The notes under the pieces: model-generated
What the model saw: only the letters and a program-made list of their open reading frames with translations
The model's database searches: none
Told to the model about the DNA's origin: nothing
Origin: Akkermansia muciniphila
Lineage (GTDB): Bacteria; Bacillota; Clostridia; Oscillospirales; CAG-272
Reading direction: 5' to 3'
Length of the DNA stretch: 64,000 nt
NCBI GenBank assembly: GCA_963611795.1
Contig: CAVDSZ010000008.1
Location: 24,715 to 88,714, forward strand
Position numbers and translations under genes: made by a program
In this document: piece after piece, positions 1-64,000 of the stretch
Layout of the letters: the number at the start of each line of letters is the position of its first letter
Position numbering within the stretch: position 1 is the first letter of the stretch

Positions 1-302
1 CGGCGGACGAACTCATTCGTGACCTCTTCCCCGACATTCCGCTCGTCGTCGGCGACAGCCCGGCGGTCAAGCGCAAACCCGCCCCCGACGGCGTGTGGCT
101 CGCGCTCGAGAAGCTCGGTGTCGACCGTGCGGACGCCGCCTATGTCGGCGACAGCAATATTGACTACGAAACGGCGAAGAACGCGTCTCTGCCCAGTCTC
201 TCCGTCCTCTGGGGCTTCCGCACGCGGGAGGAACTCGTCGCCTGCGGTGCCGATACCTTCTTTGAGACGCCGGAGGCGCTCGCCGATTACCTCCTCAACT
301 AA
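1..302 (+). CDS. HAD-superfamily hydrolase, phosphoglycolate-phosphatase-like (5' end cut by window edge)
   Basis: Frame 3 is open from nt 3. Translation ...VVGDSPAVKRKPAPDGVWLALEKLGV..AAYVGDSNIDYETAKNA... shows the HAD motif III Lys and motif IV GDxxxD. Stop at 300-302. Confidence 0.7.
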   Translation, partial: ADELIRDLFPDIPLVVGDSPAVKRKPAPDGVWLALEKLGVDRADAAYVGDSNIDYETAKNASLPSLSVLWGFRTREELVACGADTFFETPEALADYLLN

Positions 303-334
303 ACCGGCTACCCGAAAATGAAAACAAAACCGCC

Positions 335-372
335 CGGCGGCACGATTTCAGTCGTGCCGCCGTTTTTCTTTT
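335..372 (+). terminator. Rho-independent terminator after HAD gene
   Basis: Stem CGGCGGCACG / CGTGCCGCCG (335-344 / 353-362) followed by TTTTTCTTTT. Confidence 0.7.
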
Positions 373-521
373 GCCGTCGGTTGCGTTTTGACAGATATGC
401 TCGAAAGAATGAGCATTATCTATCTATGAGAAATTGTCGAAAGATAGGGAATTTTCCGATTTTTGAGCATAGATTATAATATAAATGCTCAAGTGCAAAT
501 GCGGAAACGGAGATACGCGGA

Positions 522-746
522 ATGATTGTCTACACGCCGCTCTATGAGACTATGCGTAAGCGGGGAATCAGCACCTATCAGCTCATCACCTATCATGGTG
601 TCAGTCGTGGGCTCATCAATCGCTTAAAGCATAATCAGGCAATTACGACCGTCACGCTTAACGATCTTTGCACGATTCTCAACTGCCGCCCGGAGGAAAT
701 AGTCGCATACATACCGGACAACGTCGAAACACTCATCGAGGTATAA
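522..746 (+). CDS. XRE/Cro-C1 family helix-turn-helix transcriptional regulator (74 aa)
   Basis: MRKRGISTYQLITYHGVSRGLINRLKHNQAITTVTLNDLCTILNCRPEEIV is a typical HTH_26/XRE layout. An AT-rich promoter region lies upstream. Confidence 0.8.
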   Translation: MIVYTPLYETMRKRGISTYQLITYHGVSRGLINRLKHNQAITTVTLNDLCTILNCRPEEIVAYIPDNVETLIEV

Positions 747-749
747 ATC

Positions 750-1070
750 ATGTTGCGTAAGAAAATACTCGTCATCTGTTTGGTGCTCATCTCGCTCCTT
801 GTCTCTGTTGTCTGCCCCTGTCTGAGCTCCTGTTCCGATTCCACCGTCACCGATATCACCATGCCGCGGGATTATCAGAACGATGATTCCCTGCGCGATA
901 CCACCGACGTTCCCGAATACTACGTGGGCAACCTCGCGAGCAAGGTGTTTCACCGCCCCGACTGTAATCGCGTCCCGCTGATGAACATCGCCAACCATGT
1001 CGCGCTCCGGTATTCGAGAGACGAAATTATCATGCGGGGATACGCCCCCTGCGGCATCTGCCACCCCTGA
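750..1070 (+). CDS. Small secreted/lipoprotein-like protein with C-terminal Cys/His-rich (Ada-type Zn-binding-like) domain
   Basis: N-terminal hydrophobic signal with Cys-containing cleavage region (LLVSVVCPCLSSCS). C-terminus is KVFHRPDCNRV...GYAPCGICHP. Starts 4 nt after the XRE stop. Confidence 0.55.
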   Translation: MLRKKILVICLVLISLLVSVVCPCLSSCSDSTVTDITMPRDYQNDDSLRDTTDVPEYYVGNLASKVFHRPDCNRVPLMNIANHVALRYSRDEIIMRGYAPCGICHP

Positions 1071-1082
1071 CGCATGAACAAC

Positions 1083-1117
1083 AGAAAAGGACGTCGTTTC
1101 CGACGTCCTTTTTGTTT
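1083..1117. terminator. Bidirectional terminator between convergent genes
   Basis: Stem AAGGACGTCG / CGACGTCCTT, flanked by an A-run on the left and TTTTGTTT on the right. Confidence 0.65.
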
Positions 1118-1153
1118 GACCTTTTGTGATGGTCGGTTTTTTGTTTCCCGATA

Positions 1154-2734
1154 TTATTTCCCGAACTCTGCGAGTTCCACCCCCGGGTTCTGTTCGAGAA
1201 ACCAACCAATCATATATTCGCTCTGAAACAGGATAAAATTGTTCCCCCGCACGTCCTGCACCCACTTATTATCGAAGAACTTGACGTTCTTCGGGTCGGC
1301 GGGTGCCACGATGCGCCGAATGGCGCGATAGGGCTGGGGTGTCGCCAGATACTCGACATTATATTCGCTCTTCATGCGGAACTTCAGCACGTCGAATTGC
1401 AGGGTGCCGACGACGCCGACCGTCACGCGCTCCATGGACGCCCCCGGCTCGAAGAACATCTGAATCGCACCTTCCTGCGCAATCTGCGTCATGCCCTTGG
1501 CGAACTGCTTGCGCTTCATGCTGTCGAGCTGCTCCACCATCATAAAGATCTCGGGCGCAAAGGTCGGAATGCCCTCGAAACGCACCTTGTGCGCGGGTGA
1601 GCAGATGGTATCGCCGATTGAATAAATGCCCGGGTCGAACACGCCGATGATGTCCCCGGCGTAGGCGGTGTCGATGACCGCGCGCTCCTGCGCCATCATC
1701 TGCTGCGGCTGAGAGAGTTTCAGGGTCTTACCGCCCTGCACATGATAGTATTCCTCCCCACGGTCGAACTTGCCGGACACGATACGCATGAACGCGATAC
1801 GATCGCGGTGCGCGCGGTTCATATTTGCCTGAATCTTGAACACGAAGGCGGAGAACCCCTCGTCGAACGGGTCGACGATACCCTCCTCGCACGCGCGCGG
1901 CAGGGGGGAGGTCGTCAGACGCAGGAACTCCTTGAGGAACAGTTCCACCCCGAAGTTATTGAGGGCGGAGCCGAAGAACACGGGCGACAGCCGCCCTTCA
2001 TGCACCGCCGCGAGATCGAAGTCGAAGCACGCCCCGTCGAGCAACTCCACCTGGTCGCGCAAATCTCTCTGCTGGTACTCGTCCATGAGGTCGCCGAGCG
2101 ACGCGAGGTTGTCGAGCGAGCACTCGATTGCCTGCAGGCGGCGCGAGCCCGCGTGCGCCTCTCCAAACGCGTAGACCGCCTTTTTCTCACGGTCGTACAC
2201 GCCGCGGAAACTGTTCCCGCACCCAATCGGCCAGTTCATCGGATAGGTCCCGATGCCGAACTCTTTCTCGAGCTCGTCCAGCAGATCGAAGGGGTCGCGG
2301 CTCTCGCGGTCCATCTTGTTGATGAACGTGAAAATCGGGATATGCCGCATGGCGCAGACCTTGAAGAGCTTGCGCGTCTGCGGCTCGATGCCCTTTGCCG
2401 CGTCGATGACCATGACGGCACTGTCCGCCGCCATGAGAGTGCGGTAGGTGTCCTCTGAGAAGTCCTGATGCCCCGGGGTATCCAGAATGTTGATACAGTA
2501 GCCGTCATACTCGAACTGCATGACCGAGGAGGTCACGGAGATTCCTCTCTGCTTTTCGAGTTCCATCCAGTCGGAGACGGCGTGCCGATCGCTCGCCTTC
2601 CCTTTGACGGTCCCGGCGGATTGAATCGCGCCGCCGTACAGCAGGAGTTTTTCCGTGAGCGTGGTTTTCCCGGCGTCCGGGTGCGAGATGATGGCGAAGG
2701 TACGCCGCCGTCTGATTTCTTCTTGGGTCGTCAT
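1154..2734 (-). CDS. prfC: Peptide chain release factor 3 (GTPase)
   Basis: 526 aa. N-terminus RRRTFAIISHPDAGKTTLTEKLLLYGGAIQ, followed by DTPGHQDF and NKMD G-motifs. Length and motifs fit RF3. Confidence 0.95.
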   Translation of the reverse strand: MTTQEEIRRRRTFAIISHPDAGKTTLTEKLLLYGGAIQSAGTVKGKASDRHAVSDWMELEKQRGISVTSSVMQFEYDGYCINILDTPGHQDFSEDTYRTLMAADSAVMVIDAAKGIEPQTRKLFKVCAMRHIPIFTFINKMDRESRDPFDLLDELEKEFGIGTYPMNWPIGCGNSFRGVYDREKKAVYAFGEAHAGSRRLQAIECSLDNLASLGDLMDEYQQRDLRDQVELLDGACFDFDLAAVHEGRLSPVFFGSALNNFGVELFLKEFLRLTTSPLPRACEEGIVDPFDEGFSAFVFKIQANMNRAHRDRIAFMRIVSGKFDRGEEYYHVQGGKTLKLSQPQQMMAQERAVIDTAYAGDIIGVFDPGIYSIGDTICSPAHKVRFEGIPTFAPEIFMMVEQLDSMKRKQFAKGMTQIAQEGAIQMFFEPGASMERVTVGVVGTLQFDVLKFRMKSEYNVEYLATPQPYRAIRRIVAPADPKNVKFFDNKWVQDVRGNNFILFQSEYMIGWFLEQNPGVELAEFGK

Positions 2735-2766
2735 AGTCCGTCCTTTACCGAAGTCGACCCGGGGCG

Positions 2767-3702
2767 TTATCCCCGGGTACGAAGAATTTGTAAGAGTTTC
2801 TCGAAGTCCGCGGTCAGCGGCACTTCAAAGTGCATCTGCGCCCCGGTCCTCGGGTGCAGGAACGAGAGTTCTTTCGCAATCAGCGCCTGCCCGTGCAGAT
2901 ACGCCGCGTGCGACTTCTCGAAAGCAGTATGCCCGCCGCCATACAGCGTATCGCCGAGGAGCGGATGCCCGAGCGACGCCATGTGGACGCGGATTTGGTG
3001 CGTCCTTCCCGTTTCGAGCCGGAGCTCGAGATAAGTAACGTTCCCGAAATCCTCCAGCACACGATAGTGTGTGATTGCCTCCCGTGCCGTATGGCTCCCG
3101 TCGCGGATGACCGCCATTTTCTTGCGGTCTTTCGGGTGGCGTCCGATTGGCGCATCGACCGTCCCCGCCGCCTCGCGGAATCCGCCGACGGCAAGCGCAT
3201 GATAGACGCGGCTGATGCCGTGATGCGCCATTTGCGCGGTCAGCCCCGCGTGGGCAAAATCGTTTTTGGCGACGACGAGCAGACCCGCCGTATCCTTGTC
3301 GATGCGGTGCACAATCCCGGGGCGCTCCATGCCTCCCACGCCGGAGAGTTCCCCCCGACAATGAAACAGCAAGGCATTGACGAGCGTGCCGTCCGGGTTC
3401 CCGGGGGCGGGGTGCACCACCATGCCGACCGGCTTATTGACGACGAGCAGGTCGCCGTCCTCATAGACGATATCGAGCGGGAGCTCCTGCGCCTCGACCC
3501 CGGCGGGGGTGGGGGCGGGCTCCTCCCAGACGATTTCGGTGCCGGGCGTCAAACGCGCATTCTTCGCGGCAGGCTTTCCCCCGACAAGGATTGCGCCGTC
3601 CGCGCACAGGCGCGCGACGGCGGTGCGGGAGAGCGCCGTATGCTCGGCAAGATACACGTCGAGACGCGCGAGCGCGCCGTCAGTCCCGACCGTCAGTTTC
3701 AT
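2767..3702 (-). CDS. rluD: RluA-family 23S rRNA pseudouridine synthase (RluD-like)
   Basis: N-terminal S4 domain (RLDVYLAE...SRTAV), catalytic HRIDKDTAGLLVVAK, and C-terminal GRTHQIRVH. Confidence 0.9.
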   Translation of the reverse strand: MKLTVGTDGALARLDVYLAEHTALSRTAVARLCADGAILVGGKPAAKNARLTPGTEIVWEEPAPTPAGVEAQELPLDIVYEDGDLLVVNKPVGMVVHPAPGNPDGTLVNALLFHCRGELSGVGGMERPGIVHRIDKDTAGLLVVAKNDFAHAGLTAQMAHHGISRVYHALAVGGFREAAGTVDAPIGRHPKDRKKMAVIRDGSHTAREAITHYRVLEDFGNVTYLELRLETGRTHQIRVHMASLGHPLLGDTLYGGGHTAFEKSHAAYLHGQALIAKELSFLHPRTGAQMHFEVPLTADFEKLLQILRTRG

Positions 3703-4297
3703 GGTTCGTATCTCCGCTGTCCTCCCCGGAGACAGCCTTTTTCTGTTTTTCCTTTTTCCCCTCGCGTACCATTTCGACCACCAGCGCGATGAGCAGCATC
3801 ACCGCCCCGACGCACACGAAACAGTCCGCCCCGTTGAAAATGGGGAAACCGCCGAACACGTCCATGAACGTCGCGTCGAGGAAGTCCACGACCTCCCCCA
3901 GGAACACGCGGTCGATCATATTGCCGATGCCCCCGCCGATGACGAAGGCAAGTCCGAGGTCAATCCAGCGGTTGCCTTCCCGCTTCCCGAACAGATACAG
4001 CGAGAACGCAACGATGCCGACGACGGACAGCACCATGAACACCCAGCGGTGATTGTCCAGCATCCCCCATGCGGCGCCGTCGTTCGTGATATACGTGAAG
4101 CTCAGCACGTGCGGAATCACCGTCACGGAATCATAGAGACGCATCTTCAGAACCACGATGCGTTTCGTAACCTGGTCGATTGCGATTGCGCCGAGCGCGA
4201 CGAGCAGGTAGTACCACCGTGCGCGGAATCCGCGCGGCACGGAGACGAGGAAGAATTCTTTCAACGCCGCTTTGGCGCGTGTCCACTTTTCTTTCAT
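3680..4297 (-). CDS. lspA: Lipoprotein signal peptidase II
   Basis: AIDQVTKRIV...FTYITNDGAAWGML...GGGIGNMIDRV...VVDFLD...FPIFNGADCFV are LspA signature blocks. The gene overlaps the rluD start. Confidence 0.9.
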   Translation of the reverse strand: MKEKWTRAKAALKEFFLVSVPRGFRARWYYLLVALGAIAIDQVTKRIVVLKMRLYDSVTVIPHVLSFTYITNDGAAWGMLDNHRWVFMVLSVVGIVAFSLYLFGKREGNRWIDLGLAFVIGGGIGNMIDRVFLGEVVDFLDATFMDVFGGFPIFNGADCFVCVGAVMLLIALVVEMVREGKKEKQKKAVSGEDSGDTNHETDGRD

Positions 4298-4306
4298 GTC
4301 CGCCCC

Positions 4307-4588
4307 TTATATCTTCAGCGTCGGCAACAGTCCGTTTAAGAGCGTCAGAAGCAGCATCGTGATGAAGAACGGGACGTCCAGAGGCGACTCGTCAAGTGCC
4401 TTGATTTTACTGCAAAGCACGCGTATCGGCAGAATAATCGGTTCCGTCACGGCGTAGAGAAACAGCATCAGCCGATTCTCGTCATCGGTGATGAACCACG
4501 ACAGGATTGCGCGCAGGAACATCGCGAGCTCGAGGAACCCGAGCAGCAGCTGCACCGTCCGCGCAATCACATACAAAAATGCCTGCAT
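4307..4588 (-). CDS. YggT family membrane protein
   Basis: 93 aa with two TM segments (LRAILSWF...PIILPIR). It sits in the conserved position between sepF and lspA. Confidence 0.8.
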   Translation of the reverse strand: MQAFLYVIARTVQLLLGFLELAMFLRAILSWFITDDENRLMLFLYAVTEPIILPIRVLCSKIKALDESPLDVPFFITMLLLTLLNGLLPTLKI

Positions 4589-4589
4589 C

Positions 4590-4991
4590 TCAGTTGGTCT
4601 TGGAGGGGTCGCTCACGTCCACGTTCCGGGGGGAAATGATATACGTGCAGGCGGAGCCCTTCTGAATCTGTCCGCCGCCGGAGTAGGCGACCCCGGTCAG
4701 GAAGTCGAGAATGCGGCGGGTCACGTCGGGCGCCGTCGCCTCCAGGTTCAGAAACACCGTACAGCCCGAAAGCAAATAATCGGCGATCGTCGTCACTTCC
4801 TCAAACGTCTCGGGGCGGACGAGTTTGAGTTCGAGATTGGCGCCCTCGCGCCCGTCGAGCGTCAGCCCGTTCCCCGTCGGGGCGGCAGGCGCCGCCGGCG
4901 TCGCGGTCTCGGTCGGCGTCACGTCCTCATAGTACCCGTCGCCGTCATAAGTCTCCATATCCGATCTCCGTCCAAACGAAAAAATACCCAT
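4590..4991 (-). CDS. sepF: Cell division protein SepF
   Basis: LELKLVRPETFEEVTTIADYLLSGCTVFLNLE...RRILDFLTGVAYSGGGQIQK. Synteny with yggS and yggT. Confidence 0.9.
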   Translation of the reverse strand: MGIFSFGRRSDMETYDGDGYYEDVTPTETATPAAPAAPTGNGLTLDGREGANLELKLVRPETFEEVTTIADYLLSGCTVFLNLEATAPDVTRRILDFLTGVAYSGGGQIQKGSACTYIISPRNVDVSDPSKTN

Positions 4992-5026
4992 CGTGATTCT
5001 CCTTATTTTGTGTCTTGCGTGTTTTT

Positions 5027-5725
5027 TTATTCATGTATCCAGAACGCCCGCCCGATACGCACCATATTGGCGCCCTCGGCGATGGCGATCCGATAGGATT
5101 CGCTCATGCCCATGGAAAGGATCGGCTCTCCGGAAAATCGTCCTTCGGCGGCGAAACGCCGATAGAGTTCCCGCGTCTCGGCAAAGCAGCGAGCCGTGAC
5201 GCTTGTCTCGGCGCCGACGGGACCCATGGTCATCACGCCTCGGAGCCGAATATGCGAATATGCCCGGATTGCATCGGCGAGCGTCTCGGCGTCCTCGGGC
5301 AGAACACCGCCTTTCGCGACTTCGCGCCCGCTGTTGACCTCGAGCAGGCACTCCACCGTCTCCACGCCCGCCGCGGCGGCGCGTTTATCGATTTCGGCGG
5401 CGAGCCGTTCGCTGTCGAGCGACTGGATGAGGTCAGTCTTGCCGACGACCGTTTTCACTTTGTTGGTCTGCAAAGACCCGATGAGATGAAAGCGGGGCGT
5501 GTGACCAAGCGTCGCGGCGAGTGCACGGCGGGCAAGGAAACGGTCGGTGCGATTTTCGCCGATCTCGCGGATCAGCCCCGTCGCCAGCAGTTCCGCGACT
5601 TCTTCATCGGTGCCGCTCTTCGTCACAGCGACGAGCCGCGGCATCGGCTGCCCCGCTCCCGTGGCGAGAGACGCCACTTCGTCAAGGATTCGCTCCGCGT
5701 TACGGCGCACATACGATACATCCAC
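5027..5725 (-). CDS. YggS/YlmE-family pyridoxal-phosphate homeostasis protein
   Basis: LVAVTKSGTDEEV..., HLIGSLQTNKVK and MGMSESY motifs. I prefer the GTG start at 5725, preceded by GGAGG, over the ORF-track ATG at 5797. Confidence 0.85.
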   Translation of the reverse strand: MDVSYVRRNAERILDEVASLATGAGQPMPRLVAVTKSGTDEEVAELLATGLIREIGENRTDRFLARRALAATLGHTPRFHLIGSLQTNKVKTVVGKTDLIQSLDSERLAAEIDKRAAAAGVETVECLLEVNSGREVAKGGVLPEDAETLADAIRAYSHIRLRGVMTMGPVGAETSVTARCFAETRELYRRFAAEGRFSGEPILSMGMSESYRIAIAEGANMVRIGRAFWIHE

Positions 5726-6015
5726 TTGCGAAAATTCCTCCGGCGCGCGTAATTTGATATAAAACAGTATATCATAAGTAAAACCGCTTTTCAACACCTA
5801 TTTTCCCGTCATTTTTCGACAATCCGCCCTCGTCGGTCATGCCGCCGATGAAGGCGGAGGGCACCCCGCCTCTTCTGTACGAACACCGAACTTTCTGCTG
5901 CCACGCGAGTGACGGGATGCGAAAACAGGCAGCAGAATTGACGGCGCGGAGCCGAAGAAACCGGGCGCCTCTCCGTTTTAACGGACTGTTACAGCCACAC
6001 AAAGAGGTCCTTCAC

Positions 6016-7176
6016 ATGAAAGAAATCGACGACGGGCTTTCGATTGCCCACTTTACGGGAGACGACGGTCTCTCCGCCTTTCTGTCGGTGGGTGCCGCCG
6101 GGGAAGCGGCGCTCGGCGCGTATGTCCGCGCGTGGCTCGCAGGGCGTAACGCACCTCCGGGAGAAACGGGCGCCGTGGGTGGCGGTATCGGTTTCGGTTG
6201 CAGTACCCTGACCGCACGGAACGCCGCAGGAGACGTCCTCTTCGGGCGCAATCTCGACTGGGAACGCTCCTCTGCCCTGATTCTCACCGACGCCCCCGCG
6301 TCAGGCGACTACGCGTCCGTCTCCACCGTCAATCTTGAAGTCATGCGCTACTGCGGCATCGGCGATCTTTCCGCCCTGACGGAAGAGGACTTTCTCAAAG
6401 CCGCGCTGTATTTCCCGCTGGACGGCATGAATGAAAAGGGCTTTGCCCTCTCCGTCAATATGATTAAGGACGCGGGCGCTCGGGCACAGGAAACTTCCCC
6501 CGGAAAGACGCCCGTCAACTTCACCGCCGCCATTCGCCTGCTGCTCAACCGCGCCGCCACCGTTGCGGAGGCGGTAGCACTGCTCGGAGACTATAATCTG
6601 TGTGTCCCCGGCGGCGGACAGCTCTTCCACTTCGCCATGGCGGACAGAACGGGGAAAAGCGTCGTCGTCGAGTTCATCGACGGGAAAACGTATGTGACCG
6701 ACACCCCCGCCGTCACGAACTTTTACCTCACGCCGAACGCCGTCAGCGGTACCGACAAGTACGGCATCGGCACCGACCAGTCGGTGCAGCGTTTTGAGAC
6801 CCTGATGGCGAAACTCGCCGCCGCGCCCGATATCTCCAATGCCACCCAAGCCGGCGCCTCACCACACGAAATCGGCGCCGCACCTGTCGCCGCATCTCCG
6901 ATAACAACGGTAAACACGACTGCGCTTCCGGGTGCCGCCGCACTTCCAGACGGCGACGTGATTGCCGAAACCGCAGGCTCCTCCCCGTGTCTCTCCGCCG
7001 ACGACGTGCGCGATGCGCTCGCCTCCGTCGCGAAGTCCAATTTTGATGTCCCCGGCGCCTCCACCGAGTGGAGCGTCGTCTTCAACCTCGCGACCTGCGA
7101 TGCCACCTACTACCGCCGTGAGGACTGGTCCGCCCCCATTCCCTGCCGCGTTCCCGGCCCTGGGCGAGACGCGTAA
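6016..7176 (+). CDS. Linear amide C-N hydrolase, choloylglycine-hydrolase (Ntn, C59-like) family
   Basis: GCSTLTARNAAGDVLFGRNLDWERS places the nucleophile Cys about 17 residues before GRNxD. Start chosen at ATG 6016 (RBS AAAGAGG), which leaves about 61 aa before the Cys. Confidence 0.7.
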   Translation: MKEIDDGLSIAHFTGDDGLSAFLSVGAAGEAALGAYVRAWLAGRNAPPGETGAVGGGIGFGCSTLTARNAAGDVLFGRNLDWERSSALILTDAPASGDYASVSTVNLEVMRYCGIGDLSALTEEDFLKAALYFPLDGMNEKGFALSVNMIKDAGARAQETSPGKTPVNFTAAIRLLLNRAATVAEAVALLGDYNLCVPGGGQLFHFAMADRTGKSVVVEFIDGKTYVTDTPAVTNFYLTPNAVSGTDKYGIGTDQSVQRFETLMAKLAAAPDISNATQAGASPHEIGAAPVAASPITTVNTTALPGAAALPDGDVIAETAGSSPCLSADDVRDALASVAKSNFDVPGASTEWSVVFNLATCDATYYRREDWSAPIPCRVPGPGRDA

Positions 7177-7361
7177 ACGGATCTTTTTGCGGGACCCCCT
7201 ATTTGATCTAAAGGGGGCGCGTTGATCTAAAGAGGGTCTCGCCCCCTCCCCAAAAACTTTGAAACATTTTTGGGCTCTCGCAGACGGTCATCACCCCCGC
7301 GAAATCGAACCCGAAAGAAAAAGCGATTGCGTTCCGCAAGGGGCGCCCCCCGTCGCCCGCA

Positions 7362-7499
7362 CCTTTTAAAGTTCAGGCAACCGACACGGCTTTTCGTTTC
7401 CCTTTGAAAAGCCGTGTCGGTTGCCCATTATATCATTTTGGGGGCTAGTCTCCGCCCTTATCTGCGCCACTGCGCCAGCTATTGCTCAACTTTTGTACC
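7362..7499 (-). repeat. MITE-like element copy A3 (5' module plus hairpin module only)
   Basis: Minus-strand read: GGTACAAAAGTTGAGCAATAGCTGGCGCA..GCGCAGATAAGGGCGGAGACTAGCCCCC..TAATG, then a perfect 20-bp hairpin at 7376-7425 (GGCAACCGACACGGCTTTTC...GAAAAGCCGTGTCGGTTGCC). Matches modules at 57996-58030, 7926-7973, 37079-37122 and 50977-51025. Confidence 0.8.
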
Positions 7500-7669
7500 C
7501 GAGACAAGCGTGAGGAGCCGGAGCGAACTTTTTCATTGATCGGAGAAACCATTCGTTCGCCCTAGCATTTTCGCATAGCGAAAATGCACCATGCCTTAGT
7601 GGTAAGAGAAATCATTACGTTTTGAAGCCCCGTTAAACGTTGCGCTAGCTATTGTTTCACTTGTGTTGA
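7500..7669 (-). repeat. MITE-like element copy A2 (contains double-hairpin core copy 2 at 7522-7586)
   Basis: One end is CGAGACAAGCGTGAGGAG (7500-7517, + strand); the other end is degenerate (CTTGTGTTGA, 7660-7669). Core, read on the minus strand: CATTTTCGCTATGCGAAAATG..GGGCGAACGAATGGTTTCTCCGATCAA..GTTCGCT. Confidence 0.75.
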
Positions 7670-7973
7670 CGAGACAAGAGAGAAGGGAGGGAGAAACCGC
7701 GTTCACACGAACGTCGACGACTAGCGAACCATATAACTTGGTCGGAGAAACCGTTTGTTCGCCCACACATTTCCGCCATGCGGAAATGATTCCGCTTTTT
7801 GAAAGAGGAGTTCTTTACGGTGTACGGTAGAGCGTGCGAACGCGGTTAAAGCCCCCTCGTCTCTTAAAGTAAAGGCAACCGACAAAGCTCCTCATCTATC
7901 CGATGAAAAGTCAATATCGGTTGCCATTAAATTGTTTTGGGGGGCTTGATCTCCGCCCTTATCTCTTGTCTCG
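7670..7973 (-). repeat. MITE-like element copy A1 (304 bp, long form, perfect 12-bp TIRs)
   Basis: CGAGACAAGAGA at 7670-7681 is the exact reverse complement of TCTCTTGTCTCG at 7962-7973. Hairpin 7874-7925. Outer stem 7695-7709 / 7833-7847. Core copy 1 at 7723-7788. No ORF. Confidence 0.85.
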
Positions 7974-9380
7974 CAGCCCTTTGGGGTAATGGTTCTTCGC
8001 AACCCCTCCGACGACCTTGATGCCGCCGACGGGCGCACCCGCCACCGTCACGACCGCCCACCCGTCCGCAAGCGCGCACGGGAATGTCTCCCCCGCGAGA
8101 TACGCGGCAAGCGCCGCGTCCCCCGGCATGAAATCGAGATGCCTTTCAAAATACTCGCCGTAAGCCGAGAAGAAGAAATGTGCCGGGCAAAGCCGCCCTT
8201 TCTCCACCGTACCGGCGTTCACGCCGCGGGCATAGGTAATGCTTTTCGGCGTCGGCACCGCCCCGTCAAGGAGCGAAATGCTCCCTTTGAAAACAACCGG
8301 CTCCGGGAGACGCGCGCCGTCGATACCGGCGGCGGCGAGAAAGGCTTCCCACGCCGCCCGCTCTTCCCGTGAGAGCGGTACCGTATCCGGCTCCGTGCGG
8401 GTCTTGCCCTTGTTTTTGTCCCTGCCTCGATTGGCATTCACATCGTACACGGAAACGGGCGACGCCGCCTCCGCGCGGCGGAACCGACACATGAACTGCC
8501 CCTCCCCCGGGGCGATATGCGGATAGGCGCGGCGGGACAGGCGCCCGACCTCCCGCCCGATGTCGGTGTCCTCGGGGACAATTCCCGAGACGGTCATCGA
8601 CAGCACGGCGTCGGACACTTCTTCCAAAACAAAATCCGGGCGTGCGCGTAAGAACCACAGCACATTCTGCTCGTTTTCCTCAGGCGAGAACGTGCAGGTC
8701 GAATAGACCAGCCGCCCCCCGGGACGCACGGTGTCCGCCCCCGCGAGCAAGATTTCCCGCTGTCTCGCGGCGCACATCGTCACATTCTCGGGGCTCCATT
8801 CCGCGACGGCGATCTCCTCACGGCGGAACATTCCCTCCCCGGAGCAGGGCGCGTCAATCACGACGGCGTCGAAAAAGCCGGGATAGGTCGCGGCAAGCGC
8901 CGGCGCGTCCGTGCGCGTCACGACCGCCGAGCGCACACCCATGCGCTCGAGGTTTCCGGCAAGCGTCACACACCGATTCGGTACATATTCATTGGAGACG
9001 AGCAGACCCCCGTCACCGATGCGGTTCGCAATCTGGGTCGACTTCCCGCCCGGGGCGGCGCAGAGATCCAGCACCCGTTCCCCCGCCCGGATGTCGGCGC
9101 ACAGCACCGGCAGCATCGCGGATGGCTCCTGCATATAATACGCGCCCGCATGGTGGAGCGGGTCACCCCCGACGGGCACCGTGTCCGTGCGGTAAAGTGC
9201 GTCCTTTGCAAAAGGCGTCGGTGTGACCGCCGCCCCGAGCAGCTCCCCGAGCCGTTCCGCCGTCATCTTCCGCCCCGTGTGGAGCGCACGCGCGGGGCGC
9301 TCGTCGTACGCCGCGAGGAACGCGGGATAATCCCCGACGAGCAGGTCGCGCATTCGCGCGAGAAACGCCTCCGGTAACAT
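7959..9380 (-). CDS. NOL1/NOP2/Sun-family rRNA m5C methyltransferase with C-terminal PUA-like extension (RsmF-like)
   Basis: SAM-binding block VLDLCAAPGGKSTQIA, DAPCSGEGMFRR and catalytic YSTCTFSPEENE. The last 5 codons and the stop lie inside repeat A1. Confidence 0.85.
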   Translation of the reverse strand: MLPEAFLARMRDLLVGDYPAFLAAYDERPARALHTGRKMTAERLGELLGAAVTPTPFAKDALYRTDTVPVGGDPLHHAGAYYMQEPSAMLPVLCADIRAGERVLDLCAAPGGKSTQIANRIGDGGLLVSNEYVPNRCVTLAGNLERMGVRSAVVTRTDAPALAATYPGFFDAVVIDAPCSGEGMFRREEIAVAEWSPENVTMCAARQREILLAGADTVRPGGRLVYSTCTFSPEENEQNVLWFLRARPDFVLEEVSDAVLSMTVSGIVPEDTDIGREVGRLSRRAYPHIAPGEGQFMCRFRRAEAASPVSVYDVNANRGRDKNKGKTRTEPDTVPLSREERAAWEAFLAAAGIDGARLPEPVVFKGSISLLDGAVPTPKSITYARGVNAGTVEKGRLCPAHFFFSAYGEYFERHLDFMPGDAALAAYLAGETFPCALADGWAVVTVAGAPVGGIKVVGGVAKNHYPKGLRDKR

Positions 9381-9461
9381 TCGGCACCCCCGTTTTTCGA
9401 AAACTTCTCCCTCATCTTATCATTGCCCCCGAAAAAAGTAAAGATTTTTTTGTTTTCCCTC

Positions 9462-9490
9462 TTGACAACCGCCGATCGCCTGCGTATAAT
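9462..9490 (+). promoter_or_regulatory. Sigma-A-type promoter of the arsR-HMA-ATPase operon
   Basis: TTGACA (9462-9467), 17-nt spacer, TATAAT (9485-9490). Confidence 0.65.
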
Positions 9491-9498
9491 AGAACCGT

Positions 9499-9526
9499 AA
9501 ACAGTTGAACGATTGCTCAACTGTTC
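9499..9526. promoter_or_regulatory. Candidate ArsR/SmtB operator (inverted repeat)
   Basis: AACAGTTGA..N..TCAACTGTT inverted repeat directly downstream of the -10 box and upstream of the ArsR-family gene. Confidence 0.55.
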
Positions 9527-9554
9527 AAAAATAAACCCTTTAACGGAGGCACAC

Positions 9555-9917
9555 ATGGAAACGAAAACGCCGCACTGTTCGGAACCCCATCATCATGAAG
9601 CGCTCCTCGCCTCCCTGCGTACGGACGCACCGGCGGAGGGGTTCCTCCTCTCCCTCGCCGATTTCTTCAAGGTATTCGGCGACGCGACGCGCGTCAAACT
9701 GCTCCTGGCGCTCGACCGCGCCGACCTCTGCGTGTGCGACCTCGCCGACCTGCTCGGCATGACGAAGTCCGCCGTCTCGCACCAGCTCTCCGCCCTGCGC
9801 GCGGCGCATCTCGTGACCTTCCGCCGTGAGGGCAAAAACGTCCGCTACTCGCTCGCCGACGACCATGTCCGCAAAATCATTGAATGTGCGTCCGAGCATC
9901 TGTCCGAGGACGATTGA
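9555..9917 (+). CDS. ArsR/SmtB-family metal-sensing transcriptional repressor (CadC/CzrA-like)
   Basis: FKVFGDATRVKLLLALDRADLCVCDLADLLGMTKSAVSHQLSALRAAHLVTFRREGKNVRYSL is the winged-HTH core. Start at ATG 9555 after GGAGG. Confidence 0.85.
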   Translation: METKTPHCSEPHHHEALLASLRTDAPAEGFLLSLADFFKVFGDATRVKLLLALDRADLCVCDLADLLGMTKSAVSHQLSALRAAHLVTFRREGKNVRYSLADDHVRKIIECASEHLSEDD

Positions 9918-9958
9918 TTCCCGCCAAAATAAAAATTATAAATAGAGAGGTACTCATC

Positions 9959-10177
9959 ATGACTTACAAATTCACCGTATCCGGACTCGACTGCCCCAAC
10001 TGTGCAAAGAAACTCACCGCCATCATCGAGAGCAAAGAGGAAGTGGAGAGCGTCAAACTCAATTTCCTCACCGAAGACCTGACGGTCACGACCGAACTCG
10101 ATGCAGATGACGCGCTGGATCTCGTGCGCGCCTGCGGCAAAGAATTCAGCAAGAAGGTCTCGATTGACCGGAAGTAA
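9959..10177 (+). CDS. Heavy-metal-associated (HMA) domain protein
   Basis: MTYKFTVSGLDCPNCAKKLTAIIE has the HMA fold with a GLDCPNC metal site. It sits between the repressor and the ATPase. Confidence 0.8.
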   Translation: MTYKFTVSGLDCPNCAKKLTAIIESKEEVESVKLNFLTEDLTVTTELDADDALDLVRACGKEFSKKVSIDRK

Positions 10178-10181
10178 CGCC

Positions 10182-12113
10182 ATGAAAAAGCTGTGGAAAG
10201 ATAAAGATCTTTTGCGAATCATCGTCGGCGGTCTGCTCCTCATCGCCGGCTTCATCGTCAAGATTGCGACCAAAGACCATGCAAGCGCAAAATACGCGGT
10301 ACCGATTGTATTCGCCGTCGCCCTGCTCGTCTCCGGGCTGGAAGTCTTTTGGGAAGCAATCCGCGGCATCTTCAAAGGGCAACTGCTCGACGAAACCTTT
10401 CTCATGTCAATCGCGTCCGTCGGCGCCTTCATCATCGGTGAGTACGCCGAGGCACCTGCCGTTATGCTGTTCTACCTTGTCGGCGAGTATTTCGAGCATC
10501 GCGCCGTGCGCCGCTCGCGCGCGTCAATCAAGACGCTCATGGAGATTAACCCCGACCGCGCGCTTGTCTCCCGTGACGGTGAGGAAGTCGAAATCGACGC
10601 CACCGATGTGAAAATTGGCGACACCGTTGTTCTGCGCCCCGGCTCCCGCGTACCGGTCGACTGCACCGTCGTCAGCGGCAGTGCGGATATCAATACCGCC
10701 GCCCTGACCGGTGAGAGCCTGCCCGTCGCCGCGCATGCCGGCACGGCACTCCAAAGCGGCGTCATCGTCATGGACGGTGTGCTGTACTCGAAAGCTGACC
10801 GCACGTCCGAGACCTCTGCCGCCGCCCGCGTTCTGAATCTGGTACAGGAAGCCTCCGACCGCAAGAGCCGTCAGGAGAACTTCATCACCGGCTTCGCCCG
10901 TGTCTATACGCCAATCGTCGTCGGGCTTGCCGTACTCGTGGCATTCCTGCCGCCCCTCTTCATCTGCCTCAGCCACGGCGGCTTTGACGGCGCCGTCCTG
11001 CGCGAATGGGTGTACCGCGCGCTGATGTTCCTCGTCGTCTCCTGCCCCTGTGCCCTCGTGATTTCGGTGCCGCTCGCCTTCTTCGGCGGAATTGGCGGCG
11101 CCGCCGGACAGGGGATTCTGTTCAAGGGCGGCTGCTCGTTTGACTCGCTTGCCACGGCAAAGATTGCCGTGTTCGATAAGACGGGTACGCTGACAAAGGG
11201 CGCCTTCTCGGTGACGGAAGTCCACCCTGCGGACGGTCTTGAGAAAGACGAATTTCTCCGTCTCGTCTCTTCGGCGGAAGCCCATTCCACCCACCCGATT
11301 GCCCTCGCGCTCCGCGCCGAGGCGCCGGACGCTCCCGCGGCGGAAAATGTCAAGGAGGTGCCCGGTAAAGGTCTCCTCGCCGTTGTTGATGGGCGTGAAG
11401 TCGCCGTCGGGAATCTCGCCATCATGGCAGACGTCGGTGCAGACGTCCCCGCCGACACGGAAGGCATCTATGTCGCCCGCGACGGGAAATACATCGGTGC
11501 CGTCTCCATTGCGGACACCATTCGCCCGGGCACCGTTCCTGCCCTCTCGGAACTCCGCCATCTCGGCATCCGTGAGACGGTCATGCTGACCGGCGACGCG
11601 GAAGCCCCGGCAAAGAAGATTGCCGCCGCGGCAGGGATTGACACCGTGAAAGCCAAGCTCCTCCCCGAAGAGAAATACGCGGCGCTCGAAGACCTCATGT
11701 CGAGGACGCACGAAAAGGTCATGTATGTCGGCGACGGCATCAATGACGCGCCGGTCCTTGCCCGCGCCGATGTCGGTATTGCCATGGGCGGTATCGGTTC
11801 GGATGCCGCAATCGAGGCGGCGGACGTCATTCTCACGACCGACGCCCCCGAGAAAATCCCGCTCGCCCGCCGCATCGCCAAGAAGACCCTGCGGATTGCA
11901 GAGGAAAACATCGTGTTCGCGCTGTTTATCAAAATTGCCGTCATGGTGCTTGCCGCAACAGGTGTGCTCTCCATGTTCGAGGGCGGTATGTGGGTCGCCG
12001 TGTTCGCCGATGTCGGCGTCGCGCTCCTCGCAATCCTCAATTCGCTCCGCACCGTCCTCTACCCGCCGAAGCCCTGCTGCAAGGCAACCGGGGCACCGAC
12101 GGCAAACGCCTGA
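10182..12113 (+). CDS. cadA: Heavy-metal-translocating P1B-type ATPase (Cd/Zn/Co-type)
   Basis: TGESLPV, CPC motif (SCPCALVISVP), DKTGTLT, MLTGD, and the hinge VGDGINDAP. Confidence 0.9.
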   Translation: MKKLWKDKDLLRIIVGGLLLIAGFIVKIATKDHASAKYAVPIVFAVALLVSGLEVFWEAIRGIFKGQLLDETFLMSIASVGAFIIGEYAEAPAVMLFYLVGEYFEHRAVRRSRASIKTLMEINPDRALVSRDGEEVEIDATDVKIGDTVVLRPGSRVPVDCTVVSGSADINTAALTGESLPVAAHAGTALQSGVIVMDGVLYSKADRTSETSAAARVLNLVQEASDRKSRQENFITGFARVYTPIVVGLAVLVAFLPPLFICLSHGGFDGAVLREWVYRALMFLVVSCPCALVISVPLAFFGGIGGAAGQGILFKGGCSFDSLATAKIAVFDKTGTLTKGAFSVTEVHPADGLEKDEFLRLVSSAEAHSTHPIALALRAEAPDAPAAENVKEVPGKGLLAVVDGREVAVGNLAIMADVGADVPADTEGIYVARDGKYIGAVSIADTIRPGTVPALSELRHLGIRETVMLTGDAEAPAKKIAAAAGIDTVKAKLLPEEKYAALEDLMSRTHEKVMYVGDGINDAPVLARADVGIAMGGIGSDAAIEAADVILTTDAPEKIPLARRIAKKTLRIAEENIVFALFIKIAVMVLAATGVLSMFEGGMWVAVFADVGVALLAILNSLRTVLYPPKPCCKATGAPTANA

Positions 12114-12147
12114 CCCGCATTCCCAAAACCAATGACAACCGAATACC

Positions 12148-12184
12148 GACCCGACGGGCTCCTCCCGCCGGGTCTTGCTTTTCC
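12148..12184 (+). terminator. Rho-independent terminator after ATPase gene
   Basis: Stem GACCCGACGGG / CCCGCCGGGTC, then TTGCTTTTCC. Confidence 0.6.
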
Positions 12185-12273
12185 CGTAAAATTATGATAT
12201 ACTTTTATCGTATGACCGCATTTCGGCGCGCGCCGCGCGAACGTCTTTCCCGAAAAACGCGTGAGGTATCGCT

Positions 12274-13650
12274 ATGAAGCATTTGAAATTCCTGCCGTTA
12301 TGGCTGCTTGTCTCCGTCCTCCTCGTCCTCTCCCTCGCGGGGTGCGGCGAGACGCCCGCGGCGACACATGAGCACCGCTACGGCGAATGGTATGTCGTCA
12401 CACCGGCGGCGCATGAAGAAAGCGGGCTCGAAGCCCGCAACTGCACCGGCTGCGAGCGGAAAGAAACGCGGAGCATCGCGCCCCTCGGGCACACCTTCCG
12501 CACCGAGTGGGACTACGACGCGACGGCGCATTTCCACTCCTGCTCCTGCGGCGCCACAGACGAAAAAGCGGCGCATGACTTCGACGACAGCGGCGTCTGC
12601 CGCACCTGCCGCGTGGACAGCACCCGCCTTGCTTACACCAAGGAGAACGGCGTCATTACCATGGGCACCTATCCGCAGTCACGCGTGACGGACAGCGACC
12701 TGACAGACGCGCTGACCGCCGCCGCAGGCGCGCTCCCGACAACGGAAAATACCGGGGCATGGACGCCGTATGGCGACTGCACGGCGAAAAAGATTGAAGG
12801 CGACTTCATGTGGTATATCGACCTCCCTCTGGCGGGCGAGCGGTACCGCGGCGTTTACTTCACGCACTACCGCCCGATGTCCCCGGGGATTCCCTCCGAC
12901 GAAAAGCGATCGGAGCAGGACGATAACGGGTACTCGACCGGCACGGTCTACTGGTTCCGCTTCGAGCCGGTTCGCTGGAGAATCCTGACCCAAAGGAGCG
13001 GCAGAGCGCTCCTGCTCGCCGACCTAATCTTGGACGCGGTGCCCTATCAGGACAGCGTGCAGGAATCTCCCGAAACGAAAGATCCCTCGTCGACGGTCAC
13101 GGGCGCGAACGGCGCCCCAGACGGCACCTATGCCAATGTTTACGCGTACAGTCGCGTGCGGCAGTTCCTGACGGACGAGTTCGCCCGCACCGCTTTTACG
13201 GAGCAGCAAGCGGCACTCCTCGCTCCCACGTCGACTGCGGGCGATTATTCTCAGGTATCGGAAAGCGGCGACCGTGTTTTCCTTATCACTGCCGGTGACC
13301 TGCTCGCCTATTGCAGGGGTGCCGCGGCACAGTTCCGCCGGGGTTCCGACTATGCCGCCTGCCGCGGTCTTAAAATCATGCACGAAAACAATCGCTTTTT
13401 CGGTGGAGGCCACTGGTTCCTGCGTACCCCGCGGGCTGACGTCGCGAACGCGTCGAACAAACTCCGCTGCGAGATTACCGCCTCCGTCTGCATGGTCATG
13501 GCGACCGGGAACAACAGTTTCAGCACGAGTCAGAACACCACCCGCGTCGATTATACCTTCGTCGGCACGGTTCCTGCCGTGTGGATGACCCTCGCCGAGG
13601 CGGAATCATCCGCACCCGACGGCGGCACACTATCTCTGTCGGGAATCTGA
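12274..13650 (+). CDS. Lipoprotein of unknown function (Cys/His-rich N-terminal repeats; C-terminal region resembles DUF6273-type domains)
   Basis: Lipobox LSLAGC. Repeated H..C..C motifs. The family assignment (YPQSRV...YRGVYFTHYRP...VYWFRFEPVRWRIL...ALLLADLILD) is from memory only. Confidence 0.65.
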   Translation: MKHLKFLPLWLLVSVLLVLSLAGCGETPAATHEHRYGEWYVVTPAAHEESGLEARNCTGCERKETRSIAPLGHTFRTEWDYDATAHFHSCSCGATDEKAAHDFDDSGVCRTCRVDSTRLAYTKENGVITMGTYPQSRVTDSDLTDALTAAAGALPTTENTGAWTPYGDCTAKKIEGDFMWYIDLPLAGERYRGVYFTHYRPMSPGIPSDEKRSEQDDNGYSTGTVYWFRFEPVRWRILTQRSGRALLLADLILDAVPYQDSVQESPETKDPSSTVTGANGAPDGTYANVYAYSRVRQFLTDEFARTAFTEQQAALLAPTSTAGDYSQVSESGDRVFLITAGDLLAYCRGAAAQFRRGSDYAACRGLKIMHENNRFFGGGHWFLRTPRADVANASNKLRCEITASVCMVMATGNNSFSTSQNTTRVDYTFVGTVPAVWMTLAEAESSAPDGGTLSLSGI

Positions 13651-13806
13651 CACTCCATTACATTCTCATATCCCCGACGCCGGGGGCGGCTCTGCCGCCA
13701 CAGCGTACAGACCCCGTACCCCCGATTCGTCGGCGGTACTTCTTCACCGTACCCCGACCGGCGGTGCCTCCGCCGGTCGCGCCTTGTTTTCCGAAAGGAG
13801 GCTCCC

Positions 13807-16427
<2,621 letters not shown>

Positions 16428-16459
16428 ACACGAATGAAAAAGCAAGGAAAAGCATCTGT

Positions 16460-17545
16460 ATGGATATCGGAAAAATTGACCGCAACCTGGCGGTACCTTC
16501 GCTAAAAGCGGACGATGACGCTGTTTTTTACTCTGCGAAAGCAGAACCGTTCGATGGCTACGGCTTTTACGACTTCCGCGGGGAACCGGGATTCAGGCGA
16601 ATGCCGGATGATGTTGCCCGTTCTGTCAGCCGCGGGGTTGCGTCGCTCTACCGAAAGACGGCCGGCGGGCGCCTTCGTTTTACGACCGACTCTTCCTTTA
16701 TCATTCTTCGATGCCGTATGTCCGGCATCTCGAAAATGGTACATATGCCCCTGATTTCCAGTGCCGGATTTGACTTATACATTGATTGCCCCGAAGACGG
16801 CAGCAGCCGTTTTTACGACGTTTTCAGACCCACCATGGATATGACAGATGGCTTTGAAGCCAAAGTTACGTTCGGGCATCGCAAGATACGCTCCCTGACA
16901 TTGAATTTTCCGAGCTACAGCAATGTCGATGAACTCCTTGTCGGACTGGAGCCGGATGCGGTGCTTTCCGGCGGTAGCCCCTACCTCCCCGTCAAACCCA
17001 TTGTCTACTACGGCAGTTCCATCACGCAAGGAGCGTGCGCTTCCCGCCCCGGGAATGCCTACCAAAACATCATTTGTCGCAGAAACCGCACGGATTACAT
17101 CAATCTGGGGTTTGCCGGTTCCGCAAAGGGAGAGGCGACAATGGCTCACTATCTTGCAGGGTTGGAAATGTCGGCTTTTGTCTCGGATTATGACCATAAT
17201 GCCACTCTTGATACGCTGACCGTCACGCACTCGGCACTTTACCGCACGATTCGGGAGAACCATCCGGATATCCCCTATGTGATTGTTACCATGCCCGATT
17301 TACACAAACGCGACTATGACGTCAATCAGCGGCGGCGGGATATCTGTTACGGCACCTATATAGAGGCTCTGCGGGCAGGAGACAGAAACATCAGTTTTGT
17401 GGACGGCGGAAGCCTGTTTGCGGGGGCGAATGAAGACTGCTGCACAGTCGACACGATTCATCCGAACGACTACGGTATGTTGATGATGGCAGACCGAATC
17501 GGTGCGGAGTTGGATTGGATTCGGGCTTGGCGGACACAGAAATGA
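16460..17545 (+). CDS. SGNH/GDSL-family hydrolase (esterase)
   Basis: Block I YYGSSITQGA (catalytic Ser). Block V DTIHPND (Asp-x-x-His). Confidence 0.75.
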   Translation: MDIGKIDRNLAVPSLKADDDAVFYSAKAEPFDGYGFYDFRGEPGFRRMPDDVARSVSRGVASLYRKTAGGRLRFTTDSSFIILRCRMSGISKMVHMPLISSAGFDLYIDCPEDGSSRFYDVFRPTMDMTDGFEAKVTFGHRKIRSLTLNFPSYSNVDELLVGLEPDAVLSGGSPYLPVKPIVYYGSSITQGACASRPGNAYQNIICRRNRTDYINLGFAGSAKGEATMAHYLAGLEMSAFVSDYDHNATLDTLTVTHSALYRTIRENHPDIPYVIVTMPDLHKRDYDVNQRRRDICYGTYIEALRAGDRNISFVDGGSLFAGANEDCCTVDTIHPNDYGMLMMADRIGAELDWIRAWRTQK

Positions 17546-17611
17546 CTGTCGACAAAAAGCAGGGAGGGCACCTCACCCCTGTTGCCGAGCAACCGTTTTT
17601 ATGACATATTT

Positions 17612-17656
17612 GTCAGGGTGATGCCCGAAAGACCGGGCATCACCCTGACTTTTTGC
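17612..17656 (+). terminator. Rho-independent terminator
   Basis: 16-bp stem GTCAGGGTGATGCCCG / CGGGCATCACCCTGAC followed by TTTTTGCC. Confidence 0.8.
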
Positions 17657-17797
17657 CTTTTCGGGGTGCCGAGAGCGCATTCGATAGGGTGGCGGGAAAA
17701 TCGGCGCGCCCCCTTTACAAAGCGGCAGAAATATGATATATTATATTTTACGATATAGGCGCGCACGTATCGTGCGCGGGAACGGGGGAACGCCCAC

Positions 17798-18259
17798 ATG
17801 AAATGCCCTGCCTGCGGGAACCGCGACAGCCGTGTTCTCGACAGCCGCCCGGTAGAGGACGACGCCAGCATCAAGCGCCGGCGCGAATGCACCGCCTGCG
17901 GCAAACGGTTCACCACCTACGAGATGATTGAGACGGTGCCGATTTTCGTCATTAAAAAAGACGGCTCCCGCGAGCCGTTCAACCGACATAAACTCCAGAA
18001 CGGGCTGATGAAAGCGTGCCAGAAGCGGCCGGTCGACGTCGACGCGCTCTGCACCGAGATTGAGAACGAGCTGGTCAACTCGCTCGCGAGTGAAGTGACC
18101 TCCGTCCGTCTCGGCGAAATGGTCATGGAACACCTGAAGAACCTCGACGAAGTGTCCTACGTCCGCTTTGCCTCCGTTTACCGCGAATTCCGCGACCTTG
18201 AGACCTTCCTCGATGAACTCAACGCCCTAGTCAAAGGAAAGAAGAAAACCGACAAATGA
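17798..18259 (+). CDS. nrdR: Transcriptional repressor NrdR
   Basis: MKCPACGNRDSRVLDSRP...RRRECTACGKRFTTYE zinc ribbon plus an ATP-cone. Confidence 0.95.
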   Translation: MKCPACGNRDSRVLDSRPVEDDASIKRRRECTACGKRFTTYEMIETVPIFVIKKDGSREPFNRHKLQNGLMKACQKRPVDVDALCTEIENELVNSLASEVTSVRLGEMVMEHLKNLDEVSYVRFASVYREFRDLETFLDELNALVKGKKKTDK

Positions 18260-19143
18260 TGTACAGCATGACCGCCTTCGGGCGCGGGATTCATACCGCT
18301 GGGGGCATGACCTTCACGGTCGAGATGCGCGCCGTCAACGGCAGATACCTCGATATCTCCTGCCGTATGCCGCGGGCGCTCCTCCCGCTCGAAGAAAAGA
18401 TTAAGTCCTATATCCAGAACCGGGTCACGACCCGCGGAAAAGTGGACGTCAACGTGACGCTCACGCGTGAGGGCGTGTCCGATAAGACCGTCACCCTCGA
18501 CGCGGCGTATGCCGACGGCTACATGGCGGCGCTCCGCGCCCTGCGCGACCGCTATGACCTCACCGACGACATCACCGTCATGTCCGTCGCGAAATCCCCC
18601 GATATTTTCACCTATTCGCAGACCGAGCTCGACGCGGACGCCGCGTGGGAGGTACTTGCCCCCGCGCTGGAAGCCGCCGGTACGGCGTTCTCGCATATGC
18701 GGCGCGCCGAGGGGGAAAAGATACAACGCGACCTATATGCGAAGCTCGACTCCGTCGCCGCCTGGGTCGGCGAGGTCAAAAGCCTCTCCCGCGCCGATAC
18801 CGTCGGCTATCGGGATAAGCTCGAAGCGCGCCTGCGCGCGCTCTTTGAAGAGCGGAACGTCACGGTGGACGAGAACCGCCTGCTCACCGAGTGCGCCGTG
18901 TTCGCCGACCGCATCGCCGTCGACGAGGAGATTACGCGGCTCCGCGCCCATATCGGCGCGTTCCACGAGATTGCGGAAGAGCCTGCCCCTGCCGGGAAGA
19001 AACTTGATTTTCTCATGCAGGAGATGAACCGGGAGACCAACACGATCGGCTCCAAATGCTCCGACGCCGCGATTGCCCGCATCGTCGTCAATATCAAAAA
19101 CGAGCTGGAAAAGATTCGCGAGCAAGTGCAGAACATTGAGTAA
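18256..19143 (+). CDS. yicC: YicC/YloC-family stress-induced protein (endoribonuclease)
   Basis: MTAFGRG...RAVNGRYLD...KLDFLMQEMNRETNTIGSK. 295 aa. Confidence 0.9.
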   Translation: MMYSMTAFGRGIHTAGGMTFTVEMRAVNGRYLDISCRMPRALLPLEEKIKSYIQNRVTTRGKVDVNVTLTREGVSDKTVTLDAAYADGYMAALRALRDRYDLTDDITVMSVAKSPDIFTYSQTELDADAAWEVLAPALEAAGTAFSHMRRAEGEKIQRDLYAKLDSVAAWVGEVKSLSRADTVGYRDKLEARLRALFEERNVTVDENRLLTECAVFADRIAVDEEITRLRAHIGAFHEIAEEPAPAGKKLDFLMQEMNRETNTIGSKCSDAAIARIVVNIKNELEKIREQVQNIE

Positions 19144-19152
19144 GGAGACTCT

Positions 19153-19428
19153 ATGAAACTCATCAATATCGGATTCGGCAACCTGGTCGCGGCGGAGCGC
19201 GTCGTGGCAATCACCTCCCCCGACAGTGCGCCGATTAAGCGACTTGTGCAGGACGCCAAGGAAGAGGGGCGCGTCATCGACGCCTCCTGCGGCCGCCGCA
19301 CCCGTGCCGTCCTCATCATGGATTCCGACCATGTAATCCTCTCCGCCATTCAGACCGAGACGCTCTGGAACCGACTGGATCAGGAGGTCAGTGAAGACGC
19401 GGACGACGAAGAGCAAGAAGAATCCTGA
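19153..19428 (+). CDS. remA: DUF370 / RemA-family regulator
   Basis: [65 protein letters not shown]. Confidence 0.9.
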
Positions 19429-19503
19429 CTCCGGGGGGGAGGAACCCCTCTCAAACACCGTTTATCATGCCACTGATTTTGAGTGACCGAAGGAGATAAA
19501 ACC

Positions 19504-19773
19504 ATGTTACACCCTACTGCCGATGAACTGACCCACGGGAAATTCAACCGCTACGAACTGGTGATCGGGATCGCGAAAAGCGCCCGTCTTGTCACCGACG
19601 AATACGTCCGCCAGCGCAACGAGGCGCAGAAAGCCATTGACGAGCACCGTGAGGGCGGTCAGACGCTCGCGCAGATGATTTCGCCCGAATACCGCGACCA
19701 GAAAGCGGTCAAGATTGCCGTCCGCCGCCTTGCCGACGGTACCTACCGCATGGTGCGGCACAGCGAGCAGTAA
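19504..19773 (+). CDS. rpoZ: DNA-directed RNA polymerase subunit omega
   Basis: MLHPTADELTHGKFNRYELVIGIAKSARLV. ATG at 19504 after AAGGAG. Conserved position after remA. Confidence 0.85.
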   Translation: MLHPTADELTHGKFNRYELVIGIAKSARLVTDEYVRQRNEAQKAIDEHREGGQTLAQMISPEYRDQKAVKIAVRRLADGTYRMVRHSEQ

Positions 19774-19781
19774 TCCCCGCC

Positions 19782-22028
19782 GTGGCGCGCGCCGTCAGCG
19801 TCCGCGTACTGGACGCCCCGTTCCATATCGACCACCCCTTTGATTATGCCCTCCCGGATTACCTCACCGACCTTGCGCGCGGGACGATTGTCTCCTTGCC
19901 GTTCGGGCGGGGGGATCGCCCGGTGTTCGGTGTCGTCATGGGGGAGGCGACGCCCGACCGCGACGTCGTGCTCAAGCCCGTGCTGTCCGCCCTCGACCCG
20001 GCGTATGCCCTCGACGGTGAGATGCTCGGGCTATCCCTCTTTTTATCCGACTACTATCTCTGCTCGCTTGGCGACGCCGTGCGGTGCGTTCTGCCGCCCG
20101 CCGTATTTGCCTCTCTCGGGCAGAATATCTACCGCGTCCCCTACTGCACCCCGGTGCTGACCGGGGAGGCGCTGCATACCCTGCTCGGAGGAAAGACGCT
20201 GCGCTCCGACGCGCACAAACGCATTCTCTCCTACCTCGACGAGCACGGCACCGTCCCGAGGAGCGACCTCTGCCGCGACCTCGCCGTCACCCCGGCACAG
20301 GTCTCCGCCCTCGTCGCGAAAGGGTATCTCACGCTGGAGGAGCGCGAGACGCTCAGAAACCCGTATGCCGACCTCGCGCGCGAGCGCGACCGACGCGAGA
20401 TTCACCTCTCCCGCGCGCAGATGCGCGCCTTTGAGACGCTGGCGGAGTTGCAGGACACGGGCGAAGCGAAAGCGGCTCTGCTCCACGGCGTGACCGGGAG
20501 CGGCAAGACGCAGATTATGCTGAAACTCATCGACCGCACGCTCGCGGCGGGCAGGACCGCGATTGTCATGGTGCCGGAAATCGCCCTGACGCCGCAGACC
20601 GTCCGTATTTTCTGCGCCCGGTACGGCGAGCGCCTCGCCGTCATTCATTCCTCCCTCTCGGCGGGGGAACGGTTCGACGCCTGGCGTCGGATTCGGCGCG
20701 GCGAGGTCGATCTCGTCATCGGTACGCGGAGCGCCGTGTTCGCCCCCTTAAAGAACATCGGACTGATTGTCGTCGACGAGGAACATGAACACACCTACAA
20801 ATCCGAGCAGGACCCCAAGTACCGCACACACCGCGTCTGCGCCTACCGCGCCGGGGTACATCACGCGCTCGTCGTCCTCGCCTCGGCGACTCCCTCTTTC
20901 GAGAGTTACTATGCCGCGACCCACGGTCGCTATACGCTCGTCCCGCTGACCGAACGCTTCGGCGGTGCGAAACTGCCCGAGGCGGAGATTATCGATATGC
21001 GGCAGGAGCTCCGGGCGGGCAACGTCTCGCCCCTGAGCCACACGCTCTATGACGCACTCGCGGAAGTCAAGGAACGGGGCGAACAGGCAATTCTGTTCCT
21101 CAACCGGCGCGGCTACCACGCGTCGCTCCAGTGCCGCAACTGCGGCGCGGTGCTGAACTGCCCGCACTGCTCGGTGGCGCTCACCCTGCATACGCACCCC
21201 ACCCCCCACCTGCTCTGCCACCTGTGCGGCTATCGCGCGGCGCCGCCGCGCACCTGCCCCGAATGCCGCGACGGGCGCCTGTCCTACGTCGGCTACGGCA
21301 CCGAAAAGGTCGAGAGCGAAGTCGAGGGGCACGAGGGACATCTGACGGTGCTTCGCATGGACGCCGACACCGCGACGGGCAAGCAGGTCTACGACCGTAT
21401 GCTCGACAGCTTCCGCCGCGGCGAAAAGGACGTTCTGCTCGGTACACAAATGGTGACAAAAGGGCATGACTTCCCCCGCGTGACGCTCGTCGGCGTGATT
21501 CTCGCCGATACGGGGCTGTACGCGAACGACTTCCGCGCCTCCGAGCGCACGTTTTCCCTGCTCACACAGGTTATCGGACGCGCCGGGCGGGCGAACGCCC
21601 CGGGGCGCGCCGTCATTCAGACCTTCTCCCCCGCAAACGACGTCATTCGGCTCGCGAAAGCGCAGGATTATGTCGCCTTCTATGAGTCGGAAATCAAGCT
21701 GCGCGAGCAACTCTGCTTCCCGCCTTTCTGTGACCTCGTTTCCCTCACGCTCACCTCGCGCGACGAGGGGCGATTGCAGGAGGCAATCGGCAAATGCGCC
21801 GACCTCGCGAAGTCGCTCGCGGGTGAAAAGTACGCCGATACACCCCTGACGCTGTTCGGTCCCCTCGAGGCACAGGTCTACCGCGCCGCGGAACAGTACC
21901 GTATGCGCCTCGTCCTCAAATGCCGCTGGAACGCGCGCTCCCGCGCGTTCGTGCGCGAACTGCTTTTGTTCGCCTCGGGTCTGCGCGGTGTTTCCGCCGC
22001 GGTGGACGTCAATCCCCTGCACGCTTGA
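19782..22028 (+). CDS. priA: Primosomal replication restart helicase PriA
   Basis: Walker A GVTGSGKT, DEEH box, a Cys-rich Zn insertion (CRNCG...CPHC...CHLCG...CPEC), and GTQMVTKGHDF. GTG start. Confidence 0.95.
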   Translation: MARAVSVRVLDAPFHIDHPFDYALPDYLTDLARGTIVSLPFGRGDRPVFGVVMGEATPDRDVVLKPVLSALDPAYALDGEMLGLSLFLSDYYLCSLGDAVRCVLPPAVFASLGQNIYRVPYCTPVLTGEALHTLLGGKTLRSDAHKRILSYLDEHGTVPRSDLCRDLAVTPAQVSALVAKGYLTLEERETLRNPYADLARERDRREIHLSRAQMRAFETLAELQDTGEAKAALLHGVTGSGKTQIMLKLIDRTLAAGRTAIVMVPEIALTPQTVRIFCARYGERLAVIHSSLSAGERFDAWRRIRRGEVDLVIGTRSAVFAPLKNIGLIVVDEEHEHTYKSEQDPKYRTHRVCAYRAGVHHALVVLASATPSFESYYAATHGRYTLVPLTERFGGAKLPEAEIIDMRQELRAGNVSPLSHTLYDALAEVKERGEQAILFLNRRGYHASLQCRNCGAVLNCPHCSVALTLHTHPTPHLLCHLCGYRAAPPRTCPECRDGRLSYVGYGTEKVESEVEGHEGHLTVLRMDADTATGKQVYDRMLDSFRRGEKDVLLGTQMVTKGHDFPRVTLVGVILADTGLYANDFRASERTFSLLTQVIGRAGRANAPGRAVIQTFSPANDVIRLAKAQDYVAFYESEIKLREQLCFPPFCDLVSLTLTSRDEGRLQEAIGKCADLAKSLAGEKYADTPLTLFGPLEAQVYRAAEQYRMRLVLKCRWNARSRAFVRELLLFASGLRGVSAAVDVNPLHA

Positions 22029-22056
22029 TACAAAATCCGAAAGGAGACTTTTCATC

Positions 22057-22524
22057 ATGGCATATCTGAAAATCGTTCTGGAGGGCGACCCCGTACTCCG
22101 TAAGGTCAGTCGCCCCGTTACCGAAATCACCCCACGCATTCTGCAGCTACTCGACGATATGACGGCGACCATGCGCCGCGCGAACGGCTGCGGCCTTGCC
22201 GCACCGCAGGTGGGGGTCCTCCGCCGCGTCGTCGTCGTGGAGACGGAGCCGGGCAAAGTCTACGAACTCATCAACCCGAAGATTGTCTCCTGGTCGGGAG
22301 AACAGTGCGAGGTGGAGGGCTGCCTCTCCCTGCCGAAAAAGTGGGGCAAGACGCGCCGCCCCCGCGCCGTTGTCGTGCGGGCGCTCGACCGCAACGGGCA
22401 GGAGGTCGAATACCGCGGGGAGGATTTGCTCGCCCGCGCCTTCTGCCATGAAATCGACCACCTGGACGGGAAACTCTTCACCGACCCGGGGACTCTTGTC
22501 GGCGAGGTCGAGGTCGAAGAATGA
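22057..22524 (+). CDS. def: Peptide deformylase
   Basis: GCGLAAPQVG, EGCLS and HEIDH motifs. Confidence 0.95.
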   Translation: MAYLKIVLEGDPVLRKVSRPVTEITPRILQLLDDMTATMRRANGCGLAAPQVGVLRRVVVVETEPGKVYELINPKIVSWSGEQCEVEGCLSLPKKWGKTRRPRAVVVRALDRNGQEVEYRGEDLLARAFCHEIDHLDGKLFTDPGTLVGEVEVEE

Positions 22525-23459
22525 ACGTCGTTTTTATGGGCACGCCCGAAATCGCGGCGACCTGCCTTTCCGCCCTCCTCTCGTCCGCACACACCGTCAC
22601 GGCAGTCGTGACGCAGCCGGACAAGCCCGCAGGGCGCAACTATACCCTGACGCCCCCACCCGTCAAAGTGCTTGCAGCGTCGCGCGGGGTGCCGGTCGTC
22701 CAGCCGGAGAAGATTCGCACGCCCGAGTTTGAAGCATGGCTCAAAGCGCAGGTGCCCGACGTCATCATCGTCGTCGCCTACGGGAAAATCCTGCCGAAAT
22801 TTGTCCTTGACACCCCGCGCTACGGGTGCATCAATCTGCACGTCTCCCTCCTGCCGCGCTGGCGCGGCGCCGCCCCGATGCAGCGGGCAATTATGGCGGG
22901 CGACACCGAAACGGGCGTCACCGTCATGTATATGGACGAGGGGCTCGATACCGGCGATATCCTCATGACCCGTGCTTTTCCGATTGGAAAGACCGATAAT
23001 TTCGAGACCGTCCACGACCGCAGCGCCGCCCTCGGGGCGGAACTGCTGCCGCAGGCGCTCGACCTGATCGCGGCGGGCAACGCTCCGCGCCAAAAGCAGA
23101 GCGAGGTTGGCATGACCTATGCCGCCAAAATCGAAAAGTCCGAGTGTGAGATTGACTTCTCGCGCCCTGCGCACGAGGTGGACTGCATCATGCGCGGGCT
23201 GACGCCGATTCCCCTGCCCTTTACCTACCTGCCAAACGGGAAACTCCTCAAAGTCGTCGCCGCACGGCGTGCGGCGGGGAGCGGCGCGCCCGGTACCGTC
23301 ATCGCGCTCGACACCGAGGGCGAAGGCGGTATCACCGTCGCCTGCGGCGAGGGCGCCGTCACCCTGACGAAGCTCCGCCCCGAGGGCAAAGGCACCATGA
23401 CCGTCGCCGCGTTCCTGCGCGGGGCGCACCTCACCGTCGGAGAGAGGCTCGGCAGATGA
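22521..23459 (+). CDS. fmt: Methionyl-tRNA formyltransferase
   Basis: VVFMGTPE..., INLHVSLLPRWRGAAPMQRAI. Overlaps the def stop. Confidence 0.95.
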   Translation: MNVVFMGTPEIAATCLSALLSSAHTVTAVVTQPDKPAGRNYTLTPPPVKVLAASRGVPVVQPEKIRTPEFEAWLKAQVPDVIIVVAYGKILPKFVLDTPRYGCINLHVSLLPRWRGAAPMQRAIMAGDTETGVTVMYMDEGLDTGDILMTRAFPIGKTDNFETVHDRSAALGAELLPQALDLIAAGNAPRQKQSEVGMTYAAKIEKSECEIDFSRPAHEVDCIMRGLTPIPLPFTYLPNGKLLKVVAARRAAGSGAPGTVIALDTEGEGGITVACGEGAVTLTKLRPEGKGTMTVAAFLRGAHLTVGERLGR

Positions 23460-24760
23460 ACCTGCGGCTGACGGCACTGCGCGTACTCGCCCGGTGGGAA
23501 GCGGGCGACGCCTACATTAATCTTGCCATCGGCAGAGCGGCGGAGGGGCTCCCCGACGCCGACCGCCGGTATCTTACCGCGCTCGTCTACGGCACGGTGG
23601 AAAAGAAGCTCACGCTCGACTACGCAATCGGCGCGCTCGCGCACCGCTCCGACGTTTCCCCTGCCGCCAAATCAATCCTTGCATGCGGGCTTTATGAACT
23701 GTTTTACCTCCATACCCCCCGTCACGCGGCAGTCAACGCGTGGGTGGAGCTCTCCGGGAGCCGCGGGGAGAAGAGTTTTGTGAACGGGGTTCTCCGCGCC
23801 GCATCGGTGCTGGACGCGCCGCCCCTGCCCCCGCGGGAAAAGAATGAAGCGCGCTATCTTTCGGTATGCTATTCCGTCCCGCTCGCGACGGTCAAGCGCC
23901 TCGGCGGCATTCTCGGGGAGGAGACCGAGGACTTTCTGCGCGCGACGGCGTTGCCGCCGCGCATGACCCTGCGCGTCAATCCGCTGAAAATCTCGCGCGA
24001 GGAATACCTCGCGCACCTTACCGCCGCGGGCATCGACGCCGCGGCGACCCCGTATGCCCCTGCAGGCGTGCGCCTTGCGCGCACCTGTCCCCCGCGCGAC
24101 CTCCCCGGCTTCGCCGAGGGGTGGTTCTTCGTACAGGACGAGGCATCGCAGATTGCGACCGAGGCACTCGGGGCGGAGCCCGGTGAAACCGTCATTGACC
24201 TCTGCGCCTGCCCGGGCGGGAAGTCATTCGGCGCCGCCGTCCGTATGGAAAACCGCGGTCGGGTGCTGTCCTTCGACCTCCACGCCTCCAAACTGTCGCT
24301 CATCGAGAGCGGCGCCGCGCGGCTCGAGCTCACCTGCATTACCGCGGCGGAGCATGACGCGACCGTCCCCGACCCCACTCTGACCGCGCTTGCCGACCGC
24401 GTGATCTGCGACGTGCCCTGCTCGGGGCTGGGCGTCCTCTCCAAGAAACCCGATCTCCGCTACAAAGACCTCCGCGCGGCGGACGAGCTGCCCGCCTTGC
24501 AGAGCGCGATTCTTGCGAACGCCGCCGACTGTGTGAAACCCGGCGGAGTTCTGCTCTACTCGACCTGTACCGTGAATCCGGCGGAGAACGAGGCGGTCAC
24601 GGACGCTTTCCGCGCCGCCCGCCCGGACTTTACACCGGAGGACTTCACCGTCGGCGCGCTCGCGTCCGAGGCGGGGCGTCTGACGCTCTTCCCGCACCGG
24701 TACGGCACGGACGGATTCTACCTCGCGAAATTCCGCCGATGCGGCAAGGAGGAAGCATGA
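23456..24760 (+). CDS. rsmB: 16S rRNA m5C967 methyltransferase RsmB (Sun)
   Basis: NusB-like N-terminus, DLCACPGGKS, DVPCSGLGV and YSTCTVNPAENE. Confidence 0.9.
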   Translation: MNLRLTALRVLARWEAGDAYINLAIGRAAEGLPDADRRYLTALVYGTVEKKLTLDYAIGALAHRSDVSPAAKSILACGLYELFYLHTPRHAAVNAWVELSGSRGEKSFVNGVLRAASVLDAPPLPPREKNEARYLSVCYSVPLATVKRLGGILGEETEDFLRATALPPRMTLRVNPLKISREEYLAHLTAAGIDAAATPYAPAGVRLARTCPPRDLPGFAEGWFFVQDEASQIATEALGAEPGETVIDLCACPGGKSFGAAVRMENRGRVLSFDLHASKLSLIESGAARLELTCITAAEHDATVPDPTLTALADRVICDVPCSGLGVLSKKPDLRYKDLRAADELPALQSAILANAADCVKPGGVLLYSTCTVNPAENEAVTDAFRAARPDFTPEDFTVGALASEAGRLTLFPHRYGTDGFYLAKFRRCGKEEA

Positions 24761-25815
24761 CGCCGAAAATTGACCTGTTATCCTTGCTCCCGGAGGAGAT
24801 TGAGACGTATCTTGCCTCGCTCGGCGAACCGCGCTACCGCGCGAAGCAGATTTTCGACTGGTGCCGCCGCGGCACCCCCATATCCGAGATGTCCAACCTC
24901 CCCGCCGCCCTAAGGGCGCGGCTTGACGAGACGTGCGAGTGGCGGCTCCCGACGGTGGAGGTCAAACAGACGAGCGCCATCGACGGCACTGTCAAATACC
25001 TCTTCCGCCTCCTCGACGGCAACTGCGTCGAGAGCGTGCTCATGCGCTACCGCCACGGCACCACCCTGTGCATTTCGAGCGAAGTCGGGTGCCCCATGGG
25101 CTGTCAATTCTGTGCATCCACGATCGGCGGTAAGGTGCGGAACCTGACCCCGTCCGAGATGCTCGGGCAGGTCATCGCCGCGTCGCTCGACGCGGGCGAG
25201 CGCATCGACGGCGTGGTGCTCATGGGCATCGGAGAGCCGCTCGACAACTATGATAACGTGATGAAATTTCTGCGTCTTGTCGGACACCCGGCGGGGCTGA
25301 ACATCGGCTATCGGCACATTTCCCTCTCGACCTGCGGTATCGTGCCGCGCATCTATGACCTTGCGAAGGAGAATCTGCCGATTACCCTCTCCGTCTCGCT
25401 CCATGCCGCGACCGACGAGGCGCGGAGCGCGATTATGCCGGTGAACCGCCGTTATCCCGTCGCGGAGCTGCTCGGTGCCTGCGCCGATTATTTCAAAGCC
25501 ACGGGGCGGCGCATTTCCTTTGAATACACGCTCATCGCCGGGAAGAACGACAGCGCCCGCGATGCGGAAGTGCTGGCGGACGTACTGCTCGCGCACCTCG
25601 GGCGCGTACCGATTCATGTGAATCTGATTCGTGTCAATGAGGTCGCCGAGACGGGATTCCGCCACGGCACCGCCGCCGAGGCGAACGCTTTCGCCGAGGT
25701 GCTGACCCGCCGCGGCATCGTCGCGACGGTGCGCCGCCGTCTCGGCGCGGATATTGACGCCGCCTGCGGGCAGCTCCGCAAGAAACAGGCGGACGGGAAA
25801 GAGGGCGAGTCATGA
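24757..25815 (+). CDS. rlmN: Radical-SAM 23S rRNA/tRNA A2503-C2 methyltransferase RlmN
   Basis: YRAKQIFDW, CPMGCQFCAS cluster, GMGEPLDN-like GIGEPLDNYDNV. Start ATG 24757 overlaps the rsmB stop (ATGA). Confidence 0.95.
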   Translation: MTPKIDLLSLLPEEIETYLASLGEPRYRAKQIFDWCRRGTPISEMSNLPAALRARLDETCEWRLPTVEVKQTSAIDGTVKYLFRLLDGNCVESVLMRYRHGTTLCISSEVGCPMGCQFCASTIGGKVRNLTPSEMLGQVIAASLDAGERIDGVVLMGIGEPLDNYDNVMKFLRLVGHPAGLNIGYRHISLSTCGIVPRIYDLAKENLPITLSVSLHAATDEARSAIMPVNRRYPVAELLGACADYFKATGRRISFEYTLIAGKNDSARDAEVLADVLLAHLGRVPIHVNLIRVNEVAETGFRHGTAAEANAFAEVLTRRGIVATVRRRLGADIDAACGQLRKKQADGKEGES

Positions 25816-26756
25816 CAGAGACGACCGTAAACGGCAAGATTGTCAAGGGACTCGGCGGGCTCTACACGGTGCGTACCGTGTCGGAGGGTATCGTGCGGCT
25901 GTTCTCCTGCCGTGCCAAAGGGGCGTTTCGCCACGAGGACGAAAAGGTGACGGTCGGTGACGAGGTGGTGCTCCGCTATGACGAGAGCGCACCCGAGGAG
26001 ACGGCGATTATTCGCGAGATTCTGCCGCGTAAGAACATTCTGATTCGTCCCCCGCTCACCAATCTGGATATTCTGTTCTCGGTCATTGCGGCGGCGCGTC
26101 CCACGCCGGTGACAGAGACGCTCGATAAGTTGCTCGCCATCGCGGAGCACAACGGCATTGAGCCGGTGCTGATTGTCACGAAGTCGGACTGCGACCCCGC
26201 GGCGGCAGAGCACTACACGACGCTGTACCGACAGGCGGGCTTTACGGTGTTCCCGCTCTCGGGCGCATCGGGTGTCGGGGTGGAGCCCCTGCGCGCGTAT
26301 ATCGCGGAGCACGTCCGTGACGGCAGGTGTGCCGCTTTCGCGGGCGCATCGGGTGTCGGGAAATCGACACTGATGAACTGCCTGTTCCCGGGTCTAGCGC
26401 TCGCGACAAACGCCGTCTCCGCGCGCATCGAACGCGGGCGGCACACGACCCGCCACGTCGAACTGTTCCCGACGACGGACACCCCCGATTGTGGATTCCT
26501 TGCGGATACGCCCGGTTTCTCGATGCTGGACTTCATGCGGTTCGACTTTCTCTCGCTCGACGACCTCTTTGACGCTTTCCGCGACTTCGCGCCCTATCGC
26601 GGCGCGTGCCGCTACCCGGATTGCACCCATACCGGCGAAGGCGCCGCCGAGTGCGCGATTGCCCGCGCCGTCCGCGACGGTGCAATCGCCCCTACCCGCC
26701 ATGAGAGTTACAAATCCCTCTACCGCACCCTCAAAATCAAAAAGAATACCTATTAA
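25812..26756 (+). CDS. rsgA: Ribosome small-subunit-dependent GTPase A
   Basis: Circularly permuted GTPase (TKSD...GASGVGKSTL) with a C-terminal Zn knuckle CRYPDCTHTGEGAAEC. Confidence 0.9.
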   Translation: MTETTVNGKIVKGLGGLYTVRTVSEGIVRLFSCRAKGAFRHEDEKVTVGDEVVLRYDESAPEETAIIREILPRKNILIRPPLTNLDILFSVIAAARPTPVTETLDKLLAIAEHNGIEPVLIVTKSDCDPAAAEHYTTLYRQAGFTVFPLSGASGVGVEPLRAYIAEHVRDGRCAAFAGASGVGKSTLMNCLFPGLALATNAVSARIERGRHTTRHVELFPTTDTPDCGFLADTPGFSMLDFMRFDFLSLDDLFDAFRDFAPYRGACRYPDCTHTGEGAAECAIARAVRDGAIAPTRHESYKSLYRTLKIKKNTY

Positions 26757-26929
26757 ATAAGAAACGACAATATGCGGGGGAGCACCTTTTTCAGGAAAAG
26801 GTGCTCCCCCGCGCTCCCTCTCCAAAACCTTTTTGAAGAATTGCTACTGCTCGCGCAAGACAAAAAAGGCGGAGCGCACCTGAGGAGCCGTCCTCGCTCT
26901 CTGTGCGTTTCACACCGTCACCGCCGCAC

Positions 26930-27089
26930 GCCGAAGAAGTTTCTACATTATCACGACGTCACGTTGTAGGGGCGACCAATGGTCGCCCGCAAGCCGAAAA
27001 AGTTTCAACAATATCGCGGACGTCACATTTCGGATGCGCCCTCGACCGTCCGCGAACAAAAGACAAAATGGTTCGGGCAGATAACCCCC
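26930..27089 (+). repeat. Degenerate repeat region (63-bp-period direct repeat plus hairpins related to the MITE-like family)
   Basis: GCCGAAGAAGTTTCTACATTATCACGACGTCACGTT (26930-26965) versus GCCGAAAAAGTTTCAACAATATCGCGGACGTCACATT (26993-27029). GCGAAC..GTTCG stem followed by CAGATAACCCCC at 27052-27089. Confidence 0.45.
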
Positions 27090-27119
27090 GAATTTTTGCA
27101 ATTATTTTGGAACACCCCC

Positions 27120-27148
27120 TTGACAAGCGTCGGGGTGGGTGCTATAAT
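27120..27148 (+). promoter_or_regulatory. Sigma-A promoter of rplJ-rplL
   Basis: TTGACA (27120-27125), 17-nt spacer ending in TGC, TATAAT (27143-27148). Confidence 0.75.
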
Positions 27149-27296
27149 ATCGTCGTTATCCTGAGACAGCAGGTTCACGGTAAAAGCTTTGCTTTCCTGC
27201 CGAGGTGAGACAGACAGTACATTTTTTATGTGTTTTTTGTCCTTTCTCGGCTTGCCGTGAAAGGATTATTTTTTTATCACAAACGGAGGAAATGAA
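27149..27296 (+). ncRNA. Ribosomal protein L10 (rplJ) autoregulatory leader, putative
   Basis: About 148-nt structured 5' UTR between a strong promoter and rplJ, ending in a T-run (ACATTTTTTATG). Called from position and known Firmicute L10-leader biology, not from a model match. Confidence 0.5.
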
Positions 27297-27824
27297 ATGC
27301 CTAGTAAGAAGATTCTTGCTGAGAAGCAGGCTCTCGTCGCCGACCTGACCGAGCAAATCAAAGGTGCGGTTGCAGGCGTGCTTGTCAAATACGAAGGCAT
27401 CACGGTGGAAAACGATACCGCGCTCCGTGCGGCACTGCGTAAAGCAGGCGTTGTTTACAGCGTCAAGAAGAATTCCATGATCGGTCGTGCCTGCGAAGGC
27501 GCCGGTTACAGAGACCTTAAGCAGTACCTCACCGGTATGACCGGTATCGCAATCAGCGCGACCGACCCCGTCGCCGCCGCCAAGATTATGAAGGAATACG
27601 CCGACAAGGTGGAGACCTTCGAAATCAAAGCCGGTTTCGTCGACGGTGAGACGCTCGATGCCGCAGGGGTGAACGCCCTCGCGGAGATCCCGTCCAAGGA
27701 GACGCTCATTGCCCGTATGCTCGGCTCTATGATGGGCCCGCTCAACAACTTTGCCCGTTGCCTGCAGGCGATTATCGACAAGCAGGGCGAGGGCGAGGCG
27801 GAAGCCGCTCCCGCGGAAGCGTAA
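27297..27824 (+). CDS. rplJ: 50S ribosomal protein L10
   Basis: MPSKKILAEKQALVADLTEQIKGAVAGVLVKYEGITVE... Confidence 0.95.
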   Translation: MPSKKILAEKQALVADLTEQIKGAVAGVLVKYEGITVENDTALRAALRKAGVVYSVKKNSMIGRACEGAGYRDLKQYLTGMTGIAISATDPVAAAKIMKEYADKVETFEIKAGFVDGETLDAAGVNALAEIPSKETLIARMLGSMMGPLNNFARCLQAIIDKQGEGEAEAAPAEA

Positions 27825-27878
27825 TTCCCGCGACCGAAACACAAAAAAAATTAGTCATATTTTTGGAGGTAATTCAAA

Positions 27879-28256
27879 ATGGCAAACGAAAAGACCACTC
27901 AGATTCTTGACCTTGTGAAAGGTCTCACCATTCTTGAACTCGCAGATCTCGTGAAGGCTATGGAAGAGGAATTCGGCGTTTCCGCCGCTCCTGTGGCTGT
28001 CGCCGTTGCCGGCGGTGCCGCTGCCGCTCCCGCTGCTGAAGAGAAGACCGAGTTCGACGTTATCCTGAAGAGCGCCGGCGCGAACAAGCTGAATGTTATC
28101 AAGGCTGTCCGTTCCATCACTTCTCTCGGCCTGAAGGAAGCAAAGGACCTCGTCGAGGCTGCTCCGAAGGCAATCAAGGAAGGCGTCTCCAAGGAAGAAG
28201 CAGACAAAGTTGCCGAAGAGCTCAAGGCTGCCGGCGCAGAAGTCGAAATCAAGTAA
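27879..28256 (+). CDS. rplL: 50S ribosomal protein L7/L12
   Basis: [26 protein letters not shown]... Ala-rich hinge ...[19 protein letters not shown]... Confidence 0.97.
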
Positions 28257-28273
28257 TTTCTCCCCGTTTGGGG

Positions 28274-28319
28274 AAGGCGCGTCTCTCACCTGCCGGGAGA
28301 CGCGCCTTTTCCTTTTTTG
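28274..28319 (+). terminator. Rho-independent terminator after rplL
   Basis: Stem AAGGCGCGTCTC / GAGACGCGCCTT, then TTTCCTTTTTTGT. Confidence 0.85.
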
Positions 28320-28494
28320 TTTGTTCTCTTTTTTCTCCCGTTCCCCCCGGTAACGCTCGCCACCCGACTTTCCGATTCCCCTCCGAACCGTTTCCCGCCC
28401 CTCACGGGTTTCCCGCGCCGCTATTCGGTATAATAATCCCCTCTGCGTTTCCCCTCCCCCGTCTTTTCTGCGCTACGCACGCATAGACTGTACC

Positions 28495-28986
28495 ATGAAA
28501 AAATGGATTTGTTTTTGCCTTTTGCTCATGCTCCTTTGCACAGCCCTCCCCGGCTGTCGGGCGAAGCGCACGCCCATGGAGACACTCGAGGCGTTCGCCG
28601 CCGCCTACCCGCTCCCCGCGGGGCGGTTCTACGACAGTGAAGCGGACGAGGGGAGTGACCGCTATCTGCCGCCGCTCCTGTTCGACGCATTCTTCACGCG
28701 CTCACCGGGTGACGACGACCGGGAAGATGTACGGTGTTTCGCCCTGTTTCTCGGCACCTCCTCGTCCTTTATCGCGGAAATGGGCATCTTTGAGTGTCCC
28801 GACCGCGACGCGGCGGGGGAGATTCTCGGATGCCTCAAGACTCGCATCGAACTCTGTCGCAGCGAGCGCCGAACGGACACCTCGGCGGCGGAAAATCCGA
28901 CGCTTGCAATCTACGGGAAAACCGTCGTCTACACACTCCTGCCCGACAATGAAAAGGCGGCGCGCGTCCTCTCGCGTCTGTTCTGA
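28495..28986 (+). CDS. Lipoprotein of unknown function
   Basis: Signal peptide with lipobox (LLCTALPGC). 163 aa. No catalytic motif recognised. Confidence 0.6.
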   Translation: MKKWICFCLLLMLLCTALPGCRAKRTPMETLEAFAAAYPLPAGRFYDSEADEGSDRYLPPLLFDAFFTRSPGDDDREDVRCFALFLGTSSSFIAEMGIFECPDRDAAGEILGCLKTRIELCRSERRTDTSAAENPTLAIYGKTVVYTLLPDNEKAARVLSRLF

Positions 28987-29111
28987 CAGAAACGACGGCG
29001 CAAAAGGGGCTGTGACATAATCCGACACCCCTCTTGCAATCGCCGAAACAATCTGCTAAGATAAAAGCAGAAAACCTTTTATCCCACTCTGATAAAAGAA
29101 AGGACATTACG

Positions 29112-29615
29112 ATGATAACCTGCCCCTCCTGCCATACCGAAATTACGGAAAACGGTGCCCGCTTCTGCCCGAACTGCGGTGCCCCGCTCACCTCCGCGCA
29201 GAATACTTTCTCCGATAATGACGCCTTCAGCCAGTCCGACAACGCTTTCGACAGACAATCATCGGATCGCACCTCCGGGCAGCCGTTCGGGCAGCCGAGC
29301 GGGCAATCACAGGGCGGATACGCCTCCCGGGGTCAGTCCTATTATCAGGAACAGCCGCGCTATTCCGGGCGCCCCGAATCTACGCCGCAGCCCTCCTCCG
29401 GTCTCGCAATCGGCGCGCTGATTTGCGCCTTCCTCTTTACGATTCTCGGGCTGATTCTCGGCTGCATGGGTCTTGGTCGATACCCGAAGGGCACCGGCAG
29501 CCGCACTATGTGTGTCGTCGCCATTGTCATCTCCTCCCTCCGAATTGCCTTCTATGTCATCACGCTTTTCCTCGCAATCGCCGGCGTGATCGGAAGTGCA
29601 GCATACGCATTCTGA
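29112..29615 (+). CDS. Zinc-ribbon membrane protein
   Basis: MITCPSCHTEITENGARFCPNCGAPL zinc ribbon, a low-complexity Q/S/G linker, then two C-terminal TM helices. Confidence 0.7.
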   Translation: MITCPSCHTEITENGARFCPNCGAPLTSAQNTFSDNDAFSQSDNAFDRQSSDRTSGQPFGQPSGQSQGGYASRGQSYYQEQPRYSGRPESTPQPSSGLAIGALICAFLFTILGLILGCMGLGRYPKGTGSRTMCVVAIVISSLRIAFYVITLFLAIAGVIGSAAYAF

Positions 29616-29633
29616 AACACCCGATACCAATTA

Positions 29634-29679
29634 ATCAAAACCGCCCCTGCGCAATAGCGCAGGGGCGGTCGTTATTTTG
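29634..29679. terminator. Bidirectional terminator between the zinc-ribbon gene and valS
   Basis: Stem CCGCCCCTGCGC / GCGCAGGGGCGG, with an A-run upstream and TCGTTATTTT downstream. Confidence 0.75.
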
Positions 29680-29813
29680 TGAGAAATTCTGTGGCGATTC
29701 GACACAAGCCTTGAAAAAGCGTGCGAACAAACGCGGGTGAGCCGTTACGGCTGCGTGGGGAGACGCGCCGCCGCAAAGTCATTGCCCGCGGCGGCATCTT
29801 TCCTCCTCGCGTA

Positions 29814-32444
29814 TTACCCCAGTTTTGCGAGCGCGTCGACGAGTTGCGCCTCGGTCTCGCGGTATTTCCCGAGTTTGACGCGTTCGGTCTCCACGATTGC
29901 GGCGGGTGCTTTCGCGACAAATCCCTCGTTCGAGAGTTTTGCCGTGAGACGCGTAATCTCCCCACGCACACGGGTGAGCTCCGCCGTGAGACGGGCGCGC
30001 TCTTTCTCAAAGTCGACCAAATCCCCGAGCGGGATATACACGGTCGCCGCATCGGTCACGATGCTGACGGCGCCGTCCGCCGCATAACTGTCCACGAGGT
30101 GGACGCTCTCGGCGCTCGCGAGTTTCGAGAAGATACCCGCCGCCGCCGAGAAACTCTCGGGATACTTCGTAACGATATATAGATTGGCTTTCTTGGACGG
30201 CGGCACGTTCATCTCCGCGCGGCGGTTACGAATGGCGCGGATTGCGGCGATCACGCGATCGGTCGCTTCCTCCTCGGCGGGGTACAGACGTCCCTCGTCA
30301 TAGACGGGGTACGAATCAATCATAATGGACTCACCCGCCCCGGGCAGTGCTCCGTAAATCTCTTCGGTGATGAAAGGCATATACGGGTGCAGGAGTTTCA
30401 GAATCCCGTTCAGCACATACACCAGCACGCGGCGTGCCGCGGCGGCGCCTTCGCTCTCCTTATCGAAGAGGCGGTTCTTCGTCAACTCGATATACCAGTC
30501 GCAGAACGTGTCCCAGGTGAAGTCATAAATCTCGGAGAGCGCCACGCCCACTTCATAGTGATCGAGGTTCTCGCACACCGAGCGCACCGTATTCTGGAAC
30601 CGACTGATAATCCATTTATCCTCGGCGGTCATATCGGCATCGTCCGGGAGCCCGGCAGGCACCTCTGCGTCGCCGAGGTTCATCAGAACGAAGCGGGAGG
30701 CGTTCCACAGCTTGTTCGCAAAGTTGCGCGCCGCCTCAATCTTTTCATCCGAGAAGCGCATATCGTTCCCGGGTGCATTCCCCGTCGCGAGTGCGAAACG
30801 GAGGGCGTCCGCCCCGTATTTGTCGATGATTTCGAGGGGGTCTATGCCGTTTCCGAGCGATTTGGACATTTTCCGCCCCTGCGCGTCGCGCACGAGCCCG
30901 TGAATGAACACGGTGTGGAACGGTGCTTTCCCCGTATGCTCGAGACCCGAGAAAATCATACGCGAGACCCAGAACGAAATGATATCGTAGCCCGTGACGA
31001 GCGTGCTCGTCGGGTAGTAACGGCGGAGATCCTCGGTGTCATCCGGCCAGCCGAGCGTCGAGAACGGCCACAGCGCGGAGGAGAACCAGGTGTCCAGCAC
31101 GTCGTTTTCCTGCCGCATGGGCTTGCCGCACTTCGGGCAGACCGCGCTGTCCTCGGCGGTGACAGTCACCTCATGGCAGGCGTCGCAGTAGAACGCCGGA
31201 ATGCGGTGTCCCCACCACAGCTGCCGCGAGATGCACCAGTCGTGCAGGTTTTCCATCCAGACAGTATAGTTACGGGTGAAGCGCTCCGGCACGAAACGGA
31301 TGTCGCCCCGACGCACGGCATCGAGCGACGGCTCGATCATCGGAGCCATCTTCACGAACCATTGGTCGGAGGTCAGCGGCTCGACGGTCGTCTTACAGCG
31401 GTAGCAGGTACCGACGTTGTGCGCGTGCGGCTCGACGGAGAGCAGATACCCCGCCGCCTCGAGGTCGGCGACCAGCGCACGGCGACACTCGTAACGGTCC
31501 ATACCCTCATACTTACCGGCATAGGCGTTCATTGTCGCATCGTCGTTCATGACCTTAATCTGTTCGAGCCCGTGGCGCTGTCCGACGAGGAAGTCGTTCG
31601 GGTCGTGCGCGGGCGTGATTTTCACGCACCCGGTACCAAAACCAATCTCCACATAGTCGTCCGCGATGACGGGAATCTCCCGCCCGACGAGCGGCAGAAT
31701 CAGCGTCTTGCCGACGAGGTGTTTCGTGTTCTCATCATTCGGATTGACGGCGACGGCAGTATCGCCGAACATGGTCTCGGGGCGCGTCGTCGCAATCTCC
31801 ACATACCCGTCCTCGCCCTTGATGGGGTAGCGGATATGCCAGAAAGAACCTGCCTGCTCCTCGTACTCGACCTCCGCGTCGGAGAGCGCCGTCTTGCAGT
31901 GCGGGCACCAGTTGATGATGCGGTTGCCGCGGTAGATTAACCCCTTGTTATAGAGGCTCACGAACACTTCCTTGACGGCGCGGGAACAGCCCGCATCCAT
32001 GGTGAAGCGCTCACGCGTCCAGTCGCAGGAGGTGCCGAGTTTCTTCAACTGTGAAATGATGCGGTCACCGTACTTGTTCTTCCATTCCCACACCCGTTCG
32101 AGGAATTTCTCGCGCCCGAGATCGTAGCGGGTCAGCCCCTCGTTGACGCGGAGCTGCTCTTCCACCTTAATCTGCGTCGCGATACCGGCATGGTCAGTGC
32201 CGGGCACCCAAAGCGTATTGTAACCCTGCATTCTTTTGTAACGCACCAGAATGTCCTGGAGCGTCTCGTCGAGGGCGTGTCCCATGTGGAGTTGCCCCGT
32301 GACGTTCGGGGGAGGGATTACCATGGAGAACGCCGGACCCGGTTTCTTCGGGTCGGCGGTGAAGTAGCCGCGATCACACCATGTCTTGTAGATGCGGTCC
32401 TCGAACTCCTTCGGTGCATACGTTTTCGGGAGGTCTCTTGCCAT
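29814..32444 (-). CDS. valS: Valyl-tRNA synthetase
   Basis: [13 protein letters not shown] (HIGH), KMSKS, and a C-terminal coiled coil. Start taken at MARDLPKTY (32444), downstream of the T-box terminator. Confidence 0.95.
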
Positions 32445-32461
32445 ACTGTATCCTTTCCGTC

Positions 32462-32745
32462 GCCCGGCGACAAAAACAAAATACCCCGTGTCCAACCGAC
32501 ACAGGGCGTCATCAACGCGGTACCACCTGTTTCACGCGCCACGCGACGCGCCTTGGGGGGGAGAGGTTCTACTGGACGGAGAGACGCCCGAAAAACCGGG
32601 CAACGCGCGGTCAAAGCCACACTCTCACATCTTTCTTCCTCGGCTCGGGGGCGACCTTCACCCGCCGGGGCACCGACAGGCTCGCACCGACCGCCTGCTC
32701 TCTTGACCGCCCCGGGAGGTTACTCCTCCCCGTCATTGCCACCCT
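32462..32745 (-). promoter_or_regulatory. T-box riboswitch leader of valS
   Basis: Minus strand contains AAACAGGTGGTACCGCG (T-box core), followed by the terminator CCCTGTGTC..GACACGGGG plus TATTTTGTTTTT. Stem I AGAGA/GNUGCGA-like elements lie upstream. A GUC in GAAGGUCGCC is a plausible Val specifier, but this is unresolved. Confidence 0.85.
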
Positions 32746-32774
32746 ATTGTAATTGATTCCCACCGATTTGTCAA
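32746..32774 (-). promoter_or_regulatory. Sigma-A promoter of the valS leader
   Basis: Minus strand: TTGACA (32769-32774), 17-nt spacer, TACAAT (32746-32751). Confidence 0.65.
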
Positions 32775-32879
32775 GCCCCCGTCTCTTGCATTCGGGGCAT
32801 TTCTTGACTATAATAGAGAAAACCACCATTCGGAAAGGCGCGTCATCGTTTTCTGTCAACCGATGACCGGGAGAGACTT

Positions 32880-33392
32880 ATGCAAGCAGGATTTTTGACC
32901 ATTGAGAAAGGTACGCCGGCGGATGCGGCGGAATTGATTGACTATTTGCGGACAATCGGGGGCGAAACCGACAATCTGTCGTTCGGCTCCGACGATTTCC
33001 CGTTCACGGTCGAGTCGGAGGCGGAATACCTCGAAAAACAGGTGGATTCCCCCGACCGGGTACTCTATGTCGCCCGTGTGGACGGCAGGATTGTGGGCGA
33101 CGCGAGCCTTTCCCGCGGCTGCCGACGTATGCGCCACCGCGGGGAGTTCGGTATCAGCGTTCTGCGTTCCATGTGGGGGAAAGGCATCGGCACGGCGCTC
33201 GCCGAAAAGGTGCTGGCTTTTGCGAGGGAAAACGGCTTTGAGCAACTCTTTCTCGAAGTCCGCAGCGACAACGCCCGCGCCATTCACCTCTACGAAAAAC
33301 TCGGTTTTTCCAAACTGTGTACCTACCCCGACTACTTAAAACAGCCCGACGGTCGGACGGTCGACTGCGACCTGATGTACCTCCCGCTTTGA
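32880..33392 (+). CDS. GNAT-family N-acetyltransferase
   Basis: RGEFGISVLRSMWGKGIGTALAEKVLAFARENGFEQLFLEVRSDNARAIHLYEKLGF contains the acetyl-CoA motif A (Q/RxxGxG/A). Confidence 0.85.
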   Translation: MQAGFLTIEKGTPADAAELIDYLRTIGGETDNLSFGSDDFPFTVESEAEYLEKQVDSPDRVLYVARVDGRIVGDASLSRGCRRMRHRGEFGISVLRSMWGKGIGTALAEKVLAFARENGFEQLFLEVRSDNARAIHLYEKLGFSKLCTYPDYLKQPDGRTVDCDLMYLPL

Positions 33393-33577
33393 GAGACGCA
33401 CCGGGGGTAGAACCGCTCCGTCGCCACCGACCCCCGGAGCCGTCACAAAGCCGCCTCGGCGGCACGCACGCCGTTTGGGTTCCCCGCACAAAAGCCGTGC
33501 CGCAGTATGATCCTTTTTCTTGAAAAGCGCCGCGGCGTGTGCTATACTGATATGAAACCAACCGCGATGAGGTCACT

Positions 33578-34765
33578 ATGAAAGAAATCATTCTTTGCAA
33601 GTACGGAGAACTCGTGCTGAAAGGCGCGAACAAGTCCTCCTTTGAGAGCCGACTGACGAAAGAGCTGCGCCGCCGCGCCTGGCACTACGGCGCTTTTGAA
33701 GTTCATCACGCGCAGTCCACCATTTATATCGAGCCGCTGAACGACGAGGCGGATCTCGACGGTATGTACGAGAGCGCCCGCGACGTGTTCGGCATCGTCG
33801 GCGTCACGCGCGCCGCCGTCGCGGAGAAGGACATTGACGACATCTGCCGCGTCGCGCGCGACTACCTGCCCGAGAAACTCGCCGGCGCCCGCACGTTCCG
33901 CGTCGATGCCAAGCGCTCCGATAAAGCCTTCCCCCTGAACTCTCCCGAGATTGCCGCCCGCGTAGGCGGTGCCATCCTCTCCGCCGCACATACCCTGAAA
34001 GTGGATCTCCATCACCCGGACGCCATGGTGCGGGTCGAAGTGCGCGAGAACGCCGCCTACCTCCACGCAGGGCAGGAAAAAGGCGCCGGCGGGCTGCCGC
34101 TCGGGTGCGCCGGGCGCGGAATGCTCCTGCTCTCCGGGGGGATTGATTCCCCGGTCGCCGGGTACATGATGGCGAAGCGCGGACTGGAACTGGAAGCCGT
34201 CCACTTTGAATCCTATCCCTACACCTCCGAGCGCGCGCGGGAAAAGGTCTTTACGCTCGCCGAGGAGCTCTGCCGTTTCACCTCGAAAATCGACGTGCAC
34301 GTCATGTCGCTGACCCATGTGCAGGAAGAACTCTCGCGCAAATGCGCCGAAGAGTATTTTACACTCCTGCTCCGCCACTTTATGATGAAGCTCGCCGAAC
34401 GCTGTGCTCGGGAGCGGAACGCAGGCGCTCTCATCACGGGGGAGAGCCTCGGGCAGGTCGCCTCGCAGACCATGGAAGCCATGGCAGTGACCGGGGCGGC
34501 GGTGACGATTCCGCTGTTCCGTCCCTGCATCGGTATGGACAAAGATGAAATCGTGACGGTCGCACGGCGCATCGGGACGTTTGAGACGTCGATTCTCCCC
34601 TATGAGGACTGCTGCACCGTATTCACGCCGCGGCACCCCAAGACGCGCCCGGTGCTTGCCCAGGTACTGAAAGAACTGGAAAAGGTCGATGTCGAGGCAC
34701 TCCTGGAAGAAGCGTGGCAGAGCCGCTACACCGTCTCCCGCAAACTCTATGACGATTATCGCTGA
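33578..34765 (+). CDS. thiI: tRNA 4-thiouridine(8) synthase ThiI
   Basis: Ferredoxin-like and THUMP N-terminus, and the PP-loop LLLSGGIDSPVA. Confidence 0.9.
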   Translation: MKEIILCKYGELVLKGANKSSFESRLTKELRRRAWHYGAFEVHHAQSTIYIEPLNDEADLDGMYESARDVFGIVGVTRAAVAEKDIDDICRVARDYLPEKLAGARTFRVDAKRSDKAFPLNSPEIAARVGGAILSAAHTLKVDLHHPDAMVRVEVRENAAYLHAGQEKGAGGLPLGCAGRGMLLLSGGIDSPVAGYMMAKRGLELEAVHFESYPYTSERAREKVFTLAEELCRFTSKIDVHVMSLTHVQEELSRKCAEEYFTLLLRHFMMKLAERCARERNAGALITGESLGQVASQTMEAMAVTGAAVTIPLFRPCIGMDKDEIVTVARRIGTFETSILPYEDCCTVFTPRHPKTRPVLAQVLKELEKVDVEALLEEAWQSRYTVSRKLYDDYR

Positions 34766-34776
34766 AAGGAGTCTTT

Positions 34777-35373
34777 ATGACCAACCGCGAAAAATTTCTT
34801 GACATTTATTCGACGTACATCAAGCGTGAGGGCGCGCAGGAGCTGCTCGCGTGGCTGACCGGTACGAATTCCGACTTCTTCACCGCGCCCGCCTCGACCC
34901 GTTACCACTCCGCCTATGAGGGGGGTCTGCTCGAACACTCCATCAACGTCTATGAGTGTCTGCGCGATTACCTCGCGCGGAACAAGGTGCGCGACGAGTT
35001 CGGGCTGTCCTACTCGGACGAAACCATCGCCATCATCTCCCTGCTCCATGACCTGTGCAAGGTCAATGTGTACCGCGTCTCGACGCGCAACGTCAAGGAC
35101 CCCGTCACCGGGCAGTGGAAACCCATGCCCTACTATGAGTTCGACGATAACCTCCCCTACGGTCACGGGGAAAAATCCGTCTACGTCATTTCCGGCTTCA
35201 TGCGCCTGACGCGTGAGGAGGCGTTCGCAATCCGCTACCACATGGGCTTCTCTAACGAGGACGACGCGCGCAACGTCGGCAAAGCCTTTGAACTCTTCCC
35301 TCTGGCGCTTGCCCTCTCAATCGCCGACACAGAGGCGACCTATTTCGTCGAGGCGAGAAAAGAGCAGAAGTAA
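34777..35373 (+). CDS. HD-domain phosphohydrolase
   Basis: YHSAYEGGLLEHS...SLLHDLCK provides the H...HD metal ligands. 198 aa. Confidence 0.75.
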   Translation: MTNREKFLDIYSTYIKREGAQELLAWLTGTNSDFFTAPASTRYHSAYEGGLLEHSINVYECLRDYLARNKVRDEFGLSYSDETIAIISLLHDLCKVNVYRVSTRNVKDPVTGQWKPMPYYEFDDNLPYGHGEKSVYVISGFMRLTREEAFAIRYHMGFSNEDDARNVGKAFELFPLALALSIADTEATYFVEARKEQK

Positions 35374-35519
35374 CACGCAGGGCGAAAAACGCGGGAGAAA
35401 CGTCGTCTGCCCCGGCGGACGCGGCGCCCCTCTTTCGTCCGCATAGCAACGGAGCGGAGCCTGTTTTAAAGGCTCCGCTCCGCGTTTTATGAAATGTTTG
35501 ATGAGTCCCTTCGGCGTTG

Positions 35520-36512
35520 TCAGATGAGCAGATCGTTCCCGACCGGCGTCTCGAACACACGGTAAAAGGTCTCGGCACTGTCGGTGACGGTCAGCGCCCA
35601 CATGGTCTTGGCAAGCACTGCCTCGGTCGTCATCTCGTATGCCTCTGGCAAACGGTATTTTTCCTTGATGCGGTACCCGACGCGGTAGGTCTCCATGGCA
35701 CTCCCCTCGTGGGCGACCTGCGTCGCCACCACGATACGCACCCCCTTCGCCTGCAGGTGGGCGATGCCCTTCTCAAACGCGCCGTCGTCGTAGTGCGGGA
35801 TTCCGCCGACCCCGAAGCTCTCGAGAATGACGGCATGGCTGTGCACCGCCGCATAGTCGAGGATTCCGGCATCGATGCCGGGCGTTAGTTTGACGAGCAG
35901 GACATTGGCATCGAGCCGGTCGTAAAACCACTCCTCCCCCGTGACGTCTCCCTTGATATAGTATTGTACCCGCCCGTCTCGCACCAGAGCCACGGTCGGA
36001 TAGTCCACGCTGGAAAAGGCGTTGAAACTCCGCGTGCGTGTCTTGCGGGCACGCGTGCCGCAGATGACCTTGCCGTCAAAGAACACGCGCACCCCGCAGG
36101 CGTCCGGGTCACTCGCGTAGCGGAAGGCGCCGAGGAGATTATCGCGCGCGTCGCTGTCGCGCTCAAAAATGGAAATCTGCGAGCCCGTGAGTACGACCGG
36201 CTTACGTGCGTTCTGCAGGAGATAGTAAAGGCACGCGGCGGCATACGCCATGGTGTCGGTGCCGTGCGTGATGACAAAGCCGTCGTATACGTCGTACACC
36301 TCCCGCACGCGCCGGGCAATCTGCACCCAGTGCTCGGGGCGCATATTGGTGCTGTCGAGATTGCACACCTGCTCTGCCGTCACGTCGCAGACGTCGGCAA
36401 TCTCCGGTACACATCCGAGCAGCTCCTCCGCCGTGAGTGCGGGCGTCAGCCCCTCCCCGAGATTCCGCGACGCGATTGTCCCGCCCGTCGCCAAAAGCAG
36501 TATTTTTTTCAT
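35520..36512 (-). CDS. ansA: L-asparaginase, type I
   Basis: MKKILLLATGGTIAS (catalytic Thr), ITHGTDTM, and VVLTGSQ. Start at 36512, not the extended ORF start at 36677. Confidence 0.85.
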   Translation of the reverse strand: MKKILLLATGGTIASRNLGEGLTPALTAEELLGCVPEIADVCDVTAEQVCNLDSTNMRPEHWVQIARRVREVYDVYDGFVITHGTDTMAYAAACLYYLLQNARKPVVLTGSQISIFERDSDARDNLLGAFRYASDPDACGVRVFFDGKVICGTRARKTRTRSFNAFSSVDYPTVALVRDGRVQYYIKGDVTGEEWFYDRLDANVLLVKLTPGIDAGILDYAAVHSHAVILESFGVGGIPHYDDGAFEKGIAHLQAKGVRIVVATQVAHEGSAMETYRVGYRIKEKYRLPEAYEMTTEAVLAKTMWALTVTDSAETFYRVFETPVGNDLLI

Positions 36513-36726
36513 TTTACAGCACTCCCGTCCGTTTTCGTCTGTTTCCGTCGTGCGGTATTTCCCGCGCGGCATTCTCCGCATAGCACGCCGGACGCTCCGC
36601 CGTAACCCCGCCAGAACCGCCGTGGCAACCGCCACCGCACACATTTTTACTTTCCTAGTGTACCACGCGCACGGCACAAAAACAACCGTTTACAACAAAA
36701 ACCGTGGCTTATACGGCAATGCCCCG

Positions 36727-37014
36727 TCAAGGAAAAGTATTTTTTCGTGCACTGAGTGAAATATGTTTACTTACGGGAGACGTGTCGGTGCATTTGGTCA
36801 CACCCGCCAGATAATCAATCGATACTGCATACAGTGCCGCCAATTCGATAAATTGATGCATCAGCAATTCCTGTTTGCCTGTTTCATACCGCACATATTG
36901 CTGCCGTAAAATCCCAAAATGCTCCGCGACCTGTGTCTGTGTCAGGTCGGCATCTTCGCGCAGATCCCGTAATCTTTTGTAGAGATTGTCTATCGCGACA
37001 TTTCGTCCCTGACA
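36727..37014 (-). pseudogene. XRE-family HTH gene lacking a usable start codon (5'-truncated)
   Basis: Minus-strand frame reads ..NLYKRLRDLREDADLTQTQVAEHFGILRQQYVRYETGKQELLMHQFIELAALYAVSIDYLAGV..*. There is no in-frame ATG, GTG or TTG before the HTH. The frame runs directly into repeat 37026-37122. Confidence 0.5.
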
Positions 37015-37025
37015 TTTTAAAAAAT

Positions 37026-37122
37026 AAAGGCAACCGACTCTGCTTTCTCTTTCGAGTTGTATAGCAAAATCGGTTGCCCATTACTTTATTTCGGGGGCGT
37101 GATCTCCCCCTTATCTCTTGTC
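37026..37122 (-). repeat. MITE-like family, hairpin/terminator module only (groEL 3' copy)
   Basis: Minus strand directly after the groEL TAA: GACAAGAGATAAGGGGGAGATCACGCCCCCGAAATAAAGTAATG, then hairpin 37029-37078 (GGCAACCGA..TCGGTTGCC), then TTTATTTTTT. About 90% identical to 50927-51025. Confidence 0.85.
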
Positions 37123-38754
<1,632 letters not shown>

Positions 38755-38759
38755 TCACC

Positions 38760-39047
<288 letters not shown>

Positions 39048-39097
39048 CTAACGCTTCCTTTCCGAACAGGTGACAAGCACCTCATGAAAATCAGGTT

Positions 39098-39124
39098 TTA
39101 GCACTCATCTCTTTCGAGTGCTAA
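39098..39124. promoter_or_regulatory. CIRCE operator (HrcA binding site)
   Basis: TTAGCACTC-N9-GAGTGCTAA, an exact match to the consensus inverted repeat, between the promoter and groES. Confidence 0.92.
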
Positions 39125-39127
39125 CTC

Positions 39128-39156
39128 ATTGTACATATCTTCCGGAGCTTAGTCAA
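39128..39156 (-). promoter_or_regulatory. Sigma-A promoter of groES-groEL
   Basis: Minus strand: TTGACT (39151-39156), 17-nt spacer, TACAAT (39128-39133), immediately upstream of CIRCE. Confidence 0.7.
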
Positions 39157-39204
39157 GAGGACATACGGAATGTTCACACTTTATTAACAAACATTTCCAT
39201 TGTC

Positions 39205-39235
39205 GGTCAAAAAATCCTGACAGCGTGCTGTCAGG
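39205..39235 (-). terminator. Terminator after sigF (overlaps its stop codon)
   Basis: Minus strand: CCTGACAGCACGCTGTCAGG followed by ATTTTTTGACC. Confidence 0.65.
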
Positions 39236-39956
39236 TGAGTTCTCCGCGCAGAAAAGCGAGGATTTTTTTCTCCTCACGGCTGACCTTGACCTGCGTGAGT
39301 CCGAGCAGGTCTGCCGTCTGCTGCTGGGAGAGATCGCGCCAGTAGCGGAGCAGAATAATCTTGCGGCGCAGCGGCGGGAGTTTGTCGATTGACATGGAGA
39401 GCGCGAGGTGATAGAAATTCCGCTCCTCGGCGTCCTCGTCGGCGATGGCGTCGTCGAGCGTGGGGCCGTCCTCCTCCCCGAACAGGCTTTCGGAGAGCGA
39501 GCGGATGGGGGCTACGGCGTCGAGGGCGACCGCCGCCTCGGAGACCGTCACGCCGCAGGCGTCCGCGAGGTCGGAGAGCCGCGGATTCTCCCCGCGCTTG
39601 ACGGCGCGTTCCCGCTCCTCGGAGAGCATGGCGGCGAGCCGTTTCTGCGTGCGGGAGACCTTCATGGGTCCCTCGTCGCGCAGGTGGCGCCGAATCTCCC
39701 CGAAGATGAGCGGCACGGCGTAGGTCGAGAGCGCGCACGCGCGCTCGGGGTCAAACGTACGAATGGCTTTGAGCAGCCCGATTGAGCCGATTTGTATCAG
39801 ATCTTCCCTGTCCACCCCGCGCCCCTCGAACCGCGCGGCGATGTTGCGGACGAGCCCCCCGTTCGCGACGAGGAGCGCCTCGGTTGCCGACTCATCTCCC
39901 GCGCGGGAGCGCTCGAGCAGTGACAGATTTTCGGCATAGGCTTTTCTCGCTTCCAT
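39231..39956 (-). CDS. sigF: Sporulation sigma factor SigF
   Basis: Sigma-70 regions 2-4 (DLIQIGSIGLLKAIRTFDPE..., YWRDLSQQQTADLLGLTQVKVSREEKK). Third gene of the spoIIA operon. Confidence 0.9.
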   Translation of the reverse strand: MEARKAYAENLSLLERSRAGDESATEALLVANGGLVRNIAARFEGRGVDREDLIQIGSIGLLKAIRTFDPERACALSTYAVPLIFGEIRRHLRDEGPMKVSRTQKRLAAMLSEERERAVKRGENPRLSDLADACGVTVSEAAVALDAVAPIRSLSESLFGEEDGPTLDDAIADEDAEERNFYHLALSMSIDKLPPLRRKIILLRYWRDLSQQQTADLLGLTQVKVSREEKKILAFLRGELT

Positions 39957-39976
39957 GGTATCCTTTCACATGGCGG

Positions 39977-40420
39977 TCAGGTAAGGGTTTTATATAGGGT
40001 GACTTTGGTTCCCTCTCCCACCCGTGACATGACTTCCACGCGGTCGCAGAATGCCTCCATGACAGAGAATCCCATGCCGCTGCGGTCGCCCGAGTCGTCG
40101 GTGGTGAACAGGGGCTCGCGCGCGGCGGCAACGTCGGGGATACCCCGACCGTGATCCCGCACGGAGATTTTGAGACTGCGGTCCTCGTAGAGTGTCACCG
40201 CTATGTAAAGCAGTTTGTCGTCCACGTCGCTCGGCGAGCCGTAGCCGTGGACGATTGCGTTCGTCACCGCCTCCGACAGCGCACAGCGAATATCGCCGAG
40301 TTCCGTCACAGTCGGGTTCATGGTCGCGACCATCGCGCAGACCTGCGTGCGCGCCATGCGTTCGTTCTCGCTGATAGCGGGCAAGACCAGTTTCATCGTA
40401 TTCAGATAAGCGCGTCTCAC
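39977..40420 (-). CDS. spoIIAB: Anti-sigma F factor SpoIIAB (Ser kinase)
   Basis: HATPase_c N-box EAVTNAIVHG and G-boxes DHGRGI...GMGF. 147 aa. Confidence 0.9.
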   Translation of the reverse strand: MRRAYLNTMKLVLPAISENERMARTQVCAMVATMNPTVTELGDIRCALSEAVTNAIVHGYGSPSDVDDKLLYIAVTLYEDRSLKISVRDHGRGIPDVAAAREPLFTTDDSGDRSGMGFSVMEAFCDRVEVMSRVGEGTKVTLYKTLT

Positions 40421-40755
40421 AGCGTGTCCTCCTCTACAAACAGCCCGTCGAGGCGCGACGCGCCCGCGAGCGATAAAATGGTACGGATTCTTTCATTGAC
40501 TTTGACAAGGCGCATTTCACACGCCAGCTCGCGCGCGACATTCAGCCGCCCGAGGATCAGCCCGAGCCCGCTGGAATCCATGAAGGAAACGTGTTCGAGC
40601 GAGAGCAGGAACAGGCGCGGTCGGTGCAGGAACAGTTCGGTATCCAATTTTTCACGGAGTGCCCGCGCGCTGTGATGATCGACTTCACCGCAGATTGCGC
40701 ACTCGAGCACCCCCGCCTGAATGCGGGTCTTGATAAACGCAGTTTCTTGTAACAT
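40417..40755 (-). CDS. spoIIAA: Anti-sigma F factor antagonist SpoIIAA (STAS)
   Basis: STAS domain with the phosphorylatable Ser context VSFMDSSGLGLILG. Start taken at MLQET (40755), not the 195-aa extended ORF. Confidence 0.85.
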   Translation of the reverse strand: MLQETAFIKTRIQAGVLECAICGEVDHHSARALREKLDTELFLHRPRLFLLSLEHVSFMDSSGLGLILGRLNVARELACEMRLVKVNERIRTILSLAGASRLDGLFVEEDTL

Positions 40756-41002
40756 AGTGACTTGCCTTTCCGTTTTTTTCGATTGTAGCACCCCTGCGGA
40801 CGCGAAATGTGTCAAAGTCTGCCCCGGGCAGGAAAAAATCATTTTTTCTTTTTCGCCCCCACGGTTTCCGTCCGTTTTCCCCGCGCAAAGCAAGAGCAAA
40901 ACACCCGCATTTTCCCCTTGCAAACAGGAACAAAATGTGACACAATATAAATAAAGGAAATCTGTCCCCGCACAAATGATCTGTTTTTGAGGAGGACGAC
41001 CC

Positions 41003-41632
41003 ATGGCGGAAATGCTGATTATCGGGATTGCCGGCGGCTCCGGCAGCGGAAAAAGTACGATTGCGCGCCTGCTCTCCGAGCACTTCGGCGGCAGAGTGGC
41101 TGTGATTCGGCACGACGACTACTATCGCGCCCAGCACGATATGCCCTTTGAAGAGCGGGCGAAGCAGAACTACGACCACCCGGATGCCTTCGACACCGAT
41201 CTTCTGCTCGAGCATCTCGCGGCGCTCCGCCGCGGCGAAACGATTGCCTGCCCGATTTATGACTACATGGAGCATGACCGCACCGCGGAGACGCGCCTGA
41301 TTGCCCCTGCGGATGTCCTGCTCATCGATGGGATTCTGATTCTGTCCGATCCGCGCCTGCGCGCATTTATGGATATCAAGCTGTACGTCGATACCGACGC
41401 GGATATCCGTATTCTCCGCCGTGTCAAGCGGGACGTGAACAAACGCCGCCGCACGCTGGAGTCGGTCATTGAACAGTACCTCACGACGGTCAAGCCCATG
41501 CACGAGGCGTTCGTCGAGCCGAGTAAGAAGTACGCCGACATCATCATTCCCGAGGGCGGGCGCAACATCGTCGCGCTGGAACTGCTCGAGGATCGTATCC
41601 GCCGCCACCTCACCCCCGGCAAGACCGAATAA
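41003..41632 (+). CDS. udk: Uridine kinase
   Basis: IIGIAGGSGSGKSTIA P-loop, YDHPDAFD, and ILRRVKRDVNKRRR. Confidence 0.9.
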   Translation: MAEMLIIGIAGGSGSGKSTIARLLSEHFGGRVAVIRHDDYYRAQHDMPFEERAKQNYDHPDAFDTDLLLEHLAALRRGETIACPIYDYMEHDRTAETRLIAPADVLLIDGILILSDPRLRAFMDIKLYVDTDADIRILRRVKRDVNKRRRTLESVIEQYLTTVKPMHEAFVEPSKKYADIIIPEGGRNIVALELLEDRIRRHLTPGKTE

Positions 41633-41806
41633 CCCCGATTGCGATAGCGAACCTGCGCCCCCGCGCGTCCGTCCTGCCGTCTCATCACTCATAAAAACAG
41701 CGTGGCGCCCGAAAAATCGGGCGCCACGCTCATTTGGTATAACCGTTACGCGGTCGCGGGGATACTGAAGAAAAAGTCCGAAGAACGGAAAGGAACGGGA
41801 CTCTTT

Positions 41807-42061
41807 ATGCCCTATTTCAATTATCACGCGACGGCACAGCGCCTGCTCCGCGCGGGAAAACTGCGCGACCTGCGGGTCGTCGAGCGCTACCACGGTATTT
41901 CCCCCGCGCTCCTGCTCTATTTTGACGACACCGCCCACCCCGTCATGCCAATCCGCGAGCATCGTTTCGATGAATATTTCTCCCTGATTGCCGCGCTCTA
42001 TCCGCCGGACACAGCGGGAGCAACGCGGGAACCACCCGCCCCGCCGGCGGCAAAAAAATAA
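41807..42061 (+). CDS. Hypothetical small protein (84 aa)
   Basis: MPYFNYHATAQRLLRAGKL...PIREHRFDEYF. Start chosen at ATG 41807. No function recognised. Confidence 0.45.
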   Translation: MPYFNYHATAQRLLRAGKLRDLRVVERYHGISPALLLYFDDTAHPVMPIREHRFDEYFSLIAALYPPDTAGATREPPAPPAAKK

Positions 42062-42254
42062 CCATGGGAGCTGCGCCGCAGTACAGCCCCCACTCCCGAT
42101 CATGCCGCCCCGCGGTCACGTTTTGCCTCCCGTCGCGCCACAGACAAAGGACAAGTAAAGCGTAACGCGCGCCTCCGCGCGGAACATTCTTTTTTACTCT
42201 TGACAAACGGAACTTCTTATTATACAATTTTAGACTATTTACAAGGAGTCCGTT

Positions 42255-42707
42255 ATGACGACTGCCATTCGTCTGATTGCCCTCGGGAGAAAGATCTCCA
42301 ACCTGTACGCCGACCTCTCGGCACCGCTCCTGCGGGAATACGGTATGAACCGAACCTGTTTTGACGTGCTGATGTTCTGCGCCAACCAGCCCGCCTATAA
42401 CACGGCGCGCGACCTTTGCGAAATGTGGGGGCTCAAGAGCGGGATTGCCTCCGTCGCCGTCGAGACGCTGATTGCCGGCGGGTATCTGACCCGCACGCCG
42501 GACGCCGCCGACCGACGCAAGCACCGCCTCGTCCCGACCGGGAAAGCGGCGGATTTGATTCGGGCAGGACGGGAAATGCAGGCGGCATTCACCGACGCCC
42601 TCCGCGCGGGAATCACTCCTGAGGAACTGCACGCGCTCGAACGCCTGACCGATACGCTGGAAGAAAACCTCACGCACATGGGCAGGGGGGAGACGGTCTC
42701 ATGCTGA
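42255..42707 (+). CDS. MarR-family transcriptional regulator
   Basis: Winged HTH ...ARDLCEMWGLKSGIASVAVETLIAGGYLTRTPDAADRRKHRLVPT. Upstream promoter TTGACA-17-TACAAT. Confidence 0.85.
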   Translation: MTTAIRLIALGRKISNLYADLSAPLLREYGMNRTCFDVLMFCANQPAYNTARDLCEMWGLKSGIASVAVETLIAGGYLTRTPDAADRRKHRLVPTGKAADLIRAGREMQAAFTDALRAGITPEELHALERLTDTLEENLTHMGRGETVSC

Positions 42708-43468
42708 AAATTCTGATTTGTATTTTGGCGGGGCTCGGCGCCGGGCTCGGCACGGGGTTTGCCGGCATGAGCGCCGCCGCGGTCATCAGCCCGATGCTGA
42801 TTGATTGCCTTCCTCGACATGGATCCTTACATGGCGGTCGGTATCGCGCTTGCCAGCGACGTCCTCGCGAGCGCCGTCTCCGCCGTCACCTACGGTCGGA
42901 ACAAAAACCTCGATGAAACGGGCTCGTCATGATGGCGGCGGCCCTCTGCTTCACTGCGGTCGGCAGTTTCGTCGCCAGTATCGTGCCGAAAACCACCATG
43001 GGCAATTTTTCGGTCATCATGACCCTCCTGCTCGGCATTAAATTCATCGTGAAACCGGTCGTCGCACCCAAACAGTGCCTGACCGACGCGACCACCGTGC
43101 AAAAGGTCATTCGCTCCCTGCTCGGCGGGGCGCTCGTCGGCTTTATCTGCGGCTTCGTCGGTGCCGGCGGCGGCATGATGATGCTACTTGTGCTGACTTC
43201 CCTGCTCGGATACGAGCTGAAAACGGCGGTCGGCACCAGTGTGTTTATTATGAGCGTTACGGCGCTCACCGGCGCCGTCAGCCATTTCGCCATCGGCGGA
43301 CTGCCGGACATCACGGCACTGATTGTCTGCGTCGTCAGCACGCTGGTCTTTGCACAGGTCGCGGCGCTCTTTGCCAACCGGGCGCAGCCCAAGACCCTGA
43401 ACCGCGTCACCGGCGCGGTGCTTGTGGTGCTCGGTACGGCGATCCTGATCGTAAACTTCTGTAAGTGA
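42701..43468 (+). pseudogene. TauE/SafE-family sulfite-exporter-like permease, disrupted by two frameshifts
   Basis: The N-terminus (MLKILICILAGLGAGLGTGFAGMSAAAVISPMLI) and the C-terminal 179 aa are in the same frame. The segment 42808-42914 reads correctly only in another frame (AFLDMDPYMAVGIALASDVLASAVSAVTYGRNKNLD). There is a tandem ATTGATTG at 42800-42807. Confidence 0.7.
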
Positions 43469-43479
43469 CTCCACCAAAC

Positions 43480-43526
43480 AAAACCGCGAGGAGCCGAGAA
43501 ATTCGGCTCCTCCCTGCTTTTATTTC
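43480..43526. terminator. Bidirectional terminator
   Basis: Stem GAGGAGCCG / CGGCTCCTC, with A-rich sequence on the left and CTGCTTTTATTT on the right, between convergent genes. Confidence 0.65.
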
Positions 43527-43555
43527 ATACTTTTCCGTAACAATCGTACATTCTC

Positions 43556-44170
43556 TTACGGCATCGGGCGGAAGAGCTTGCACGCGCGCTCCGACATGAC
43601 ATAGATATTGCGTTTGCTCCCGAGGGGAGAGGTCGAGCGCACAAAGATGCCCTCGTCCAGCCCGAGAATGGCACCCGGTTTGCCACGGATTAGGACAATG
43701 GCGATTTCGCCCTCCTGCCGTTTCGGTTTGAGCAAGACCCACTCTTTGCGGGCAGAGCCGGTGATAGACCCGCCGAGCGGATAGTATTGCACCCACCATA
43801 CCGTCTCGTCCTCCCGGCAGGAGATTTCCGTTCCCTTGTTCGCGGACGCTGCCGATACATACACCGTGTAGTTCTGCCCGCCGTGGGTGAAGCACACCGT
43901 CCGGTACCGTTCGCTTTCCTCCACCACCCGTCCGAGCCGACGGTACGCCGCCCAGAACGACATGGCTTCTTCGTCGGCACACTCCATGATGTCCTCCACG
44001 CGACAATGCAGCGCCTCGCAGATGCGCGCGAGCGTATCGGTCGTCACCGTCTCATTTTTCGCCATTTTCGCAATCACACGGGCGTTGAGCCCCGTCATCT
44101 CGGCGAGATCCGTCTTTGTCAGGTCGCGGTCGATGAGCAGTTTCCATAACCGTGCATAATCCATGTACAT
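43556..44170 (-). CDS. XRE-family HTH regulator with uncharacterised ~135-aa C-terminal domain
   Basis: LWKLLIDRDLTKTDLAEMTGLNARVIAKMAKNETVTTDTLARICEALHCRVEDIM. Start at 44170 after AGGAGGG. Promoter TTGACA-17-TATACT lies just upstream on the minus strand. Confidence 0.7.
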   Translation of the reverse strand: MYMDYARLWKLLIDRDLTKTDLAEMTGLNARVIAKMAKNETVTTDTLARICEALHCRVEDIMECADEEAMSFWAAYRRLGRVVEESERYRTVCFTHGGQNYTVYVSAASANKGTEISCREDETVWWVQYYPLGGSITGSARKEWVLLKPKRQEGEIAIVLIRGKPGAILGLDEGIFVRSTSPLGSKRNIYVMSERACKLFRPMP

Positions 44171-44520
44171 ACAACGCCCTCCTGCCAATATCAGTATAGC
44201 ACGATAGCAAAGAAATGTCAATATTCTTTACAATCATAAAGAAAAATAGCATTACATGATTTCTGCGCGTGTCTTTCGGTTTTGATACCGAACTTCGTGC
44301 CGCAAAACAAACGGAGGAGCCCCCTTCCCGGGGCTCCTCCGTTTTGGCGCGTGCGCCTGCGCGTTATGTTTTCCGTCGATGCCGTTGGTTCCAGAGAACG
44401 GTGCCCGCAATGATCTGCGCAAAAGATAGGAAAGCGCCGGCTCCCTCTCCGCGCTCCCCGCTTGGGGCAGCTCACTCGTTAAAAACACCCCACCGGGGTG
44501 TTTTTAACTTCATTACCCAA

Positions 44521-44556
44521 CGAGCTACGCTCGTCGGTCTCATAACCCCCGAAAAC
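44521..44556 (+). other. tRNA-fMet-like fragment (D-stem 3' half plus anticodon arm), inverted relative to the intact gene
   Basis: cgaGCTaCGCTCGTCGGtCTCATAACCCcCGAA compared with GTAGCTCGTCGGGCTCATAACCCGAAG in the tRNA at 44614-44691. Confidence 0.4.
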
Positions 44557-44582
44557 CGTATGCAAAGTCCCTCTCTGACCAA

Positions 44583-44613
44583 AAGAAAAGCACCCACAAG
44601 GGGTGCTTTTCTT
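44583..44613 (-). terminator. Terminator directly after tRNA-Met
   Basis: Stem AAGCACCC / GGGTGCTT with flanking A and T runs on both sides. Confidence 0.7.
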
Positions 44614-44691
<78 letters not shown>

Positions 44692-44885
44692 GATAGGAAC
44701 CTTTCTTCTAAAGGCTTATATAGGATACCACGCGAATGCTCATTTGTCAAGCATTATTTTCAAATTTGTTCCGTCACATGAGTAGGATATGCACCCCGGC
44801 GGTGCAATATGCAGGAACCCGCGCCGAAACGGCGCGGGTTCCTGTCAAGGAGCAACGCGTTCTTCTGTCAAGAGGCAATGATTGT

Positions 44886-45878
44886 TCAGCGGTCGTTGCG
44901 GCGCCCGATGACAAGGCGCGCGACAAGCATCACGGCGGTGAAAAGCACCCCGGCGACAGGCCAGACAATCCAGGTGAACTGCCAGTTCCCCGACGCGAAA
45001 CTCCACCCGAGGTAACCGGCGGTGGCAAGGCACCAATAGCCGCCGCTGACGAGTTGCAGCGTTTTCGCCGCCCGCTTCTCCCCGTCCGAATAATCGCCCT
45101 CCTGCAAGAGCGTGTCGAAACTGCCCCGTACCGTCGACACTCGCACGATGAGGTACACCCCGACGGCGGCGATGACCTAAAGCAACGCAATCATGGACGT
45201 GCAGAGATAGTCGGGGTCGTCCACCGCTCCCGCAATCAGGAGCGGTACGACCGCAAGAATACAAAGCCCAATCCCCACCGCCAGTCCTGCCGTATAGGTA
45301 GAATCGTATGCCGTCCGCTTTTCACGGGCGAGGTCGACGACCCCCGGCATCGGTTCAATCGGCTCTTCCCGCAATGCCGTGAATGCCGCCGTGCCGCGAC
45401 CCGAAACCACAAACAGACTCACAGCGGCAGCTACCGAGACCAGCAGGAATGCAAGCCCGAGCGCCGCCGTCAGCCCCTCGGTCACACCGCCGATGCCCGC
45501 GTCCGCAAAGCCCGCGAGAAAAATCAAAAGTACCGGCGAGAAAATCGCGAGCGCCACCCCGGCGGCGATGAACCGACTGGCGCGTTTCCTTGCCGTAAGG
45601 AAGGTGTTCGCCTCCGCGAGCGTCACTTTGCGCCGTGTCGGTTGCTCCGCGCACGTCGGCCATACCTCCTCCGGGGATTCCATTTCGTCTTTCAGTAAAT
45701 AATCCGTGCTGACGCCGAACAGCGCCGTCAGCTCGCCCACACGCTCAATATCCGGCATCGCCTGCGCACTCTCCCACTTGGAGACCGCTTGCCGCGAGAC
45801 CGAAAGCCGCTCGGCAAGCCCTTCCTGCGAAAGCCCCGCGCGGCGACGCCCCTCAATGATTTTATCTGCCAATGTCAT
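44886..45878 (-). pseudogene. XRE-family HTH membrane protein interrupted by one in-frame TAG
   Basis: N-terminal HTH (LSQEGLAERLSVSRQAVSKWESAQAMPD) followed by TM segments. TAG at 45177-45179. The same frame continues for 97 more codons of TM-like sequence (VIAAVGVYLIV...WIVWPVAGVLFTAVMLVA). Confidence 0.7.
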
Positions 45879-46167
45879 TTTGTTACCTCCCGCCGGATTT
45901 TCTCCGACAATGCTATTGTAGCGTACCCGAACCCCGCGGCGCCACCATGCGCGGCTTGCAGTTTGTCAACTGACGGTTGCAGATTCCACCAAAACGTATC
46001 TTTTTATTTGCATTTCACCCTTGGAACGGCAAAACCATTCCCCGTATGCCCCCGCACGGCGCGCACCTGTTCCCATTCGTTTTGGTACGATTTTATTGTA
46101 CACGCACACGCGCCATTGTCAATTCCCCGCCCCGTGAAAAAATTCTTGACCCGTTCACAAAAAACTC

Positions 46168-46198
46168 TTGACTTGGAGTGAACTTCAAGGTCTATAAT
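46168..46198 (+). promoter_or_regulatory. MerR-type promoter with 19-bp spacer
   Basis: TTGACT (46168-46173), 19-nt spacer, TATAAT (46193-46198), 33 nt upstream of the MerR-family gene. Confidence 0.65.
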
Positions 46199-46231
46199 CG
46201 AGGTGAAAGCCAATAAACGAGGTTAAAACGT

Positions 46232-46654
46232 ATGACGATCAAAGAAGTCGGTGAAAAATACGGCGTGAGCGGCGATACGCTCCGCTACTATGAACGTGTC
46301 GGCATGATTCCGCCCGTGAAGCGCACGGCGGGCGGCATCCGCGACTATGACGAAACGGCAGTCCGCTGGGTCGAGCTTGCCGTCTGTATGCGGAACGCGG
46401 GGCTCCCGGTCGAGGCGATCATCGAATATGTCCGCCTCTACGGGATGGGCGACGAAACCATTCCGGCGCGGCTCGCGCTCCTGCGGGAACAGCGGGAACA
46501 TCTCTATGAGCAAAAGCGGCAGATTGACGAGACGCTCGCGCGGCTCGACTACAAGATTTCGCGCTATGAAGTCGCCGAGAAAACCGGACGCCTGACGTTC
46601 GACAAGGACAAGTGTGAAAGCGGCATGCCCACCGGCACTGCCGAAAAATCATAA
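46232..46654 (+). CDS. MerR-family transcriptional regulator
   Basis: MTIKEVGEKYGVSGDTLRYYERVGMIPPVKRTAGGIRDYDE... followed by a coiled-coil dimerisation helix. Confidence 0.9.
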   Translation: MTIKEVGEKYGVSGDTLRYYERVGMIPPVKRTAGGIRDYDETAVRWVELAVCMRNAGLPVEAIIEYVRLYGMGDETIPARLALLREQREHLYEQKRQIDETLARLDYKISRYEVAEKTGRLTFDKDKCESGMPTGTAEKS

Positions 46655-46675
46655 ATATCTGAGAGGAGAACCACT

Positions 46676-47236
46676 ATGAGAAAGAATTTCGGAGCCAAAC
46701 CCTACACCTACCCGCAGCCCGTCTTTATCCTCGCGGCATGGGGCGCCGACGGCACCCCGGACGCGATGAACGCCGCATGGGGCGGCATCAGCGACGACCG
46801 CGAGTTGTCCCTCTGCATCAGCGCCTCCCATAAAACCACGGAGAATCTGCTCGCGCACGGCGCCTTCACCGTCAGCATGGCAGACGCCGTCCACACGGTC
46901 GCGTGCGACTACGTCGGCATCGTCTCCGCGACGAGCACCCCGGACAAGTTTGCCCGCGCCGGGTTCCATGCCGAAAAGTCCGCATTCGTGGACGCGCCCC
47001 TGATTGCGGAGCTGCCGATTGCCGTCGAGTGCCGTGTCAAAAGCTACGACCCGGAGACCGGGCGGCTCGTCGGCGAGATTGTCAATGTCAGTGTCGACGA
47101 GAGCGCACTCGATGCCGCAGGGCTACCCGATGTTGCGAAGATTCGTCCAATCACCTTCGACCCCTTCCACAACACCTATGTCGCCCTCGGCGAGACCGTC
47201 GGGCAGGCGTTCCACGACGGAAAAGCCCTCCGCTGA
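46676..47236 (+). CDS. Flavin reductase-like (FMN-binding split-barrel) protein
   Basis: 186 aa. PQPVFILAAWGADGTPDAMNAAWGG...HKTTENLLAHGAFTVS resembles the flavin_reduct domain. Confidence 0.75.
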   Translation: MRKNFGAKPYTYPQPVFILAAWGADGTPDAMNAAWGGISDDRELSLCISASHKTTENLLAHGAFTVSMADAVHTVACDYVGIVSATSTPDKFARAGFHAEKSAFVDAPLIAELPIAVECRVKSYDPETGRLVGEIVNVSVDESALDAAGLPDVAKIRPITFDPFHNTYVALGETVGQAFHDGKALR

Positions 47237-47307
47237 CCCGTCCTTTGCCGTCACGGTGCCTCTGTGCCGACGGACGCGCGCACAAATCACACAAGAAAGG
47301 AATCCTT

Positions 47308-48471
47308 ATGGAAAACTTTATTTACCATACCCCGACCAAACTGATTTTCGGCAGGAACGCAATCACGAACCTCCCCGACGTCCTCCGTCCCCTCGGGCGC
47401 CGGGTACTGCTCACCTACGGCAGTGGCAGTATCAAAAAGATCGGGCTTTATGAGGAAGTAAAACGGCTCCTTGCCGACTTTGAGGTCTTTGAGCTCTCCG
47501 GTATTGCCCCCAACCCCAAATACGACCCCAGCGTGCTTGAGGGCGTGCGGCTCTGCCGCGAGCATAAGATTGATGTCGTGCTTGCCGTCGGCGGCGGGAG
47601 CGTCCTCGACTGCTCCAAGGCGATCTGCGCCGGGGCGCTCTACGACGGCGACCCGTGGGACCTCATCACCTACCGTGTCAAAGCCAAGGCGGCACTGCCG
47701 CTCGTGGACGTCCTGACCCTCGCGGCGACCGGGTCGGAATACGACAGCGGCTGTGTCATCTCCCGCACCGAAACCAATGATAAGGTCGGCTACATCGACG
47801 AACATCTTTTCCCCGTCGCGTCGATTCTCGACCCGCGCTACACCTTCTCCGTCTCGAAAAAACAGACGGCGGCGGGCGCGGCGGACGCCATTAACCACGT
47901 CATCGAGCAGTATTTCTGCGCCACCCACTCCGACCTCACGGACGGTATGTGTGAGTCGGTCATTCGGAGCCTGATTAAGAACGCGAAGATTGCCCTCGAA
48001 CACCCGGACGACGAAGGGGCGCGGGGCGAGTTCATGGTAGACTGCTCCCTTGCCTGCAACGGAATTCTTTCTGTCGGCAACAGCCCCTCCGGTTGGTCCT
48101 GCCACGGCATGGAGCACGCGCTCAGCGCCTACTATGACATCACGCACGGCGAGGGGCTTGCCATTCTGACGCCCCGTTGGATGCGCCATATCCTGAACCC
48201 CGAGACGGTGGAACGCTTTGTCAGTTTCGGCACGCATATCTTCGGTATTGATGCCAGTCTCCCGGCGGCGGACATCGCCGAGCGGACAATTCAAGCCACC
48301 TATGACCTCTTCGCGTCCTTCGGTATGCCGATGCACCTGCGCGACGTGGACATCGACGAGACGCGCCTTGCCGAAATGGCACACCACATCGCGGAAAACG
48401 AGGGACTGGACAACGCATGGGCGCCGCTTTCCGAAGCCGATATTCTCTCGATCCTCCGGGCGTCGCTCTGA
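47308..48471 (+). CDS. Iron-containing (group III) alcohol dehydrogenase
   Basis: MENFIYHTPTKLIFG..., GGGSVLDCSKAI NAD motif, and His-rich metal site HGMEHALSAYYDITHGEGLA. Confidence 0.9.
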   Translation: MENFIYHTPTKLIFGRNAITNLPDVLRPLGRRVLLTYGSGSIKKIGLYEEVKRLLADFEVFELSGIAPNPKYDPSVLEGVRLCREHKIDVVLAVGGGSVLDCSKAICAGALYDGDPWDLITYRVKAKAALPLVDVLTLAATGSEYDSGCVISRTETNDKVGYIDEHLFPVASILDPRYTFSVSKKQTAAGAADAINHVIEQYFCATHSDLTDGMCESVIRSLIKNAKIALEHPDDEGARGEFMVDCSLACNGILSVGNSPSGWSCHGMEHALSAYYDITHGEGLAILTPRWMRHILNPETVERFVSFGTHIFGIDASLPAADIAERTIQATYDLFASFGMPMHLRDVDIDETRLAEMAHHIAENEGLDNAWAPLSEADILSILRASL

Positions 48472-48504
48472 CCCCGTGCGAAGCACAAAAGACATCCAAC
48501 CGCA

Positions 48505-48541
48505 AAGAGGAGCCGATTTTCTCGGCTCCTCTTCGTTTTAT
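48505..48541. terminator. Bidirectional terminator (adh / GGDEF gene)
   Basis: Stem AAGAGGAGCCG / CGGCTCCTCTT, then CGTTTTATC. Nearly identical to 50395-50430. Confidence 0.75.
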
Positions 48542-48549
48542 CTTCATTT

Positions 48550-49707
48550 TTACTCTTCCGCGGTATGGCTGTCCGCCGGCGGCAAAACGCACTCCGCCTC
48601 TTCCGGCCGGGCGTCTGTCGATACTGCCGTCGGAGCGACAGCGACGCGGTTCCCGCCGTCGTGTTTGGAATGGTACAACGCTTGATCCGCCCGGTCGATC
48701 ATGTCGTGTATGCCCGCGTCTCGCGCACGCGGCGTGCGGCATACCCCGGCGCTGACGGTAACGGTCAGTATTCCGCCGTCGCAAGGAAATCCGTGCCCGG
48801 CGACCCGCTCGCAGATGCGGTTTGCCGTCTCTTCGGCATCGTCTGCCCGGCGGCTGACAATGAGGAACTCTTCCCCGCCCCAGCGACAGCAGATCCCACC
48901 GTCGCCGACCTCGCGACGGATCGTGTCCGAAACCGTCACGAGCACACGGTCGCCGAACTCGTGACCGTATCGGTCATTGATGCTCTTAAAGCGGTCAATG
49001 TCAAGCATCGTAACCGCCAGCGGCAGATCGCGCTCTCCGTCGGGTATCTTTTCTAAGGATTCATAGAGACCATAACGGTTGTAAAGACCCGTCAGGGCGT
49101 CGTGACGGTACAAATGCCGGTAGCGCCGCTTGGCTTCTTCCAGTTGCTTCTGCGTCTCGGCGCGGACAATCTCGATGAGGAAGGAAATGAAATAAATGGA
49201 GAGATACAGGAGCGGAAAACGCAACATGAACTCCTCCGTATAGGGGTACTGTAATAGGGCCCTCCCCACCGGGAGCCAAAACAGAAACACCATGCCGGAG
49301 AACGCCAGCAGAGAGACTGTACTGCCATGCCTGAATCCCAAAACCAAGAGGGCAAAACTGGGAATCAGGCAGATCCACAGCGCGCTGAACCCGTTCGGGA
49401 TCCCCGTGATAAAGAAGAACAGCAGGATTGCCGTCACTTCCGCGCCGAATACGATATACACTGCCGTCAGTCCCCGTCGCACGAAGCGCAGGATCAGCAG
49501 ATTGAGCAGACAGGCAACTCCGAACGACATCGTTGCCGCCAGGAGAATGTACTCCCGGGTAAACACATTGACGACCGACATGATGAGGGAGGTCAGCGCC
49601 AGTGCGATGTTTAGGATCAGAAACAGCACTTCCCGCCGTTTTTCATCGGACGTGATCGCCGCCCGTACCCTGCGCAGGAGCCGTCTCCAAACTGCCCCCG
49701 GTGTCAT
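48550..49707 (-). CDS. Membrane-anchored diguanylate cyclase (GGDEF domain)
   Basis: About 6 N-terminal TM helices, then RHDALTGLYNR...DIDRFKSINDRYGHEFGD...RWGGEEFLIV. Start at ATG 49707 after GGGGGAG. Confidence 0.85.
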   Translation of the reverse strand: MTPGAVWRRLLRRVRAAITSDEKRREVLFLILNIALALTSLIMSVVNVFTREYILLAATMSFGVACLLNLLILRFVRRGLTAVYIVFGAEVTAILLFFFITGIPNGFSALWICLIPSFALLVLGFRHGSTVSLLAFSGMVFLFWLPVGRALLQYPYTEEFMLRFPLLYLSIYFISFLIEIVRAETQKQLEEAKRRYRHLYRHDALTGLYNRYGLYESLEKIPDGERDLPLAVTMLDIDRFKSINDRYGHEFGDRVLVTVSDTIRREVGDGGICCRWGGEEFLIVSRRADDAEETANRICERVAGHGFPCDGGILTVTVSAGVCRTPRARDAGIHDMIDRADQALYHSKHDGGNRVAVAPTAVSTDARPEEAECVLPPADSHTAEE

Positions 49708-50092
49708 GACCGCTCTCCCCCGATGCTGTGCTTTGCTGTTCCCGCGGCACCGCATGGAGCCGCAGATATCACCCACCGCATGATCGGAACCATAAGTGGA
49801 GTCTCTACCACGAATACTTCCATTATTTTTGTCCTTTACTGCCTCTTCCCCGCGCGCCGCCGCAGGATCTTTGTCTTGTCTGCTCCGCCGTTTTGGGGGT
49901 TTTTTCCCGGTCCGTCGTTCCCTGTGGCAGCGTCCGTTTTTTCGGCGCAAGCCCCGCATCCCCGAGGAGCTCGTCGGCTTTGTTATGAAAGTTATAGCAC
50001 AATAAGACTAATTTGTCAACCTTATAAGAATAATATTATAGTCGATACTGTGTTATCTTATTGTTATAAGAATAACACGGGAGGGTATTATC

Positions 50093-50374
50093 ATGTTGGT
50101 TGGCGAGCGGATCCGCACCCTGCGCGAGCATATCGGCTATTCTCAGAACAAACTGGCTGAATGGGCAGGCATTTCGCAGACGCACCTGCGCCGTGTCGAA
50201 CTCGGCGAAGCCGACATTACCGTCGGACACCTCCAACTGATCTGCGATGCCCTCGGCATCACGCTCCGGGACTTTTTTGCCGAGACTCTGCCGGAGGAGG
50301 ATCCTCTCTCCTTCCTTTCTCCAAAGCAGAAAGCCCTCCTTTGGGATTTTTGCAAGAGTTTTCAGGAGCATTGA
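50093..50374 (+). CDS. XRE-family HTH regulator (93 aa)
   Basis: RIRTLREHIGYSQNKLAEWAGISQTHLRRVELGEADITVGHLQLICDALGITLRDFF. Confidence 0.8.
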   Translation: MLVGERIRTLREHIGYSQNKLAEWAGISQTHLRRVELGEADITVGHLQLICDALGITLRDFFAETLPEEDPLSFLSPKQKALLWDFCKSFQEH

Positions 50375-50394
50375 TGCAAGACTCTATAAATATA

Positions 50395-50430
50395 AAGAGG
50401 AGCTGATTTTCTCGGCTCCTCTTCGTATTT
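50395..50430 (+). terminator. Rho-independent terminator after XRE gene
   Basis: Stem AAGAGGAGCTG / CGGCTCCTCTT, then CGTATTT. Confidence 0.7.
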
Positions 50431-50477
50431 GTCATATACCGTTGATTCCCCCGGCAACCGCTTGAAAGCAACGAAAA

Positions 50478-50591
50478 ACCGCTCTGCCGAGATTGATAAA
50501 AAAGGGGGCAACTACTTCGTGCCCCCATATATTTTTTACCCGCGCTCTTCGCGCCCCGTGCGCCCGCTAATGCCTGATCTGTGTACCCGAG
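50478..50591 (-). repeat. 114-bp repeat unit, copy 1 (hairpin GGGGGCA..TGCCCCC)
   Basis: About 85% identical to 50707-50822 by eye. Contains GGGGGCAACTACTTCGTGCCCCC, TATATTTTTTACCC and CGCCCGCTAATGCCTGA. Confidence 0.8.
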
Positions 50592-50706
50592 GTGAGCAGA
50601 GGGTGATGAAGAAACCGCGAGAGCGTTCTCGTCGCCGTACTCCGTACGACAGAGAGCGGTATCGCGGTTAGCGGGTAAACGCGTCTCCCTTGAATAGTAA
50701 CGGCAA

Positions 50707-50822
50707 ACCGTTCTGCCAAGAATAAGGAAAACAGGGGGGCAACTGCTTCGTGCCCCCGTATATTTTTTACCCATGTTCTTCGCGCCCCGTACGCCCGCTA
50801 ATGCCTGACCTGTGTGCCCGAG
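50707..50822 (-). repeat. 116-bp repeat unit, copy 2
   Basis: Direct repeat of 50478-50591 at a 229-bp period. Abuts the TIR of element 50819-51025. Confidence 0.8.
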
Positions 50823-51025
50823 ACAAGAGAGAAGGGAGGGAGAAACCGCGTTCACACAAACGTCGACGCACTTTGTGCGGTAGAGCGTGCGAACGCGGTT
50901 AAAGCCCCCGTTCTTCTTAAAGTATAGGCAACCGACTCTGCTTTCTAATTCGAGTTGTTCAGCAAAATCGGTTGCCCATTACTTTATTTCGGGGGCTTGG
51001 TCTCCGCCCTTATCTCTTTGTCTCG
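50819..51025 (-). repeat. MITE-like element, short form (207 bp) downstream of and overlapping the tyrS stop
   Basis: CGAGACAAGAGA (50819-50830) and TCTCTTTGTCTCG (51013-51025) form the TIRs. Outer stem AACCGCGTTCACAC/GTGCGAACGCGGTT encloses only a short GCAC-AAA-GTGC hairpin. Hairpin 50927-50976. Confidence 0.85.
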
Positions 51026-52233
51026 AACTTGCGGTAGGTCTTTTTGCCACGCCGCACCAAAAGCCCCTCGGCGACCTCTTCTGCCGTGTACGTCTTGCGG
51101 AAGTCTGTCACCTTTTCGCCGTTGACCGTCACGCCGCCCTGTTCGACCGCGCGCCGCGCCTCGGAGCGCGAGGGCACCATGCCGCCCGTGACCATGAGCG
51201 AGAGGAGTGAAACCCGACCGTCCTCAAAAGCATCATCCCCGACGACGGTCGTCGGTGCATCGGCGTCCGACCCGCCGGAGAAGAGCGCACGCGATGCGTC
51301 GAGCGCCGCTTTTGCCTCTGCTGCGCCGTGGACCATTTTCGTCAGTTCATAGGCGAGAATCTCTTTCGCCTCATTGATGCGTCCGTCCTCCCAGGTTGCC
51401 ATTTCGTCAATCTGTTCAAGCGGCAGGAAGGTCAGCATACGGACGCACTTTATCACGTCCGCATCGTCGACGTTGCGCCAGTACTGGAAGAAGTCGTACG
51501 GCGAAGTCTTCTTCGGGTCGAGCCACACGGCATTGCCCGCCGTTTTGCCCATTTTCTTGCCCTGCGAGTCGGTCAGGAGCGTAATGGTCATCGCATAGGC
51601 ATCCTTGCCGAGTTTGCGACGAATGAGTTCCGTCCCGCCCAGCATATTCGACCACTGGTCGTCACCGCCAAACTGCATATTGCACCCGTACTTCTGGAAC
51701 ATATAGTAGAAGTCATACGACTGCATAATCATGTAGTTGAATTCGAGGAACGAAAGCCCCTTCTCCATGCGCTGTTTGTAGCACTCGGCGCGGAGCATAT
51801 TATTGACCGAGAAGCAGGCACCCACCTCACGGAGCAGCTCCACATAGTTGAGCGAAAGGAGCCAGTCGGCGTTGTTCAGCATCATTGCCTTGCCCTCGCC
51901 GAACTCGATGAATTTCTCCATCTGACGGCGGAAGCAGTCCGCGTTATGCGCGATATCCTCTTTTGTGAGCATCTTACGCATATCGGTGCGCCCTGAGGGG
52001 TCGCCAATCATGGTCGTACCGCCGCCAATCAGCGCGATCGGACGGTTCCCCGCCATTTGCAGACGCTTCATCAGCGTCAGCGCCATGAAATGCCCGGCAG
52101 TCAAACTGTCCGCGGTGCAGTCAAAGCCGATGTAGAACGTCGCCTTGCCCTCGTTGATCATCTCACGGATATGGTCTTCGTCCGTGACCTGCGCGATCAG
52201 CCCGCGCGCTACCAGTTCTTCGTATAATTTCAT
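51010..52233 (-). CDS. tyrS: Tyrosyl-tRNA synthetase
   Basis: FDCTADSLTAGH (HIGH-class), KMGKT (KMSKS), and a C-terminal S4 domain. The final ETKR* codons lie inside the repeat. Confidence 0.95.
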   Translation of the reverse strand: MKLYEELVARGLIAQVTDEDHIREMINEGKATFYIGFDCTADSLTAGHFMALTLMKRLQMAGNRPIALIGGGTTMIGDPSGRTDMRKMLTKEDIAHNADCFRRQMEKFIEFGEGKAMMLNNADWLLSLNYVELLREVGACFSVNNMLRAECYKQRMEKGLSFLEFNYMIMQSYDFYYMFQKYGCNMQFGGDDQWSNMLGGTELIRRKLGKDAYAMTITLLTDSQGKKMGKTAGNAVWLDPKKTSPYDFFQYWRNVDDADVIKCVRMLTFLPLEQIDEMATWEDGRINEAKEILAYELTKMVHGAAEAKAALDASRALFSGGSDADAPTTVVGDDAFEDGRVSLLSLMVTGGMVPSRSEARRAVEQGGVTVNGEKVTDFRKTYTAEEVAEGLLVRRGKKTYRKFETKR

Positions 52234-52274
52234 TGTTTTTCCCTCTTATCTGCATCGCGCCGCAAGGCGCTTTT

Positions 52275-53036
52275 TTAAGACAATACCCGAATCGGCGGCT
52301 CCGCCCTGACGATGACCTCGGCGTCCGTCGCCTCCGACACCAGTTGTTTCATGCGGTCGAGGATCCCGACCTCGGTGTAATAATGCCCTGCCTCGACGAG
52401 CGTGAGCCCCGCCGCCGCGGCATCCTGCATCACATGATAGCCGAACCGACCGGACACATAGGCGTCCGCACCGTTTGCCCGAGCGAGATCAATGAGGTCT
52501 TTCCCCTCACCGCCCGAGACCGCCACCCAGCGAACGGGTTTACCGGCGTCCGCAAGCGTGACCGCGGGTACGCCAAGCGCCTCTTTCACATGGAGGGCGA
52601 GTGCCTCCCCCGACATCGGGTGCCGCACGGTTCCCACTCGCAGGAGCCGCTCCTCCCCGAGCGTCTCCACGTTGGAGAGCCCGAGCGCGGCAGCGAGCAG
52701 GTCGGACACACCGTCATGCGCCGCATCGGCGCGGGTGTGAAAGCACGCGACGGAAATCCCCGCCACCGCGAGTCTCAGCGCCGTGCGCGCGCCCGGATCC
52801 TCGTAAGACAGGGTCGTCAGCGGATGAAACAGCAGGGGGTGATGCGACAGGATGAGATCCGCCCCCGCCTGTATCGCGGCATCGGCGGCGGCAGGCGTTA
52901 CATCGAGCGTCACCAGCACGCGGCGCACCCGCCGTTCGGGGTCGGGGCAGACCATGAGTCCGTCGCGGTCCCAGTCGAGGGAGAGCGACGGCGGGAACGC
53001 GAGGTTCAGGCGTTCATACAGATCTTTGACCGTCAT
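52275..53036 (-). CDS. Nif3-family dinuclear metal-centre protein (YqfO-like)
   Basis: DLILSHHPLLF...FHTRADAA...GGEGKD...SGRFGYH... 253 aa. Lies next to trmK, as in Bacillus. Confidence 0.85.
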   Translation of the reverse strand: MTVKDLYERLNLAFPPSLSLDWDRDGLMVCPDPERRVRRVLVTLDVTPAAADAAIQAGADLILSHHPLLFHPLTTLSYEDPGARTALRLAVAGISVACFHTRADAAHDGVSDLLAAALGLSNVETLGEERLLRVGTVRHPMSGEALALHVKEALGVPAVTLADAGKPVRWVAVSGGEGKDLIDLARANGADAYVSGRFGYHVMQDAAAAGLTLVEAGHYYTEVGILDRMKQLVSEATDAEVIVRAEPPIRVLS

Positions 53037-53722
53037 AAATAAGCCTCCATTCCGGCAAGCAGTTCTTCGTCCTCCGCGGTCGCCGCAGAAACGGAGCGGA
53101 GCCCGGAAACACGGCGGCGCACCGTCGCAATCTGCTCGGCAAGATAGGCGGGAAAAAGCGGGTGCCCCCGCCCCTCGCCGCGGGTATAATAGGCGCCGAG
53201 ATACGCGTCGAGCGGCGAGAGTATTTCCCGCTCACCGCCATAATGCACGCAAAGACAAGTGTACACGTGGCGCTTGACGCGCGCGAGCGTCTCACATTCG
53301 ATGACAAAGCCGTTTTCGGCAAGGTACTGCCGGAGCACCTGTGCACGGCTCATGGGTTGCAGAATCAGACGAATGTCCGCGTTTCGCACAAAGGGTGCCT
53401 CCGCGAGGATTGCGGCAATCATCTCGCCGCCCATGCCGCAGACGGTGATGTCGGTCGGACGGTACGCCTCAATGCCCCGGAGCCCGGGGGTCAGGACGAG
53501 GGCGAGCCTGTCCTCACCGATGCCGACAAATGCGGCAGTCTCTCGCGCGTGCGCCAGCGGCCCCGCCGAGATGTCCGAGGCAACGGCGAACGGGATCCGT
53601 CCGCCGCGGAGCAACGAAACAGGCAGGTAAGCGTGGTCCGTACCGATGTCGGCCAGTCGCGCCCCCTGCCTGACGAAGCCCGCCGCCGCACGCAGACGCG
53701 CGTCCGGTGTGACGGATTTCAT
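53033..53722 (-). CDS. trmK: tRNA (adenine22-N1)-methyltransferase TrmK
   Basis: LADIGTDHAYLPVSLL..., ITVCGMGGEMI. 229 aa. Confidence 0.85.
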   Translation of the reverse strand: MKSVTPDARLRAAAGFVRQGARLADIGTDHAYLPVSLLRGGRIPFAVASDISAGPLAHARETAAFVGIGEDRLALVLTPGLRGIEAYRPTDITVCGMGGEMIAAILAEAPFVRNADIRLILQPMSRAQVLRQYLAENGFVIECETLARVKRHVYTCLCVHYGGEREILSPLDAYLGAYYTRGEGRGHPLFPAYLAEQIATVRRRVSGLRSVSAATAEDEELLAGMEAYL

Positions 53723-53932
53723 TTACCGCTTCGCGATGACTTCGTTCAGCGTGTCGATGAGTTCCGCGACGTTCGCGCCGTGTACCATGCACGCGTCCTC
53801 AATGCTCTCCCCGCGGGAATGCGGGCAGCCGAGGCAGTGCATACCGATTGCCATGAAATAAGGAGCAGTTTCCGGATACATATCCAGTACGTCACCGATA
53901 ATCATTTCTTTCGTAATTGCCATATCAAACAC
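53723..53932 (-). CDS. DUF1858-domain protein (hybrid-cluster-associated redox disulfide domain)
   Basis: ITKEMIIGDVLDMYPETAPYFMAIGMHCLGCPHSRGESIEDAC. 69 aa. Confidence 0.75.
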   Translation of the reverse strand: MFDMAITKEMIIGDVLDMYPETAPYFMAIGMHCLGCPHSRGESIEDACMVHGANVAELIDTLNEVIAKR

Positions 53933-54148
53933 GACCCGTATGGGTCATTCTCCTTTCCAAAGTACGACTAAATTATATCTGCATTCTTCCCCGCTGTCAA
54001 GAGATTTTACACACCCTGTCCGCGACTCTCTCCCCTCGTCGCGCGACCGCCGGGATACCGCCCGCCGGCTCACGGCGGAACCGCGCGTAAGAATCGCGTC
54101 CGAACAGACGCCCGGGGAATCGGAGCCACCCGCGATGCGACGTCCGCC

Positions 54149-54828
54149 GTGATTGGGGCGGTCGCTGTTTTTTCAAAAATCCTATTGACAATCTGCTCGA
54201 CAGCCATGAGCGGTTACTCGACGGTTGAGAGCCCGGCGGCTTCGGCAAACGTCCCCGTAATCGCCGTCAATTATGACGACTTCTCGGACTACCTTAAGTG
54301 GTTCAAGGTGTTCTGCAACCTGACGGGGCACACCGAACTCTGGGATAGCGTCGCCATGAAAGCTCTCGACGAGGTCGTGGAAGTGCTTGCCGAAATCCCC
54401 GCAGACAACGGCACGAAAGTATTCTCCATGTTCTCCGGCTCGAAAAGCCTGCAGGCAAACACCTCCGCCACGGTGGTCGGCGGCATGGTGAAAGCGATGA
54501 ACTGCTCCAACATCGCCGACTCGTGGCAGGGCACGCTCGACAGCAGCGGCAGACGGGACATCGACCTGGAGACCGTGTTCGCGGCGAACCCTGACATCAT
54601 TATCGTCCAGTGCCACGCCGGTGCGGACGTCGCCAAAAAACAGTGGAAGACACCTATGGCTCGAACCCCGTCTGGCAGTCGCTGAACGCCGTGAAGAACG
54701 GTAAGGTCTTTTACCTTGAAAAGACGCTCTTCCACAACAAGCCGAACAGCCGCTTCGCAGAGGCTTACCAGAAACTCGCGGAAATTCTGTACCCGGACGT
54801 GAATTTCTCGTTCAAGGCGACTAAATGA
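54149..54828 (+). pseudogene. Remnant of an iron/haem/cobalamin-type ABC substrate-binding protein (5'-truncated and frameshifted)
   Basis: Only the C-terminal lobe is present (..VPVIAVNYDD...DLETVFAANPDIIIV..). The frame switches at the A6 run 54635-54640 to ..YGSNPVWQSLNAVKNGKVFYLEKTLFHNKPNSRFAEAYQKLAEILYP. No signal peptide and no N-lobe. Confidence 0.65.
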
Positions 54829-56081
54829 TTTTTACGGAACGCTTCCGCACGCACCATGACGCCTCACGCAAGCTGAAGAACAAATACGCTTCCCCTATTT
54901 CGGGGGAAGCGTATTTGCCGAAGATTCTGGCGGGGAGTGCCGCCGGCCGCCGGGTCATCTATCTCCACGTCCCTTTCTGTAACAAGGTCTGCACCTTCTG
55001 CCCTTTTCACCGCCCGGACGAACTCAGCCGCCGGGCGTATCATCACTACCTCATCGCGCAGATACACGCGCTTTGCACATACCCTTTCATGCAGGGACCG
55101 ATTGACGCGGTGAACTTCGGCGGCGGCACGTCGACTTCCCTCTCGCCGGAGCAGATGGCGGCGGTTCTCGCCACCCTGCGGGAATGCTTTACGTTCACGC
55201 CGGTGGCGGAAATCAGCGTGGAGACCTCCGCGACCGAACTCACGGACGAAATGCTCGCGGTGCTGACGGCGGGGGGTGTCAACCGCCTGTCCGTCGGGAT
55301 TCAGACCTTTGACGACGGGATTCGGAAGTTGCTCGGTCGGCGCGGCAGCGGCGAGTTTGCCGCGTCGCGCGTTGCGGCGGCAATGAGGGCGGGTATCCCG
55401 AATACCGGCGTTGACCTGATTGACAACTACCCCGGGCAGACCGATGCGCAACTCCTCTCCGACCTCGCCCGTATCCGGGCACTGGACGCCGCAGGCGTTT
55501 CGTTTTATTCCCTGATGCTGCACGAAAAAACGCCGCTGTACCGTCGTCTCGGCGAAGCGGAAAAGGCGTCCATGCGGAATCTTTCCCGCGAGAGGGAACT
55601 CTTTGACAGGATTCTCGGCACGCTCGGCGAGAGCGGCTACCGCATGATGGAACTCACGAAACTCGTGAAAGCCGGTCGCGACCGCTATGATTATATGGAA
55701 ATCCGGCATAACGGCGGGAGTTGTATCGCAGTAGGGCACGGCGCCGGCGGGAACATCGGCGATTATTTCTACCACAATTCCCATAGCGTGCCGGGTATCT
55801 CCGAGGAGATTCGCATCTGCTCGCGCGGCAGGGTTCTGCTCCCGGCATACCGCGATGTCGATGCCCTGATTTGGGAGTTGCAGAAAGGGCGTGCCGACCT
55901 CGCCGCCCACTCGGAGAGGCTCGGCGTCGATCTCATGGCGCTGTTCGGCGAGACGCTCGCGGAACTCGCCGGGGACGGGTATCTGACCGTTTCGGGCAGT
56001 ACCGTGACGCTCACCCGAGAGGGCGTGTTCTTCGGAAACAATATTATTTCCTGTCTGATCGGACATCTCACGGGAGACTGA
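54825..56081 (+). CDS. Radical-SAM enzyme of the HemN/coproporphyrinogen-III-oxidase-like family (possibly ChuW/HutW-type)
   Basis: YLHVPFCNKVCTFCPF (CxxxCxxC), GGGTSTSL, and a HemN_C-like tail. The ChuW/HutW suggestion rests only on adjacency to the binding-protein remnant. Confidence 0.75.
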   Translation: MIFTERFRTHHDASRKLKNKYASPISGEAYLPKILAGSAAGRRVIYLHVPFCNKVCTFCPFHRPDELSRRAYHHYLIAQIHALCTYPFMQGPIDAVNFGGGTSTSLSPEQMAAVLATLRECFTFTPVAEISVETSATELTDEMLAVLTAGGVNRLSVGIQTFDDGIRKLLGRRGSGEFAASRVAAAMRAGIPNTGVDLIDNYPGQTDAQLLSDLARIRALDAAGVSFYSLMLHEKTPLYRRLGEAEKASMRNLSRERELFDRILGTLGESGYRMMELTKLVKAGRDRYDYMEIRHNGGSCIAVGHGAGGNIGDYFYHNSHSVPGISEEIRICSRGRVLLPAYRDVDALIWELQKGRADLAAHSERLGVDLMALFGETLAELAGDGYLTVSGSTVTLTREGVFFGNNIISCLIGHLTGD

Positions 56082-56086
56082 CGGCG

Positions 56087-56123
56087 GAGCCGGGCACCTC
56101 CGGAGGGTACCCGGCTCTTTTGT
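56087..56123 (+). terminator. Rho-independent terminator
   Basis: Stem GAGCCGGG / CCCGGCTC, then TTTTGT. Confidence 0.65.
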
Positions 56124-56262
56124 CGGTGCGCCCCGACGCAGGCGGCGCGTTTTCGCGCATGGACTCTTTACAATATGGGAATTTTATGTTAAGATAATGT
56201 GATTGAATTGATTTTTCGGCCGCGGCGCCGTGCGCCGTGTTCCGCCATGGAGGTATTCCGTT

Positions 56263-57372
56263 TTGATTATCGCGCTGGAAGAAGCGAAACGCCGTCTTTC
56301 CGCCCTTGCACCGTCGGTGAAGCAACTCCGCGAGTCGCTTCGCATCGACGCACTCACCGAAGAGGCGAAAGAACTGGAAGCAAAGACCTACGCCCCGGAC
56401 TTCTGGGAGAATCAGGAGACGTCGGGCGTGACCCTGAAACAACTGAAACGTCTGAAAGACACCATTGAGGAATACGAGGCACTCTCGACCCGTTTCGACG
56501 ACGCCGTGGTACTGACCGAAATGGCAATCGAAGAGGACGACGAGGGCTCCGTCGAGGAAGTCACAAAAGAAGTGGACTTTCTCGAGCGCGAAGCCGAACG
56601 CCTGCGGCTCGAGACGCTCCTGACGGGCGAATATGACCACAACAACGCAATTCTCTCGTTCCACCCGGGCGCGGGCGGTACGGAGGCGCAGGACTGGGCT
56701 TCCATGCTGTACCGTATGTACTCCCGCTGGGGTGAGGCGCACGGCTATACCGTGAAACTCATCGACTGGCTGGACGGTGAAGAAGCCGGACTAAAATCCG
56801 CCACCCTGATGATTGAGGGCCCGTGGGCATACGGGTATCTCAAGAGTGAGAACGGCGTCCACCGCCTCGTCCGCATTTCCCCGTTCGACGCCTCCGGCAG
56901 ACGGCAGACCTCGTTCGCGTCCGTGGAGGTCATGCCCGAACTCGATGACGACAACAGCGTGGAGATTCGCCCCGAGGACATCGAGGTGACGGCGCACCGT
57001 TCGTCGGGCGCCGGCGGTCAGCATATCAATAAGACCGACTCCGCGATTCGTATCGTCCACCTGCCGACGGGAATTGTCGTCGGGTGCCAGACCGAGCGCT
57101 CCCAGCTCCAGAACAAGGAGACGGCAATGAAAATGCTGCGCTCCAAACTCATGGAGATTAAGATGCGCGAACACCTCGATAAAATCTCCGACATTCAGGG
57201 GGTCAAGACCAATATCGAATGGGGCGCGCAGATTCGCTCCTACGTATTCATGCCCTACACGCTGGCGAAAGACACGCGCACAGGGTATGAAAACGGAAAT
57301 ATCCAAGCCGTCATGGACGGTGACATCGACGGCTTCATCGACGCCTATCTCACCGCCAACTCCAAAAAATAA
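56263..57372 (+). CDS. prfB: Peptide chain release factor 2, single uninterrupted frame
   Basis: SPF motif (RISPFDASGRRQTSF) and GGQ (SGAGGQHINKTDSA). Start assigned to TTG 56263, 8 nt after GGAGG. No in-frame TGA at the canonical frameshift position. Confidence 0.9.
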   Translation: MIIALEEAKRRLSALAPSVKQLRESLRIDALTEEAKELEAKTYAPDFWENQETSGVTLKQLKRLKDTIEEYEALSTRFDDAVVLTEMAIEEDDEGSVEEVTKEVDFLEREAERLRLETLLTGEYDHNNAILSFHPGAGGTEAQDWASMLYRMYSRWGEAHGYTVKLIDWLDGEEAGLKSATLMIEGPWAYGYLKSENGVHRLVRISPFDASGRRQTSFASVEVMPELDDDNSVEIRPEDIEVTAHRSSGAGGQHINKTDSAIRIVHLPTGIVVGCQTERSQLQNKETAMKMLRSKLMEIKMREHLDKISDIQGVKTNIEWGAQIRSYVFMPYTLAKDTRTGYENGNIQAVMDGDIDGFIDAYLTANSKK

Positions 57373-57389
57373 TTAGGGAGAGAACGCAC

Positions 57390-57683
57390 ATGAAGGATTT
57401 TGTCAAGAAGTACCGCTTCATTCTGATGATTGTACTGTTTGCACAGGCGGTCACGCTGTTTTTTCTGTTCCTGTCGCAGGTAGGCAGACGGCGCAGTCTG
57501 GCGGACGCATTCCTTGCCCTGTCGGCGAGCGACACCATGGTGACGTTCCTTCTGTACCTCGGCTATCTCGGGGAGAAACGGGAGAAAAAGGCGCGCACGG
57601 AGACGCGCGAGCAGATGCGGGAGGATCCGGACGGATTCGAGATTCCGCTCGATGATACGGCGAGAGCCCGTGACTTCCGATAA
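57390..57683 (+). CDS. Small membrane protein, unknown function (97 aa)
   Basis: Two predicted TM helices, then a charged tail. ATG preceded by GGGAGAG. Followed directly by a repeat element. Confidence 0.5.
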   Translation: MKDFVKKYRFILMIVLFAQAVTLFFLFLSQVGRRRSLADAFLALSASDTMVTFLLYLGYLGEKREKKARTETREQMREDPDGFEIPLDDTARARDFR

Positions 57684-57995
57684 CGAGACAAGTGTGAGAA
57701 GCGCAGAACAAGCGCCCTGAATAAGGGCAAATAAAGGGCAACCGATATTGACTGTTCTTTGTACGAAAGAAAGCCGTGTCGGTTGCCTATTCTTTAAGAA
57801 CCGACGGGCGCTTTAGTCCCGAAAACGGTCTCTGCCGTACAACGTAAAGCAACCCTCATTCAAAAAGCGGGTGCATTTCCGCTATGCGGAAATGTGTGAG
57901 CGAACAAACGGTTTCCCCGAACAAATCATAATGTTCGCTGGTATGTGCGACGAGCCCCGTTTTCGGGACTTCTGCATCTTCTCACGCTTGTCTCA
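57684..57995 (+). repeat. MITE-like element, full-length long form (312 bp), + orientation
   Basis: Ends CGAGACAAGTGTGAGAA (57684-57700) and TTCTCACGCTTGTCTCA (57979-57995) match as inverted repeats at 15/17. Hairpin 57737-57787. Outer stem 57815-57828 / 57957-57970. Core copy 3 at 57874-57939. Confidence 0.85.
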
Positions 57996-58134
57996 GGGTA
58001 CAAAAGTTGAGCAATAGCTGGCGCACAGATATAAAAAGTAAAGGTATTTTCGCGTCAGCGAAAATACATCAGGCAAACAAACGGTGTCTCAGACCAAAGA
58101 AGAACGTTTGCCGTGGCTGGCGCAGATAAGGGCG
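57996..58134 (+). repeat. MITE-like element, partial second copy (contains core copy 4 at 58045-58112)
   Basis: GGTACAAAAGTTGAGCAATAGCTGGCGCA (matches 7468-7499 reverse complement), then core 4, then GCTGGCGCAGATAAGGGCGG. Similarity ends after that. Confidence 0.75.
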
Positions 58135-58211
58135 GCGCGTCTTGCGGCGGTGTGGTATTTGTTCACATTTTTGTGCTATACTGGTAGTAATAAGGTAAAG
58201 GAGACCCGACC

Positions 58212-59147
58212 ATGGCAGAACGCAGTGTAAAAGAAATCAACCGGGCGGTGGAGGGCGACCTCCGGGCGACCGTCGCGGAGGCGGAGGAGGAATACCGCGC
58301 ACACCTCGACGACCTTGCGGATAAGATTGTACTGCGCGGCACGCGCGTGGTGCTGCTCGCGGGTCCCAGCAGCTCCGGTAAGACGACGACCGCCAATATG
58401 CTGGCGGATCGGCTCCGACAGGGCGGACACCCGGCGACCGTCATCTCGCTCGATGATTTCTACTATTCCAAAGACGATCCGCTCTACCCCCGCACGCCGG
58501 AGGGTGGGCTTGACTATGAAACGCCGCACGCCCTGCGCCTGGATTTAATCCGGCAGACGATTCGGCGAATTCTGCGCGGAGAGGCGGCACCGCTCCCGAA
58601 GTTCGATTTCAAAATCGGGCGGCGCTGGGATAACGCCTCCGTCGTCGATATCCCCCGCGGAGGATGCGCCATTATCGAGGGGCTTCATGCCCTAAACCCG
58701 CTGATGACAGAGGGCATCGACACGGGCGCCGTCGCGCGCGTCTTTGTCAGTGTATCGACCAACATCAGCGACGAGGGGCATCGCCTGCTCTCCGGCAGGA
58801 AAATCCGCTTCATCCGCCGCCTCACGCGAGACTACCTCTACCGTGCCTCGGGCGTCGATCGCACGCTTTCGCTCTGGCAGGGCGTGCTTGCGGGAGAAAA
58901 CCGCTATCTCTACCCGTTCAAAGATACGGCGGAATTCCGTTTTGACACCTTCCACCTCTACGAGCTAGGCGTCATGCGCCCCTTCGCCGAGCGGGTGCTC
59001 GCCGAGGATCCGACCGTCCGCAATCCTTACCTCGACGTCATTCGCGAGGCACTCACGCATTTCAGGACGGTGCCGCTCGAAGAGGTCCCGGAGACGTCCC
59101 TGATTCGTGAGTTTGTCCCCGGCGGTATCTACGAGAGCCTTTACTGA
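58212..59147 (+). CDS. Uridine-kinase/phosphoribulokinase-family P-loop NTPase
   Basis: VLLAGPSSSGKTTTANMLADRL P-loop and ISLDDFYY. 311 aa. Substrate not inferable. Confidence 0.7.
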   Translation: MAERSVKEINRAVEGDLRATVAEAEEEYRAHLDDLADKIVLRGTRVVLLAGPSSSGKTTTANMLADRLRQGGHPATVISLDDFYYSKDDPLYPRTPEGGLDYETPHALRLDLIRQTIRRILRGEAAPLPKFDFKIGRRWDNASVVDIPRGGCAIIEGLHALNPLMTEGIDTGAVARVFVSVSTNISDEGHRLLSGRKIRFIRRLTRDYLYRASGVDRTLSLWQGVLAGENRYLYPFKDTAEFRFDTFHLYELGVMRPFAERVLAEDPTVRNPYLDVIREALTHFRTVPLEEVPETSLIREFVPGGIYESLY

Positions 59148-59233
59148 ACCACGCATACCCACCCCAATCCGATACCGCCCAAAACGAAACGCCCCCGGTC
59201 ATATCTGCCGGGGGCGTTCTTGTATTGATTCGT

Positions 59234-60607
59234 TTACCGCAAATGCAGTTGCAACGTGCAGACGCCGAAGAGGACCGCGAGGAACAGTGCGTTGACCCAG
59301 GTAAAGCGGAGGAGATACCGCCCGGCACCGCCCGGGTTGGCGTGCAGATAGGTACGAAGAGTGATGAGGCTCGCCATGGAAGAAATGAGCGTCCCCACCC
59401 CGCCGATATTCACCCCGAGCAGGAGCGGGCGCCAGTCCGTCGCGAAACCCGCGAGCAGGATTGCCGTCGGCACATTGGAGATTACCTGGCACGACAGCGT
59501 CGAGACGAGAAGCGCGTTCCGGGAGAGGAGCGACGAGAAGAAGTGCCCGACGGCAGGGATTCGCACCATGTTCCCCGAGAAGATGAAGAAGCAAACGAAC
59601 GTGAGGAGCAACGGATAGTCCACATCGCGGAACGCGCGCCTGTCGGCGATAAGGAGCGTCAGCACCACCGCCGCGAGCGCCGCGTAATACGGGAGCAAAC
59701 GAAAGACCGAGAGAATCACGAGCAGAAACACGCTGAGGTACACCCCCGTGCGTACACGCGGAAGGGGCGCAGACGGACGCTCCCGTACCCGGATTGGCTC
59801 CCGCGGGAAAAAGACAAAGCACAGAACGGTGATGATTGCCATGGCGACGAGGAACGGAGGGAGCATCGTCAGCGTAAACGCCCCGGTCGGAATGCGGAAA
59901 TAGCCGTAGAGATACAGGTTCTGCGGGTTGCCGAACGGCGTCAGCATGCCGCCGAGGTTTGCGGCGGCATTCTGGAGAACAAACGCAAACGCCATATGAC
60001 GCTCTTCCCCGGTCGAAGTCAGCACATAGCACGACAGCGGCAGAAAGGTCAGGAGTGCCATATCATTCGCAATCAGCATGGAACCGATGAACGTGATGTA
60101 CGTCAGGGCGAGCATACAGGCACGGAGCGAGCCGGTCAAAGCCACGATGCGCTCCGCGAGGACGGTGAAAAAACGGATATGCCGCAGTGCCGCCACGACA
60201 GCAAGCGTCGAGAACAGGCAGGACAGTGTGGAGAAATCAATGTAGGAAAGATACGTTTTATTGGGCGGGACAAGGAAAGCCGTCACCAGCGCCGCCGCGA
60301 AAGCGACAAGTAAAACGACATTGTGCCGGGCAAACCGCAAGACGGCAGTCAGGACACGCCGCGCGTCACGGGGCGCACTCACCGTGGCAGACGACGCATC
60401 GGCGGCAGGCGGTGCACCCACCGTGCCTGCGTCGCGTTCGTTATTCGTTATGCCCATAGCAGCCGCTGTCCCTTCTGTCGCCGTTTTCGTCGTCGCCATC
60501 GGCATTATTTTATCGACGCCGCACTTTCTGCCGGTGTCTGCATCGCTCAGGGGAACAGCGGTGGCTTCGGAGGGCGTATGCGTCTCCGAGAAAACCGAAT
60601 CGGTCAT
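59234..60607 (-). CDS. ArsB/NhaD-superfamily (citrate-transporter-like) anion permease
   Basis: More than 10 TM segments. Start set at ATG 60607 (MTDSVF, RBS AAGGAAG), because the longer ORF runs through tRNA-Leu and its terminator. Confidence 0.7.
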   Translation of the reverse strand: MTDSVFSETHTPSEATAVPLSDADTGRKCGVDKIMPMATTKTATEGTAAAMGITNNERDAGTVGAPPAADASSATVSAPRDARRVLTAVLRFARHNVVLLVAFAAALVTAFLVPPNKTYLSYIDFSTLSCLFSTLAVVAALRHIRFFTVLAERIVALTGSLRACMLALTYITFIGSMLIANDMALLTFLPLSCYVLTSTGEERHMAFAFVLQNAAANLGGMLTPFGNPQNLYLYGYFRIPTGAFTLTMLPPFLVAMAIITVLCFVFFPREPIRVRERPSAPLPRVRTGVYLSVFLLVILSVFRLLPYYAALAAVVLTLLIADRRAFRDVDYPLLLTFVCFFIFSGNMVRIPAVGHFFSSLLSRNALLVSTLSCQVISNVPTAILLAGFATDWRPLLLGVNIGGVGTLISSMASLITLRTYLHANPGGAGRYLLRFTWVNALFLAVLFGVCTLQLHLR

Positions 60608-60644
60608 AGAAAAACTTCCTTTTAGGATTCCGATAACGGAAAAG

Positions 60645-60673
60645 TAAGGACCCGCGCCACGGGGGCGCGGGTC
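60645..60673 (-). terminator. Terminator after tRNA-Leu
   Basis: Minus strand: GACCCGCGCCCCCGTGGCGCGGGTC, then CTTACTTTT. Confidence 0.75.
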
Positions 60674-60762
60674 TGGTACCGATGACCGGGCTCGAACCGG
60701 TACGGGAGGTAAGTCCCATCGGATTTTAAGTCCGAGGCGTCTGCCAATTCCGCCACATCGGC
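60674..60762 (-). tRNA. tRNA-Leu (anticodon UAA), class II with long variable arm
   Basis: Minus strand: GCCGATGTGGCGGAATTGGCAGACGCCTCGGACTTAAAATCCGATGGGACTTACCTCCCGTACCGGTTCGAGCCCGGTCATCGGTACCA (89 nt, CCA encoded). Confidence 0.92.
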
Positions 60763-60775
60763 TGGTAACGGGAAA

Positions 60776-60804
60776 ATTATAGCACGGGGCGGGCAAAAAG
60801 TCAA
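60776..60804 (-). promoter_or_regulatory. Sigma-A promoter of tRNA-Leu
   Basis: Minus strand: TTGACT (60799-60804), 17-nt spacer, TATAAT (60776-60781). The tRNA 5' end lies 14 nt downstream. Confidence 0.75.
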
Positions 60805-60839
60805 CGCGGACACGTCAAAAGAAGAAAAAACAGATTTGT

Positions 60840-61510
60840 CAAGCTCGCTTTCCGACTGTTGCGCAGTCTTTCTAATCCTATTTTGCGCCGGTGTGCGGAG
60901 TCACTCTGCCAACATCGAGATGATACACATTCCGACGGACATCGTAATCAATACGAATTTTTTATGCAGACCGATTCTGCCCCGTCATGGAAAAGACGCT
61001 TGGAAAGACGGCGGCGACGGCTTGTCAAGTTGGAAATATGATAAAAATTTCACCACGCACGAATAAAAAGTTGCTGACATCGCAGAATGTCAGATTGTCA
61101 GCAACTTTGGGGTTAAAAAACGCCCGAAAATGAAAAAAACGTAAAGAAATGTCGAATATTGGTTTATAGAAACAAGTTACTGACAACGCCGTTTGTCAGT
61201 AAGTCAGTAACTGTCCTCCTTGTGCAGTTTTCACAAACTTTCGGAGTTGACACAAAAAACGCAGAAAATCTTCATATTAACCTCTATTCATCAGTGTTTG
61301 CATAGCCGAAAAATCGGTTTCGTAAATAATACGAATTTCTATGTCAATTTTCGCAATTCAAAATCAATCATTCTCTCCCCTGTCATCACGCCGCCGTTCC
61401 GGCGATGACGTGCGCACTTCCCTTGCTCCGTCACACTTCCTTTGTCCGGCTTTCCGTTCGATTTTTGCCAAAAAGTGTTTTGGAAAGCGCACTTTGCATC
61501 TCGTAATCCT
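60840..61510. other. AT-rich non-coding island with paired TGACA-rich hairpins
   Basis: No credible ORF. Two 60-nt lines counted by hand give 24/60 and 21/60 G+C, against a clearly GC-rich flank. Hairpins at 61068-61107 and 61176-61211. AATACGAATTT motif at 60950-60960 and 61327-61337. Confidence 0.6.
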
Positions 61511-61555
61511 ATAAAACACCCGCCGGACTGTTTAAGTACGGCGGGTGTTTTGTGT
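61511..61555. terminator. Bidirectional terminator (serves mrnC on the minus strand)
   Basis: Stem ACACCCGCCG / CGGCGGGTGT, with ATAAAA on the left and TTTGTGT on the right. Confidence 0.75.
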
Positions 61556-61580
61556 CGGTTCTCTTCTGCCTTCGGATTTT

Positions 61581-62084
61581 TTACCGGCAGGCGTCAAAGC
61601 CGATGATCAGCAACTTCTCGAGACGCTCCTGCGCGCCGAGGTAATCGAGCATACCGAGGACGGCTTCGTAACCGGTTGCCGTGCGATAAGTTTCTCCGCT
61701 GACGTTTTTGGGTCGGTTGATATGCGAGAGATTAAACGCGCGGCGAAAGACGTCGCGTTCCTCCTCCGTCAGTCGCTCCCGCACGGCAAGATAGGCTTTT
61801 TCCTGCATGGGCGCCGTGACGAAGCGGAGTGCCTCACGGTTCAGATCCTTCGCGTGTGAAATCCCCTGTCCGACGAGTTGCCGCCGCACGAACCGCGTAT
61901 GCACCGCGTCCCCGAGGAACGCGAGCGCCGCGACCGAGGGGAGCGCACGCGGTGTTACGCCCGCCGCGCGGCAGACACCCGCATCGGGTATGTCATTCCT
62001 ATCCGCATGATTGTGCGTTTCGGTTCCCCGCTCCGGCACTGTTCCGGTTCCCTGTTCCGTCGCCGTTCCCGTCTCCCCCGTCAT
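61581..62084 (-). CDS. mrnC: Mini-ribonuclease III
   Basis: LAFLGDAVHTRFVR... and TATGYEAVLGMLDYLG (RNase III-like catalytic residues). It has a low-complexity Thr/Gly-rich N-terminal extension of about 45 aa. Confidence 0.85.
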   Translation of the reverse strand: MTGETGTATEQGTGTVPERGTETHNHADRNDIPDAGVCRAAGVTPRALPSVAALAFLGDAVHTRFVRRQLVGQGISHAKDLNREALRFVTAPMQEKAYLAVRERLTEEERDVFRRAFNLSHINRPKNVSGETYRTATGYEAVLGMLDYLGAQERLEKLLIIGFDACR

Positions 62085-63322
62085 TTTGTGAGTTCCTTAA
62101 CGCTGACGCCCTCGGTAGTCATCTCTGCGATGGCGTCGAATCCGTATGCCTCACACCGGGCAATCAGTTTGCCGACCTTGCCCGCTTTTTCAATCAGACT
62201 GACATCGGCGGTCTCACGCATTTCTTCTGCCGCGCGTGCCGCTTCGACGAGTTGGTCTGGATAGTAGAGCATCGCCACACGGCGGCGCGAGGTCGGGGGC
62301 GTAAAGCCGCGATCTGCGAGAATCGCGCAGATGCGCTCGAAGCCGATGGAAAACCCGACGGCAGGCACGTCCTCCCCGAGGAATTTCCCAATCAGGTGGT
62401 CATATCTGCCGCCGCCCGCAATCGCCCCGCGGAACTCCGCGGAGCGCACCTCAAAGACGGGGCCGGTATAGTATCCCTGTCCGCGAATGAGCGTGATATC
62501 GAACACGAGCGGCACCGTGCCGTCGGTAATCGCGGCAACACTCTCGGTGATGAACCGCAGACGCTCGGCGGGTGCGGAATCATCTAGGTACGACGCGGCT
62601 TTTTCAAGTGAAACGGTGCCGTCCGCCATCAGCGCGGCAATGCCCCCGACGACCTCCGACCGGAGCCCTTTCTCATTCAGTTCCGCGACAACGCCGTCAA
62701 GACCGATTTTATCGAGTTTATCGAGCGAGATACACACGCTGTCGCGCAGCTCGTCCGGTACGCCGATTTTGCGGAGTACGCCGGTCAGCAGCGCGCGGTC
62801 ATTGATATGGATTGTGAACTTGTCCATACCGATTTTGCGGAGCGCCTTTGCCGTCGTGCAGATGAGATCCACCTCGCAGGTGGGGGAGGCGGAGCCGAGA
62901 ATGTCGATATCGCATTGTACAAACTCGCGCAGTCTGCCCTTCTGCGGGCGTTCCGCACGCCAGACACGGTCGGTCTGAATGCACTTTGCCGGCGTGAACA
63001 GATTCTGCCGGTTGCAGGCGTAGTAGCGGGAGAGCGGGAGTGTCAGATCGTAGCGCAGCCCCATGTCGGAGAGTCCTTTTTCATCGCCCCCGGCAAGTGC
63101 CGCCGCGAGTTTTTCCCCGCGCTTGAGCACCTTGAAGATCAGGTTCAGGTTGTCGCCGCCCTCGCTCTTGTCGATGTTCTCGGCGTCCTCAAGCGCCGGT
63201 GTGCTGATTCGCTCATATCCGGCGGCGCGGTACACGTCGAGAATCGTCGTCTGTAAATAGTCACGCAGGGCGACCTGTCGCGGCAGATAGTCGCACATTC
63301 CCTTAAGAGGTTGCGTTTTCAT
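62081..63322 (-). CDS. hisS: Histidyl-tRNA synthetase
   Basis: Class II motifs (KGMCDYLP..., FRAERPQKGRLREF, GGGRYDHL) plus a C-terminal anticodon-binding domain. Confidence 0.88.
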   Translation of the reverse strand: MKTQPLKGMCDYLPRQVALRDYLQTTILDVYRAAGYERISTPALEDAENIDKSEGGDNLNLIFKVLKRGEKLAAALAGGDEKGLSDMGLRYDLTLPLSRYYACNRQNLFTPAKCIQTDRVWRAERPQKGRLREFVQCDIDILGSASPTCEVDLICTTAKALRKIGMDKFTIHINDRALLTGVLRKIGVPDELRDSVCISLDKLDKIGLDGVVAELNEKGLRSEVVGGIAALMADGTVSLEKAASYLDDSAPAERLRFITESVAAITDGTVPLVFDITLIRGQGYYTGPVFEVRSAEFRGAIAGGGRYDHLIGKFLGEDVPAVGFSIGFERICAILADRGFTPPTSRRRVAMLYYPDQLVEAARAAEEMRETADVSLIEKAGKVGKLIARCEAYGFDAIAEMTTEGVSVKELTK

Positions 63323-63355
63323 GGTAACACCTCGTCTGTTTCGTCATTCCATTTC

Positions 63356-63384
63356 ATTCTACCAGTCACGCACCGTGTTGTCAA
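63356..63384 (-). promoter_or_regulatory. Sigma-A promoter of hisS-mrnC
   Basis: Minus strand: TTGACA (63379-63384), 17-nt spacer, TAGAAT (63356-63361). The short leader has no T-box motif. Confidence 0.65.
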
Positions 63385-63416
63385 GAAAAACAGGCAGGCA
63401 TCACCTGCCTGCCTGT
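63384..63416 (-). terminator. Terminator after lipoprotein gene
   Basis: Minus strand: ACAGGCAGGCA..TGCCTGCCTGT followed by TTTTTC. Confidence 0.7.
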
Positions 63417-63452
63417 CTGTATTCTACGCATTTTCACATGACCGACGAGACC

Positions 63453-63917
63453 TTACGCCCCGTGTGTGATTTCGACGGAGAACGCGGCGCTTTCCGCCGC
63501 GGCACGCACCGACGCGATTCCCGAGAGCCCCGATACCGTCACGCTCTGCGCCTCTCCGATTGGGATATCCGCCACGATACTCTGATCCGCGCAAACGTAC
63601 AGCCGCAGGTTCCCTGCCGTGAGGCTCGATGTTACCGTAAAGCGATACGTGATATCCGGGTCGGCATCAAACGTGTAGAGTTCCTCCACCCCGGACATTT
63701 TCTTGACGCGGAAACGGCAGACGCCTTTTCGATCGGAACGCATAGCCCCCTGTTTAACCACCTGCGGCATCGTATCCACAAGATCGGCATCGGTCAGGGT
63801 CGCAAGAGTCGCGTTTTCCGCCCCGTTTGTATCTTCAATCTGCAGAATAGACGCGTCACACGCGACCGTCGCAAAGACAGAGAGTACCAGTACCGCGCAT
63901 AGCAGCAATTTCTTCAT
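63453..63917 (-). CDS. Lipoprotein of unknown function (154 aa)
   Basis: MKKLLLCAVLVLSVFATVAC signal/lipobox. The rest appears beta-rich, with no recognised motif. Confidence 0.6.
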   Translation of the reverse strand: MKKLLLCAVLVLSVFATVACDASILQIEDTNGAENATLATLTDADLVDTMPQVVKQGAMRSDRKGVCRFRVKKMSGVEELYTFDADPDITYRFTVTSSLTAGNLRLYVCADQSIVADIPIGEAQSVTVSGLSGIASVRAAAESAAFSVEITHGA

Positions 63918-64000
63918 ATTTCATACCCCTCCGGATTATCGGAATCCCCATTTTTCTCTTTCATCATAGCACAAGCCCTGTATTTTTGCAAGGCATTCTG

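Follow-up and report, generated by a model that had tools for sequence, protein, structure and literature searches.

A family of strongly structured interspersed repeats at housekeeping-gene stop codons in a lineage of uncultured gut Clostridia

The intergenic region behind an RsmF-like gene on contig CAVDSZ010000008.1 (assembly GCA_963611795.1) is filled with repeated sequence that has inverted termini and holds no plausible ORF, which raises the question whether it represents mobile DNA or a part of the gene whose end it occupies. The initial annotation had described it as three head-to-tail, MITE-like elements at 7362–7973. We analyzed the whole surrounding stretch of 64,000 nt (positions 24,715–88,714 of the contig), hereafter the window, together with related sequences from other genomes.

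The repeat family is genuine. A search of the 64-kb window with nhmmer --max revealed four loci at 7340–7973, 37004–37125, 50430–51025 and 57684–58135, with tightly folded units of 120–310 nt located at the stop codons of many housekeeping genes. The termini of the family read CGAGACAAG ... CTTGTCTCG; CGAGACAAG occurs six times in the window with 0.57 occurrences expected, and a longer terminus pattern five times with 0.42 expected. Behind the RsmF-like gene the 12-nt inverted repeat noticed before is exact, positions 7670–7681 (CGAGACAAGAGA) being the reverse complement of 7962–7973, and its imperfect extension to about 24 nt closes a unit of 304 nt. The same termini were indeed found at two other loci, 50819–51025 (207 nt) and 57684–57996 (313 nt), so that imperfect inverted termini of about 24 nt are present at 7670–7694/7950–7973, 50819–50843/51001–51025 and 57684–57708/57970–57994, none of them enclosing a plausible ORF. 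These termini form the closing helix, P1, of a three-way junction. Of the three units proposed at 7362–7973 one, 7670–7973, has both termini, and the other two are partial modules. The parts of the four loci are as follows:

7670–7973, minus strand: unit 1, a long-form three-way junction of 304 nt after the RsmF-like gene (sequence, fold, covariation)
7950–7973, minus strand: unit 1, 5' strand of P1, including the last four codons of the gene and its TAA at 7959–7961
7940–7947/7849–7856, minus strand: unit 1, base of P2
7874–7925, minus strand: unit 1, H hairpin
7834–7847/7695–7708, minus strand: unit 1, P3, with a B module (about 7716–7826) inserted in its apical loop
7670–7694, minus strand: unit 1, 3' strand of P1
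7500–7669, minus strand: unit 2, partial; tail (7641–7669), linker, B module and a solitary P1-3'-like strand (7500–7524)
about 7522–7600, minus strand: unit 2, B module; hairpin GCATTTTCGC..GCGAAAATGC with loop AACGAATGGTTTCTCCGA
7340–7499, minus strand: unit 3, partial; tail (7471–7499), partial P1 5' strand GCGCAGATAAGGGCGGAGA (7449–7470) and H hairpin (7376–7425)
37004–37125, minus strand: short form after groEL; P1 5' leader (37102–37125) starting with the groEL TAA, H hairpin (37029–37078) and T-run (37019–37028)
50819–51025, minus strand: short three-way junction of 207 nt after tyrS (alignment A3, fold)
51001–51025 and 50819–50843, minus strand: tyrS unit, 5' and 3' strands of P1, with the tyrS stop codon TAA (51010–51012) inside the 5' strand
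50927–50976 and 50844–50900, minus strand: tyrS unit, H hairpin and P3
50430–50818, minus strand: further part of the tyrS array; a tail-like segment followed by a 231-nt direct repeat in about 1.6 copies
57684–57996, plus strand: long form of the D subtype, 313 nt, after a 97-aa ORF whose TAA (57681–57683) abuts the unit
57684–57708 and 57970–57994, plus strand: D-subtype unit, 5' and 3' strands of P1; H hairpin at 57737–57787
57997–58135, plus strand: downstream part of the D-subtype locus; tail (57997–58025) and second B module (about 58038–58122)
about 58112–58135, plus strand: partial P1-5'-like sequence GCGCAGATAAGGGCGG, preceding the promoter region of the next gene

The units are built from a limited set of modules. 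The H hairpin of about 50 nt has the base GGCAACCGA/TCGGTTGCC and no terminal tag, the loop of the B module is conserved as AACAAACGGTTTCTCCGA, and beyond the 3' terminus a conserved 29-nt tail, GGTACACAAGTTGAGCAATAGCTGGCGCA, always continues the unit. The tail of unit 3 at 7471–7499 shows 30/30 identity to 57996–58025; this unit ends in a degenerate GC-rich palindrome (7341–7358), its GGCAACCGA hairpin having no 3' terminus partner. Each of the 231-nt repeats behind tyrS contains a GGGGGCA..TGCCCCC hairpin with a T-run, a P3-like helix, a P1-3'-like strand and a tail. In the D-subtype unit the sequence of P3 is wholly different yet complementary (AGTCCCGAAAACGG/CCGTTTTCGGGACT), and a B module again occupies the P3 loop. 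The groEL copy, for which the initial annotation gave no coordinates, is the short form at 37004–37125. It has neither P3 nor a 3' strand of P1, and its anatomy is that of an intrinsic terminator, the stem closed by TCGGTTGCC being followed by the U-tract TTTATTTTTT. The initial description was borne out in that the family is dispersed, lacks ORFs, has inverted termini and combines long and short modular forms with head-to-tail arrays, and the likeness drawn to BIME-type mosaics is apt.

Related copies are confined to four or five close uncultured Eubacteriales genomes, the host being an uncultured gut Clostridia lineage. These organisms are common in the gut, and short-read assemblies break at the repeats. 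Plasmid, phage and viral contig collections gave no match to the family. Rfam 15 at the gathering threshold detected only two tRNAs and an L10 leader in the whole window and no match for the family, while the region 7150–8000 searched at E <= 10 gave chance-level matches of 12–17 bits only; a literature search by sequence motif returned irrelevant matches only.

The position of the repeats relative to genes is strict. In 15 of 15 distinct genes, including rsmF, groEL, tyrS, PFOR, IMPDH, RNase J and a class II aaRS, the element lies in sense orientation relative to the upstream gene, as the initial annotation had proposed from the window. There, minus-strand copies follow the RsmF-like gene, groEL and tyrS, and a plus-strand copy follows the ORF at 57390–57683; the further plus-strand copy claimed after rsgA (25812–26756) is absent, since nhmmer --max gives only the four loci. 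The gene upstream of the 97-aa ORF (57390–57683) encodes a peptide-chain release factor and is not rsgA. P1 begins 0–5 nt past the stop codon, or the ORF enters the element and stops at +12 to +38, and stop codons occur in all three frames relative to the element. The next gene downstream is convergent or co-directional. GC skew does not vary along the window, yet the four loci are distributed over both strands, which indicates for these loci that orientation follows the gene and not replication. No conserved oligonucleotide was found 5' of the element junction in a comparison of the 15 genes. Where the ORF runs into the repeat, the last residues of the annotated protein are encoded by the element. 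An example is RsmF, whose homologues with identity of 77% or more terminate in RDKR* or RDKCEKRRSSAQ*, residues that derive from the element.

We then assessed the fold of the units and its conservation. Predicted RNA folding energies were -135.3 kcal/mol for unit 1 (z = -8.8), -110.7 kcal/mol for the tyrS unit (z = -12.3) and -141.9 kcal/mol for the D-subtype unit at 57684–57996 (z = -10.6). In an alignment of 17 copies from four genomes comprising 63 pairs (A3), 97.2% of cells pair, compared to 43–48% in slid controls. Compensatory change was observed at 28 of the 63 pairs, in P1, the base of P2 and P3, and none of 500 shuffles reached the observed value. Much of the covariation separates subfamilies A and D, so the number of independent events is lower than the cell counts imply. 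Covariation was seen at 12 of 14 pairs in P3 and at 10 of 20 in P1. At the outermost P1 pairs CGA is replaced by the stop codon TAA while its partner TCG becomes TTA, and the asymmetry of the P1 strands, purine on the 5' side and pyrimidine on the 3' side, is kept in both subtypes. Helices of 14–23 bp with few mismatches are commoner in DNA palindromes than in most functional RNAs. Two alternative pairings, of the tail with the 3' strand of P1 and of the leader with the 5' strand of P2, showed inconsistent compensation when A3 was inspected by eye, and we do not claim them. The same holds for the leader as a Shine-Dalgarno mimic: A-type leaders with GGAG resemble an extended SD, D-type leaders do not.

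The two strands of the repeats are not equivalent. Over all helices the sense strand has 50 G-U against 8 A-C oppositions, and 36 unique H hairpins have 96 against 7. The minimum free energy of the H hairpin is -27.6 kcal/mol in sense versus -22.7 kcal/mol in antisense, the sense strand being more stable in 29 of the 36. The nine nucleotides after the hairpin contain 5.6 T in sense and 3.9 in antisense, and at least five T are found within this distance in 50 of 58 H copies in sense. A G-T bias would be equally expected of sense single-stranded DNA. A generic terminator scan was uninformative for the H hairpins, which the scanner misses because its loop limit is 8 nt. While the other helices covary, the 9-bp base of the H hairpin is nearly invariant, in 5 of 5 window copies as well, part of this invariance being an artefact of fetching loci with the exact pattern. 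An invariant base suggests recognition of the sequence by a protein, possibly a mobilizing enzyme.

Comparison between genomes separates stable positions from variable content. The rsmF junction is identical to the nucleotide in three species of about 80% nucleotide identity. Over a syntenic interval of about 25 kb shared with SFZB01, CAKRYT01 and CAKRNO01 the same loci are occupied, no whole element is gained or lost and no new locus appears. Presence/absence polymorphism between strains, the lack of which the initial annotation would have counted against a mobile element, is therefore lacking for whole loci over this interval and does exist for internal modules. Between strains of about 94% identity the module content is reshuffled: the 69 nt between units 1 and 2 are missing from strain contig L083, the window and L083 differ in whether the P3 loop contains a B module, the 69-nt unit of P1 3' strand and tail is present in 0–3 copies, and subtypes are exchanged behind a given gene among close strains. 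After groEL, where the window has the short form, its close relative SFZB01 (L028) has a full D-type unit. Two loci of one genome are 98% identical to each other. Close strains (L052, L038/L080) also retain hybrid arrays in which the leader lacks a good 3' partner, and P1 is accordingly not indispensable. At the rsmF end a relative of 70% identity has only leader, hairpin and T-run, and relatives of 68% and 61% have native ends with plain terminators. In the 61% relative, a GGCAACC/GGTTGCC terminator together with TTAAGACAA at the end of the gene is suggestive of rsmF as birthplace of the family, but reading frames differ and we do not claim this.

Several known repeat families share part of this anatomy. 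BOX and SPRITE elements are modular or terminator-like and co-transcribed (PMC3049150). Like BOX of Streptococcus pneumoniae and S. suis (boxA-boxB(n)-boxC), the family occurs in Firmicutes, is ORF-less and modular; BOX end modules pair around a self-contained middle module that is absent or repeated, BOX folds tightly in prediction when co-transcribed, and it clusters with other repeats (PMC3049150). Here, correspondingly, the P1 strands pair, the B module is dispensable and the 69-nt unit is repeatable. In contrast to BOX, the core is a three-way junction with two internal arms, and strict sense orientation, stop-codon anchoring and cross-species position are features of the present family. 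BOX ends resemble the termini of ISSpn2, whereas no such IS was seen here in 352 kb. SPRITE elements combine a long duplex with a U-rich tract after it and are enriched at gene 3' ends, matching our short form (PMC3049150), but here the hairpin sits in a larger covarying junction and is preceded by a conserved leader overlapping the stop codon. The taxa and sequences observed here differ from those described for BOX, SPRITE, ERIC and Correia in PMC3049150, and a relationship in sequence to BOX, ERIC or Correia is not apparent.

ERIC/IRU and Correia (CREE) elements affect mRNA processing through RNase E and RNase III. Both are imperfect palindromes of 100–150 nt, co-transcribed, with long forms that arise from insertions at fixed internal sites. 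Unlike our family, both occur in either orientation; Correia elements duplicate a TA target, and ERIC is found only in Enterobacterales and Vibrio. Integron attC sites are imperfect inverted repeats in which structure is conserved and sequence varies; they directly follow an ORF on its 3' side, frequently overlap the stop codon, have a single orientation and sometimes bear branched apical structures. They differ from the present repeats, which lack an RYYYAAC/GTTRRRY core and lie at dispersed housekeeping genes instead of in a cassette array beside an integrase. Hammerhead and other ribozymes, retron ncRNA, T-box and SECIS elements as well as attC were rejected from anatomy. The three-way junction leaves only 0–2 nucleotides unpaired and lacks a conserved core, neither a reverse transcriptase nor an integrase is encoded nearby, and in-frame stops follow the stop codon.

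REP and BIME sequences are likewise extragenic and transcribed, as the present family probably is, and lie downstream of genes between convergent or co-directional ORFs. Their mosaic arrays differ between strains, as do the arrays described here. Many REPs lie within 15–20 nt of a stop codon or supply it, and they can stall terminating ribosomes; stalling has been reported for REPs no more than 15 nt from the stop codon (PMC12306157), and REP termini supply stop codons (PMC3733652). They are, however, palindromes of 20–40 nt that carry a GTAG or CGTC tag and have a cognate RAYT, as opposed to untagged units of 120–310 nt that form a three-way junction and are anchored at a stop codon in all cases seen, which holds for a fraction of REPs. 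A separate classical GTAG-tagged REP family is present in the same genomes.

These observations bear on what maintains the family. Its termini would suit a classical MITE, i.e. a deletion derivative of an IS on which a transposase acts in trans, with gene ends as tolerated sites of insertion: inverted repeats of about 24 nt, if imperfect, flank an ORF-less element of less than 350 nt that is present in many copies and in long and short forms, identity between two loci of one genome reaches 98%, and the repeats interrupt assemblies. We nevertheless consider this origin, raised by the initial annotation, quite unlikely. At none of 17 full copies was a target-site duplication or direct repeat found; each copy is flanked on its 5' side by a unique gene end and on its 3' side always by the conserved tail GGTACACAAGTT... 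Sense orientation and stop-codon anchoring in 15 of 15 genes also speak against it, as do the same junction in species about 80% identical and the constancy of whole loci over about 25 kb. All three helices covary, the internal ones as strongly as the termini, and the sense strand folds better and carries the G-U bias. A longer parent with these termini was not detected, every terminus pair in 352 kb of sequence from the family genomes spanning at most 420 nt, in addition to the lack of plasmid, phage or viral matches. Pfam scans of 28 distinct ORF products, from the 64-kb window and from loci of about 8 kb, revealed no transposase.

The missing duplications are what would be predicted if a RAYT, an IS200/IS605-type Y1 transposase or a similar enzyme mobilized the GGCAACCGA hairpin as single-stranded DNA, the structure being kept for the enzyme as in REPINs. 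Compensatory change is known from REPIN hairpins, too. The nearly invariant H base amid covarying helices and the recent copying between loci seen in the 98% identical pair are consistent with this, and the GTAG-tagged REP family suggests that a RAYT-type system may be present in these genomes. Still, we regard such a selfish element as unlikely: the H hairpin carries neither a GTAG nor a CGTC tag, no such enzyme gene adjoins any copy in the window and the loci of about 8 kb, and stop-codon anchoring and cross-species position are left unexplained. Targeting of the IS200/IS605 type was rejected, as there is no conserved 5' oligonucleotide and orientation, in the four loci, tracks the gene independently of GC skew. 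A third possibility places the function at translation termination. The ribosome would unwind the 5' strand of P1, free the C/U-rich 3' strand and switch the fold, coupling termination, Rho loading or decay to translation. P1 starts within 5 nt of the stop codon or contains it in 15 of 15 genes, the stop codon is base-paired with a partner that covaries (CGA/TCG to TAA/TTA), the purine/pyrimidine asymmetry is shared by both subtypes, folding is biased towards the sense strand, and ribosome stalling at REPs near stop codons provides a precedent. A switch of this kind nonetheless appears doubtful, since inspection of A3 by eye revealed no alternative pairing supported by covariation and hybrids without a P1 partner survive. 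There is a small chance that the three-way junction represents a novel cis-acting RNA class which senses translation termination and sets transcript termination, Rho loading or capping against decay, dozens of core genes sharing the switch. With P1 built on the stop codon, each terminating ribosome would then melt P1 and free the C/U-rich strand. More remotely, as no DNA target motif explains the anchoring, the family could spread by a process that senses stop codons.

On balance, with somewhat more confidence than doubt, we take the family to be a lineage-specific, transcribed 3'-end module, a terminator or mRNA stabilizer comparable to BOX, SPRITE and REP and homogenized by recombination, not a classical MITE. 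The best reading is that strongly structured small interspersed repeats form the 3' untranslated end of many chromosomal genes. The basic module comprises the purine-rich leader on the stop codon, the hairpin of about 50 nt (GGCAACCGA/TCGGTTGCC) and the U-rich tract; as a GC-rich stem followed by a U-tract, in sense and downstream of a gene, the short form is a predicted intrinsic terminator. In the full form the P3 arm and a pyrimidine-rich strand pairing with the leader (P1) close a three-way junction that abuts the coding sequence, with optional modules in the P3 loop or downstream, namely the B module, 69-nt units of P1 3' strand and tail, and further hairpins. Transcribed together with the upstream gene, the sense RNA could act as terminator and protective 3'-end cap that leaves no single-stranded gap after the stop codon. 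A terminating ribosome would have to melt P1, and translation may be tuned in this way, as for REPs no more than 15 nt from the stop codon. The copies are probably kept alike and reshuffled through exchange between loci, by ectopic recombination or gene conversion and not by continuing cut-and-paste transposition. Recombination alone does not explain the leader on the stop codons of 15 unrelated genes.

Small interspersed repeats are usually dismissed as selfish DNA. Here, a covarying fold of 200–300 nt that is better in sense, orientation with the gene, anchoring at stop codons and positions shared across species argue for work at the RNA level. Ribosome stalling by REPs near stop codons raised the question of what structure at the stop codon does, and if our reading is right, these repeats would offer a natural system for the effect of such structure on termination, ribosome release and mRNA decay, as well as for how modules are copied between gene ends.

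The structured repeats at gene ends occupy exactly four places in the window, as determined by a sensitive self-comparison together with an nhmmer profile:

7340-7973, minus strand, after the gene for an RsmF-like methyltransferase
37004-37125, minus strand, after groEL
50430-51025, minus strand, after tyrS
57684-58135, plus strand, after a 97-aa ORF that itself lies downstream of a release-factor gene

For the motif CGAGACAAG the window has 6 occurrences (0.57 expected), and for a longer terminus pattern 5 (0.42 expected). What the initial annotation had observed behind the rsmF-like gene held up in large part and needs three corrections. Between 7670-7681 and 7962-7973 there is indeed an exact inverted match of 12 nt, the wider inverted repeat reaches about 24 nt with mismatches, and 50819-51025 and 57684-57996 are bounded by the same termini, as had been proposed. 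A copy had also been placed after rsgA (25812..26756); none is there, the gene being followed by an unrelated hairpin. Three head-to-tail units had been read after rsmF; both termini are found in 7670-7973 alone, and the other two units are composed differently:

7500-7669, in gene sense: tail first, B module in the middle of the unit and a lone 3' terminus
7340-7499: tail, partial 5' terminus and a hairpin

On the 3' side of the tyrS unit lies a 231-nt direct repeat (50498-50822, 89% identity), each copy with a GGGGGCA...TGCCCCC hairpin and a T-run; a separate strong terminator is located at 50395-50423. The only cis-regulatory RNA detected by Rfam in the window is a ribosomal protein L10 leader (RF00557, 51.7 bits) at 27142-27279, upstream of the rplJ region. 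Another repeat family, a classical one, is represented by a GTAG-tagged palindrome, (T)GTAGGGGCGACC-N4-GGTCGCCC, at 26964-26992 and by a degenerate version at 7341-7358. In the related loci examined this palindrome is present 33 times (in L012, L017, L025, L033, L046, L052, L065 and L066, among others), with six copies in tandem at about 67-nt spacing in L033; many of the copies lie distally in three-way-junction arrays. These palindromes suggest that a RAYT-type system may exist in these genomes.

Described in the orientation of the upstream gene, a full unit starts with a purine-rich leader, which reads CGAGACAAG-AGATAAGGGCGGAGA in the A-type and CGAGACAAG-TGTGAGAAGCGCAGA in the D-type subfamily. 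Paired with a pyrimidine-rich strand it forms P1, the helix of inverted termini that closes a three-way junction; no more than 0-2 nucleotides per junction are left unpaired. Arm P2 (GCCCCC...GGGGGC or GCGCCC...GGGCGC) encloses H, a hairpin of about 50 nt whose base is GGCAACCGA/TCGGTTGCC and whose 3' side is U-rich, and arm P3 is a helix of 14 bp topped by a small hairpin. In long forms the apical loop of P3 contains the B module of about 100 nt, made up of two hairpins, GCATTTCCGC/GCGGAAATGC and one whose loop AACAAACGGTTTCTCCGA is conserved. A conserved 29-nt tail follows every unit, and beyond it 69-nt units (a P1-3'-like strand, tail and linker) and additional B modules and H hairpins are optional. 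At 57997-58045, and in the related contig L083, the tail and the CAGATATAAA after it read as a sigma-70-like promoter (TTGAGC, 17 nt, TATAAA) that faces a downstream B module; a consensus scanner does not call it. Judged from this site, the B module might at some loci be expressed as its own small RNA.

Predicted folding energies are -110.7, -135.3 and -141.9 kcal/mol, far below those of shuffled sequence (z = -12.3, -8.8 and -10.6, respectively). From A3, an alignment of 17 full units out of four genomes, RNAalifold recovered the three-way junction. Paired cells amount to 97.2% over 63 pairs and drop to 43-48% after a shift of the 3' partners by 1-3 columns; none of 500 shuffles reached the observed pairing values. 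Changes on both sides are seen in 28 of the 63 pairs (P3 12/14, P1 10/20, base of P2 4/7), a signal that largely splits the two subfamilies, with fewer independent events than the cell counts suggest. P3 is exchanged as a whole helix, alternatives including AACCGCGTTCGCAC, AGTCCCGAAAACGG and ACCCCCGTGCACGT. Even the outermost P1 pairs compensate (GAGA/TCTC, AAGG/CCTT, AACG/CGTT, GGGG/CCCC, GACG/CGTC), and where the first P1 triplet changes from CGA to the stop codon TAA its partner changes from TCG to TTA. The composition of the P1 strands is conserved as well, the 5' strand being purine-rich and the 3' strand C/U-rich and G-poor (A3 columns 1-25 and 300-323; for example 7950-7973 and 7670-7694 in the window). 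The A-type 5' strand looks like an extended Shine-Dalgarno sequence (AAGGGGGAGAUCAC after groEL) and its 3' partner like the 16S 3' tail, a resemblance absent from D-type copies.

The helices of A3 contain 50 G-U (G-T) pairs against 8 A-C mismatches, or 34 against 8 when one invariant U-G pair is left out, and the sense strand of 36 unique H hairpins contains 96 against 7. Mean MFE of these hairpins is -27.6 kcal/mol in sense and -22.7 kcal/mol in antisense, the sense strand being more stable in 29 of 36, and the mean T count in the 9 nt following H is 5.6 in sense and 3.9 in antisense. The G-U excess, the better sense MFE and the T-rich stretch after H together show selection on the gene-sense single strand. 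Most simply this strand is the transcript; sense single-stranded DNA is possible.

Copies were examined behind 15 distinct genes, assigned by Pfam: rsmF, groEL, tyrS, the 97-aa ORF, a CotF-like gene, IMPDH, a 1040-aa protein, a class II aminoacyl-tRNA synthetase, a BspA-type LRR protein, an ABC ATPase, RNase J, an HTH protein, prephenate dehydratase, PFOR and a YitT-family protein. The co-orientation with the upstream gene noticed in the window holds in every one of more than 35 occurrences. Both convergent and co-directional genes occur as downstream neighbours. At one set of copies P1 begins 0-5 nt past the stop codon or coincides with it; at the remaining copies the ORF enters the element, in any of the three frames, and stops at +12/13, +34, +36 or +38. 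The last residues of RsmF are repeat-encoded (7959-7973; proteins P0001-P0009), RDKR* in A-type and RDKCEKRRSSAQ(SK)* in D-type genomes, and other proteins acquire repeat-encoded tails of 11-12 residues that vary with the entry frame (for example ...SVRSAEQAP* and ...EIRAENKPPK*). GC skew is negative in 15 of 16 4-kb bins, which makes the plus strand the lagging strand all through the window, with no replication origin or terminus inside. Since copies lie on both strands, orientation follows the gene and not the replication strand, as judged at these four loci. GC content of the window is 56-65%.

When 185,579 species genomes were scanned for the exact pattern, genuine copies turned up only in MAG W3P5.027 (SFZB01) and in three "uncultured Eubacteriales" MAGs from the Hadza gut, all other matches being due to chance. 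Identity to the window is about 94% for SFZB01 and about 80% for the related genomes CAKRYT01 and CAKRNO01; a search of metagenomes yielded 13 more contigs, which belong to the 93-95% group. The sole public contig with the exact RsmF protein stops 63 nt past the gene, indicating that assemblies break at the repeat. Plasmids, phages and viral contigs gave no match, no Rfam entry matches the family, and a literature search by its motifs returned no paper containing them. Not described before, the family is restricted to one narrow, uncultured lineage of the gut.

The junction after rsmF lies at the identical nucleotide in the window, CAKRYT01 and CAKRNO01, with A-type units in the first two and a D-type unit in the last. 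Across RsmF homologues the gene end changes with identity to the window:

at least 77%: element-encoded end, ...KGLRDKR* or ...KGLRDKCEKRRSSAQ*
70%: only leader, H and T-run
68% and 61%: native ends, ...KGLRLRT* and ...RLRQ*, with ordinary terminators; family absent in 14-17 kb

At 61% identity (L079:7565-7660) the orthologous position holds a plain terminator, GGCAACC-CCGC-GGTTGCC-TTTTCTTTTT, whose stem is identical in sequence to the base of H, and TTAAGACAA in the last rsmF codons matches the leader variant at groEL; a proto-element, a relic or mere coincidence could account for this. A comparison with the three relatives (about 25 kb of synteny) found the same loci occupied and no others. 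Content is fluid even among genomes of about 94% identity: after groEL the window has a short A-type form and SFZB01 a full D-type unit with B module; after tyrS a common leader is followed by different modules; the P3 B module and one 69-nt unit behind rsmF are missing from L083; and module order after the 97-aa ORF differs. In the strain contig L081 (8400-8950, compared with window 5358-7463) the stop codon of RNase J runs into a unit-3-like module (leader and H), through which RNase J is linked to the choloylglycine-hydrolase-family gene found next to rsmF in the window; this genome rearrangement has its breakpoint in the repeat arrays. Copies group by subtype, neither by genome nor by locus, and two different CAKRYT01 loci are 98% identical; sequence therefore moves between loci while the loci stay put.

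The interpretation as classical MITEs is not supported. It fails on target-site duplication, whole-element presence/absence and random orientation, it predicts neither covariation of internal arms nor a sense-strand bias, and no parent IS with these termini was found in 352 kb. The suggested likeness to BIME-type mosaics is borne out, and a new family of the BOX/SPRITE/REP-BIME kind is the best-supported reading. With BOX it shares pairing end modules and a dispensable internal module; as in SPRITEs, the core hairpin resembles a long intrinsic terminator and is enriched at gene 3' ends (PMC3049150); and a position at or on stop codons is shared with REPs. The origin may nevertheless have been REPIN-like and enzyme-mobilised, which stays viable because the B loop is conserved and the H stem nearly invariant (at its base partly a result of fetching loci by that exact pattern, and also seen in 5 of 5 window copies); both features point to a putative sequence-specific partner.

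The element is proposed to be transcribed together with the upstream gene and to act as terminator and 3'-end cap, leaving no single-stranded RNA past the stop codon, and the ribosome would have to melt P1 on termination. REPs at stop codons have been reported to stall terminating ribosomes (PMC12306157), and REP termini are able to supply the stop codon (PMC3733652). Copies would be homogenised and reshuffled by ectopic recombination or gene conversion. Strict anchoring to the stop codon and a covarying three-way junction make this family more interesting than the average repeat family.

Follow-up and report, generated by a model that had tools for sequence, protein, structure and literature searches.

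A folded, mosaic non-coding repeat family at gene ends in an uncultured gut Clostridia lineage

Repeat units in the window and their predicted fold

The stretch of DNA analysed here (the window, 64,000 nucleotides) comes from an uncultured gut Clostridia lineage and contains, at the ends of genes such as rsmF, groEL and tyrS, copies of an element that is a non-coding, heavily folded mosaic repeat. Related gut Eubacteriales MAGs (SFZB01, CAKRYT01 and CAKRNO01) carry the same repeat family as the window. Its basic unit consists of a conserved 30-nt 5' leader followed by a 205-nt body, and as a single strand the body is predicted to fold into a three-way junction made of P1, a P3-P4 arm and a P2-P5 arm. 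P1 is the pairing, over ~24 bp, of two terminal inverted repeats (TIRs) with the sequence GAGACAAG...; P3 is the outer stem described in an initial annotation of this DNA, and P4 is a 5-bp inner hairpin above P3. The parts of one short unit, unit C, and the units that precede it are:

50790-50818, plus strand: leader of unit C, a ~30-nt single-stranded 5' tail, consensus TGCGCCAGCYATTGCTYAACTTGTGTACC
50819-50843, plus strand: P1 5' arm (left TIR), partner 51001-51025
50844-50857, plus strand: P3 5' arm AACCGCGTTCACAC, partner 50887-50900
50867-50879, plus strand: P4 hairpin CGCAC-TTT-GTGCG, preceded by a GTCG/GTAG-type tag; long forms have the core inserted in the loop of this hairpin
50887-50900, plus strand: P3 3' arm GTGCGAACGCGGTT
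50902-50998, plus strand: P2 (AAGCCCCC / GGGGGCTT), surrounding P5
50927-50935 and 50968-50976, plus strand: P5 arms GGCAACCGA and TCGGTTGCC, with a U-rich tract after P5 on the minus strand
51001-51025, plus strand: P1 3' arm (right TIR); TTA at 51010-51012 is the tyrS stop codon (TAA, minus strand)
50440-50789, plus strand: two more units, head-to-tail upstream of C, namely C00 (partial) and C0 (50559-50789)

C0 begins with a leader, a variant left TIR and the stem AACCGCGA/TCGCGGTT; its 3' module is of another kind and carries the hairpin GGGGGCAAC..GTGCCCCC followed by a T-run; the right ends of C00 and C0 are each interrupted by the next leader. The other copies in the window are:

7363-7640, plus strand: two older truncated units upstream of A2, of which one is a solo 3' module (7363-7463) and the other (7471-7640) has a leader and left TIR followed directly by a core (7523-7587), without an outer stem
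7641-7973, plus strand: long unit A2, with leader 7641-7669, body 7670-7973, P3 arms 7695-7709 / 7833-7847, core 7724-7788 and linker 7792-7832
26965-26988, plus strand: canonical GTAG-tagged REP TGTAGGGGCGACCAATGGTCGCCC
37021-37124, plus strand: solo 3' module (P5 hairpin, P2 3' arm, right TIR), abutting the groEL stop codon
57684-58025, minus strand: long unit D, whose outer stem is the alternative pair GTCCCGAAAACGG / CCGTTTTCGGGAC (as read in the direction of the unit)
58026-58135, minus strand: small stand-alone unit beside D, composed of the leader's first 9 nt, CACG and a core (58044-58111)

Truncated, chained, solo and chimeric copies are all common. Sorting the copies by alignment, as the annotation had proposed, separates real long and short forms: 12 of the 20 complete units are short, five are long and three carry another insert, with length classes assigned by the gap (70-73 nt in short forms, 167-171 nt in long ones) and unit sizes ranging from 205 to 310 nt. 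The left and right TIRs agree within each copy, and their terminal bases covary (GAGAC/GTCTC, AAGGC/GCCTT, GGGGC/GCCCC); the flanking C...G or T...A is palindromic as well and prolongs P1. P4 (CGYAC-TTK-GTRCG, 5 bp) has an invariant G-T-[A/C]-G on its 5' side. All 37 of the leader-plus-left-TIR copies collected with a leader profile from the window and related loci begin with TGCGCC. In predicted folds the leader is unpaired with the body, and in every unit it lies outside the left TIR, so that the two ends of the element are asymmetric and the left TIR may not mark the true left end.

Several other identities for the leader region were considered and rejected. Its similarity to a degenerate right TIR, i.e., a relic of a head-to-tail junction, is no greater than that of shuffled sequences (p about 0.3). 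A coding repeat built of 69-nt tandem units (leader, left repeat and left stem arm; 23 codons) is interrupted by in-frame stops, both in the units of one related locus (L006) and in the window leader at 50790. No conserved match to a sigma-70 promoter lies in or near the leader; TTGAGC-17-TATAAA occurs at the D junction, and this spacing is not repeated at the other junctions compared by eye.

Conserved pairing and exchangeable modules

The arms of short unit C lie where they had been annotated, and they pair at 13 of 14 positions (there is one A.C mismatch) around an insert of 29 nt, the length previously given. The small hairpin reported inside this insert is present, with a TTT rather than an AAA loop. 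Long unit A2 has the same arms, separated by 123 nt (about 120 had been claimed), and in the long form at 57684-57995, which has the opposite orientation, the pairing between AGTCCCGAAAACGG (57815-57828) and CCGTTTTCGGGACT (57957-57970) is perfect, with the core and linker retained as homologous sequence. To call this last stem "completely different", as was done, is an overstatement: when the arm versions are compared in a common orientation, 6 of the 14 bases are shared, and each of the other 8 is matched by a compensating change in the opposite arm.

The suggestion that a stem swap preserving pairing reflects a structural constraint is borne out by a larger sample. The outer stem exists in 8 self-complementary versions among 18 complete units, drawn from related genomes as well as the window, with covariation far above that of shuffled alignments. 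Arms that fail to complement each other, which had been named as the observation that would count against the constraint, are rare; 17 of these 18 units pair at at least 13 of the first 14 positions. A chimeric copy (L006_5498) joins arms from two stem versions and has two mismatches and one wobble in 14. The swap is not tied to the length of the form, and 3 versions are found in both long and short forms.

The constraint extends over the whole fold. When the 12 short units are aligned, 24 of 66 pairs show double changes, 97.0% of cells are paired compared with 85.3% in shuffles, and the covariation score of 0.318 compares with 0.116 in shuffles (0 of 500 reach the observed value) and with 0.03-0.08 when the partners are slid. 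Within the same units, the outer-stem helix has changes on both sides in 8 of 13 pairs and 99.4% of cells paired; P1 has such changes in 10 of 22 pairs; the P4 helix has one compensatory pair (C-G/U-A); and compensatory changes are also seen in P2, P3 and distal P5. The folds themselves are unusually stable, with RNA z-scores of -10.4, -10.4 and -10.2 for the three elements named in the annotation, and -12.3 (opposite strand) and -9.5 (as ssDNA) for the short form. None of the 100-200 shuffles in each test folds as well as the native sequence, and the named arms pair with each other in every minimum-free-energy structure. Little distinguishes the two strands: the mean difference in minimum free energy (MFE) is 0.07 kcal/mol, 7 of 17 units favour one strand, and G.U and A.C mismatch events are about equally frequent (6 versus 7-8). 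Covariation without strand bias does not single out selection on an RNA; a constraint on single-stranded DNA is also compatible with it.

Complementarity might instead be maintained by mutation, through quasi-palindrome correction (template switching) together with the exchange of hairpin modules, leaving a fold without function. The chimeric unit, the independent assortment of stem type and core, the fact that a 95%-identical relative has another inverted-repeat type at the corresponding junction (see below) and the equal folding of both strands would all fit such a process. However, the arms of P1 and P2 lie ~90 to 260 nt apart and those of the long-form P3 ~120 nt apart, distances at which template-switch correction is judged less likely; sub-blocks at the base of P3 (ACCGC/GCGGT, GCCCC/GGGGC, CCCCC/GGGGG) are replaced in a compensated manner while the upper stem and loop are unchanged; and G.T and A.C intermediates are rare, as the high proportion of paired cells indicates. 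We consider a purely mutational origin very unlikely.

Long forms differ from short ones by a separable ~100-nt core of two hairpins, which occupies the apical loop of P4. The annotation was right that the core is separable, for identical stems occur with and without it, but had placed it in the loop of the outer stem; alignment of short and long units shows a single clean indel of ~100 nt. The core consists of two hairpins, both with compensatory changes, a conserved CGGAGAAACCG loop and a U-rich tail, and in two long forms from related loci (L042 and L011) it is enclosed by the stem GCGTAC...GTACG. It is found in four contexts: in the P4 loop of long units, directly after the left TIR, between P2 and the right TIR, and as a small stand-alone unit, the independent occurrence that the annotation had suggested looking for. 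In the stand-alone unit beside D, the second core hairpin is terminator-like and is followed by a T-run.

Much of the stem "swap" reflects module exchange between copies. At the orthologous rsmF locus, a long form in the window corresponds to a short form with the same stem in a related genome (L017), and the groEL site occupied here by a solo 3' module holds a complete short unit in SFZB01 (L029), a genome ~94% identical to the window; thus, module content differs at the orthologous loci of closely related genomes. Exchange among copies would probably proceed by recombination or gene conversion, and it would account both for the independent assortment of stem version and core and for the different sets of modules at orthologous loci.

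Gene ends and a putative terminator

Each of the 19 complete right ends either adjoins the stop codon of a real gene or provides it. This codon, which belongs to a convergent ORF, is found between -5 and -1 nt or else within the element, 11-37 nt from its end, and the orientation of the element relative to the adjacent gene is constant. These right ends are spread over about 12 different genes, which include rsmF, tyrS, groEL, IMPDH, PDT, class II aaRS, PFOR, ABC ATPase, Coat_F and HTH_3. In the window, rsmF takes its last three codons and its stop codon from the right end of A2, such that the native RsmF C-terminus ..GLRL[RK]x is replaced by ..GLR-DKR, and the right end of unit D abuts the TAA of the upstream 97-aa ORF. 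Copies persist, then, only with their right end exactly at the 3' end of a gene and antisense to it.

Once in place, a copy can be long-lived. At rsmF, a copy has survived down to a protein identity of 70%: the site holds a solo 3' module in two relatives with RsmF identities of 70% and 80% (L199 and L203), full units elsewhere, and, in L201 (95% identity), an inverted repeat of another type at this junction. The only empty site found, in L198, belongs to a deeply divergent genome (68% RsmF identity).

P5 and the tract that follows it look like an intrinsic terminator. The base stem of P5, GGCAACCGA/UCGGUUGCC (9 bp), is followed by a tract with the consensus UUUUCUUUAA on the gene-sense side only; in 44 copies, the 10 nt after P5 contain a mean of 6.1 T in the sense of the gene compared with 3.9 T on the other strand. 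P5 thus has what defines an intrinsic terminator, namely a G+C-rich stem with an immediate U-tract, on the transcribed strand and downstream of a gene, although the hairpin is atypical because it is long (~50 nt). At a gene end, the P5 hairpin and U-tract would act as the intrinsic terminator of the adjacent gene, a role that would account for the long survival of solo 3' modules. It would leave another observation unexplained. In a transcript that ends at P5, neither P1 nor P2 can form, and consequently termination offers no reason for the covariation within them.

The position at gene ends also bears on a structured non-coding RNA, either a 3'-UTR cis-element or an sRNA, in which the three-way-junction RNA would be the product and the copies would be gene-linked RNA genes. 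Such an RNA would be in keeping with the very strong covariation and the z-scores of about -10, and with the fixed orientation of an element that begins at the stop codon. In addition, one U.G pair of P1 is kept in 11 of the 12 units on the strand that runs from leader to right end, and the leader has a possible weak hairpin with G.U pairs on that same strand. REPs within reach of the terminating ribosome have been reported to influence translation (PMC12306157), an effect that would suit a 3'-UTR element. Against this stand the symmetry of the two strands, the terminator-like signal within the fold, the frequency of truncated, chained, solo and chimeric copies, and the differences in module content between ~94%-identical genomes at orthologous loci. 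Moreover, there is no conserved promoter, and the covariance models of Rfam 15 give only chance-level matches (at most 17 bits). On balance a dedicated RNA family seems unlikely, although RNA structure in the 3' UTR may contribute to keeping the pairing.

Relation to known repeats and proposed origin

Taken together, these features are, by a narrow balance, probably those of non-coding, non-autonomous mosaic repeats that form a family specific to this lineage and can be compared with BIME/REPIN clusters and folded MITEs. Mobility is inferred from the number of copies, their chaining and their differences from locus to locus. The functional form would be the folded single strand, and the fold would most likely be the substrate of a trans-acting transposase, of the HUH/RAYT type or another, that copies the element.

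The resemblance to GTAG-REPs and BIMEs, for which GTAG/CGTC tags and TIR-flanked tyrosine-transposase genes have been described, is extensive (Di Nocera et al. 2013, PMC3733652). Both are extragenic mosaics of palindromic modules in variable order, both lie downstream of coding regions, between convergent or tandem genes, and both form dimers, clusters, tandem reiterations and sub-families with complementary stem changes; the P4 hairpin has a GT[A/C]G head. Bona fide GTAG-REPs (GTAGGGGCGACC-N4-GGTCGCCC) share clusters with the family; the canonical GTAG-REP occurs at 26965-26988 in the window and in 10 loci, and in 5 loci GTAG-REP doublets lie directly upstream of a leader; in related genomes, the GTAG-REP is a further module of the same mosaic clusters. 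In contrast, a REP is a hairpin of 20-40 nt, whereas the units described here are three-way junctions of 205-310 nt closed by 24-bp inverted repeats. They also differ from BIMEs and REPs in their conserved, asymmetric 30-nt leader, in their Clostridia host, in that all complete units touch a stop codon, and in that no RAYT was found in the ~0.4 Mb around the copies.

In REPINs, the hairpins undergo compensatory changes, tandem clusters occur and excised forms have a 5' single-stranded tail (Bertels & Rainey 2011, PMC3116915). Like REPINs, the present elements are non-autonomous, persist in the lineage, occur in tandem clusters and have compensatory changes in their hairpins, and their replicative unit is proposed, from sequence, to be a folded single strand with a 5' tail. 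A REPIN, however, consists of two inverted REPs that fold into a single long hairpin (about 80-110 nt), while the present units branch, accept interchangeable inserts (core, module X, alternative 3' module) and are tied to the ends of genes; neither excision products nor a RAYT were observed.

Searches for a mobilizing partner or for traces of recent insertion were negative within their scope. No transposase of any kind and no autonomous element with these ends was found in ~0.4 Mb around the copies; tblastn with an approximate IS200 TnpA sequence and a motif scan detected nothing in the loci around copies, and the ORFs beside REP clusters are ordinary genes rather than transposases. Neither end of the units has a target-site duplication or a conserved target motif. 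(The sequence endings before the leader vary; ..AAACG[GT], ..TTATC and ..TATCTG recur, and none is fixed.) The ~20 kb that align between the window and SFZB01 contain no recent filled/empty pair; plasmids, phages and viral contigs gave no match to the element; and a metagenome scan with a 15-mer of the leader returned only chance matches, with no module in any of 120 loci.

These results also weigh on a classical MITE, in which a DDE transposase from a gene elsewhere would bind P1 simply as a pair of TIRs, and the stems inside the unit would be incidental palindromes. A non-coding, multi-copy element of 205-310 nt, with ~24-bp TIRs that match left to right within each copy, with nested or chained units and with stop codons supplied to host genes (as other bacterial MITEs reportedly also supply), has much of the appearance of one. 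Yet the conserved leader beyond the left repeat makes the ends asymmetric in every unit, no target-site duplication accompanies the units, the terminal bases of the repeats covary, which is unusual for a catalytic recognition end, and a transposase that binds the ends leaves the compensatory changes of P2, P3, P4 and distal P5 unexplained; nor is there a matching insertion sequence in the loci around copies. A DDE-mobilized MITE is accordingly quite unlikely.

Other structured repeats offer further comparisons. ERIC/IRU and Correia (NEMIS) elements are TIR-bounded, non-coding and multi-copy, are co-transcribed with their neighbours and can fold as RNA. ERIC has shorter and longer variants that arise by internal deletion or by insertion at fixed sites, and such elements can be terminators or change the ends of ORFs. 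They insert at TA with duplication and form single long hairpins of 100-160 nt; the present units have a leader beyond the left repeat, fold as a three-way junction and are strictly placed at stop codons, and no duplication was found. Integron attC sites are similar in that structure is kept while sequence and length vary, in their fixed orientation and head-to-tail chaining, and in their position immediately after an ORF, sometimes overlapping its stop codon. By the attC criterion (R''-L''/L'-R' boxes, GTTRRRY at the crossover, a 57-141 nt site and a cassette context), this identity was rejected: the R''/R' boxes (RYYYAAC / GTTRRRY) are absent at the ends read, the neighbours are housekeeping operons rather than cassettes, and there is no integrase among the proteins scanned. 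(attC sites are also smaller than 205-310 nt.) The PATEs derived from IS200/IS605 have asymmetric ends with subterminal hairpins, lack inverted repeats and duplication, and insert 3' of a fixed tetra- or pentanucleotide. The asymmetric ends and missing duplication of the present units would fit a PATE; no fixed motif precedes the leader, and no TnpA was found in the loci around copies.

A more specific version of the REPIN-like origin, speculative and in our estimation rather improbable, would make the element a stop-codon-anchored mobile terminator cassette: a branched ssDNA fold with a 30-nt tail that would be copied by a RAYT-like HUH enzyme and would carry its own terminator and tuning inserts. 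Such a cassette would integrate head-to-tail, and its right end would invariably fall at the final codons of a gene. It would replace the native terminator and put a stable helix before the terminating ribosome, and its interchangeable inserts (core, module X) would tune the fold.

The family extends REP/BIME/REPIN-like repeats, which are best known in Proteobacteria, to uncultured gut Clostridia, and does so in a larger, branched and modular form. For annotation, it matters that housekeeping proteins acquire altered C-termini from these elements, which also break assemblies and mark breakpoints of synteny, and covariation as strong as theirs could be mistaken for that of a dedicated RNA gene. 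If the terminator-cassette reading holds, the family would be the first system of the BIME/REPIN type to be described in Clostridia, and one that finds gene ends by an unexplained route. The strict placement of complete copies makes the family a concrete case for testing how a repeat finds or keeps gene ends, where it may serve as a terminator or as a translation-coupled 3' structure.

Paired stems within a three-way junction

The outer-stem arms ascribed by the initial annotation to three copies of the element are present in all of them, and that observation was confirmed as a whole.

Short copy, body 50819-51025 (tyrS end): arms AACCGCGTTCACAC (50844-50857) and GTGCGAACGCGGTT (50887-50900); 13 of 14 positions paired, 29 nt enclosed
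Long copy, 7670-7973 (rsmF end): the same arms as the short copy, at 7695-7709 and 7833-7847; 123 nt enclosed
Long copy, 57684-57995, opposite orientation: arms AGTCCCGAAAACGG (57815-57828) and CCGTTTTCGGGACT (57957-57970); perfectly paired around a core and linker homologous to those of the other long copy

Two details required correction. The inner hairpin of the short copy, given with an AAA loop, is actually CGCAC-TTT-GTGCG. The stem of the third copy is indeed replaced with its pairing kept, as all 8 differences are compensated, but "completely different" was too strong, because 6 of the 14 bases are common to both versions. Folding of the three copies as RNA is far beyond chance (z = -10.4 for the short copy and -10.4 and -10.2 for the long copies, with no shuffle folding as stably as any of them); for the short copy, z is -12.3 on the opposite strand and -9.5 as single-stranded DNA.

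Comparing the window with itself and searching reference genomes for the 3' hairpin placed the family in the uncultured gut Eubacteriales MAGs SFZB01 ('W3P5.027'), CAKRYT, and CAKRNO; the flanking genes of SFZB01 are ~94% identical to the window. The remaining genome matches to the hairpin pattern are chance. Read in the direction of the 7670 copy, the parts of a unit are:

Leader, 30 nt, conserved: TGCGCCAGCYATTGCTYAACTTGTGTACC
Left inverted repeat: CGAGACAAG...
Outer stem P3 around the small hairpin P4
AAA
P2 (GCSCCC/GGGSGC) around hairpin P5 (GGCAACCGA...TCGGTTGCC)
Right inverted repeat: ...CTTGTCTCG, pairing with the left repeat to form P1

Using an alignment of 12 short units, RNAalifold recovers the three-way junction. 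In the short-unit alignment 97.0% of cells are paired versus 85.3% in shuffles, and 24 of 66 pairs are changed on both sides versus a shuffle mean of 17.5 (0/500 shuffles equal either value); the covariation score is 0.318, compared with 0.116 for shuffles and 0.03-0.08 for slid partners. The outer stem by itself is 99.4% paired, with double changes in 8 of 13 pairs, and the terminal bases of P1 covary too (GAGAC/GTCTC, AAGGC/GCCTT, GGGGC/GCCCC). The compensated arm differences, and covariation above both the shuffled and the slid controls, support the original interpretation of a structural constraint. Maintenance of palindromes by mutation is a rival account.

This constraint is real, yet it is not assignable to RNA, as a dedicated RNA would have it. 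Folding has no strand bias among 17 units (mean MFE difference between strands, 0.07 kcal/mol; one strand favored in 7 of the 17), mismatches that are G.U on one strand or on the other are about equal in number (roughly 6 versus 7-8 events), the fold is predicted equally for single-stranded DNA, and no Rfam family matches the element. The ordinary annotated RNAs of the window are a ribosomal protein L10 leader (51.7 bits) and two tRNAs (27142-27279, 44618-44692, 60677-60762).

A separable core and exchange among copies

Profile searches for four modules over the window and 28 family loci yielded 20 complete units in discrete length classes: 12 short (leader-to-3'-module gap of 70-73 nt), 5 long (167-171 nt), and 3 with an unrelated ~80-90-nt insert, module X. 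A sixth long unit, in locus L039, was added by hand. A long unit is a short unit plus ~100 nt, inserted between the P4 5' arm and the P4 loop; in two loci (L042 and L011) this insert remains enclosed by the stem GCGTAC...GTACG. It comprises hairpin 1 (GCRAAC/GTTYGC, whose interior TCGGAGAAACCGTTTG is conserved), hairpin 2 (e.g. CATTTCCGC/GCGGAAATG or GTATTTTCGC/GCGAAAATAC), a U-rich tail, and a linker. Both hairpins contain compensatory changes (6 sequences for hairpin 1 and 9 for hairpin 2, among 28 copies). The proposal that the core is a separable module is borne out, since it also occurs in three contexts outside P4:

Window 7523-7587: immediately after the left inverted repeat
L003, L039, L040, L045, L054, and L071, among others: in the interval separating P2 from the right inverted repeat
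Window 58044-58111, L040, L031, L069: a small unit of the leader's first 9 nt plus core

Within the long-form cores at 7780-7805 and 57866-57883, the hairpin-2 3' arm GCGGAAATG has an alternative partner downstream, TTCCGC/CCGCT followed by TTTTT; these mutually exclusive hairpins recall an attenuator. Module X, seen as a ~120-nt GC-rich insert (..GGACAAGGTTTTCCGGCTTGTCGC.CGCCGAAATTCGTTCACCGAAAGAATTTCGGCGGC..) at L003 145-290 and 524-670, L071 5560-5735, and L054 4930-5065, takes the outer-stem position in some units, and in L003 entire module-X units lie in tandem with a period of ~379 nt.

The outer stem comes in 8 sequence versions over the 18 complete units compared, and in 17 of these units at least 13 of its first 14 positions are paired. 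Three versions (AACCGCGTTCACAC, ACCCCCGAAAACGG, AGCCCCGAAAACGG) are present in both short and long units; thus, stem version and core presence assort independently. Copies with non-complementary arms would have spoken against the stem; the sole near-case is unit L006_5498, whose left arm comes from one version and right arm from another (2 mismatches and 1 wobble in 14), a chimera that shows exchange between copies.

Every unit starts precisely at TGCGCC, often preceded by an older unit that is cut off at a recurrent point: following the left stem arm (..AAACG[GT]), following the T-run of the core (..TATATCTG), or within the right inverted repeat (..CCCTTATC, ..CTCCGCT). From such truncation arise 69-nt tandem arrays of leader, left repeat, and left stem arm, with a maximum of four copies (L006). 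Direct reading finds in-frame stops that rule out a coding repeat, and the leader's apparent resemblance to the right repeat lacks significance.

Stop codons, gene ends, and a terminator-like module

All 19 complete right ends, about 12 distinct loci when orthologues are counted once, face a long, convergently oriented ORF, with its stop codon placed 1-5 nt beyond the element's edge, created by the junction itself (T|AAG.. or T|GAG..), or located 11-37 nt within the element. By Pfam these ORFs are real genes: rsmF, tyrS, groEL, IMPDH, prephenate dehydratase, a class II aminoacyl-tRNA synthetase, PFOR, an ABC ATPase, Coat_F, and an HTH_3 protein. The leader side is without such tightness, being tens to hundreds of nt from the neighboring gene. 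Downstream of prfB, the stop codon of a 97-aa ORF (57390-57683) directly abuts the long element at 57684; the ORF has no Pfam match and, judged by its sequence, would encode a small hydrophobic protein, perhaps of the membrane.

The rsmF locus can be followed across related genomes (identities are to the window).

L198 (RsmF 68%): empty; the gene has its own stop codon, and an ordinary terminator follows after ~70 nt
L199 (RsmF 70%): solo 3' module
L197 (RsmF 77%): degenerate copy
L203 (RsmF 80%): solo 3' module
L017 (flanking DNA 80%): short unit, stem as in the window
L202 (RsmF 83%): short unit, another stem
L068 (flanking DNA 81%): short unit, another stem
L201 (RsmF 95%): different inverted-repeat type, same junction
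Window: solo module, truncated unit, and long unit

RsmF ends in ...KGLRL[RK]x in distant relatives and, in all relatives down to 70% identity, in ...KGLR-DKR or by reading further into the repeat. The junction is old and stable, while the interior of the element turns over.

At tyrS, SFZB01 (L054) carries module X and a core that is placed differently, and upstream of the element the two genomes are no longer syntenic. The break (L054 1-5268 against window 48550-51001) falls exactly at the tyrS-proximal element, beyond which an AraC-type regulator and an FAD oxidoreductase in unrelated DNA replace the GGDEF gene of the window, a pattern suggestive of rearrangement at the repeat. Only the 3' module is present at groEL in the window; SFZB01 has a full short unit there. 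Beside the window's groEL module an XRE-type HTH gene (36727-37010, minus strand) is seemingly split by a frameshift, its N-terminal (..LYKRLRDLREDADLTQTQVAEHFG..) and C-terminal (MRYETGKQELLMHQFIELAALYAVSIDYLAG..) parts being in different frames.

Read on the abutting gene's strand, P5 leads into a conserved UUUUCUUUAA, with a mean of 6.1 T in 10 nt (44 copies); on the other strand, the sequence after P5 is variable with fewer T (mean 3.9). This T-tract, together with the persistence of solo 3' modules in deeply diverged relatives, suggests that P5 may act as the intrinsic terminator of the abutting gene. Such a role would leave P1, P2, and P3 unexplained, because their 3' arms lie beyond that terminator. 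An alternative 3' module (50498-50558, 50729-50789; L026 800-900) has a strong GGGGGCAACTRCTTYGTGCCCCC hairpin and then a T-run on the leader-to-right-end strand, the polarity opposite to that of the P5 signal. The ~36-nt hairpins of a further, unrelated repeat family, AAAGAGGAGCCGATTTTCTCGGCTCCTCTT with a T-rich tail (48504-48539, 50394-50429, 43485-43520, 35451-35486), resemble ordinary intrinsic terminators of one common sequence.

REP association and the nature of the element

GTAG REPs are mostly known from Proteobacteria. The family-bearing genomes contain a canonical GTAG-tagged REP, (T)GTAGGGGCGACC-N4-GGTCGCCC, which occurs once in the window (26965-26988, TGTAGGGGCGACCAATGGTCGCCC), in the spacer preceding the L10 leader and the rplJ operon. 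It adjoins mosaic elements in 10 loci, in five as a REPIN-like inverted doublet directly upstream of the leader, and P4 also bears a GT[A/C]G head. Such features agree with what has been described for REP super-families and clusters (PMC3733652) and for REPINs, in which tandem clusters occur, hairpin changes are compensatory, and excised forms carry a single-stranded 5' tail (PMC3116915). REPs near stop codons reportedly stall ribosomes (cited in PMC12306157).

No transposase turned up in the ~0.4 Mb scanned, and plasmid, phage, and viral collections do not contain the element. The evidence best fits a BIME/REPIN/MITE-like mosaic repeat, whose functional form would be the folded single strand, most likely for mobilization, presumably by an enzyme. 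Its modules are exchanged among copies, and the 3' module would have been kept at gene ends as a terminator. A plain DDE-type MITE is a rival reading. The covariation, the absence of strand bias, the separable core, the two length classes, the overall architecture, the abutment to stop codons, and the REP association are demonstrated; mobility, its enzyme, the terminator function, and the route by which the element arrives exactly at gene ends are inferred. The anchoring to stop codons is the most unusual feature of the family.

Follow-up and report, generated by a model that had tools for sequence, protein, structure and literature searches.

The pneumococcal BOX repeat has the form boxA-(boxB)n-boxC, in which the terminal modules pair with each other and boxB folds independently and occurs zero, one, two or more times (PMC3049150). 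Module number differs between strains through recombination, and the pneumococcal repeats, which cluster, nest and are predicted to fold in transcripts, show a strand bias of only ~61% (PMC3049150). SPRITE is a terminator-like hairpin repeat enriched near the 3′ ends of coding sequences, possibly as a co-opted terminator (PMC3049150). REP, BIME and REPIN sequences are high-copy extragenic palindromes of conserved structure that form mosaic clusters at gene 3′ ends (PMC3184786), and their persistence is lineage-specific (PMC3184786; see also PMC3116915). Further, the ERIC hairpin, when co-transcribed, alters mRNA stability via RNase E in one orientation (PMC3184786; PMC3049150), and Correia (NEMIS) elements are targets of RNase III (PMC3049150).

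Here, we analysed a 64,000-nt stretch of bacterial DNA (the window), in which a preliminary description had aligned four copies of a ~65-nt double hairpin. We found all four cores with the letters it gave, at 57874-57939 (+), 58045-58112 (+), 7723-7788 (-) and 7522-7586 (-), together with the three compensatory changes that it had pointed out (C1:G to T:A, C6:G to T:A, and G:C to A:T in hairpin 2). The core is no self-contained RNA; it belongs to an optional insertion module of ~100 nt (a ~35-nt A-rich leader plus the ~65-nt core) of a larger repeat unit. The family resembles repeats of the BOX, SPRITE and BIME type and is not a new stand-alone RNA gene. Overall, the reading that we favour, with somewhat better than even confidence, is that the double hairpin is the core of a module in a lineage-specific family of modular interspersed repeats in uncultured human-gut Clostridia ('Eubacteriales').

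Anatomy of the repeat units

The host unit is ~207 nt long and consists of an outer stem P1 (20-24 bp), a terminator-like arm A (GGCAACCGA...TCGGTTGCC) and an arm B (15-20 bp), with a conserved tail of ~30 nt on its 3′ side. Three sequence isoforms (A, C and D) share one fold, and the predicted nested host folds have z-scores of -10.6 to -12.7. Elements fall into length classes of ~207, 307 and 412 nt, which correspond to zero, one and two inserts. Insert sites were defined by aligning empty with filled elements, and inserts were found, in one orientation, only at a small set of fixed positions: in the M1 loop, at the tip of arm B, at the arm B/P1 junction, after the tail and after an ordinary terminator module. 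The four cores of the window represent three subfamilies, each with its own leader and insertion site. Locus D, which is flanked by co-directional genes, carries two of the cores and is laid out as follows.

57685-57708 (+): P1 5′ strand of a D-isoform host, starting 1 nt after the TAA (57681-57683) of a 97-aa ORF (57390-57683)
57737-57787 (+): arm A hairpin GGCAACCGA...TCGGTTGCC, terminator-like
57815-57828 (+): arm B 5′ strand AGTCCCGAAAACGG, partner of 57957-57970
57843-57873 (+): type I insert leader CGTAAAGCAACCCTCATTCAAAAAGCGGGTG, within the arm B apical loop
57874-57939 (+): core copy 3, type I; hairpin 1 CATTTCCGC/GCGGAAATG, hairpin 2 GCGAAC/GTTCGC, conserved loop AAACGGTTTCCCCGAACAA
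57957-57970 (+): arm B 3′ strand
57971-57994 (+): P1 3′ strand
57997-58025 (+): conserved tail GGTACAAAAGTTGAGCAATAGCTGGCGCA, 100% identical to 7471-7499 (-)
58026-58044 (+): type II insert leader CAGATATAAAAAGTAAAGG
58045-58112 (+): core copy 4, type II; TATTTTCGC/GCGAAAATA and GGCAAAC/GTTTGCC

At this locus, an outer arm-A stem formed by GCGCCC (from 57712) and GGGCGC (to 57811) encloses the arm A hairpin. The tail ends in GCTGGCGCA, which occurs a second time at 58116-58124, beyond the type II insert. A TTGAGC...TATAAA pair with 15-nt spacing, picked out by eye as an own promoter for type II cores, was rejected, as the scan for σ70-type promoters called none at locus D, which holds core 3 and core 4, the latter being the only type II core in the window. 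The other two cores lie at locus A, which is flanked by convergent genes.

7950-7972 (-): P1 5′ strand GAGACAAGAGATAAGGGCGGAGA of an A-isoform host, whose TAA (7961-7959) is the stop codon of an RsmF-like gene (7959-9380)
7874-7925 (-): arm A hairpin
7789-7847 (-): arm B 5′ strand (7833-7847) and type I leader (7789-7820)
7723-7788 (-): core copy 1, type I, in the arm B apical loop
7671-7709 (-): arm B 3′ strand (7695-7709) and P1 3′ strand (7671-7694)
7587-7670 (-): tail variant (7641-7670), then a leader of the copy-2 type (7587-7623)
7522-7586 (-): core copy 2, copy-2 type, at the junction of arm B and the P1 3′ strand
within 7356-7517 (-): remnant of the P1 3′ strand (7501-7517) and tail (7471-7499)
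within 7356-7517 (-): terminal half unit, M1 and arm A hairpin (7376-7425)

The segment 7587-7670 (-) is the remnant of a second unit, the 5′ part of which is intact in the orthologous locus L007. The sole σ70-type promoter call at locus A was on the opposite strand, and the element strand had none. Units without a core were found at three other places in the window.

50820-51024 (-): locus C, complete A-isoform host element of 205 nt, no core
50463-50816 (-): locus C, C-isoform units in tandem, a complete unit (50589-50790) and a 5′ half (50463-50559)
37007-37123 (-): locus B, half unit of P1 5′ strand/M1, arm A hairpin and TTTATTTTTT, directly 3′ of the groEL stop codon
26774-26850 (+): terminator module T2 with the tail ...CCAAAACCTTTTTGAAGA...GCTCGCGCAAG, no type II core

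The tyrS gene (51010-52233) ends within the complete locus C element, which supplies its TAA (51012-51010) as well as the codons for the final residues ETKR. The half unit at locus B is probably the intrinsic terminator of groEL. The T2 module of the window represents an empty site, because this module bears a type II core in other genomes. Arm A has a T-rich tail in terminal copies at other loci and an interrupted tail, TTTACTTTAAG, in the internal copies of loci A and D; a terminator scan of these two loci did not call arm A as a whole. REP-like GTAG palindromes (GTAGGGGCGACCNNNGGTCGCCC) were observed as a separate module in the same intergenic regions, at 26966-26988 in the window and at 12 loci.

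Conservation and covariation of the stems

The hairpin-1 pattern ATTTYCGC-N3-5-GCGRAAAT matched four times in the window versus 0.00 expected, the loop pattern RAAYGGTNTCNCNGANCAA matched four times versus 0.38 expected, and a profile built from 47 copies recovered exactly the four cores. Both hairpins are predicted in each of the four copies, with z-scores of -2.0 to -3.9. The core starts with C/TATTT, is made up of two unlike hairpins without a 5′ GTAG, and has no T tract on the sense strand of its hairpins. That it belongs to no named RNA family, as had been suggested, agrees with the Rfam search, which at gathering thresholds returned only two tRNAs and an L10 leader for the whole window; a scan at E<=10 gave zero matches at locus D and five at locus A, all far below gathering scores.

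Covariation of the core was studied in an alignment (A1) of 46 distinct copies from related genomes. Stem cells were paired in 98.3%, compared with 28-51% when the partner was slid by 1-3 columns, and both-sided changes were counted in 40 cells versus 13.4 ± 2.6 after shuffling, a number that none of 500 shuffles reached. However, only 4 pair positions carried a both-sided change versus 3.6 in the shuffles (250 of 500); one of these depends on a single sequence, and the changes are concentrated at three. The three main covarying pairs were seen in at least six different combinations. The covariation of the core is thus real, yet few positions carry it and it largely separates subfamilies. One-sided changes on the sense strand comprised 25 G.U cells versus 5 A.C cells, and a candidate CGG/CCG mini-stem inside the hairpin-2 loop was 95% paired with zero both-sided changes. 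The proposal of selection for a fold of one strand, be it RNA or ssDNA, and not for coding was supported by the 46 copies, in which stems stay paired and loop letters vary, and is also backed by the one-sided stem changes, which are mostly G.U on the sense strand. The same copies bear out the conservation of the 5′ half of the hairpin-2 loop.

The host unit covaries far more strongly than the core. Both sides changed in 34 of the 62 host pairs, compared with 18.4 ± 2.3 after shuffling (0 of 500) and with 2-10 in slid controls, and 95.9% of the host stem cells were paired. One-sided changes amounted to 44 G.U versus 11 A.C cells, and the predicted fold was more stable for the sense than for the antisense strand in 15 of 18 elements. 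The P1 strands, inverted repeats of 20-24 nt that terminate the host unit, covary between isoforms. Moreover, the arm B/P1 junction of the host also contains the loop motif CGGTTTCTCC, which there pairs with GGAGA. Between genomes, the element stems and several linkers are 88-100% identical over short segments, compared with 78% for the syntenic flank of ~5.8 kb, and this stem conservation could point to selection for a host function and away from a selfish repeat.

Gene context and turnover between strains

The 5′ end of P1 lay -6 to +0 nt from, or overlapped, the stop codon of a long same-strand ORF in all 20 of 20 cases (~12 distinct genes), and at least four stand-alone cores were likewise situated 3′ of same-strand ORFs with high third-position GC. 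Genes preceding the elements include RsmF, TyrS and GroEL; the flanking genes are housekeeping genes (RsmF, GroEL, TyrS, PrfB) that share no functional theme. The TyrS protein ends in ...RKF-ETKR* or ...RKF-TR* with an element, and in ...RKFVLA* or ...RKFCLS* without one. Elements of either orientation were found on one and the same contig (the window, L025 and L009), and 15 of the 16 bins of the window have a negative GC skew, with no replication switch seen. The orientation of the elements tracks the upstream gene, not replication. Given that the units abut stop codons and are co-oriented with the gene, they most likely form, as judged from sequence, the 3′ UTR of its transcript, with folding on the sense strand.

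A search of 185,579 species genomes gave true matches in only two MAGs, and the genome matches are labelled 'bacterium W3P5.027' or 'uncultured Eubacteriales'. The first genome scan had yielded 16 loci, eight of which (L001, L002, L004, L008, L011, L013, L014 and L016) were discarded as chance matches to the loop pattern. Metagenomes contributed 22 loci, at least one of them labelled human gut, and the family was not found in the 21-kb loci of relatives whose TyrS is 81-87% identical. Orthologous loci differ between strains in isoform and module content, and isoform swaps and presence or absence at one gene were observed even between strains with 95-97% identical TyrS. The site of core 4 is filled in the window and empty in the orthologous L043 and L023, L037 has the slot-1 core and L034 lacks it, L045 has neither P1 nor core at locus D, and a deletion between two cores sets L006 apart from L037. 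The narrow lineage and the strong variability between strains point to an interspersed repeat and not to a conserved RNA gene. In addition, the elements break metagenome assemblies, because many matches sit at contig ends.

Neither a plasmid and phage search nor a search of viral contigs with the core pattern gave a match, so these collections provide no sign of a phage or plasmid origin. No target-site duplication flanks P1, and none is definable at any insert site. Type II inserts have GCTGGCGCA on both sides and the empty site has one diverged copy; this 9-mer also belongs to the repeated tail and the M1 junction, and the flanking repeats may be just components of the repeated units and no target duplication. 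A crude regular-expression motif scan for Y1-type or IS200-RAYT ORFs found none in 412 kb of the clade, a fraction of the genome.

Relation to known repeats and rival readings

If the elements are modular interspersed repeats, as we favour, the units would fold as part of the sense transcript of the upstream gene, where they would act in termination and in protection or processing of the mRNA 3′ end; the long helices would be plausible substrates of RNase III. Modules may be gained and lost by recombination between copies and by some non-autonomous insertion process. The core stems would be kept since the module must fold, either for the insertion process or to spare the host fold. Inserts at single-stranded sites would fold independently and leave the host helices unbroken, in a manner comparable to boxB inside the pneumococcal BOX.

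The likeness to BOX is one of anatomy, namely paired terminal modules around a self-folding internal module in variable number; a sequence relation is not expected, as the hosts differ in phylum-level lineage and in GC (~59% in the window). Unlike those of BOX, however, the present modules occupy several different sites and not one tandem array, the units are 100% co-oriented with the upstream gene and abut its stop codon, and the host unit has three covarying isoforms. The half units of M1 and arm A, such as the one after groEL (37007-37123), are similar to SPRITE, but SPRITE consists of one 18-bp duplex with a U-rich tract after it, whereas the terminator-like hairpin is here one arm of a three-helix unit with optional inserts. 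High copy number, mosaic clusters at gene 3′ ends, conserved structure and lineage specificity are shared with REP and BIME. REPs located within ~15 nt of a stop codon can reportedly lower translation of the upstream gene, as Liang, Rudd and Deutscher are said to have found (Mol Cell, 2015). In contrast to REP and REPIN sequences, the present cores have no 5′ GTAG and carry two unlike hairpins instead of an inverted doublet, no RAYT gene was found in 412 kb by the crude motif scan, and the GTAG palindromes coexist as a separate module.

Long inverted ends that form hairpins, here the P1 strands as terminal inverted repeats, are shared with the ERIC and Correia MITEs (~100-160 bp), and presence/absence polymorphism at orthologous sites was found as in a MITE. 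Size variants of ERIC carry internal insertions at fixed sites. ERIC and Correia elements, however, have TA target duplications and both orientations, whereas no duplication is definable here and the orientation is fixed; MITE ends keep one conserved sequence, whereas the terminal strands covary here between isoforms. Palindromes derived from IS200/IS605 do not fit: they call for an orientation tied to replication, through insertion into the lagging-strand template, and for ends free of terminal inverted repeats, and neither holds for this family. Integron attC sites, which have core sites of the form RYYYAAC...GTTRRRY and lie 3′ of cassette ORFs near intI, were rejected, as GTTCGCT and GTTTGCC do not fit GTTRRRY and the elements are flanked by housekeeping genes. 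Likeness to known repeats does not account for units that abut stop codons so strictly and are 100% co-oriented.

It has to be considered whether the hairpins are instead ssDNA recognition structures for a Y1 (HUH) transposase, with REP/REPIN-like or IS200/IS605-derived modules spreading as ssDNA. Structure is kept where sequence varies, G.T pairs are tolerated on one strand, modules are inserted always in one orientation, and the GTAG palindromes (GTAGGGGCGACCNNNGGTCGCCC) in the same intergenic regions mean that a RAYT-type system may exist in the lineage. This reading is nevertheless unlikely in our view, as orientation follows the upstream gene, with both orientations on one contig and no GC-skew switch in the window, the cores are without GTAG, the host element has long terminal inverted strands that IS200/IS605 ends lack, and the 412 kb held zero Y1-like ORFs, which is a weak motif test. 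Formed by hairpin 1 and the A-rich leader, an intrinsic terminator of the opposite strand would keep convergent or antisense transcription out of the upstream gene and account for the fixed orientation. It is consistent with the convergent genes around locus A and with the terminator scan, whose reverse-strand calls comprise core 4, with CTTTACTTTT after a 10-bp stem, and the type I cores, with TTTTTGAA after stems of 5-6 bp (the hairpin-1 3′ arm with the adjacent leader). But the leader of the copy-2 type has no T-rich reverse strand, the genes around locus D are co-directional, and hairpin 2 and its conserved loop are left unexplained, so that we regard such a terminator as improbable.

The core or the whole unit could also be a functional RNA domain with a specific role, to which we give a low probability, slightly below that of the transposase reading. 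In one variant, the C/U-rich loop GGUUUCUCCGA might pair with a Shine-Dalgarno-like GGAGA or with the element's own GGCGGAGA; in another, P1, by its place at the stop codon, might link the termination of translation with processing of the mRNA. The strong, sense-biased covariation, the loop 5′ half conserved in 46 copies, the position of P1, which begins at the stop codon in all 20 cases, the greater conservation of element stems than of flanking genes and the pairing of CGGTTTCTCC with GGAGA at the host arm B/P1 junction argue for such a role. Against it stand the many copies in a narrow lineage, the presence/absence and isoform swaps per gene between strains with TyrS 95-97% identical, the lack of the family in relatives at 81-87% TyrS identity, flanking genes without a functional theme, and promoter scans with no σ70-type match at locus D or on the element strand of locus A. 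Finally, the stems might be under no selection for folding, the few linked substitutions merely defining subfamilies of a palindromic repeat that was amplified recently. The copies are close relatives of one another and double changes fall at only 4 stem positions versus 3.6 after shuffling (250 of 500), yet this is highly improbable, given that the three main pairs occur in at least six combinations, that stems are 98% paired while loops vary freely, that one-sided changes are mostly G.U, and that the surrounding host element has 34 covarying pairs across three isoforms.

Two more far-reaching forms of the repeat reading are together unlikely as well: the ~207-nt unit with its accessory core may be a 3′-UTR RNA device, or the hairpin modules may spread via an RNA or transcription-oriented intermediate. 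Every terminating ribosome would have to open the base of P1, because P1 starts at the stop codon, and a device would thus tie translation to a structural switch governing mRNA lifetime, termination or processing by RNase III. A transcription-oriented intermediate would explain the 100% co-orientation with genes. We know of no description of either mechanism, the stop-codon-coupled switch or the transcription-oriented spread, for bacterial interspersed repeats.

Taken together, the modular family favoured here adds a well-delimited and strongly covarying repeat to the small set that is anatomically understood, namely BOX, SPRITE, BIME, ERIC and Correia. Its units rewrite the 3′ ends of housekeeping genes, down to the last codons of tyrS and rsmF, and the strain-level length polymorphisms that they cause are possible typing markers. 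Repeats of this class do not usually begin so strictly at a stop codon or keep so strictly to the direction of the upstream gene, and both features provide a testable handle on whether a repeat acts on translation termination or on mRNA 3′-end processing.

Core copies and paired changes in their stems

The preliminary description had reported four copies of a double-hairpin core of about 65 nt, and all four were found in the window at the positions and with the sequences described:

7522-7586, minus strand: core copy 2, copy-2 type
7723-7788, minus strand: core copy 1, type I
57874-57939, plus strand: core copy 3, type I
58045-58112, plus strand: core copy 4, type II

In the window, the hairpin-1 pattern ATTTYCGC-N3-5-GCGRAAAT was observed four times against 0.00 expected and the conserved loop pattern four times against 0.38 expected, and a search with a 47-copy profile returned exactly these four cores and no others. 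The two-hairpin fold was obtained for every window copy on either strand (z-scores about -2 to -4), and the three compensatory differences listed between the copies were all recovered. Rfam matches in the window were limited to a ribosomal protein L10 leader (27142-27279, 51.7 bits) and two tRNA genes (44618-44692 and 60677-60762).

A loop-motif scan of one genome per species gave 16 loci, eight of which were chance matches; all genuine loci belonged to just two MAGs, namely 7 contigs of 'Bacterium W3P5.027' (~92.5% identity to the window across a syntenic 7.8 kb) and an 'uncultured Eubacteriales' MAG of Hadza-sample origin (~78% identity, likewise syntenic). A metagenome scan yielded 22 loci; human gut was the label of at least one, and many came from the single sample ERZ1034755. 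No core was matched in the viral contigs scanned. The nhmmer collection comprised 50 cores, 47 of them distinct.

In core alignment A1 (46 distinct sequences), 98.3% of the stem cells were paired, compared with 28-51% when the partner was slid by 1-3 columns, and double-sided changes occupied 40 cells, compared with 13.4 +/- 2.6 in shuffles. Such changes fell at four pair positions only, which is not above shuffles, and one of the four had single-sequence support. One-sided changes were mostly G.U on the displayed strand (25 G.U vs 5 A.C). The letters of the hairpin-1 loop were free to vary; in hairpin 2, the loop was conserved over its 5' half. These results uphold the claim of stems kept by paired changes, though few variable positions underlie it, and the cautious interpretation attached to it, selection on a folded RNA or single-stranded DNA, is supported.

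Observed anatomy and covariation of the host unit

The cores are located within a larger repeat, the host unit, whose basic form of about 207 nt contains the following parts:

P1: outer stem, 20-24 bp
M1: linker
arm A: GGCAACCGA...TCGGTTGCC hairpin enclosed by an outer stem; the hairpin is preceded by an A-rich and followed by a T-rich run
arm B: 15-20 bp
tail: conserved, ~30 nt, 3' of the unit

Three sequence isoforms, A (GAGACAAGAGATAAGGGCGGAGA...), D (GAGACAAGTGTGAGAAGCGCAGAA...) and C (GAGGTAAGCATAGGGCGCGAAGAA...), share one common fold, and whole-unit RNA folds gave z-scores of -10.6 to -12.7. RNAalifold predicted 62 pairs on alignment A2 (11 insert-free units), in which 95.9% of the stem cells were paired and 34 pairs carried a double-sided change, compared with 18.4 +/- 2.3 in shuffles (0/500) and 2-10 in slid controls. 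Covariation is thus much stronger in the host unit than in the core. The core belongs to a repeat family as one of its modules and does not form an RNA gene of its own.

Elements fell into length classes of about 207, 307 and 412 nt, and alignment of empty with filled elements revealed that each step is one insert of ~100 nt, in which the 65-nt core is preceded by a leader of ~35 nt. The three core subfamilies each have their own leader and their own site:

type I, represented by window copies 1 and 3: arm B, in its apical loop
copy-2 type: where arm B joins the P1 3' strand
type II, represented by copy 4: in the M1 loop or behind the tail, or on its own behind an ordinary terminator module named 'T2'
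26774-26850: T2 module without core, an empty site

Every core was oriented as its host unit. No target-site duplication was definable at the insert sites; GCTGGCGCA stands on both flanks of type II inserts, and the same sequence belongs to the repeated tail/M1 junction. The T2 module recurs at L009, L015, L017, L018, L026, L029 and L030, with a hairpin stem whose sequence varies between loci and whose pairing is kept, then a conserved tail CCCGCACCCTCTTTCCAAAACCTTTTTGAAGA...GCTGGCGCA; type II cores occur downstream of such modules. The conserved hairpin-2 loop half GAACAAACGGTTTCTCC (e.g. 57900-57918) is closely like GAACGCGGTTTCTCC at the host arm B/P1 junction (e.g. 7687-7703, minus strand), which in A units pairs with M1 GGAGA. 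From this likeness, the core may be derived from the junction segment, or may compete with it for pairing.

Observed placement, strain variation and range

The 5' end of P1 lay 0-6 nt past, or overlapped, the stop codon of a same-strand long ORF in 20/20 units, representing ~12 different genes; those upstream of units in the window are the genes for an RsmF-like methyltransferase, TyrS and GroEL, plus a small ORF that follows prfB. Stand-alone type II cores, at least four of them, likewise lay downstream of same-strand ORFs with high third-position GC. Ordinary T2 terminators begin 13-30 nt past the stop, which makes such close abutment a particular property of P1. Where the stop codon lies within P1, the element encodes the C-terminal end of the protein: TyrS ends in ...RKF-ETKR* with the A isoform and ...RKF-TR* with the C isoform, and in ...RKFVLA* or ...RKFCLS* in relatives without the family. 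The last codons and stop are supplied by the repeat in tyrS (51001-51024) and rsmF (7950-7972), and RsmF ends in ...GLRDKR* in the window; in W3P5.027 conceptual translation places its end some 10 residues further on, with stop offsets of +11 and +41. Three TyrS homologues (P0002, P0060, P0092) carry internal duplications of about 25-100 residues, which look like assembly or gene-calling artefacts rather than real variants.

Units after rsmF, groEL and tyrS (loci A-C) lie on the minus strand and those at locus D, the site of copies 3 and 4, on the plus strand; GC skew was negative in 15/16 window bins, with no indication of a switch, and in L025 and in L009 units of opposite orientation occurred no more than a few kb apart. 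Unit orientation therefore tracks the gene, not replication. In sense-strand stems G.U was four to five times commoner than A.C, and the predicted fold was better on the sense than the antisense strand in 15/18 units. Taken together, these features indicate that what folds is probably the transcript, or at the least the sense strand.

Isoform and module content differed at orthologous loci of strains with TyrS 95-100% identical. Downstream of rsmF, the window carries both an A unit with core 1 and a remnant with core 2, and W3P5.027 a single D unit with a copy-2-type core; downstream of tyrS, the A unit of the window is followed by C units, and L043 and L044 have C units only. At locus D, core 4 is present in the window and the M1-loop core is missing; L043 and L023 show the reverse, and L045 has only a simple GGCAACCGA-type terminator. 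L006 and L037 differ by a deletion between two type II cores. These differences show recombination between copies and probably insertion as well. The C units downstream of tyrS (50463-50816) are in tandem, with a 231-nt period (repeat D4, 89% identity), and are fewer in L043 than in L044.

The family was not found in 21-kb loci of relatives with TyrS 81-87% identical, nor in plasmid and phage collections. Short stem and linker segments were 88-100% identical between genomes; the syntenic ~5.8-kb flank was 78% identical. Near-identical terminator-like hairpins of another family (AAAGAGGAGCCGAnnnnnTCGGCTCCTCTT; repeat-search entries D5, I3, I8 and I14) lie at 35451-35486, 43485-43520, 48504-48539 and 50394-50429.

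Known systems and alternative readings

REP-like palindromes with a 5' GTAG (GTAGGGGCGACCNNNGGTCGCCC) occur at 26966-26988 and in L003, L005, L015, L018, L021, L024, L026, L029, L030, L034, L035 and L037, frequently just 3' of type II cores and at times two or three consecutively, which suggests that, apart from the core family, the lineage has a system of the REP/RAYT type. That these palindromes coexist with the units in the same regions favours an alternative in which the hairpins act as single-stranded DNA serving a Y1 transposase, and this alternative remains, although unit orientation is not replication-linked. The apparent compensation might also be mere hitch-hiking of subfamily substitutions; the three main covarying pairs of the core were seen in at least six combinations and hence do not reflect one linked event, and this explanation likewise remains. 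Two further alternatives remain, that the cores are terminators acting on the reverse strand, and that a specific RNA function resides in the C/U-rich conserved loop or in P1 with its position at stop codons.

Of the systems described, pneumococcal BOX and SPRITE come closest (PMC3049150). BOX has terminal modules that pair and an internal, self-folding boxB that varies in number, with unequal crossover; SPRITE is terminator-like and enriched at coding-sequence 3' ends (PMC3049150). More distant is the likeness to co-transcribed elements that influence mRNA stability, namely BIME/REP, ERIC and Correia (PMC3184786). The unusual features of the present family are its strict start at stop codons and strict co-orientation. 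From the likeness to BOX and SPRITE, we read the core as a boxB-like accessory module of a new, lineage-specific, modular 3'-UTR repeat family. The means of module spread is one that we infer, and the units would be transcribed and would act in termination, or in 3'-end protection and processing.
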